From Octopus sinensis (Eukaryota), in NCBI RefSeq assembly GCF_006345805.1, contig NW_021831733.1, positions 1 through 34,038 on the forward strand: a stretch of DNA of 34,038 nucleotides. The letters are read 5' to 3'. The notes under the pieces were generated by a model. The model was not told the origin of the DNA. It saw only the letters and a program-made list of their open reading frames with translations, and ran no database searches. A program made the position numbers and the translations under genes. Within the stretch, counting starts at the first letter, position 1; each line of letters opens with the position of its first letter. Shown here in pieces: positions 1 to 34,038 of this stretch.

Positions 1-546
1 GGGTTGACCTGCTTTCTCTTCTGCGGGTCTTACGAATAGCAAAGGACCACATTTCGGACTTCTCCCACTACAGAGAAGACTGCTTCGCTCAACAAACAAA
101 CAAACAAGCAACAACAGCAAACATTTTAACTCCATTAATATTAATTAATTTCATATTTCGAAGAAAACCTTTTCTTAGAAACAATGCAGAGAAGTCTTAA
201 TGGGAGACGATGACAATAAAGGGAGTAGACATGATAGCAATCATTATGGGGTGGGGATTGGAAGAGATGGTCGCGTCTCAAATAATACGAGACATCAAAA
301 GGGCTCTACTTTAGCAACATATCACGTGTTACGAAACGTGACAAGGGGTTTGCTTTTAAAACGTTCCCTGCTAATATGCTGGAATTTGAACGCAATGATC
401 TTAGAAGAGATTATCTTTTAGTTCAAAAGACAGCGGTATTTCACGTGATACGAAACATTACCGAAGCTATATTCTGCAGCAAAAGGTAAATTGTACCAAA
501 GCTGCATGATTCTGGTGTCTGGCGTGGCATACAGACCATCATATAT

Positions 547-797
547 AAATAAATAAATGCGCCCTTTTAAAGCCTAGCCAGGCTCATGGGCCCGGTTTCC
601 CGGTTTCAGTGGCGTATGTGTTCCCCAGATGGACGGGACGGCAGTCCATCGCAGCATTACTCATATTTGCCAGCTGAGTGGACTGGAGCGACGTGAAACG
701 AAGTGTTTTGCTCAAGAACACAACACGTCGTCCGGTACAGGAATCGAAACCACAGTCATGATGCTGACACCCTAACCACTAAGCCACGCACCTCCAC
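547..797 (-). mobile_element. tRNA-derived SINE, family B, copy 1 (full head, (ATTT)n tail)
   Basis: Minus strand reads GTGGAGGTGCGTGGCTTAGTGGTTAGG (A box), GGTTTCGATTCC (B box), GTTCTTGAGCAAAACACTT (central domain), then GGCTAGGCTTTAAAAGGGCGCATTTATTT (tail). Homologous to 873-1116, 12299-12552 (3' end) and 24993-25249. Confidence 0.85.
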
Positions 798-872
798 ACC
801 CACACACACACACACACACATACTATATAATATATATTATATTATATATATATATATATATATTATAAAATA

Positions 873-1116
873 ATAAATAAATGCGCCCTTTTAAATACTA
901 GCTAGGCTCATGGGTCTGGTTTCCCGGTTTCAATGGCGTATGTGTTCCCCAGCTGGACGGGACGTCAGTCCATCGCGGTGTTACTCATTTTTGCCAGCTG
1001 ACTGGACTGGAGCAACGTGAAATGAAGTGTTTTGCTCAAGAACACAACGCGTCGCCCGGTCCAGGAATCGAAATCACAATCTTACGATCATGATGCTGAC
1101 ACCCTAACCACTAAGC
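873..1116 (-). mobile_element. tRNA-derived SINE, family B, copy 2 (head slightly truncated)
   Basis: Aligns end to end with 547-797. The two copies are jointly flanked by the direct repeat CAGACCATCATATA (532-545, 1117-1130). Confidence 0.85.
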
Positions 1117-1645
1117 CAGACCATCATATAGATTGTTTTATTCTTCTCTTCCGTTTTATTTTGACATGCGTATTGCATTTTCATTCTTCTCTTCCGGTTT
1201 ACGAATTTTGTATGCACATGCGCATTGGGTGTTTATACTTCTCTTTCCGGTTCATACTCAAACAGCATTGCTGTTTCCAACGTTTTATTTCCGTAGTTCT
1301 ATTATTAGTTTTACTCGCGTCTCTATCTTAGTAGAAACTGATGGATAATGAAATTAAACTGCATAAACAAACGGTAGAGAAACTCTCTAGCATATTTAGT
1401 AACAATAATAAATTTAAGACAAGTTTTAGTTTTACCAATCTTCAATATATTGTTCATGTTTAAAACTGCTTGCCTACTTGACAATTGAATTTCTAGCTCT
1501 GCCTTCAAGGAAACTTTACTACTTGGACTCACGTTTTTGTGCACAACGATGCTGTCAAACCTCTATTAACAGCACCGTATGTGGGTCCTTTCCATTTTCT
1601 TTCACAAACATATACACACATATACATACATATATATACATATAT

Positions 1646-1805
1646 ACGACGGGCTTCTTTCAGATTCCGCCTACCAAATCCTATTCACAAGGCTTTAGTC
1701 GGCCCGAGGCTATAGTATAAGACACTTGCCCAAGGTGCCACGTAGAGGGACTGAACCCGGAACCGTGTGGTTGGGAAGCAAGGTTCTTACCACACAGCCA
1801 CTCCT
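1646..1805 (-). mobile_element. tRNA-derived SINE, family C, 5' half
   Basis: Minus strand GGAGTGGCTGTGTGGTAAG...CCGGGTTCAGTCCC (A/B boxes), then GGCACCTTGGGCAAGTGTCTT (CORE-like motif). Matches 11201-11355. Confidence 0.8.
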
Positions 1806-2052
<247 letters not shown>

Positions 2053-2419
2053 CGGCTGTATAGTAAATATTGGCTTCTCGCGCAGTTGAGTCGTATATGT
2101 TAACGTAGTGTTGAGTCGAGTGCAGAGTGACACTTGTGGAGAGTGTCCATGTTTCACTCCACTCACCTCCATTGCATTCTCACGCTTTTGATGACTTCAT
2201 TTGAAAATCACAAGATTTGAATAACTAAGGTTAATTGACAATGGCTGAACGCGCTGCCAACAAATTCCCTCTGCATGCTCAATAAGTACCACATTAATTA
2301 TGTAGTCCTAGATAGACTAGGCTGGAAACAGAAATAAAGCAGAATATGATTAAATACGGATTATATCTCATCATAGATATAATATCATACACTCCAGAAA
2401 TGGAGATGAATACGAAAAG

Positions 2420-2429
2420 ATGTATATAG

Positions 2430-2473
<44 letters not shown>

Positions 2474-2560
2474 CCACAATATACTCATATATGTATACAC
2501 ATAAAACAGGTATGTATGTATATACATACATATATATATATATATGTTATGTATTATATA

Positions 2561-2620
<60 letters not shown>

Positions 2621-2869
2621 GTGTGTGTGTGTGTATATATAAACATATATTTACATAAACTCCTTTACATCTTTCCCATTATCTACCTTTCTATCTCTCT
2701 CCCTCTCTCTTTTCTCTCTCTGCCTCGCTTTTTTCTCTCCATCTCTCTTTCTTTCTATCTATCTATCCTATATCTACCCATGTATTTCTTTACATTAATA
2801 TGAATGTATCTGTATACCTTTGCTTGCTTCGAGAGCAAATTTTCAAAAAGGAATAAATAACTCCATGTT

Positions 2870-2917
<48 letters not shown>

Positions 2918-3078
2918 TTGCATATACATATATGCGTATGTGTGTGTGTGTGTGTATATATATACATGAAGGGCAAGATAATACGAAGAGAAAGAGAGAA
3001 ATGGAGCAGGATGTGGGTGTTCACAATGAACATTACACACACACACTCGTACATTGGACAAGAGAGAGAAAATCTGTA

Positions 3079-3120
<42 letters not shown>

Positions 3121-4135
3121 GGCCGAGAGAGAAAGAGATCTGGAAGAGGGAAGGTGGTGGGTGAGTGGTGGTGATGTGTGATAGTCCACATTAGCAAGTG
3201 TCTGTCATGGCAGTCTAGATTAATAAGAACGAGATCAATTAGACAGACAGACACATCATGGCATCACCGATTCTTCAGTACTTTGAATCAATTACAGAGA
3301 GTCTCTTCTAGAATGTTCCAGACATCAGAGTCACACAGTATGTTGTTCATGTTCACCTAGTGTGCACTCACGTGACGTCTATATACCTTACATGTACTAC
3401 ACACACATACCCACTCATGCACACATATAGGTATATGCATATATATATATATACATACGTTCATACACACGTATAGGTATATATGTGTATATATACATAT
3501 ATATTTATGTATGTATATACATATGTGTGTGTATATGTACGTATGTATATGTATATATCATATCTATATATTTCATATACGTGTGTTTATGTCTATATAT
3601 ATATGTGTACATGCATACACATATAGCATATGCATATACACACATACGCACACACATATATATATATACATATACATATACATACATATATATATATCTG
3701 TATATATATGTATATATATATATATATATATGTGTGTGTGGTGTGTGTGTGTGTGTGTGTGTATACTGAAACATCTACATTTACAAGCACCTATATATGT
3801 GCCTGTGTGTGTGATTGTCTAAGTTTGTGCGTGTGTGTATAATTGTTTGTGTCTATGTTTGAATGTGAATGAGTTCGTATGTGTATGCGTATTAACATTC
3901 ATTATCATTGAAATACATATAGATATAAAACGCCTATATGATAAAGATGCATACATACATAAATGCACCCCCGCCGCATATATATATATATATATATATA
4001 CATAATATGCACATATATAATAAAAAGAATATGTGTGTGAGGGCGTATTTATGTGTAAATATGTGTATATATGAATATTATATATGATATATATATAATA
4101 ATATAATATATACACACTCACACATATATATATAT

Positions 4136-4168
<33 letters not shown>

Positions 4169-4200
4169 CATGCGCATATATGAGTGTATGTATGCATGTA
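2420..4200. repeat. Compound microsatellite field: (TA)n, (TG/CA)n, (GA/CT)n
   Basis: Successive dinucleotide tracts separated by short unique spacers. They explain all YI/CV/HT/ER-rich ORFs here. Confidence 0.9.
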
Positions 4201-4469
4201 TGTATAGCCACGTACGTGAAATGAAGAATCTACAAATATTTTTGTACATACATCCTCATAGAGATACGTCTAACTCCGCTGAGCCCCACGTCTTCCCCTG
4301 ACACACATGCAAATCTCTTTTAGGGTTCACCACCTTTATAGGAAACCATTAGATCCACGAAACGCTTGTTATTTTGTTGTTGTTGTTGTTCCCTTTTAAA
4401 ACGCATCTGCTTGTTCTACATTTTTTATTTTTAACAAGAAAGGATTGTTTAAACTTCACATACAACCAT

Positions 4470-4720
4470 TCGTTTGCTCTCTCTCTCTCTCTCTCTGTCT
4501 CTTCTCCTTTCTTTCTCTGCCCCTCTTTTTTCCTTCGTGTCACTTTGCATATGTTCCTCTCTCCCACTGTCTCCCTCCCTCTGTCGCTCTCTCTGTCTCT
4601 CTCCTCCTCTCTTTTCCTCCCTCTTTCTCTTTTGTCTTTGTCTCCATTCTTTGTGTCTTTTGTGTCGTTTTTTTTAGTCTTTTGTTTTTTTCTTATTTTC
4701 TTTTCATGAAATTAATTTAG
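4470..4720. repeat. CT-rich polypyrimidine low-complexity tract
   Basis: (CT)n and T-rich runs. Confidence 0.85.
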
Positions 4721-5944
4721 GAGAGAAACAAAACTAACAAGTGAAATAATGGAATAATAAAAGAATGGAGAGAATAAAAATAAATAAATTGGGCAACTTT
4801 TATTATTTAATCTGATTTTTAACAATCGTTCAAAAGAAGCGATTTCGAAATGAAGAACTAAAAGAAGCCAAAAATATATAAAAAAATAATAAAAATATAA
4901 TAAAATCATCAATAAATAAATAAATAAATAAACAACAAAATCTTCATCCTTCCCACCCAGACCCAGCACTGTTTTGATACTTATTTTGCAGAGTAATATG
5001 AAAAATTAATAATAAAAATTAAAAACAAAATGGCGTCCAATGTAATTTTTCTTTTGATATCGTTACAGGCTGACATTTTGTTTGGTTTTATATTCTAGTC
5101 ATTAGAACGAAAATGAAAAGCGCAATAGTAAAAGAGACAAAAATGTGGTTGTTAGAATATTCATTTACATTTTCAGTCTCACCACATCGCTTTCATTGCT
5201 TCTCTCTACACTGCTTTCAATCCACAACCCCACCCGTTTCAAACTCGCCACCTCTCTTCTCTCTCTCTCTCTCCGTCAATGTCTCTTGCTGTGTTATTAT
5301 CTCTCTCCTTCTCTCCTCTCTTTTTCTCCCCTTCTGTGTTTATCAGTCTCTCTTTCTCTCTCTCCCTCTCCGTCACCCTTACAGTCTACTATACTCTTTT
5401 GTTCATTGACCAAATGAATTAGTGTCAATTGTCTGCGAACTGTGTGATTCTACATCAGTGTGTCGAGTTAGTTCTTAGTGAAGTCGCTGTCACAGGTTAC
5501 TGGACTTAATCTCACTGTACTTCTCTCGAATTACCTCTTACCAGACAAAAGAAATCTTCTCTCGCTTTGTTTTTCTTTTTCACGGTTTCATTTTTTTCAT
5601 CTTCGGTTCTTTCTTTCTTCCATGTCATCGATGTCTCGCTCTCTTTCTTCATTTATTAAAATGTAAAAGAGATTCACACAATTATTGATTTCTTAGACAA
5701 GAAAAAGATTTCACATTTGTAGGTCAAGAGAAATGAGATTGGGCGACGTTCATTCAGGATTTACAGAAAAATCTCGCCAATTTTTATGAAATGAATTTTG
5801 CCAAAATAGAAAAATAAAATAAAATAAAATACATGAGGTTTCTTTGTTGTATTGTTTCCATTGTAATGGGGAAAGGATTGGTGGGGTTGCGATGGGAAGG
5901 TAACTGTCTTACCTCCCTTCGCAGAACCAATTCAAAGAGGGAAA

Positions 5945-5976
<32 letters not shown>

Positions 5977-6194
5977 AGAAGTTGAGCGAAGTACTTTAGT
6001 TGTACTTTTATATATCGGTCTAACTAAATTGGCTTCGATGAAATTTGAACCCAAAGCCCAGAGAACTGGGACACATACTGCAAATCGTTCTATCTAACAT
6101 TATAGTGGTTCGACATTTTACTGCTTTGAGAGTCGAAGCCCTATCACACTTCCAAGATTCCTGGGGCTGAAATCTTCCTGCCATAAGGGAATGT

Positions 6195-6230
<36 letters not shown>

Positions 6231-6248
6231 TAATAATAATAATAATAA

Positions 6249-7728
6249 CAAGAACAAAAATACAAATATTTAGGGATAAATGAAGGCTCTGGTATTCAGC
6301 ATGCAAGCATGAAAGAGAAGATCAGGAAGGAATGTTATAGGAGAGTTCGTGCAGTCATGAAATCTGAACTAAATGCACGTAACAAGGTGTTAGCTATAAA
6401 TTCCTTAGCAGTTCCAGTTGTTACTTATAGCTACAATGTGTTGAACTGGAATATGAGTGAAGTAAAGAATATAGATAGGAAAATACACAAGCTGCTGAGT
6501 TGTAATAGGATGCACCACCCAAAGGCAGACGTAGATCGCCTTTACCTTCCCAGAGCCCAAGGAGGTCGAGGCCTGATCCAATTTGAACTAGCTTACAAAA
6601 CAACCACAATTGGACTGGCCAAATATCTCGAAATATCGAATGACTGGATGCTAAAGCTCGTGGAAAATCACGAGAGACGAAAGAAGCTTCATTCTATCAT
6701 AAAGGAAAGCAAAAAATTTGTTTTGATCTCGTGCAGGATACCCAATTTGAACAACCCGAGGGAAGTACGGCAACTATTGCTGCAAAGAAGGTGAAAATGA
6801 TGGCAATGAAAAAAGCGCACGAGCAATTGGCTGATAGGTGGGAGGAGAAACCTCTGCACGGCAAATATGTGACCCGCAGCAAGCAAGCTGATGTTGACCA
6901 GAAGCAAACCTATCAGTGGCTACGGAGCTCAGGGCTAAAAGCAGAGAGCGAAGGTTTCATCCTGGCTGCTCAAGATCAAAGCCTATTAACCCGGAACTAC
7001 CAGGCCAATGTGATGAAAAATGGAGCGGACCCAAAATGCCGATTCTGCAACGACATGATTGAAACAGTGGACCACCTAATCTCTGGATGAAAAGTCTTAG
7101 CACCAGTGGAGTATAAATTAAGACATGACAGAGTTGGCCAATATCTCCACTGGCTAATAAGTCGGCATTACAATATCAAAACTGCCGACAAGTGGTATAA
7201 TCACCACCCTGTGGGACTTTCCAGTACATACAGACCGAACCATCAAGGCCAATAAACCAGATATTGTTGTGAAAGACCAAAACAATAAAGTTTGCTTATT
7301 GATCGACATGAGCATCCCCTGTGATCATAATATCTCAGCGAAAGAGTTTGACAAGCTCAGAAAATATAAAGACCTACTCATTGAAATTGAGAAAATGTGG
7401 CATCTCAAGGCGGTTACAATACCAGTGATCGTAGGAGCACTAGGAATGATCAAGAAGGGAACCGAAAATTATATGAGAATGATCCCTGGCTTACCATCCC
7501 TGCAAGAAGTGCAAAAGATTGCCTTAACTGGTACATCACACGTATTGAGAAGAGCATTGTCGATGTGAGAACTGTTGCTGCTCATGTATTTTAATTTAAC
7601 TTAAAAAAATGAACGAACTATTGAGTTTGGTTTAATGGCCTACCAATGTATACTACGAGTTTCTTTGCCCTAGGAGTCGGGAAGACACTCGGCAAGAAAT
7701 GGAAGCAAATTTGAAAGAAGAAAAAAAG
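6249..7728 (+). mobile_element. 5'-truncated R4/Dong-clade (RLE-type) non-LTR retrotransposon, pseudogenised, embedded in (TAA)n
   Basis: From 6249 the frame reads QEQKYKYLGINEG (RT YKYLG motif) and continues to HPKADVDRLYLPRAQGGRGL (R4/Dong thumb motif). After a frameshift near 6730 come WEEKPLHGKY and CRFCNDMIETVDHLISG*K (CCHC knuckle; TGA at 7088-7090 replaces Cys), then RHD. A deletion/frameshift near 7210 precedes WDFPVHTDRTIKANKPDIVVKD...LLIDMSIP...KLRKYKDL (PD-(D/E)xK endonuclease), ending HVLRRALSM* at 7568. The ~160-bp 3' UTR is followed by TAA repeats. (TAA)n lies at 6197-6248 and 7729-7763. Confidence 0.92.
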
Positions 7729-7780
7729 TAATAATAATAATATAATAATAATAATAATAATAAATGCCCTGATGCAGTAC

Positions 7781-7958
7781 AAGGCCTGAAATTTTGGGGG
7801 GAGGGTGCCAGTCGATTAGATCGACCACAATACGTAGCTGGTACTTAATTTATTGACCCCGATAGAATGAAAGGCATAGTGGACCTCGGCGGAATTTGAA
7901 CTCAGAACGTAAAGACGGACGAAAAAGCCACTAAGCCTTTTGTCCGGCGTGCTAACAA
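7781..7958 (-). mobile_element. tRNA-derived SINE, family A (tail type 2), partial head
   Basis: Contains GACCTCGGCGGAATTTGAACTCAGAACGTAA (reverse complement of the B-box region GAGTTCAAATTCCGCCGAGG) shared with the other family A copies. Confidence 0.8.
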
Positions 7959-8082
7959 TTCATCCAACTTTTCACCTTAATAATGATAATGATAATAATG
8001 ATAATGATGATGATGATGATGATGATAATAACAAATAAACAAACATGACTTAAAACAATACCTCCGACTTCGTGGAGGCGGA

Positions 8083-8169
<87 letters not shown>

Positions 8170-8180
8170 TTAATAATAAT

Positions 8181-8585
8181 TGCCCTGATGCAGTACCAAG
8201 CACTGTCTCTCGTCGCTTCTGATCTTAGCTGATTGGAAGTGTTATCATGTACTTTGTTTTGTATTGGTATAAAAGATGGGCTACAGCAAATATTCTGATC
8301 AATACCACAGATTTGCTAGTCAGTTGTTTGACCATAACCAGTTGACCATGTCCCTTAGTGGTTGATGATATGCGCATCTCCGATCATGAGCAGAAGTAGT
8401 GGGGGAACATCCTAGCCATGTGTTGAAAGGAATTCTTTGGTGTTGAGATAATTCCCCTCTAGAAACATGGGTATTTCGTTCAACATCCTTAAACAATCCT
8501 TATTCAAGGACCTTTTGAGTGGGATGGGTTACTCGACCATAAGAAAATTCTAACTGGCCCCCACCTGCAAGGTCATGCGCTGTTT
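8181..8585. mobile_element. Truncated copy of the 554-bp TAA-associated element
   Basis: Starts TGCCCTGATGCAGTACC directly after (TAA)n (8085-8180). Aligns with 29821-30225 and stops at GGTCATGCGCTGTTT. Confidence 0.85.
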
Positions 8586-9128
8586 TGGAAATTACTCTCA
8601 CCCGCAAAATACGCCAATTTGTGGTTGTGTTATGTTGGAAATTAATTTCCCGACTACTGCACAGCGAGATTGAACCCAACATCATATAATTACAAACCTC
8701 TTAATCCACGATGTAGTCTGCCCTAATACTCCGCTGATTATTCATTACTTTAACGATTACAGCTGACGAAACTCATTGTTGAAAACTCAGCGGTTTTTAA
8801 CTTCAGAGGAAAACGGACATAAAAAATACCGCCGGCCATTTTATTTGTTGCTCTCCCATTTCATCCCAACTCCATCTCATTCAATAACAGACAAATTGAT
8901 AATTGCTTCTATCGATTTACGGTAAGTTTACCGAAAATAGATCATTGCTAACCGAGAGCAGCTTTGATAATTACACATATTTTATCACACCACTATTCTC
9001 TTATTCCGTTAGTTGTTGCTCTCATACAGTATATAAACGTACTATTCATTACCAGACCCTGTACAAAAGGCATTCAGTGCACTGGGTCGGCCCTCTTCTT
9101 TGTGCACTCCATTTATCTCAATTATGAC

Positions 9129-9215
9129 TACAGTAATCCCTTAACTATCGCGGGTGTTCAGTTCCAAAACTCCCCGCGATAGGTGAAAATCCGCGAAGTA
9201 GAAACAGTCCTGTAT
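9129..9215 (+). mobile_element. pogo/Tigger-like (Tc1/mariner superfamily) terminal fragment
   Basis: TA+CAGTAATCCCTTAACTATCGCGGG...CCCCGCGATAGGTGAAAATCCGCG resembles Tigger/MER2-type termini. Related ends at 11878-11991 and 14134-14310. Confidence 0.55.
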
Positions 9216-9249
9216 ATTTTTATTATTATTTTTAGAATTTGTATATTCT

Positions 9250-9470
9250 TTTACTCTTTTGCTTGTTTCAGTCATTTGACTGCGGCCATGCTGGAGCACC
9301 GCCTGTAGTCGAGCAAATCGACCCCAGGACTTATTCTTAATAAGCCTAGTACTTATTCTATCAGTCTATTTTGCCGAACCGTTAAGTTACGGGGAAGTAA
9401 ACACACTAGCATCGTTTGTCAAGTGATGTTGGAGGGACAAGCACAAACACACAAACATACACACACACAC
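9250..9470 (-). mobile_element. SINE family C, 3' half (split from 11201-11355 by the hammerhead concatemer)
   Basis: TTTCAGTCATTTGACTGCGGCCATGCTGGAGCACCGCC...GGGACAAGCACAAACACAC leads into the internal CA/TA microsatellite. Same tail at 32228-32370. Pairing with 11201-11355 relies on the recalled family structure. Confidence 0.75.
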
Positions 9471-9491
9471 ATATATATGTATATATATATA

Positions 9492-9545
<54 letters not shown>

Positions 9546-9843
9546 AAAAATGGTAAATAATTTTCCTGTGGTTTTTCATGTAACCAACAATTATTTACCG
9601 GTAAATTTCGGTATGTAAATACGACAAAATAATTGTCAAGACCTTTGTAAGGTTCAGTATATAGTAAAGAAAAATAAGTTGGCTAGCAGCAAGCTGTTTC
9701 GCCTCATACCGAAGGAATTAGAAATGGCAGTCAAAGACCGTTTTTTCCATTTCTATAAGTGGAGATTCCAAAAACGAAGGCCCTTGCGGCTCACATACAC
9801 AAAACCGGAGTGGCAAATATACGAATTCAGTCACTTACCGTTA

Positions 9844-9915
9844 ATAGCGAACACGGTGTTTCTGGATCACAAACATATAAAAAAAGGGGAGTTTAAATTC
9901 CGTCATCAGAGCTAT
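9844..9915 (-). ncRNA. Type I hammerhead ribozyme, unit 1 (stem I closing pair mutated)
   Basis: Minus strand: ATAGCT-CTGATGA-CGGAATTTAAAC...GTTTGTGATCCA-GAAA-CACCGTG-TT^CGCTAT. Stem I strand is ATAGCT instead of ATAGCG, which breaks the pair next to the core. Confidence 0.7.
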
Positions 9916-10370
9916 ATTCGGTAGCTTTATCAAATGCCACCAGCCCTCACTTCTGACCCAGCGACATCAGATAGTGGGGGGAAGTGCGCAGATGTTAAAA
10001 CCAAGTAACGACTGGGAACGTAAATTTTCCCTCCAAAATTCTGCCATGCGCGCCTTCTGGGTAATCGTAATGGAATGAGGAACCCACATGGTAATACAAT
10101 TATTTTGTCGTATTTACATACCGAAATTTACCGGTAAATAATTGTTGGTTACATGAAAAACCACAGAAAATTATTTACCATTTTTATTGTATTACCATGT
10201 GGATTCCTCATTCCATTACGATTACCCAGAAGGCGCGCATGGCAGAATTTTGGAGGGAAAATTTACGTTCCCAGTCGTTACTTGGTTTTAACATCTGCGC
10301 ACTTCCCCCCACTATCTGATGTCGCTGGGTCAGAAGTGAGGGCTGGTGGCATTTGATAAAGCTACCGAAT

Positions 10371-10442
10371 ATAGCGCTGATGACGGAATTCAAACTCCCC
10401 TTTTTTTATATGTTTGTGATCCAGAAACACCGTGTTCGCTAT
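10371..10442 (+). ncRNA. Type I hammerhead ribozyme, unit 2
   Basis: Stem I ATAGCG(10371-76)/CGCTAT(10437-42), 6 bp perfect. Core CTGATGA(10377-83). Stem II GGA..CAAAC/GTTTG..TCC with a C-A opposition at its base. GAAA(10424-27). Stem III ACA/TGT around a CCG loop. Cleavage triplet GTT(10434-36). Confidence 0.85.
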
Positions 10443-10924
10443 TAACGGTAAGTGACTGAATTCGTATATTTGCCACTCCGGTTTTGTGTATGTGAGCCGC
10501 AAGGGCCTTCGTTTTTGGAATCTCCACTTATAGAAATGGAAAAAACGGTCTTTGACTGCCATTTCTAATTCCTTCGGTAGAGGCGAAACAGCTTGCTGCT
10601 AGCCAACTTATTTTTCTTTACTATATACTGAACCTTAGAAAGGTCTTGACAATTATTTTGTCGTATTTACATACCGAAATTTACCGGTAAATAATTGTTG
10701 GTTACATGAAAAACCACAGGAAAATTATTTACCATTTTTATTGTATTACCATGTGGATTCCTCATTCCATTACGATTACCCAGAAGGCGCGCATGGCAGA
10801 ATTTTGGAGGGAAAATTTACGTTCCCAGTCGTTACTTGGTTTTAACATCTGCGCACTTCCCCCCACTATCTGATGTCGCTGGGTCAGAAGTGAGGGCTGG
10901 TGGCATTTGATAAAGCTACCGAAT

Positions 10925-10996
10925 ATAGCGCTGATGACGGAATTCAAACTCCCATTTTTTTATATGTTTGTGATCCAGAAACACCGTGTTCGCTAT
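10925..10996 (+). ncRNA. Type I hammerhead ribozyme, unit 3
   Basis: Same architecture as unit 2. Predicted cleavage after 10990, exactly 554 nt downstream of the unit 2 site (10436). Confidence 0.85.
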
Positions 10997-11200
10997 TAAC
11001 AGTAAGTGACTGAATTCGTATATTTGCCACTCCGGTTTTGTGTATGTGAGCCGCAAGGGCCTTCGTTTTTGGAATCTCCACTTATAGAAATGGAAAAAAC
11101 GGTCTTTGACTGCCATTTCTAATTCCTTCGGTATGAGGCGAAACAGCTTGCTGCTAGCCAACTTATTTTTCTTATATATATATATATATATATATACATA

Positions 11201-11355
11201 TATGCGACAGGCTTCTTTCAGTTTCCGTCTACCAAATCCACTCACAAGGCTTTGGTCGGCCCGAGGCTATAGTAGAAGATACTTGCCCAAGGAGCCACGC
11301 AGTGGGACTGAACCCAGAACCATGTGGTTGGTAAGCAAACTACTTAGCACACAGC
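11201..11355 (-). mobile_element. SINE family C, 5' half
   Basis: CGACAGGCTTCTTTCAGTTTCCGTCTACC...CTTGCCCAAGG...GGGACTGAACCC...CACACAGC, matching 1646-1805. Confidence 0.8.
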
Positions 11356-11621
11356 TGTATATATGTATTATTATTATTTTTATAATTTGTATATATTTAT
11401 TTTATTATAAATGCAAAACAACACCACACATTCGCCTCCTGAGTTTCGTTTTCCATACAGTATCCGTTACTCATTGTTTTCTCATCTACGGTACTTTATG
11501 TATTTCCTTTTAATATATTTTAAGTAATGTGTTATACAGTACAGTTCTGTACTCTATTTTTATTTATTAATTTATTGATTTTACCACAGACATAATTAAA
11601 ATCTAAAAAAAAATAAATACC

Positions 11622-11850
11622 TATTTCTTTACTACCCACAAGGGGCTAAACACAGAGGGGACAAACGAGGACAGACAAACGGATTAAGTCGATTAGATCT
11701 ACTCCAGTGCATAACTGGTACTTAATTCATCGACCCCGAAAGGATGAAAGGCAAAGTCGACCTCGGCGGAATTTGAACTCAGAACGTAACGGCAGACGAA
11801 ATACGGCTACGCACTTCGCCCGGCGTGCTAACGTTTCTGCCAGCTCGCCG
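11622..11850 (-). mobile_element. tRNA-derived SINE, family A (tail type 1), full length
   Basis: Minus strand CGGCGAGCTGGCAGAAACGTTAGC...GAGTTCAAATTCCGCCGAGG...GGGTAGTAAAGAAATAGG. Flanked by the direct repeat ATAAATACCTAT (11613-11624, 11861-11872). Confidence 0.9.
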
Positions 11851-11877
11851 TCTTGAAAATATAAATACCTATCGACC

Positions 11878-11991
11878 GCAGACCCCCGCGATATACCACG
11901 ATATAGTTATATTTACATATATTAGTCAGAAAAATTCATGATGTCCTGAGTGCGCTACAGGTGAACCACGATATGCCGAGGCACTACTGTA
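11878..11991 (-). mobile_element. pogo/Tigger-like terminal fragment
   Basis: Ends GAACCACGATATGCCGAGGCACTACTG+TA (reverse complement TA+CAGTAGTGCCTCGGCATATCGTGG). Confidence 0.45.
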
Positions 11992-12073
11992 ATTCATAAA
12001 GATATCCAGGCGCATGGATTTTTAATGCACGGTAATACAATATTGGTTTGAAGTTTTTGCACAAGGCCAGCAA

Positions 12074-12175
12074 TTTCGGAGAGGGGGATAATTCGGTTAC
12101 ATCAACCCGCAGTATTCAACTGGTACCAGTTGAATACTGCGGGTTAATGTAACCGAATTACCCCCTCCTCGAATT
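12074..12175. repeat. Spacer-less palindrome made from a SINE A 3' segment
   Basis: Centred on GGTACC (12122-12127). 12084-12165 is self-complementary with 2 mismatches. Confidence 0.9.
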
Positions 12176-12298
12176 TGAAACGTAAAAACGTATTGGGTGA
12201 TAATTGTATTTGAGATAGAATTTGTCTGAAAAAAGACGTGATGGTCATAAAAGGAACAGTTATGATTAATAGTATCCTTGATTATATACATATATATT

Positions 12299-12552
12299 GG
12301 AGGCGCAATGGCCCAGTGTTTAGGGAGGATTGCGGTTTCGATTCCCAGACCGGGCGTTGTGTGTGTTTATTGAGCGAAAACACCTAAAAGACCCACGAGG
12401 CTCCGGCAGGGGGGGGGGGCGACCCCTGTTGTATTCTTTCTCCCCAACTTTCTCTCACTCTGTCTTCCTCTTTCTTGAGTAACACTGGGGAAACACATAC
12501 GCCGTAGAAACCGGGCCCATGAGTCTGGCTAGGCTTGAAAAGGGCGCATAAA
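12299..12552 (+). mobile_element. tRNA-derived SINE, family B-related (internally deleted)
   Basis: GGAGGCGCAATGGCCCAGTG (A box), GGTTTCGATTCCC (B box), and the 3' end GAAACCGGGCCCATGAGTCTGGCTAGGCTTGAAAAGGGCGCAT shared with 547-797. Confidence 0.8.
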
Positions 12553-12573
12553 TAATATATATATATATATAAT

Positions 12574-12636
<63 letters not shown>

Positions 12637-13211
12637 ATTTATATAAAATTAATCAAGGGTAGAAATTGATATTTATCAATTAAAACCAGTGGTCTAGCAT
12701 ATTAAAAAAGAATCCGAAGATTAAAATATTTATATATACCAATTAAGGACTGAACACGAAAAGTGAAGTTGTAAGTACCGCATGAGTGGAAATATATATG
12801 AAAGAAGGTTTGAAAATGCAATTTTTAAACCGACTTTTTCCGGACAAAACAATCTTAAGCAAATATGTCGATACATAAATACTTGTGGAGAATCGATCTC
12901 AGATCAGCCAGTAATAAAGCCTGAAAACGGTAAGATATTGCAGTTGTTGTTAACAATATATTTGCTGCAGAGTTTGTTACAGCATAGAAATAAGAGGAAA
13001 TGCATTGTTCTGTCATACGTTACTGATTCCAGTCAGTTGGCTGTGGCCATACTGGGGCACTGCCATTATATTGAGATTAATTTTACATGAAATATGATTC
13101 CGGAACAATCTTTTCATGATGACACATGTCAGAGATATGACATCAGGTCAATATCGATAGACTTAAGGAGAGGTAGAAGGAGAAGGACTCTGACGGGCGT
13201 TTGTACAGATG

Positions 13212-13252
<41 letters not shown>

Positions 13253-13431
13253 TGATTTAGGATTGAGATGTTAACGTGTGAGACTGGACAGCAGGAAAGG
13301 TGAATTGGTGCAGACATGTGACAGATGACAATAATAATCGAAGAAAAGTAGATTGAAATTTGAGACAGATTGGAAGAGAACAAGATTGAGAAGGAAAAGA
13401 CGGACATGTTGAGTTAGAAAAAAAGAGAAGT

Positions 13432-13464
<33 letters not shown>

Positions 13465-13638
13465 AAGGAGGAGAAAGAGAGAGGGAGAGGGAGTCGGGTG
13501 GAGAGAGAGAGACGCGTGAAGAGTGAAAGGGGAGAAATAGAGGAAGATAATATGAAAGAATAATTTTGATTTGGCGAAAGAAGGAATGTGATGTTGTGGT
13601 CTTCATGGCTTTTGATAACTGATAACGAATGTATTCTC

Positions 13639-14089
13639 TTAACGCATTAGAATTTAAACCGGCCATATTTTGCCTAGATACCTTACAGGTTTTTGTCTTT
13701 AAACCAGCCATATCCAGCCTCTCCCACTTAACCTACAATGTCATTCTAAAGATAAACAATCACATCATAGAAGGCATTTAAACCGGTCATATTTTGCCAA
13801 GAGACCCTACTGGTTTTATCCAGCCTCTCCCACTTAACCTGTAATGTCATTCTAAAGATAAACAATCACATCATAGAAAGCATTTAAACCGGTCATATTT
13901 TGCCAAGATACTCAACAGGTTTTATCCAGCCATATCCAACCTCTCCTACTTAACCTGTAATATCATTCTAAAAATAAACAACCACATCATAGAAACCTCA
14001 AAGCTACCAGATAATGTATAATTCATTCAATTCAATGTACATAAATAAGCTTTATATTCTATAAAGTAATCTGAATGCTAAAGGTCTAA
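13639..14089. mobile_element. Degenerate piggyBac-like MITE with three internal ~106-124-bp tandem units
   Basis: Left end TTAA-CGCATTAGAATT and right end AATGCTAAAGGTC-TAA are degenerate versions of TTAA-CCCTTTAGCATT/AATGCTAAAGGG-TTAA. Internal units start TTTAAACCGG at 13653, 13777 and 13883. Confidence 0.55.
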
Positions 14090-14133
14090 AAATGACCCTT
14101 TTTTCTGAGTGAAATTTTATACCAGAATCGAGA

Positions 14134-14310
14134 TACAGTAATCCCTCGCCAAATCGCGATACATCTATTGCGCTTTATTATTTAAGCTAACGTCGTTTTC
14201 TCTGTGTTTTGCATTTATAATGAAATAAATATAAACAAATTATAAAAATAATAAAAAGAAAATACAGTACAGTACTGTTTTTACGCGAATTTCCACCTAT
14301 CGTGGGGGTG
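14134..14310 (+). mobile_element. pogo/Tigger-like MITE fragment
   Basis: TA+CAGTAATCCCTCGCC start like 9129. Includes CGCGAATTTCCACCTATCGTGGGG, the reverse complement of the 9170-9195 segment. Confidence 0.5.
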
Positions 14311-16328
14311 GGTATTTACAATCTAGACGTAACTTGCTGAATAACACTGAAGAGGTAAGCTTGTCTGTTGACGAGTTATCTCCCCTTGTTGGTAATAAAG
14401 TTTCATGTCTTCAGTAAAAAATAATGACCATAAGAAATAAAATTAAGTGGCTTCATTTTTTTTTAATAAACCAACAACAAGCGAAGAATTGAGCCTTCAG
14501 TTCTCCTTCACAACACTCTTCAATCCATTAACTCAATCTCTCGACCAGTGACTGTCAACCATTTTTTTAACCTATGGAACCAATTGATTCCAACTTTACT
14601 CAAGTGGACCCCACTAGCCGTTCGATGTTTAAGAGATCCTATTGCTATCAATATCTATAAAGCTGAAATGTGAAAAGTTTCTCTCATTTTGGGAGTGGAA
14701 CGGGTTAAGGGGCACTAGATGGGGTCGGATTGGCTCCAAAATTTACAGGGACATGTAAAAGAAGGCGAGGAAAGGAGTGGACTACTTTAGACACCCATAC
14801 CTCAAAAGCTGTGGTTAATAGGGCAACAAAACTTACACTTTAACAAGAGTTTGTCGTTTCTCCCTTTCGCATATCAGTCTGTCTTCCTCCATCTCTCTCT
14901 TTCCTTCCTTCCCTACACATTCCCTCTATAACAACATTTGACAGCTTCGCAGTCTCTCTGTCACTCTTTCTTCCACCACTTCTCTCACTGTACGTCTGTC
15001 TGTATCTATAGAGAGAAAGCGTTGACAGCCGCAAAAGTTTATATATTCCCACCACAGGTATTTTAGAACGGTGAATTATTATCACCCACCACCACCGCAC
15101 AAACATAACATATTATTAATCAGATATATTGTGTTAATTTATATATATGTGTGTATATAAATATATATATAATGTGTATTCATATATATATATATATGTG
15201 TATATACATGTGTGTAGACATGTATATATAATGCGTATATATGTACATATTTAATGCGTATATATATATATATATATAATATATATATATATAATGTGTG
15301 CATATGTGGTCAGATTGAGCTGAAAATATACACACCTACGTTAAAAGTGCTTGCGAGTTTGCATTGCAACTTTGAGTTTGCTCAATTGAAAGGCATAGCC
15401 TCTAAGGCAAAATTTCTCATATTTTAAAATGTGGCCCACGTAGACCCGAATGTAAACGGGTTATAATACAGAAACAAGTAAAACAATCTAATCGATAAAA
15501 TGAAGAATGCGAACGTTGATACAAATTGGATTTTTATGTAAAAAGGGGTCTAAATAGGGCTGGAAGGGGATTAAAATTTACAGGAGGGGGTAACTTGAGG
15601 TGAGAAATTGATTGGGAGACGTTATGGGGCACTACAGTGGTTGCTTTTGGACGCCTTTTGTCCGATTTAATTCAAATTTTCAATATAGTAAAGTAGAAGC
15701 AGATTTGTAATTTAAGCGCGGAAAATGGGTTCGAAATTTTCAAAATTAAAGCAAGATTTTTGAAGTTGAAAAAACTTTCTCATTTTTACGTATTTTTGCC
15801 TCTTATTTTATTTTTTTTGTTTACAATTTTCATTTTTTCTGAAAGAAATTTACAGCTGCATGTAGCCCGTGTTTAGAGCTTTTATTTGCAATTGTCAATC
15901 GTCGAAAAATTCCCAAAATAAGCACTAAATTTAACAATGAAATCCTTTTTTTCCTTATTTTTAATCGCTTAAATAGTGGCACGTCCAAAAGGCAAGTGTG
16001 CTTTCCGTTGTCACTGCCTGATATTTATGATTGATCTTTCAAAATATTTTTCTTTCTGAACTTACTCAAGATCTTTTGTTTTTTATAAATGGGAGAGAGA
16101 CAGATAGAGAAAGACAGAGATTAAGAGAGAGCGAGAGAGAGTCCAAGAGAAAGGAAGAGTAAGAGAGTGGGAAAGTGAGAGAGAAAGGAGAGAGAAACAA
16201 AGAGGGAGAATGTGGCGATAAGAAGCAGAAAGGAGGCAACAGAAAGTAGCAACCACACCCTCATTCGCTCGTAGAGCGGGTCACCTTGAGCTAGTCTTAT
16301 AATTAAACATTATTAGGAATTGTACTAT

Positions 16329-16917
16329 GGCGGCGAGCTGGCAGAAATGTCAGCACGCTGGACGAAATGCTTAGCGGTATTTCGTCTGCTGTTACGTTCA
16401 GAGTTCAAATTCCGTCGAGGTCGACTTTGCCTTTCGTCTTTTCGGGGTCGATTAAATAAGTACCAGTTACACACTGGGGTCAATATACTCGACTTAATCC
16501 GTCTGTCTGTCCTTGTTTGTCTCCTCTGTGTTTAGCACCTTGTGGGTAGTAAAGAAATGGGTATTTCGTCTGCCATTACGTTCTGAGTTCAAATTCCGCC
16601 GAGGTCGACTTTGCCTTTCATCCTTTCGGGGTCGATTAAATAAGTCCCAGTTATTCACTGGGGTCGATGTAATCGATTTAATCCATTTGTCTATTCTTGT
16701 TTGTCCTCTCTGTGTTTAGCCCCTTGTGGGTAGTAAAGGAATATGTATTTCGTCTGCCACTACGTTCTGAGTTCAAATTCCGCCGAGGTCGACTTTGCCT
16801 TTCATCTTTTCGGGGTCGATAAATTAAATACCAGTCGATTATATCGACAACTGTGGTCGATATAATCGACTCATCCCCACCTCCGCCAAGTTACACTTCT
16901 GGCAAAACTTTGAAATA
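16329..16917 (+). mobile_element. SINE family A head-to-tail trimer (full unit plus two headless units)
   Basis: Unit 1 at 16329-16560. Units 2 and 3 restart at GTATTTCGTCTG (16561, 16745). The last unit has a different tail. The whole array is flanked by ATTATTAGGAAYTGTA (16309-16324, 16918-16933). Confidence 0.9.
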
Positions 16918-17284
16918 ATTATTAGGAACTGTAGTAAAAAAAATTAAAATATTTTGAGTATTGTACAATTATAATCAATTATTTGCTCATAAGCTTTAAC
17001 AATAAAATTTTATATGGGGCTTCTAAAAGCCATATGAACCGTAGACGAACCTATAATATAGGTCTAGTTCTTGACAACCTTCTATCGACTATCAGCAGTC
17101 TCTATATGACACAACTACTTGTTCACAACACTTTGCTATCAAAACACTCTCTGTGCGGTAACTCAACTTCTTGACAAGACCTTACTACATTATTTACATT
17201 ATTTACATTTGAATTATTTAAATTATTTAGATTATTTACCTTATTTACATTTGACGGATATTTGTCCTCATCTTGTTTGTTGCT

Positions 17285-17330
17285 AGCACAACGTTTCGGC
17301 TGATATACCCTCCAGTCTTCATCAGGTGTC
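17285..17330 (-). ncRNA. Minimal Penelope-type type I hammerhead ribozyme
   Basis: GACAC-CTGATGA-A-GACTG-GAGGGTATAT-CAGCC-GAAA-CG-TT^GTGCT. Stem II 4/5 paired, stem I 3 Watson-Crick pairs plus one G-U, palindromic AACGTT in place of stem III. Confidence 0.75.
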
Positions 17331-17387
17331 TTGGGAAAATTTCGAACCTGGGTTCTCATTCTTAAGGTATTTTTCGATGTTGTTGTT

Positions 17388-17667
<280 letters not shown>

Positions 17668-17683
17668 ATTATTATTATTATTA

Positions 17684-17743
<60 letters not shown>

Positions 17744-17820
17744 TCACTGCCAGGAATCGAACTCGGAATCTTGTGGTTAGTAGCCCGCACTCTTAACCAC
17801 TACGCTATATGCCCGTGGGC

Positions 17821-18640
17821 ATTACTACCACCAACACTACCACCACAACCATCACCATCACCTTCAGTATCAAGATGACGATAAATACCATTATCACCAT
17901 CACAACCATCATCACCACAATCACCTTTATTACCGCCATTGCAACGAAAGCCACCAACACCGCTACCACCACCACTACCACCACCACTACCAATATCAGC
18001 ACCACAACCACCACCACTACCATCACCACCACCACAACCACAACCACCACTATACCACCACCACCACCACCACCACAACCACCACCATACCACCACCACC
18101 ACCTACACCACCACCACCACCACCACAACCACCACCATCACCACCACCACAACCACAACCACCACCATACCACCACCACCACCACCACCACCACCACCAC
18201 CACCATACCACCATCAGAACAACAACAACAACTGCACAATTTCTTAACGACACTCAACCGAACCATCAACACATTATTAGCTGTGGCTCCTTCACAATTT
18301 GCCCCCCCCACTCCGTTTCTCCTCCATTTGCCGTACACTCCCTGACAAACATCCTAACCCCCACCCTTTAACCACGTCGCCGCTTCATTTCTCCATACCT
18401 TGACACACCATCCAGCCACCACCTCTCCCTCCCACCCTCCTTCCACCATTTATATTACGCTAACCGCCAATCATAACTATACAACCACCACAACCACCAC
18501 CACTACCACCGCTGCCGCCGCAAACACATCATCATTATCAGCATCATCATCGCTACCACCACCACCACTACTACTTCTAGAACTACAACTATTACTATCA
18601 CCACTGCTGCTGCTGCGACTGCTGCTGCTTCCTCCATGTA
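17821..18640. repeat. (CCA/ACC)n-rich trinucleotide low-complexity region
   Basis: Degenerate CCA/CAA/CTA runs. They explain the poly-T/P/H/G/V/W ORFs. Confidence 0.9.
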
Positions 18641-19194
18641 ACGTTATGTGCAGATTTATCTGCTAAAAACGCCGCATGACGTTCAAAAGTTTCCACAATT
18701 AAGCATTAACGACTTGCTGTGTTATTTGATAAATTATTGTCATTAATTACTTTTCGAAAACTACCATTCCCTCCTCCACCACCACCACCACTATCACCAC
18801 CACCATCACCACCTACTACCGTCCACCCCCTACAACCACCATCGCCATCACCATCAACATCAGCACCAGTCATCTTGGTATTTCTGCCAGCTTGCTTCTC
18901 ACTTTTCTTTCTTTCTTTCTTTCCTTTCTGTCTTTCTTTCTTTCTTTCTCTTGCTTTCACTATTGCCTCTCTGCCTCTTCTCTTCCCGCTCCTCTTCACG
19001 CATACATACGCACCACGCACGTGCGAGCGCGCACACGCACACACACAGACACACACACACACACACACAAACGCACGCACACACTAATACATGCACAAAC
19101 ACACACAGACACACACACTCAAAAACATGCACATAAACACATACACCCAGACGTAAACCGAAGTTAAGTACCAATTGGGTGAGTCACACAGATT

Positions 19195-19370
19195 TGGAAG
19201 AAGAAAAAGATGATGATGATGACGTTGACGTTGATGATGATGATGATGAAGAAGAAGATAATGAAGAAGAGGATTATGATGACGATGATGATGATGATGC
19301 TGACGATGATGATGATGATGATGATGATGATGACGATGATGATGATGATGATAAAGAAGAAGAAGAAGAA

Positions 19371-19401
<31 letters not shown>

Positions 19402-19500
19402 GTGAAGAAGGAGAAGATGATGATAATGATGATGATGATGATGATGACGACGATGATGATGACGATGATGATTATGATGATGATGAAGAAGAAGGAGAAA
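19195..19500. repeat. (GAT)n/(GAA)n compound microsatellite
   Basis: GAT/GAC/GAA triplet runs. Confidence 0.9.
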
Positions 19501-20212
19501 GCACTATACCAAACATGCAACATTTTGACTTGACTAAAACCTGCGCCTCCCCACCCCGTTTCAACCGCCTCCCTCATATACATCTCCTCACCGCGCCACC
19601 CCTGTTTTCCTTTGCCCTCCACTCCCAGCTTGCATCTATCTTGTCTCATTTTTCCATATCTATCTCACTCACACAACAACACAGTCCGCTAGATTTCTGC
19701 CACTCGCAGAAAAACCAGACTTGCTCTATTGAAATCTATGACTCATGGAGGTCTTGGAGAAAAACGGTTAAGCTTTAGCTACGCTTATCTAGTTTCTTTT
19801 ATTTTTTTTACCATTCGTTCTTCCTCTGCTCCCATCCCAACCATTTTTGTTCTCATTCACTACTCCGTTCATTGTAGTATCCATCTATCTATTTCTGCCT
19901 GTATGTCTGTGTCTCTTTCGCTCTGCATACTTTAGAGGAAGAAAAGAGCGAAAGCAATCGAAAGGAACAGTCAATACTCTTGTTTGAATATTAACACAAA
20001 CTGTGTTCGAGGAACAATAAACGGAATATTTTATAAAAAGAGAACCAGAATTAGCCCCTAGAGTAAAGGAATTTCTAATGGGCCAGAAGGAATTTCGTAG
20101 AATCCAAATATTGATCAATCGTATTGGTACAACGCCAGGCATTTATGGGAAGAGATTTCTGTTTCATTAATGCATGTACATACATACGTACGTACATACA
20201 TACATACATACA

Positions 20213-20240
<28 letters not shown>

Positions 20241-20243
<3 letters not shown>

Positions 20244-20430
20244 TGGGTTGGTGCATAATTATTGCGGCTTTTTTTTTTCAACAAATTTCAACAAAAAAAT
20301 AACAGTTTTTAACTAAAACATCTTTAAATAACGGTCTGACTATCTGCCAAGCAAATGGGAAGCAGTAATTGAAGTAGATGGTGAATATGCTCCGGAATAA
20401 TCGTTTAAAGATGTTTTTGTTACATGTTGT
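20241..20430 (+). mobile_element. Internally deleted mariner element (left TIR joined to transposase C-terminus)
   Basis: TA+TTGGGTTGGTGCATAATTATTGCGGC is a mariner-type TIR. 20338-20400 encodes DYLPSKWEAVIEVDGEYAPE*, matching the mariner C-terminal LPxxWxxVIExDGEY motif. No right TIR seen. Confidence 0.75.
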
Positions 20431-21059
20431 TATTGTTTTTGTTGGTGAAAGGTGAGCGCAAAGACAAACAAAAGTAAAAACTCATATAAGCCTTGGGAAA
20501 AAGAAAGTCTAATCAGTCTTTAAGCTCTATATAAACGGCACCTGCTGGCACTGAGGCACTGAGACACTGGGACAGATTGTTGATTTGCTCATTACAAGTT
20601 CCTTATCAATGGTCCCTATTTTACTGATCCCTCTCTCGAGGAAACTGCTCCAAGAGGGCAAACACTTCATTCGGGATTACCAAGGGTGTAAGACCAGGTC
20701 ACAAAACATACTAACTCTGCCTTGGAATTATACGAATTTTGAACGTATTGCTTAAAAAAAAAAAGAGAATAAAAAGCTATACGTAGAGAAAGTACGGACA
20801 GCAGCAACTGGACAGCAGCCTTTATTTGAATATGGTCTAAAAGATGGTAAGACATCTGACTTGGTTACAACTAACACAGAATCAAAGAAACGTGTGCCAG
20901 TACGCTGCACCGATGCAAACAGCCGATAGTCTAGTGTGGTCGCCCTAGACGCCTTCACAAGTGTCAGACAAGTGTCCACTTCGGACATCTCATACGCCAG
21001 AGGCCCTGTAACATTCCATTTGAACAAAAACCGAAATATACCTGAGAGATCTAGTTTCA

Positions 21060-21400
21060 TGTAATCAAAAAATATGCTTGGCACTAACAGAAACGCTTCT
21101 GTTTATGGACATCGAAATGATATGGGAGAAAGAACTCACGGTGAAGTTGCAGTGTACATCGGAAAAGATGTCACACCTGTAATCTTGCTGTCACATTCAA
21201 ACTCTAAGTTGCCTCTGTTCCTAAATGGTAAAATGTACAATGGCCCATTTGATGCCTAAAATGGTGGGAATTCATTCGAAGAGAGCATCAAAATGACCGA
21301 AGAAGTATTAACCAACCTAGATGATAGTTTCTAGATACTTCTTTTAGGAAGTACATTGACCTTCTGCTGACCAATATCCCAGATGAACCTACTTCACACC
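21060..21400 (+). pseudogene. Old LINE APE-endonuclease remnant
   Basis: Frameshifted motifs in the expected APE order: NQKICLALTETL (21063), RNDMGERTHGEVAVYIGKD, and FEESIKMTEEVLTNLDDSF*ILLLG (degenerate GDFN region). Confidence 0.55.
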
Positions 21401-21499
21401 AAGGAACTCAAACGAAGGTAGCAATATCAAGCTTCCGCATTCATCTAAAACCAACCACATACGAATGGTTATTGAAGAGCTGATGATACTGACCGTCCT

Positions 21500-21645
21500 A
21501 ACTTTGAGTTCAAATTCCGCCGAGGACGACTTTGCATTTCATCTTTTCGGGATCGATAAAATAAGAACCATTTCAACACTGAGGTCGATGTAATCGACTT
21601 ACTCCGCCTCCAGAATTGCTAGCCTTGTGTCAAAATATGAAACCA
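21500..21645 (+). mobile_element. SINE family A fragment (headless, tail type 2)
   Basis: TTGAGTTCAAATTCCGCCGAGG...GGTCGATGTAATCGAC...GCCTTGTG. Confidence 0.75.
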
Positions 21646-21944
21646 ATATTACTATGCCGTCCTTGTTTCTGTTGTTGCTCTTGTTGCTGTTTAAATGGAC
21701 TTAGGCCAAGATAAAGCAGGCCCTTATACGACGGAGCTGGTTAAAAGACTACATCTGACTAACACATTCCGGAAGTCAGATATGCTGACTTCACCATCGT
21801 ATCTTTTCCCGAGGCATAGCACATGCAGAAATACATTATCCTAAACATGTGTACAACCTTTATTTAAAGATGTCACCATGAGGTAGATTTGGTTATTATT
21901 TCTAGTTGGCCGAGCGATCATGTAGACACACACACACACACACG

Positions 21945-21978
<34 letters not shown>

Positions 21979-22041
21979 ACTCTCTCTCTCTTTCTCTCTT
22001 TGACTTGTTGTTATGATAAAGGTATTTTTCTGGCCGTGAAA

Positions 22042-22270
22042 GCGGCGAGCTGGCAGAAACGTTAGCACGCCGGGCGAAATACTTTGCGGTATTTCGTCTG
22101 CCGCTACGTTCTGAGTTCAAATTCCGCCGAGGTCGACTTTGCCTTTCATCCTTTCGGAGTCGATAAATTAAGTACCAGTTACGCACTGGTGTCGATATAA
22201 TCGACTCAATCCGTTTGTCTGTCCTTGTTTGTCCTCTCTGTGTTTAGTCCGTTGTGGGCAGTAAAGAAAT
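22042..22270 (+). mobile_element. SINE family A (tail type 1), full length
   Basis: GCGGCGAGCTGGCAGAAACGTTAGC...GTAAAGAAAT. Flanked by AGGTATTTYTCTGGCC (22020-22035, 22271-22286). Confidence 0.9.
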
Positions 22271-24148
22271 AGGTATTTCTCTGGCCTCAATATTTATACT
22301 GCAAAAAACAGGGGAATTCCCTTCACATCGTTGCAGCTTATTAGCCTACAGCGTTCATTTCAACAGCTACGTAGTTACAAGAGTCAGGCCGACTTAACCT
22401 TTTTCCGGTCATAGACACCATCATCAATATTGTTCGATCCGTGAACCAACGGTTTATGCGATTTCCTGTATGAAATGGATAAATGAGGGGGAGGTTTATA
22501 TTTAGATAATGATTTAATCAATTTTAACATTTTACATGTATTCCTCCTTGATAACGACTAATCAAAATGTAACTTTGACATTTCGAATTTAACCGAAGAT
22601 ATTTCAATTCCAATAAAAAAGGTTTGATAAAAACTCTTATCTCAAGTCTTATCTTTTAAAAACATTTTATTTCGTTTATTAAATTTTTAATTAGAATGTT
22701 TTAATCAAACTAAGTTTACATTTGTAGAACTATGTTGTGATGTGGTGGATAAATAATCTAATCTAATTCATTTGATTTCTTATCCCTGTGTTCTGAGTTC
22801 AATTCCTGTCGATGTGAATGTTCAAAGCTGACATTCTTCTCGCATTCCTCATCTTCCAAACCCAACTTTGATAAAAGAACGAACGTAAGAAATTAATAAC
22901 AAAAATATTCGTCTGTTTATTTTACTTGTGTCGATGACGTATAAGTTCTCAAATTGGGTGCTACCGCCCCCCCCCCGGTGGGCATTGAGACGGTCCAGGT
23001 GGGTGCAGGTGCCTAAGGGGTCGATGGGGGCGGTAGAGATAAAGGGGGCGTTGGGAGGAAGGCAGTGGATTAGGGGATTTTTAATATTTATAGTATTGTA
23101 TAAAAATCAGAAGAATTTCAACCGTGTTTCGTGGTCTGTTACCACAACAGCTCCTTTATAGGATCCAGTTAGCTGAAGACATCATCAGGAGAAATAACGT
23201 CCGGTTTCGGCCCCTACTCCTTAACCGTTTTGACGTGGCGCCCCCCACTTTCGGGGGTGTCTTCATCTATGGTGTTGGGTGCATGTCTTCTTTCTTCTTC
23301 TTTCTTCTGTTCCTTGGCCTCTTTACAAATCATAATATTATATTAAATATCAAATGATTCATAGTATATATAAATTAATAAAATATGAAATATTTATTTA
23401 TACATAAAAATAGGGGTGGGAGCGTTGAGGATATTATGTGGCCCAAAAATTGTTACACAACGTCGGCTTGGAACTCCTGGGTGTGAGCTAGACGTGCAAG
23501 AATTAATAGATAAATCTCCCGAACATCACATCCTACAGTTTTAAAGAAGAATTTCGTAGATAATATAGCCTGAAATTTCTAATTACAGAAAAATTCTTGA
23601 TTTGGCAATGACAAGAATGACATTGAGATAATAAGTTTTCTGGAACAGGGGTAACTTAGAATTTAACAACAACGGTTTCGTATTTAGTTCCGTTATGTGA
23701 CATCTCGAGCAACTAAATTCACCACATTTTCCGTTGACCTGATTTCGTTCAAGGGAATGTGTAGATGTCAATCGCAGAGAAAGATTTTATTCTTGTGAGT
23801 GAGATTTAATCTATCAGCCATTTTAGCATCGCCGACTGGCCCTTCAGAGTTCAGTACAAGCATTCAGTATAGGACTCTATTCTAAGGATAACCTACCCCC
23901 TTTCTCCTACTAGTGTTAAGGGCTATGTAAAGTGTTATCGGTTCTATTTTTGTAATCCGTTTGGCAAAGTCATACAAAAAACATAACAGCTGATTTTTAA
24001 GATAAAGGGACGCCCATGAAAAGCTGCTGATCATTGTACCTAATATGGTTGAAATATAAGTAATATAAATATTAGAAAAAAAATTTTCAAGCAGAAATAT
24101 TGTATTTCTAAATCTCTTAGATTTATACAGTAGCAGCACAATAAAGTG

Positions 24149-24572
24149 ATGTTATGTTGCCAACTTATTGTGGCAGTCCCAGGAGAGGGAAGAATGCTAC
24201 TATTTAGCCCTAGAAAACACCGTTTCCTGTTGGCCATGACACATTCTCTGTGTCCTTATGTTTTGAAAGGGGGAGATAAGCACCTCCACACAGGAAAGCC
24301 AGTATCAAGAAACTAGTTTCAGAGTCATTACGCATCATCAGTCTGGAGTGGCACGGCTTGCTAGCTGTCGATGCTTATTCGCCTTTGAAAGCATATATAT
24401 TTCAAGTGAAATACATTCACTCTGGATGCTGGCTTTACTGGGTGGCGGTGCTTATTTCATAAGGACACAGAAAATGCGTCATGGCCAACTGGAAACGGTG
24501 CTTCCTAGGGCTAAATAGCAGTACCATTCTTTCCTTTCATGGGATTGCCACATTAATTTGGCAACATAACAT
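24149..24572. mobile_element. Fold-back (inverted-repeat) element with a central degenerate hammerhead
   Basis: Left arm 24149-24310 and right arm 24421-24572 are imperfect reverse complements, with an ~11-nt indel near 24261-24271. Outer ends ATGTTATGTTGCC / GGCAACATAACAT. Confidence 0.8.
24305..24347 (-). ncRNA. Degenerate minimal type I hammerhead ribozyme
   Basis: TCCAGA-CTGATGA-TGCGTAATGACTCT-GAAA-CTAG-TT^TCTTGA. Stem I 5/6 paired, palindromic GAAACTAGTTTC across stem III, stem II only 3/5 paired. Confidence 0.55.
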
Positions 24573-24992
24573 TACCAATTTGTAAAGCATTTGCTCCCTA
24601 TCCAGTGTACGTTGTGTTCTTCATCTTCATAATAAGGGTTTATAACCCGATATACGTTCTTCAGCTATCTCGATGGCTTTCTTCGCCAAATGATGGAGTA
24701 AGTAAATGCAGTTAGGATTTAGTTTTTAATTTTAACCGTTATTTGATATTCTACGTGGGAAGTAGAATATCAAATAACCAAGTAGAAAGTGTTGGATTCC
24801 TCTCTCGCAGCCGAAACTGGGATTTATTGAAAATAAAGCAGATTGCTAACTATGGAAAGGGTTGATTGGTTTGATATGGAGAGTTACATAGCTTTCGAAA
24901 GGACACACCAGCCCTTTCGACAACTATGAGACGAACTCGGCATCTGAGACGAACCAGCCCATTATATAGGGTTGAAAGTACATACCATGATT

Positions 24993-25249
24993 GTGGAGGG
25001 GCGTAGCGTAGTGGTTAGAGGGTGTTGGACTCATGATCATAAGGATTGTGGTTTCGATTCCGGGACCGGGTGACGTGTTGTGTTCTTAAGTAAAATACTT
25101 CATTTCATGTTGCTCCAGGCCACTCAACTAGCAAAAGTGAGTTACCCTGCAACGGACCAGCGTTCCATCCACGTGGGGGAATACATATACGCCATGCAAA
25201 CCGAGAAACCGGCCCTTATCGGTTGGCATGACTTGAGGAGGTAACTTTT
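24993..25249 (+). mobile_element. tRNA-derived SINE, family B-related
   Basis: GTGGAGGGGCGTAGCGTAGTGGTTAG (A box) and GGTTTCGATTCC (B box). Perfect 12-bp TSD TACATACCATGA (24979-24990, 25250-25261). Confidence 0.85.
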
Positions 25250-25461
25250 TACATACCATGAATCTGTAAATTGTGATCAACTTATGAATTCGTCGAGGTC
25301 TCGTGCAACCAAAAGAAGTGTTTCGTTTCTTCTATTTATGCACCAAATAAACCATGGTTCGCCATCGTATCCACCTGACATTTGAGATGACCTTTACGTT
25401 GTCACTCAACCTACTACAAATAACAGGCATATATTCATCATTTTAGGTGTTACAGTCCTAG

Positions 25462-25864
25462 GGCGGCGAGCTGGCAGAATCGTTAGCACGCCGGGCGAAA
25501 TGCTTAGCAGTATTTCATCTGCCGCTACGTTCTGAGCTCAAATTCCGCCGAGGTCGACTTTGCCTTTCATCCTTTCGGGATCGATTAAATAAGTACCAGT
25601 TACGCACTGGAGTCGATATAATCGACTTAATCCGTTTGTTTGTCCTCTCTGTGTTTAGCCCCTTATGGGTAGTAAAGAAATTGGTATTTCGTCTGTCTTT
25701 ACGTTCTGAGTTCAAATTCTGCCGAATCGACTTTGCCTTTCATCCTTTCGGGGTCGATTAAATAAGTACCAGTTACGCACTGGGGACGATATAATCGACT
25801 TAATCCGTTTGTTTGTCCTTGTTTTTCCTCTCTTTGTTTAGCTCCTTTGTGGGTAGTAAAGAAA
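25462..25864 (+). mobile_element. SINE family A dimer (full plus headless unit)
   Basis: The second unit restarts at GGTATTTCGTCTG (~25683). Imperfect TSD TAGGTGTTACAGTCCT (25444-59) / TATGTGTTACAGCCT (25865-79). Confidence 0.88.
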
Positions 25865-26379
25865 TATGTGTTACAGCCTTTCATAAAGTAAACCTCCTTT
25901 GGATAACCGAGTCCTAAATACACCACACGTTAAAAGAGGAAAGTCATGATAGGAGCGCCTTCCAACCACATTTGTTCAATCAAAGCTGCCTTAGATCTAC
26001 AACAAGTCCTTCTCCGGTCCTTAAAACTAACGGGTGGAAGAGACATTTTATAGGTTATTATGCCTATTTCGAAGCCGACATCTTTCATTTTCCCTTTTGC
26101 CTCAATGATTGACAAGTTCTTGACATGTGACTTAAGAAATAAAGAAATAAGCCTTATCTCTTTAAATCTGATCAGCCAAAGATGTGAAGATTAAGGTTCA
26201 ACTTCCAAATGGAACCATTTATTCCAAGATATACATTATTTATAGATTTTTCTCTTTCATTGGTCTTCAACGGCATGAATAATTGAAACTGAGATTTAAA
26301 CATCTCAAAATTGAACGCATATAATCGCATAGAGCCACAGATACACACACACACACGTACTAACATGCACACATATGTG

Positions 26380-26405
26380 TGTGTGTATGTATGTATGTAT
26401 GTATG

Positions 26406-26467
<62 letters not shown>

Positions 26468-26476
26468 GCTATCTAG

Positions 26477-26534
<58 letters not shown>

Positions 26535-26794
26535 CACTCACTATGTATTCATACAAACACACACATGAATATGGAGCCAGGAACAAAATCATACACACAC
26601 ACACACACACACACATACACACATAATTAAATAATAGGAAGAGCAACACAGTAAAAACAAAGAATGAGGAATATCTTGTTACTATGTGTACGCGTGTGTG
26701 GAGACAACTTCGCGCATATATATACATATACATAGATACATACATATATGTATGTGTGTGTATATGTATATAAACGTATATATATATATATATA

Positions 26795-26827
<33 letters not shown>

Positions 26828-27020
26828 AATATATAAATATATATATATATGTGTGTATACATATATGTATATATATATATATGTATATATATATATGCAT
26901 GTGTGTATATAAACGCGTGTGTCTGGATGTGTGTGTAATGACATACGTATGCAAAGACAATCAAACAGACACAGACACACACACACACATACACACACAC
27001 ATATACATACACACACCCAC
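26380..27020. repeat. (TATG)n/(ATCT)n/(CA)n/(TA)n microsatellite cluster
   Basis: Direct inspection. Confidence 0.9.
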
Positions 27021-27959
27021 TCCTATAGATACGTGTGAATGACAAATTCCAATATAATCTCGAATCATACTTTTTTTTATCCTCCAAACTCGAAGAATTT
27101 ACATAAATTTTTTTTCGTAATATGTTAATTAACGGATTATTGGATAGCATCTTTAACATAAAAAAAAAATTAATCGGATTAGAGTCGACGCAGCTTAGCT
27201 GCCCTGGTCTTACAAAAAGGCGTTTTATTTGATCAGATCGACTTGACTTTCATTGAAGCTAGGACTAGATTTTTACACATCTATCGCCAATAGTACTCTT
27301 GAGATTTTGGGACTTAATTCCGAGTACTTTAGCAATTCAGTTCCAGCCGTTTTGATTAATGGCGTGTTGTCAAACTGGGTCTTTTCAAAAATATTCTTTC
27401 GATCAGCTCTTAAAAGCTGTTTATCTTTCGCCATGTTGTACGTTCTTTCACTCAGCTCTGTTTATCAGAAATTAAATACTCGGAGAGCGCGATTTCTCAT
27501 GCGTCACCTCCTGCACGCTCACCGCCCCCGCCATCCTACAGCTACAGCGCCGCATAACCAACCACATCGTCACGTCATTCCCCCATCCCTACATCTCTCT
27601 ACCTCCATCTTCTCTTACATAGAAGCATTAGTTTTTATTTAGACATACTTCCGCTCTATATAGTATCGCTAGGTCGTCTTGTGTTTGGATTCGGAACAGT
27701 TCAATGGGAGGTTTTTATCGGCGTCCATTTAGATTGCTTCAGTATCGGTAGTAAATAGATAGCCAGACAATAAATCAGTGACGATATTACTCTGTGGTGT
27801 TAAGAGAAGAAAATAAAGCTGTTATTATGTATTGCTTATACAAAGACACTGTTGGCAATATCACAGAAAATAGCTGAAAAGGAGGAGAAAAACCAACAAC
27901 AAAACAAATAACATCTAACAATAAAAAATACAACTACAAAAGCAACCACAACCCTACTT

Positions 27960-28455
27960 ATCTCCTCTCTCTCTCTCTCTGTTTCCTTCTCTCTGACTTT
28001 CATTATCTCTCTCTCTCTGTTTCCCTCTCTCTGACTTTCTCTCTCTCTCTCTCTCTCTGTTTCTTTCTCTCTGACTTTCACTCCCTCTGTTTCCTTCTCT
28101 CTGGCTTTCACTATCTCTCTATTTCTATATTACTCTATATCTGTGTCTGACTGTCTGTCTGTCTGTCTGTCTGTCTGTCTTTCTTTCTATCTCTCTTTCA
28201 CGCTCACTCTCTCTCCAACCCTCACTCTCTCTCCGTCCTTCACTCGCTCTCTCACACACACTTTCTCTTTCTCTGTCACACACACACTTTCTCTCTCTCT
28301 CTCTCTCTCTATCTCTCACACACACACTCTCTCCCACTCTCACTCCCTATTTCTATACTTCTCTGTATCTGTGTCTGTCTATCTTACTGTCTCTTTCTCT
28401 CTCTCTCTCTTACGCTCACTCTCTCCCTCCCTCCCTCTCCCTCCCTCATTCTCCA

Positions 28456-28491
<36 letters not shown>

Positions 28492-28531
28492 TCTCTCTCT
28501 CTCTCTCTCTCTATCTCTCACACACACACAC

Positions 28532-28573
<42 letters not shown>

Positions 28574-28600
28574 CTCTCTCTCTCTCTCTCTCACTACAAA
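27960..28600. repeat. CT/CA low-complexity region with a short CTGTTTCCTTCTCTCTGACTTTCA minisatellite
   Basis: About four copies of the motif at 27979-28110, followed by (CT)n/(CA)n tracts. Confidence 0.8.
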
Positions 28601-28929
28601 TTTATATCGGTCTGTCTTTCCCAGCTTCTCTTCCGACCATCCCACCTTTCCTTCATCCCTCTCTCCGTAGCTTCCTTTCTTCCCCTTTCACTCTCTCCCT
28701 ATCTTTCCCTCAACCTCTCTCTCTCTCTCCTCCCTCTCTCTACTAGTGGTTACCTATCTTTGTCTTTATTTCGTTTTTATATATCACTCTGATTCCACAC
28801 ATATTCGCATACAAACAACAATACATATACACAAGCATAGACGTACACATACATACATATACACACGTATTAACTTATATGTTATGTTAATATCAAACCT
28901 GATAATAATAATAATCCTTTCTACTAAAC

Positions 28930-29133
28930 GCACAGGGTCTGAAATTTTTTTTTGGGGGGGCGGAGTAGTCAATTACATCGACCCTAGTACACAACTGGTA
29001 CATAATTTATCGACCCCTGAATGGATGAAAAGCAAAGTCAACCTCGGCGGAATTTGAACTCAGAATATAGAGACGGACGAAATACTGCTAAGCATTTCTC
29101 CTGGCATGCTAACAACTCTGCCAGCTTACCGCC
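28930..29133 (-). mobile_element. SINE family A (tail type 2), diverged
   Basis: AACCTCGGCGGAATTTGAACTCAG...CTCTGCCAGCTTACCGCC. Confidence 0.8.
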
Positions 29134-29199
29134 TTAAAGCTGATAGTAATAATAACAGCGACGGTGACGACAACAACAACAACAACAGAAACAACAGCA

Positions 29200-29610
<411 letters not shown>

Positions 29611-29684
29611 TAATAATAAAAATAATATAATAATAATAATAATAATAAAAATAAAAATAAAAATAATAATAATAGTAATTAAAA

Positions 29685-29725
<41 letters not shown>

Positions 29726-29786
29726 TAATAATAGTAATAATATTATTATTATTACTATAATCATAATAATAATAATAATAATAATA

Positions 29787-29820
<34 letters not shown>

Positions 29821-29821
<1 letters not shown>

Positions 29822-30374
29822 GCCCTGATGTAGTACCAGGCAGTGGCTCTCATGGTTCTGATCTTAACTGATTGGAAGTGTTATCATGTACATTGTTTTG
29901 TCTTGGTATAAAAGATGGGCTACAGCAAATATTCTGCTCAATACCACAGATTTGCTTGTCAGTTGTTTGACCATAACCAGTTGAGCATGTCCCTTAGTGG
30001 CTGACGATATGTGCATCTCTGATCACGAGCAGAAGTAGTGGGGGAGCATCATAGACATGTGTTGAGAGGGATTCTTTGGGGTTTGGATGATTCACCTCTG
30101 GAAACATGGGTGGTTCTTTCAACATCCTTAAACAACCCTTATGCAGGGACCTTTTGAGCGGGATGGGCTACTCAACCTGAAGAAAATTCTAACTGGGCCC
30201 CACCTGCAAGGTCATGTGCTGTTTATCCTGATATGAGATCACCATGTCGCGCACATATGGTTGTGATGCATGTGCCTGGTGTACCCTTATCAGACAGGTA
30301 GTCATGATGGGTATATTGGGCTTCGTATATTTTACCCCAGTGTCACTTTGATGGCATGAACTGCTCTCTCACTC
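29821..30374. mobile_element. 554-bp non-coding element bounded by (TAA)n on both sides
   Basis: Starts TGCCCTGATG after the TAA array and ends CTGCTCTCTCACTC before TAA. Homologous to 8181-8585 and to the 16-bp stub at 7765-7780. Confidence 0.85.
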
Positions 30375-30780
30375 AATAATAATAATAATAATAATATAAT
30401 AATAAGATGATGATGATGATGATAATGATGATGATGATGAAGAAGAAGAAGAAGAAGAAGAAGAAGAAGAAGAAGAAGAAGAAGAAGAAGAAGAAGAAGA
30501 AGAAATATTTATATGGAAGTGATCATATATCATATATTTAATAAATTCCCTAGATAGATTCATTGTGAAAATAGAAACCGTGAATAAAGCTGCGGAGTTT
30601 TTTTGCAGCCTTGTATTACTTGAGAAGCGACTAGTTTTGTGTTGTATTAAAGAGTGTTCCGTATCACTTGGATCCTCTTACAAGCTCCAACGTTTAAGAG
30701 GAAAAGATCTGCTAACTAGTAATTTAAAGAGAATTATGACAAGCATAGCAATATTTACATAATCAGTCAAGGCGGTAAAC

Positions 30781-31370
30781 CTAGTCTTTCATGACTAGAG
30801 TAACAATAGACAGCCATTGCAACAAAATATGTATATGTATAGATATAGATGTGATATATGGATAGATACATGCGTACAAATACACGCACACTTGTATGAA
30901 GCTATGCAGACGATATACAAATAACTGCACATGTGTATAGATAGATAGAGAGCGATAGACAGATAGATAGATAAATAGACAGATAGATAGATAGAGAGAG
31001 ATAAATAGGTAGATAGATAAATAGATAGCCAAATAGACAGACAGATAGATAGATAAATAGATAATAGATAGATATAAAATACACACACACACACTTGTAT
31101 GAAGATATGCAGACGACATACACATAACTGTACATGTATATAGATAGATAGGGAGCGATAGACAGGGATAGATAGATGGATAAATAGATATATAGAGAGA
31201 TAGATAGATAAATAGATAGGTAAATGGATATATATAAATTACACACACACACACACACATTGAGTCTCTTAAAATATCTGTGGTTAAAAGATGTATGTAT
31301 GTATGCGTGCATGTATGTTTGCGCGTGTGTTTGTGTATATATGTATGTATATAAATAGTTGTAGTTCAAA
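30781..31370. repeat. (AGAT)n/(CA)n/(TA)n cluster with an internal local duplication
   Basis: The CACTTGTATGAAG-TATGCAGACG...ATAACTG-ACATG motif occurs at ~30890 and ~31093, each followed by AGAT repeats. Confidence 0.8.
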
Positions 31371-31679
31371 ATATGGATACATAGAATGTTGTGGCCATCA
31401 CAGAAACCTGCGCTAGTGGGTCTGCCTTATCAGACCACATAGTAATCCAATACGGACGAATAAAATGCAGAGTTTGATACTGCTAAAATCAAGAATACGC
31501 AATCAATGAAGTTTATTTCAGGAGGAATGTATAAATAATGAAATGTCCGAATTTGGTGGTATATTCTTGGATCCAGAATTCTTATAAATTATTCTTCTTG
31601 TGCTTCTTGTAGCTGATCCTTTTCGCCTTATATTAAAAAAAAAAAGAAAAAGAAAAAGGAAATATTTTTTGAGTTTTTC

Positions 31680-32100
31680 AATTACAAAAATTCTAGATGT
31701 TCGCTACATGGGACATTTCTAAGAAATGAATTCCTAATTTTCTGTTTGTTTACTCTCATATTGGTTAATTTTGTTCCTGTTTCTCCGATGTAATTCTCAT
31801 TGCAATATGGGCATGTGTTGCAATAGCTGAGACATTTTGCTTTGCAATTAATGTTTGTATCAGTCCATGTTTGCATTGCCCTTCAATTCCTTCCTTGAAT
31901 CGTTCGTTTATTCCTTGTTCAATTATTTCACCTTTCACACAACGAGAACTGCCACAGTTTCGTACATGTCTTATTTCTGTCACCGATGTGAAAAATCTAG
32001 CCTTGTTACAAGTCATTTGACATTTGGTGGTTGTCTTCAGCTGTTAATGCTTTGCGATTCTTTTATTATTTGTCGGAAATTCGATGACTGATGTAGAATT
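31680..32100 (-). pseudogene. Penelope-like element remnant: Cys-rich linker plus GIY-YIG endonuclease
   Basis: Minus strand gives TCNKARFF...VRNCGSSRCVKGEIIEQG (Cys-linker-like). After a frameshift it gives INCKAKCLSYCNTCPYCNENYIGETGTKLTNMRVNKQKIR...PCSEHL, matching the PLE GIY-YIG pattern (C-x-x-C-x3-YIGET...H). Cys spacing and stops indicate decay. Confidence 0.7.
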
Positions 32101-32227
32101 GGAGGGCATCGTTTGGCCGAATGTAGCACGTTGTAGTTTCTGGAATTCCGGGTGATTACAAATAGAATATTTATGTTAGATTAATATTATATTAAATTAA
32201 TATTTTATCAAATTAATATCTTTTGTT

Positions 32228-32370
32228 TTTTTACTTCTTTCAGTCATTAGACTGCCGTCATGCTGGAGCACCGCTTTGAAGAGTGTTTTGTTGAATGACT
32301 CGACCCATGTACTTATTTTTCTGAAAGCCCGGTACTTATTCTATCGGTCCCTTTTGATGAATCGCTTTAT
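32228..32370 (-). mobile_element. SINE family C tail fragment
   Basis: TTTCAGTCATTAGACTGCCGTCATGCTGGAGCACCGC...GTACTTATTCTATCGGTC, homologous to 9260-9380. Confidence 0.7.
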
Positions 32371-32427
32371 TCAACCCGGAGGGATGAAAGGTAAATTTAT
32401 CTATGACAATATTTGAAATCAAAATAC

Positions 32428-32826
32428 GCCGGCGAGTTGGCAGAAATGTTAACACGCCGGTCGAAATTCTTAGCGGTACTTCGTCTGTCTTTACGTTCTG
32501 GGTTCAAATTCCGCCGAGGTCGACTTTGCCTTTCATCCTTTCGGGATCGATAAATTAAGTACCAGTTACGCAGTGGGGTCGATATAATCGACTTAATCCG
32601 TTTGTCTGTCATTGTTTGTCCCCTCCGTGTTTAGCCCCTTGTGGGTAGTAAAGAAATATGTATTTCGTCTGTCATTACGTTCTGAGTTCAAACTCCACCG
32701 AGGTCGACTTTGCCTTTCATCCTTTCGGGGTCGATAGATTAAGTACCAGTTGCGTAAAGTGGTCGATCTAATCGGCTGTAATCTACCTCCCGAAAGATTT
32801 CGGGCCTTGTGCCTAGAGTAGAAAAG
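32428..32826 (+). mobile_element. SINE family A dimer (type 1 unit plus headless type 2 unit)
   Basis: The second unit restarts at GTATTTCGTCTG (~32660). TSD AATATTTRAAATCA (32408-32421, 32827-32840). Confidence 0.88.
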
Positions 32827-33229
32827 AATATTTAAAATCAGAATTCGCTGATCCGGTGTACTTACCGCAAAGCATTTTATCTGACGCTCTACTGATTCTG
32901 CGAATCCACTGTTTAAGCAAGCAATAGCTAAACCACATATGCAGGGAGGTGCAGCGTTGTCGCTAAATCTGTTAGAGATAGTAACACAATCTTCCGGATA
33001 TCAAGCCAAATGCTTTAAATACGGAAAGATAAAAGCATATCTAATGTCATGTAGCCATTGCAAACTAGCCAACGGAAGAGAGCAGATTGTTTTAACAGCG
33101 GATGACTCCGGAAAATGGACATCAAAGGGAACGGCTTTATCAGCAACCAGGTGTCAGAAGAAGAGGAGATCAACGTTCAGTGTCCATTGCCATCTGCAAG
33201 CACCGACTGTGTTAGCAGGGACATATCGC

Positions 33230-33320
33230 TAGAATCCCGACTCGTTAGAATCGTTAGACACCCGACGAACAAACTCACCAACCAAGTTCTTCGTGGTCAA
33301 CGCCGCAGGGGTTATCTGAA
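33230..33320 (+). pseudogene. Possible RTE-like LINE C-terminal remnant
   Basis: RLVRIVRHPTNKLTNQVLRGQRRRG loosely resembles the RTE C-terminal GH..R...L..Q.L.G.RRRGRP pattern. Short and degenerate. Confidence 0.25.
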
Positions 33321-33614
33321 GATGAACTGGTGCCGGGAGACCGATAAAAGACCTTCAGCTGCTAAAAAAAGTACGATGGAACGATAACATTGTGTTGCAT
33401 TGATAGCTATTGATTGATCTTCGGGGAATACTATAGACTGCCGGATGCGTCACGTGACACCAGAGGTTACGTCTTGAGTGAGAGATGAAAGTGTGAAAGT
33501 TTAGAAAGAACTTAATTGCATGTCTTTGGCATCGACATCTTTCTGCTCCTAAACAAGAGCGAAATTACAAAAATCAGTTACTCTGCCAGTTAGAAATAAA
33601 TGGTAATTTTTGCC

Positions 33615-34038
<424 letters not shown>

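What the first reader, a model, noticed from the sequence alone, without database searches (positions are those of the whole stretch)
9539..11173. Retrozyme-like concatemer: a ~554-bp unit with one type I hammerhead ribozyme per monomer
Seen: three near-identical copies of a 553-555-bp non-coding unit. Each holds ATAGCG-CTGATGA-[GGA..CAAAC/GTTTG..TCC]-GAAA-CA-CCG-TG-TT^CGCTAT, a complete type I HHR fold with a 6-bp stem I. The two direct-copy cleavage sites (after 10436 and 10990) are exactly 554 nt apart, so a + strand transcript would self-cleave to a unit-length monomer. Established: tandem type I HHR repeats in animals (non-LTR retrozymes) self-process into monomers that circularise and are thought to be mobilised by Penelope-like elements (PLEs); PLE pseudo-LTRs also carry HHRs. 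Inference: this is an octopus retrozyme or non-autonomous PLE family with a monomer larger than the few hundred nt I recall for animal retrozymes; I cannot check whether it is already catalogued. Caveat: all copies have C opposite A at the base of stem II, which could lower activity.
Basis: partly seen in the sequence, partly recalled or inferred. Interest (0 to 1): 0.92.

Follow-up and report, generated by a model that had tools for sequence, protein, structure and literature searches.

The report
Octopus hammerhead retrozyme, Penelope-type insertion
This is a young, non-coding jumping element in an octopus-like genome whose 554-base units each carry an atypical hammerhead (self-cutting RNA) motif. 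Its insertion pattern matches elements copied by Penelope-like retrotransposon enzymes, so it is a new example of a known class, not a new kind of thing.

Summary
The repeat is real, but it is not three direct copies. Window 9540-11182 holds two arms placed head to head inside a (TA)n microsatellite. One arm is an inverted full unit; the other is a direct arm of about 1.97 units.

Both direct copies carry a complete type I hammerhead core and three helices, with cut sites exactly 554 nt apart. The inverted copy has a broken helix I closing pair. Rfam hammerhead models do not recognise the motif.

At least 152 units are dispersed in the 2.72-Gb genome and differ from their consensus by about 1%. 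In 22 distinct loci the insertions sit in or beside TA-rich repeats in all but one end, have variable 5' ends, and often carry an inverted 5' copy. They end at only two unit positions, ~444 and 554. Head-to-head loci always pair one of each (11 of 11). This is the published Penelope-like-element signature of two internal reverse-transcription start sites and a one-sided "tail".

The odd C-opposite-A at the base of helix II is not a private defect. More than 550 hammerheads in at least seven other families of this genome share the frame CUGAUGA-N-GGA...UCC-N-GAAAC, and their helices I, II and III covary.

Self-cleavage and circular RNA remain untested. This scan has already reported several sister retrozyme families elsewhere in this genome. 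Verdict: new member of a known kind, moderate interest.

The parts
9471..9541 (.). (AT)n microsatellite, left half of the insertion target
   Evidence: TRF. In the 22 distinct loci all element ends but one (the left end of L015) abut TA-rich or related simple repeats.
9540..10094 (-). Inverted arm: one full unit (unit 1-554, sense on the - strand). Its outer end is unit position 554, so this is the arm that carries the tail.
   Evidence: 550 of 555 aligned positions identical to the direct unit
9540..9649 (-). Tail: unit 445-554, the 110 nt between the two recurrent termini. It is present at this end of the insertion only.
   Evidence: termini fall only at ~444 or 554, and 11 of 11 head-to-head loci pair one of each. 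Compare the tail described in PMC8557442 and PMC11167929.
9844..9915 (-). Hammerhead-like motif of the inverted copy, damaged. Helix I 5' strand reads ATAGCT (pair 1.1-2.1 lost), plus one C>T in helix II.
10096..10191 (+). 5'-truncated start of the direct arm (unit 458-554). With 9547-9636 it forms the centre of a long inverted repeat.
10192..10745 (+). Full 554-bp unit (the reference unit used here); 40% G+C
   Evidence: For the whole element 9540-11182, the longest stop-to-stop open frame is 101 codons.
10371..10442 (+). Type I hammerhead motif 1. Helix I is 6 bp, and a 3x3 internal loop plus 3 bp extend it to 10365-10448. Then core CUGAUGA and an unpaired or mismatched C. Helix II is GGA/UCC, an internal loop, then CAAAC/GUUUG with a 16-nt loop. 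Then A, GAAA, and helix III of 3 bp with a CCG loop. The predicted cut lies between 10436 and 10437.
10746..11182 (+). Last, 3'-incomplete unit of the direct arm (unit 1 to ~444). It ends at the second recurrent terminus (..TTTCTT/TATATA), which merges into (TA)n. This arm has no tail.
10925..10996 (+). Type I hammerhead motif 2, differing only by one C>A in loop 2. The predicted cut lies between 10990 and 10991.
11173..11203 (.). (TA)n microsatellite, right half of the insertion target

Best explanation
Window 9540-11182 is one insertion of a young, non-coding, non-autonomous retroelement of the animal retrozyme / Penelope-like-element (PLE) derived class. Its real unit runs from position 445 through 554 and 1 to 444 of my reference unit.

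Proposed mechanism:
- A sense RNA longer than one unit, either a multimeric transcript or a circle, is bound by a PLE reverse transcriptase/GIY-YIG endonuclease supplied in trans.
- The enzyme cuts both strands of a (TA)n microsatellite.
- Each DNA end primes reverse transcription at one of two internal RNA sites, unit ~444 and unit 554.
- Copying runs towards the RNA 5' end for a variable distance.
- The result is two arms facing each other, one with the 110-nt tail and one without.

Each unit carries a sense-strand type I hammerhead of an octopus-specific variant, with one unpaired or mismatched nucleotide on each side of a GGA/UCC helix II base and a short near-palindromic helix III. It most likely cuts weakly on its own. 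It would work better as a double hammerhead between neighbouring units or with protein help, trimming multimeric transcripts to 554-nt monomers that may circularise.

Shown here: repeat anatomy, termini, target, copy number, youth of the family, motif significance, and covariation between families. Inferred: PLE mobilisation, ribozyme activity, and any circular RNA.
For: Family and insertion architecture:
- At least 152 hammerhead-bearing units occur genome-wide, with 139 matches at 86-100% identity on many chromosomes, the full-length ones 94-100%.
- In 22 distinct loci, all element ends but one abut TA-rich or related simple repeats; 3' ends fall only at unit ~444 or 554; 5' ends are scattered; arrays hold 1-5 units; inverted 5' copies are common; and 11 of 11 clean head-to-head loci pair a 554 end with a 444 end. 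If the two ends were chosen independently and equally often, the probability is 0.5^11 = 0.0005.
- These are the published PLE signatures: partial tandems, an inverted 5'-truncated copy, a tail at one end only, and (TA)n targets (PMC8557442); two internal RT start sites whose interval is the tail, cleavage and extension of both strands, and AT-rich targets (PMC11167929).
- PLE-type enzymes are present: at least 147 GIY-YIG matches over the Pfam cut-off, several inside open frames of 760-883 codons.

The hammerhead motif:
- It is significant against chance: 0 descriptor hits in 40 Mb of random sequence.
- Helices I and II are part of the minimum-free-energy fold of the 554-nt monomer, which is unusually self-paired (z = -4.45).
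- Two copies co-fold into the classical double hammerhead, -40.0 against -32.4 kcal/mol for two monomers.
- Subfamily-level changes inside the motif fall only in loop 2 (a 10-nt indel) and the centre of loop 3.
- At least seven other families (more than 550 copies) share the same core and frame. Their helix II distal stems differ but stay paired. Their helix III sequences are palindromic or near-palindromic but different. In the two families checked, helix I is complementary but unrelated in sequence: UUGGG/CUCAA and GUCU/AGAC, against AUAGCG/CGCUAU here.
- A natural, assayed retrozyme hammerhead with a mismatch at the base of helix II exists in axolotl (HHR_Amex2, PMC7229834).
Against: - No Rfam hammerhead model scores the motif even at E<=10.
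- The hallmark G10.1-C11.1 pair next to the core is replaced by C.A.
- On its own the 86-nt motif is not predicted to adopt the hammerhead fold: -12.8 against a minimum free energy of -16.2 kcal/mol, z = -1.15.
- Within the family there is no informative covariation, because the copies are too young.
- Insertion 5' ends show no clear enrichment at the cut site. For an anole PLE the ribozyme was dispensable for insertion in vitro, and no cleaved ends were seen in RNA-seq.
- Expression is not shown. All the public runs holding the unit are contigs, and their RNA status is only a guess.
Confidence: 0.75

Rival explanations
1. It is the same PLE-mobilised non-autonomous element, but the hammerhead-like motif is catalytically dead or irrelevant, an inherited passenger. 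New copies are made from uncut multimeric transcripts and no circular RNA is involved.
For: - Rfam models do not recognise the motif.
- C.A replaces G10.1-C11.1.
- Insertion 5' ends show no clear enrichment at unit 246.
- In vitro, PLE insertion does not need the ribozyme and uses unprocessed RNA (PMC11167929).
- Craig et al. note that hammerheads may simply parasitise PLEs.
Against: - The core is invariant while all three helices are kept paired with different sequences across at least eight families. That argues for long-term selection on the fold.
- Subfamily changes avoid stems and core.
- A double-hammerhead fold is predicted.
Confidence: 0.2
2. It is a SINE-like element copied by a LINE (non-LTR) enzyme, with the inverted arm produced by ordinary twin priming.
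For: The fixed 3' ends, 5' truncation and 5' inversion are also seen with LINE-mediated insertions. Earlier scan notes mention LINEs associated with hammerhead repeats in this genome (I did not check them).
Against: - There is no poly(A) or simple 3' repeat of the element's own.
- Two alternative internal start sites 110 nt apart, used one per arm, and multi-unit tandem arrays are PLE hallmarks rather than LINE hallmarks.
- A sense-strand hammerhead is typical of PLEs and retrozymes.
Confidence: 0.04
3. It is not a mobile element but a local satellite or palindromic duplication, or an assembly artefact.
For: Long inverted repeats (443 nt, 98% complementary) are a classic source of misassembly.
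Against: - 22 distinct loci on many chromosomes show the same termini and targets.
- The tandem junction is seen in contigs of three independent runs, and the unit is found under four organism labels.
Confidence: 0.01

Closest known systems
Animal non-LTR retrozymes (Cervera & de la Pena 2020, PMC7229834; Li, Clavereau & Pollet 2026 preprint, 10.64898/2026.07.22.740005)
   Same: - Short tandem repeats, non-coding, 40% G+C.
- One sense-strand type I hammerhead per unit.
- A strongly self-paired monomer.
- Co-occurrence with PLEs in the same genome.
- Unit length inside the published 51-972 bp range.
   Different: - The hammerhead is not the canonical metazoan type. It lacks a G10.1-C11.1 pair next to the core, has a long interrupted helix II, and gives no Rfam hit.
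- Arrays are short (1-5 units) and copy number is low (~150 units).
- Circular RNA is not shown.
- The host group appears new: in my two searches I found no paper describing cephalopod retrozymes.
Penelope-like elements and their pseudo-LTR hammerheads (Cervera & de la Pena 2014, PMC4209133; Craig et al. 2021, PMC8557442; Frangieh et al. 2024, PMC11167929)
   Same: - Insertion architecture: partial tandem, inverted 5'-truncated copy, one-sided tail, AT-rich or (TA)n target.
- Two internal RT start sites.
- Hammerhead traits: large helix II, an extra nucleotide after A9, and a short near-palindromic helix III suited to dimers.
   Different: - No RT/EN open reading frame, so the element is non-autonomous.
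- The tail is 110 nt, not 30-40 nt.
- There is an additional conserved A between helix II and G12.
- Helix I is a full 6 bp plus an extension.
- Sequence homology to a specific PLE pseudo-LTR was not tested.
Newt satellite 2, Schistosoma and axolotl hammerheads that act as dimers
   Same: - Type I topology and a 2-3-bp helix III.
- A predicted double-hammerhead fold between neighbouring copies.
- Axolotl HHR_Amex2 also has a mismatch at the base of helix II.
   Different: The loop sequences and helix II are unrelated. Activity of the octopus motif is untested.

Membership tests
Hammerhead ribozyme, type I | Conserved core CUGANGA ... GAAA, with a cleavable NUH triplet | tested here: met
   CUGAUGA, GAAA and GUU^C are present in both + copies. 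The core is essentially invariant in 55 units: single-copy changes at only 2 of its 11 positions.
Hammerhead ribozyme, type I | Three helices in type I order, with helix I open-ended | tested here: met
   Helix I is 6 bp plus an extension. Helix II is 3 bp, an internal loop, then 5 bp. Helix III is 3 bp. Helices I and II appear in the monomer minimum-free-energy fold.
Hammerhead ribozyme, type I | G10.1-C11.1 pair closing helix II directly on the core | tested here: not met
   C lies opposite A, and the first G-C pair is one step further out. The same frame is seen in more than 550 other octopus motifs with A.A, C.A, U-A, C-G or G-C at this position.
Hammerhead ribozyme, type I | Score at or above the Rfam model threshold (RF00163 and related models) | tested here: not met
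   No hammerhead hit at gathering threshold or at E<=10. RF00163 does find canonical motifs elsewhere in this genome.
Hammerhead ribozyme, type I | Covariation that maintains the helices | tested here: met
   Between families, all three helices change sequence but stay complementary or palindromic (read by eye from the pattern output). Within the family it is uninformative, because copies differ from the consensus by about 1%.
Hammerhead ribozyme, type I | Mg2+-dependent self-cleavage | not testable with these tools
   Needs in vitro transcription.
Animal non-LTR retrozyme | Dispersed short tandem repeats, non-coding, low G+C, one hammerhead per unit | tested here: met
Animal non-LTR retrozyme | Monomer RNA highly self-paired | tested here: met
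   -156.7 against -130.4 +/- 5.9 kcal/mol for shuffles, z = -4.45
Animal non-LTR retrozyme | Expressed as unit-length linear and circular RNA | tested here: inconclusive
   Only contigs from runs whose RNA status is a guess. A cyclic 585-nt contig (554 + 31) and 'goes back 554' joints fit either a tandem array or a circle.
PLE-type (Penelope-like) insertion, non-autonomous derivative | Partial tandem with an inverted 5'-truncated copy, and a tail at one end only | tested here: met
   11 of 11 head-to-head loci pair a 554 end with a 444 end
PLE-type (Penelope-like) insertion, non-autonomous derivative | AT-rich or (TA)n target | tested here: met
PLE-type (Penelope-like) insertion, non-autonomous derivative | PLE enzymes (RT plus GIY-YIG) available in the genome | tested here: inconclusive
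   At least 147 GIY-YIG matches over the cut-off, some inside open frames of 760-883 codons. I could not check for an RT domain in those frames, because fetching was no longer possible.
PLE-type (Penelope-like) insertion, non-autonomous derivative | Sequence homology of the unit to the pseudo-LTR of a specific autonomous PLE | not tested
The 12 canonical hammerhead loci I had already fetched show no similarity to the unit.

The most novel reading that the evidence does not exclude
The strict pairing of termini, with one arm always starting at unit 554 and the other at unit ~444, may mean something specific. A single, probably dimeric, PLE ribonucleoprotein bound to the 110-nt tail segment of one RNA could hand the two flanking start sites to the two ends of the cut (TA)n target at the same time. 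Head-to-head insertions would then be the product of a concerted two-ended reverse transcription, not of two independent priming events. The octopus hammerhead variant with unpaired nucleotides on both sides of helix II would be a protein-assisted ribozyme class that current models miss.
Probability: 0.25. Interest if true: 0.6.

Novelty: new member of a known kind. Interest (0 to 1): 0.36.

Why it matters
- It adds cephalopods to the animals carrying hammerhead retrozymes. It is also a very young family (about 1% from consensus, found under four organism labels), so it may still be active and could be tested experimentally.
- Its clean insertion junctions give natural, in vivo support for the two-start-site model of Penelope-like reverse transcription, which so far rests on one in vitro study.
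- The shared frame CUGAUGA-N-GGA...UCC-A-GAAA in at least eight octopus families shows that standard covariance models miss a whole lineage of hammerheads. That matters for ribozyme censuses.
- The head-to-head arms would also make long double-stranded RNA, which is relevant in an animal group known for heavy A-to-I editing.

Tried and rejected
- Rfam found nothing as hammerhead on the whole window, the 1.9-kb region, and 121-nt and 101-nt slices. The sub-threshold miRNA hits at 10027-10259 merely reflect the long inverted repeat.
- Single-motif folding does not give the hammerhead fold and is not more stable than shuffles.
- I sought a diverged relative seen as loose ends in run X1 (core reads CCGAUGA ... 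GGAAGC). A pattern search did not find it in the genome. It may be a decayed copy from another individual or an edited transcript, so it was not used as evidence.
- I tried to fetch 20 further loci to look for an autonomous partner.
- The two termini (last 90 nt before 444 and before 554) are not significantly similar in sequence: local score 22 against a shuffle mean of 20. Each does have a hairpin followed by an A/U-rich stretch.
- Conservation within the family: hammerhead stems and core differ from consensus at 0.68% of cells against 1.16% elsewhere. The motif is not the least variable part of the unit, so this is not evidence of constraint.
- ARAGORN found no tRNA in the window.
- The earlier-findings look-up by sequence was blank.
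Full report
**What is in the window**

The element occupies 9540-11182 and lies between two halves of a (TA)n microsatellite, 9471-9541 and 11173-11203. I defined the reference unit as window 10192-10745 (554 bp). On that numbering the layout is as follows:
- 9540-10094: one full unit on the minus strand.
- 10096-10191: unit 458-554 on the plus strand.
- 10192-10745: unit 1-554.
- 10746-11182: unit 1 to about 444.

So the locus is two arms head to head, not three direct copies. The arms form inverted repeats of up to 443 nt at 98-99% complementarity. The copies are 98.6-99.1% identical. The unit is 40% G+C. The longest stop-to-stop open frame in the element is 101 codons.

**The hammerhead motif**

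Both plus-strand copies (10371-10442 and 10925-10996) read as follows:
- Helix I: AUAGCG/CGCUAU, 6 bp, extended by a 3x3 internal loop and 3 more pairs (CCG/CGG).
- Core: CUGAUGA.
- A C, then helix II: GGA/UCC, a 3x3 internal loop with one G.U, then CAAAC/GUUUG and a 16-nt loop.
- An A, then GAAA.
- Helix III: ACA/UGU with a CCG loop.
- Cut site: GUU^C.

The minus-strand copy (9844-9915) has ATAGCT instead of ATAGCG. This breaks the pair next to the cut site, and the copy fails the descriptor.

Evidence on whether the motif is more than chance, and whether it folds:
- My relaxed type I descriptor allows a mismatch at the helix II base, helix II up to 60 nt, helix III of at least 2 bp and helix I of at least 5 bp. 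It finds only the two plus-strand copies in the window and nothing in 40 Mb of first-order Markov sequence.
- Against it, no Rfam hammerhead model matches at any threshold, for either the long-loop or the short-loop subfamily.
- RF00163 does find canonical motifs elsewhere in this genome, 8 of them over the gathering score.
- The isolated motif does not fold into the hammerhead shape by energy minimisation: -12.8 against -16.2 kcal/mol.
- Within the 554-nt monomer delimited by the cut sites, helices I and II are part of the minimum-free-energy structure. The monomer is much more self-paired than shuffles (-156.7 against -130.4 +/- 5.9 kcal/mol, z = -4.45).
- Two copies co-fold into the classical double hammerhead. 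Helix III becomes intermolecular as 5 bp, a C.C mismatch, then 5 bp. The energy is -40.0 against -32.4 kcal/mol for two separate monomers.

**The family**

- The genome has 2.72 Gb in 13,516 contigs.
- The unit gives 139 scored matches at 86-100% identity on many chromosomes, the full-length ones at 94-100%, out of 953 first-look candidates.
- The 27-nt 3' half of the motif occurs 152 times with at most 3 mismatches.
- Fifty-six units from 22 distinct loci differ from their consensus at about 1.2% of positions, so the family is very young.
- Two main subfamilies differ by a 10-nt deletion inside loop 2. A third has C>G at the centre of loop 3. No subfamily-level change touches a stem or the core. 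With so little divergence this is only weakly informative.

**Insertion architecture**

Across the 22 loci:
- All element ends but one (the left end of L015) abut TA-rich or related simple repeats, mostly (TA)n.
- Sense-strand 3' ends occur at only two places: unit ~444 (..TTTCTTTACTATATA) and unit 554 (..CCATTTTTATTGTA).
- 5' ends are scattered (37, 127, 140, 160, 168, 175, 230, 241, 246, 286 and so on), so copies are 5'-truncated.
- Arrays hold 1 to 5 units.
- About two thirds of the loci have an inverted 5' arm.
- In all 11 clean head-to-head loci, one arm ends at 554 and the other at ~444. If the two ends were chosen independently and equally often, the probability is 0.0005. A 110-nt tail (unit 445-554) is therefore present at one end only.
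- Two single-orientation loci (L002 and L020) run from about 434-440 to 554, which is whole units plus the tail.

This is the organisation described for Penelope-like elements:
- Partial tandems forming pseudo-LTRs, an inverted 5'-truncated copy upstream, a tail often present at only one end, and (TA)n targets in the Neptune and Naiad clades (PMC8557442).
- The mechanism proposed from in vitro work on an anole element: cleavage and extension of both DNA strands at AT-rich sites, and reverse transcription starting at two internal RNA sites whose interval corresponds to the tail (PMC11167929).

The genome holds many GIY-YIG domains. At least 147 are over the Pfam cut-off out of 5,029 first-look candidates. 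Several lie in open frames of 760-883 codons, and one recurs at 781 codons in at least 7 of the listed copies. Candidate mobilisers therefore exist.

**Is the C opposite A a defect?**

Pattern searches of the genome for CUGAUGA-N-GGA...UCC-N-GAAAC found 410 matches with N other than C, 3 with C and a 3' N other than A, and 30 and 116 in two narrower searches that also returned helix III. The reversed-pattern controls gave zero.

By eye these fall into at least seven further families.
- The 5' N is A, C, U or G. The 3' N is nearly always A. Together they give A.A (the largest family, spaced ~560 bp), C.A (several families), U-A, C-G, G-C, A.C and C.C.
- C and U alternate within families where the next base is G. 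I infer that CpG decay could account for this.
- The proximal GGA(A)/UCC is constant.
- The distal helix II differs but stays paired: GUGG/CCAC, GUUG/CAAC, GAAUU/AAUUC, an 8-bp and a 10-bp version, and CAAAC/GUUUG here. Compensatory variants occur inside families, for example CCC/GGG against CUC/GAG.
- Helix III is always a short palindrome or a palindrome with one central base: ACAGCUGU, ACGCGU, ACG-G-CGU, ACAG-G-CUGU, and ACAC-C-GUGU here.
- The base before the cut is U, C or A.
- For the two families where I retrieved the 5' strand, helix I is complementary with unrelated sequence: UUGGG/CUCAA and GUCU/AGAC (read with 54, 55).

An invariant core with covarying helices across families is the usual signature of a maintained hammerhead fold. 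The unpaired nucleotide after A9, the large helix II and the palindromic helix III are traits already reported for PLE hammerheads (PMC4209133). The conserved extra A before G12 is not mentioned there. A mismatch at the base of helix II occurs in an assayed axolotl retrozyme ribozyme that cuts slowly alone and better as a dimer (PMC7229834).

I did not build a formal alignment of these families. Their sequences exist only in tool output, and I avoided retyping them.

**Independent data**

Twenty public runs from seven studies and four organism labels hold the unit. I laid contigs from one run per label on the unit.
- They are 95-99% alike in their main pieces.
- They show no difference between 10366 and 10465.
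- Three of them contain the unit-to-unit junction. One 585-nt contig equals 554 + 31, which is a cyclic assembly.
- This rules out an assembly artefact. It cannot separate tandem DNA from circular RNA, and the RNA status of the runs is only a guess. Expression is therefore not shown.

**Comparison with what is known, and novelty**

- The element meets the structural definition of an animal non-LTR retrozyme. It carries the insertion hallmarks of PLE-mobilised sequences, in line with the recent proposal that retrozymes are non-autonomous PLE derivatives (Li et al. 2026 preprint).
- Its 554-bp unit is within the published range of 51-972 bp.
- In my two literature searches I found no paper describing cephalopod retrozymes.
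- Earlier notes of this scan on other parts of the same genome report sister families with units of about 172, 350, 400, 490, 535, 548, 583 and 599 bp. They describe the same (TA)n, head-to-head architecture, and one note describes two conserved termini. Those are unchecked AI notes on different DNA. One of them led me to PMC11167929, which I then read.
- This report adds three things: the terminus census for this family, the 11 of 11 pairing rule, and the superfamily view of the hammerhead variant.

**Verdict**

This is a real, young, non-autonomous Penelope-type retrozyme insertion with an atypical, evolutionarily maintained hammerhead motif. Its catalytic activity and any circular RNA are untested. 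It is a new member of a known kind.

Noticed in passing
window 10340-10440, as read in run X1 (loose ends at 10355, 10396, 10432): Short, low-depth contigs of run X1 carry many clustered transitions (mostly A>G, some T>C and C>T) across the hammerhead region. They turn the core into CCGAUGA ... GGAAGC. The variant is not in the genome within 2 mismatches. It could be RNA from the double-stranded head-to-head arms that has been heavily edited, or a decayed copy from another individual.
   Followed up: partly
genome G000, e.g. C16:25146363-25146408 and C16:25146794-25146839 (loci L036 and L037); C13:29988995-29989039 (L031): Canonical Rfam Hammerhead_1 motifs (GUAC-CUGAAGA-GACCC..GGGUC-GAAAC-AUGU-GUY^GUAC) occur elsewhere, some in tandem 431 bp apart and next to (TA)n runs. 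There is no long open frame within 1.5 kb. They are probably other short hammerhead-bearing elements, and they are unrelated in sequence to the 554-bp unit.
   Followed up: partly
genome G000, e.g. C1:97886944-97888665 and C2:90110554-90114182: The largest family with the same hammerhead frame has A.A at the helix II base and a GUGG/CCAC distal stem. It has several hundred copies spaced about 560 bp apart, including head-to-head arrays of 3-4 units per arm.
   Followed up: partly
genome G000, e.g. C1:207477583, C3:65736423, C6:12733272, C6:12759897, C19:35627265: GIY-YIG domains with identical scores lie inside open frames of 781 codons at several loci. This looks like a young, possibly intact Penelope-like element family and is a candidate mobiliser. 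I did not fetch them.
   Followed up: no
window 10027-10259: Sub-threshold Rfam hits to plant miRNA precursor models (MIR2606 and MIR8007, 60-65 bits against gathering scores of 140-195). They are an effect of the perfect hairpin at the junction of the two arms, not miRNA genes.
   Followed up: yes
window 16376-16835 and 13711-13995: There is a 184-bp tandem repeat (2.5 copies, 89% matches) whose unit contains a tRNA-like B-box-type stretch (GGTTCAAATTCC-like), and a 106-bp tandem repeat (2.6 copies). ARAGORN calls no tRNA in the window. They are probably SINE-derived.
   Followed up: no
window 9300-9420 and 11205-11345: The sequences flanking the microsatellite on both sides look like dispersed short repeats (SINE-like, e.g. 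...GACCCCAGGACTTATTCT... and ...GGGACTGAACCCAGAACC...). So the (TA)n target itself sits in repeat-rich DNA.
   Followed up: no
window 17951-18213, 19209-19486, 27961-28519, 29489-29819: Several unusually long microsatellites lie in one 34-kb window: (CCA)89, (GAT)93, (TC)280 and (TAA)112.
   Followed up: no
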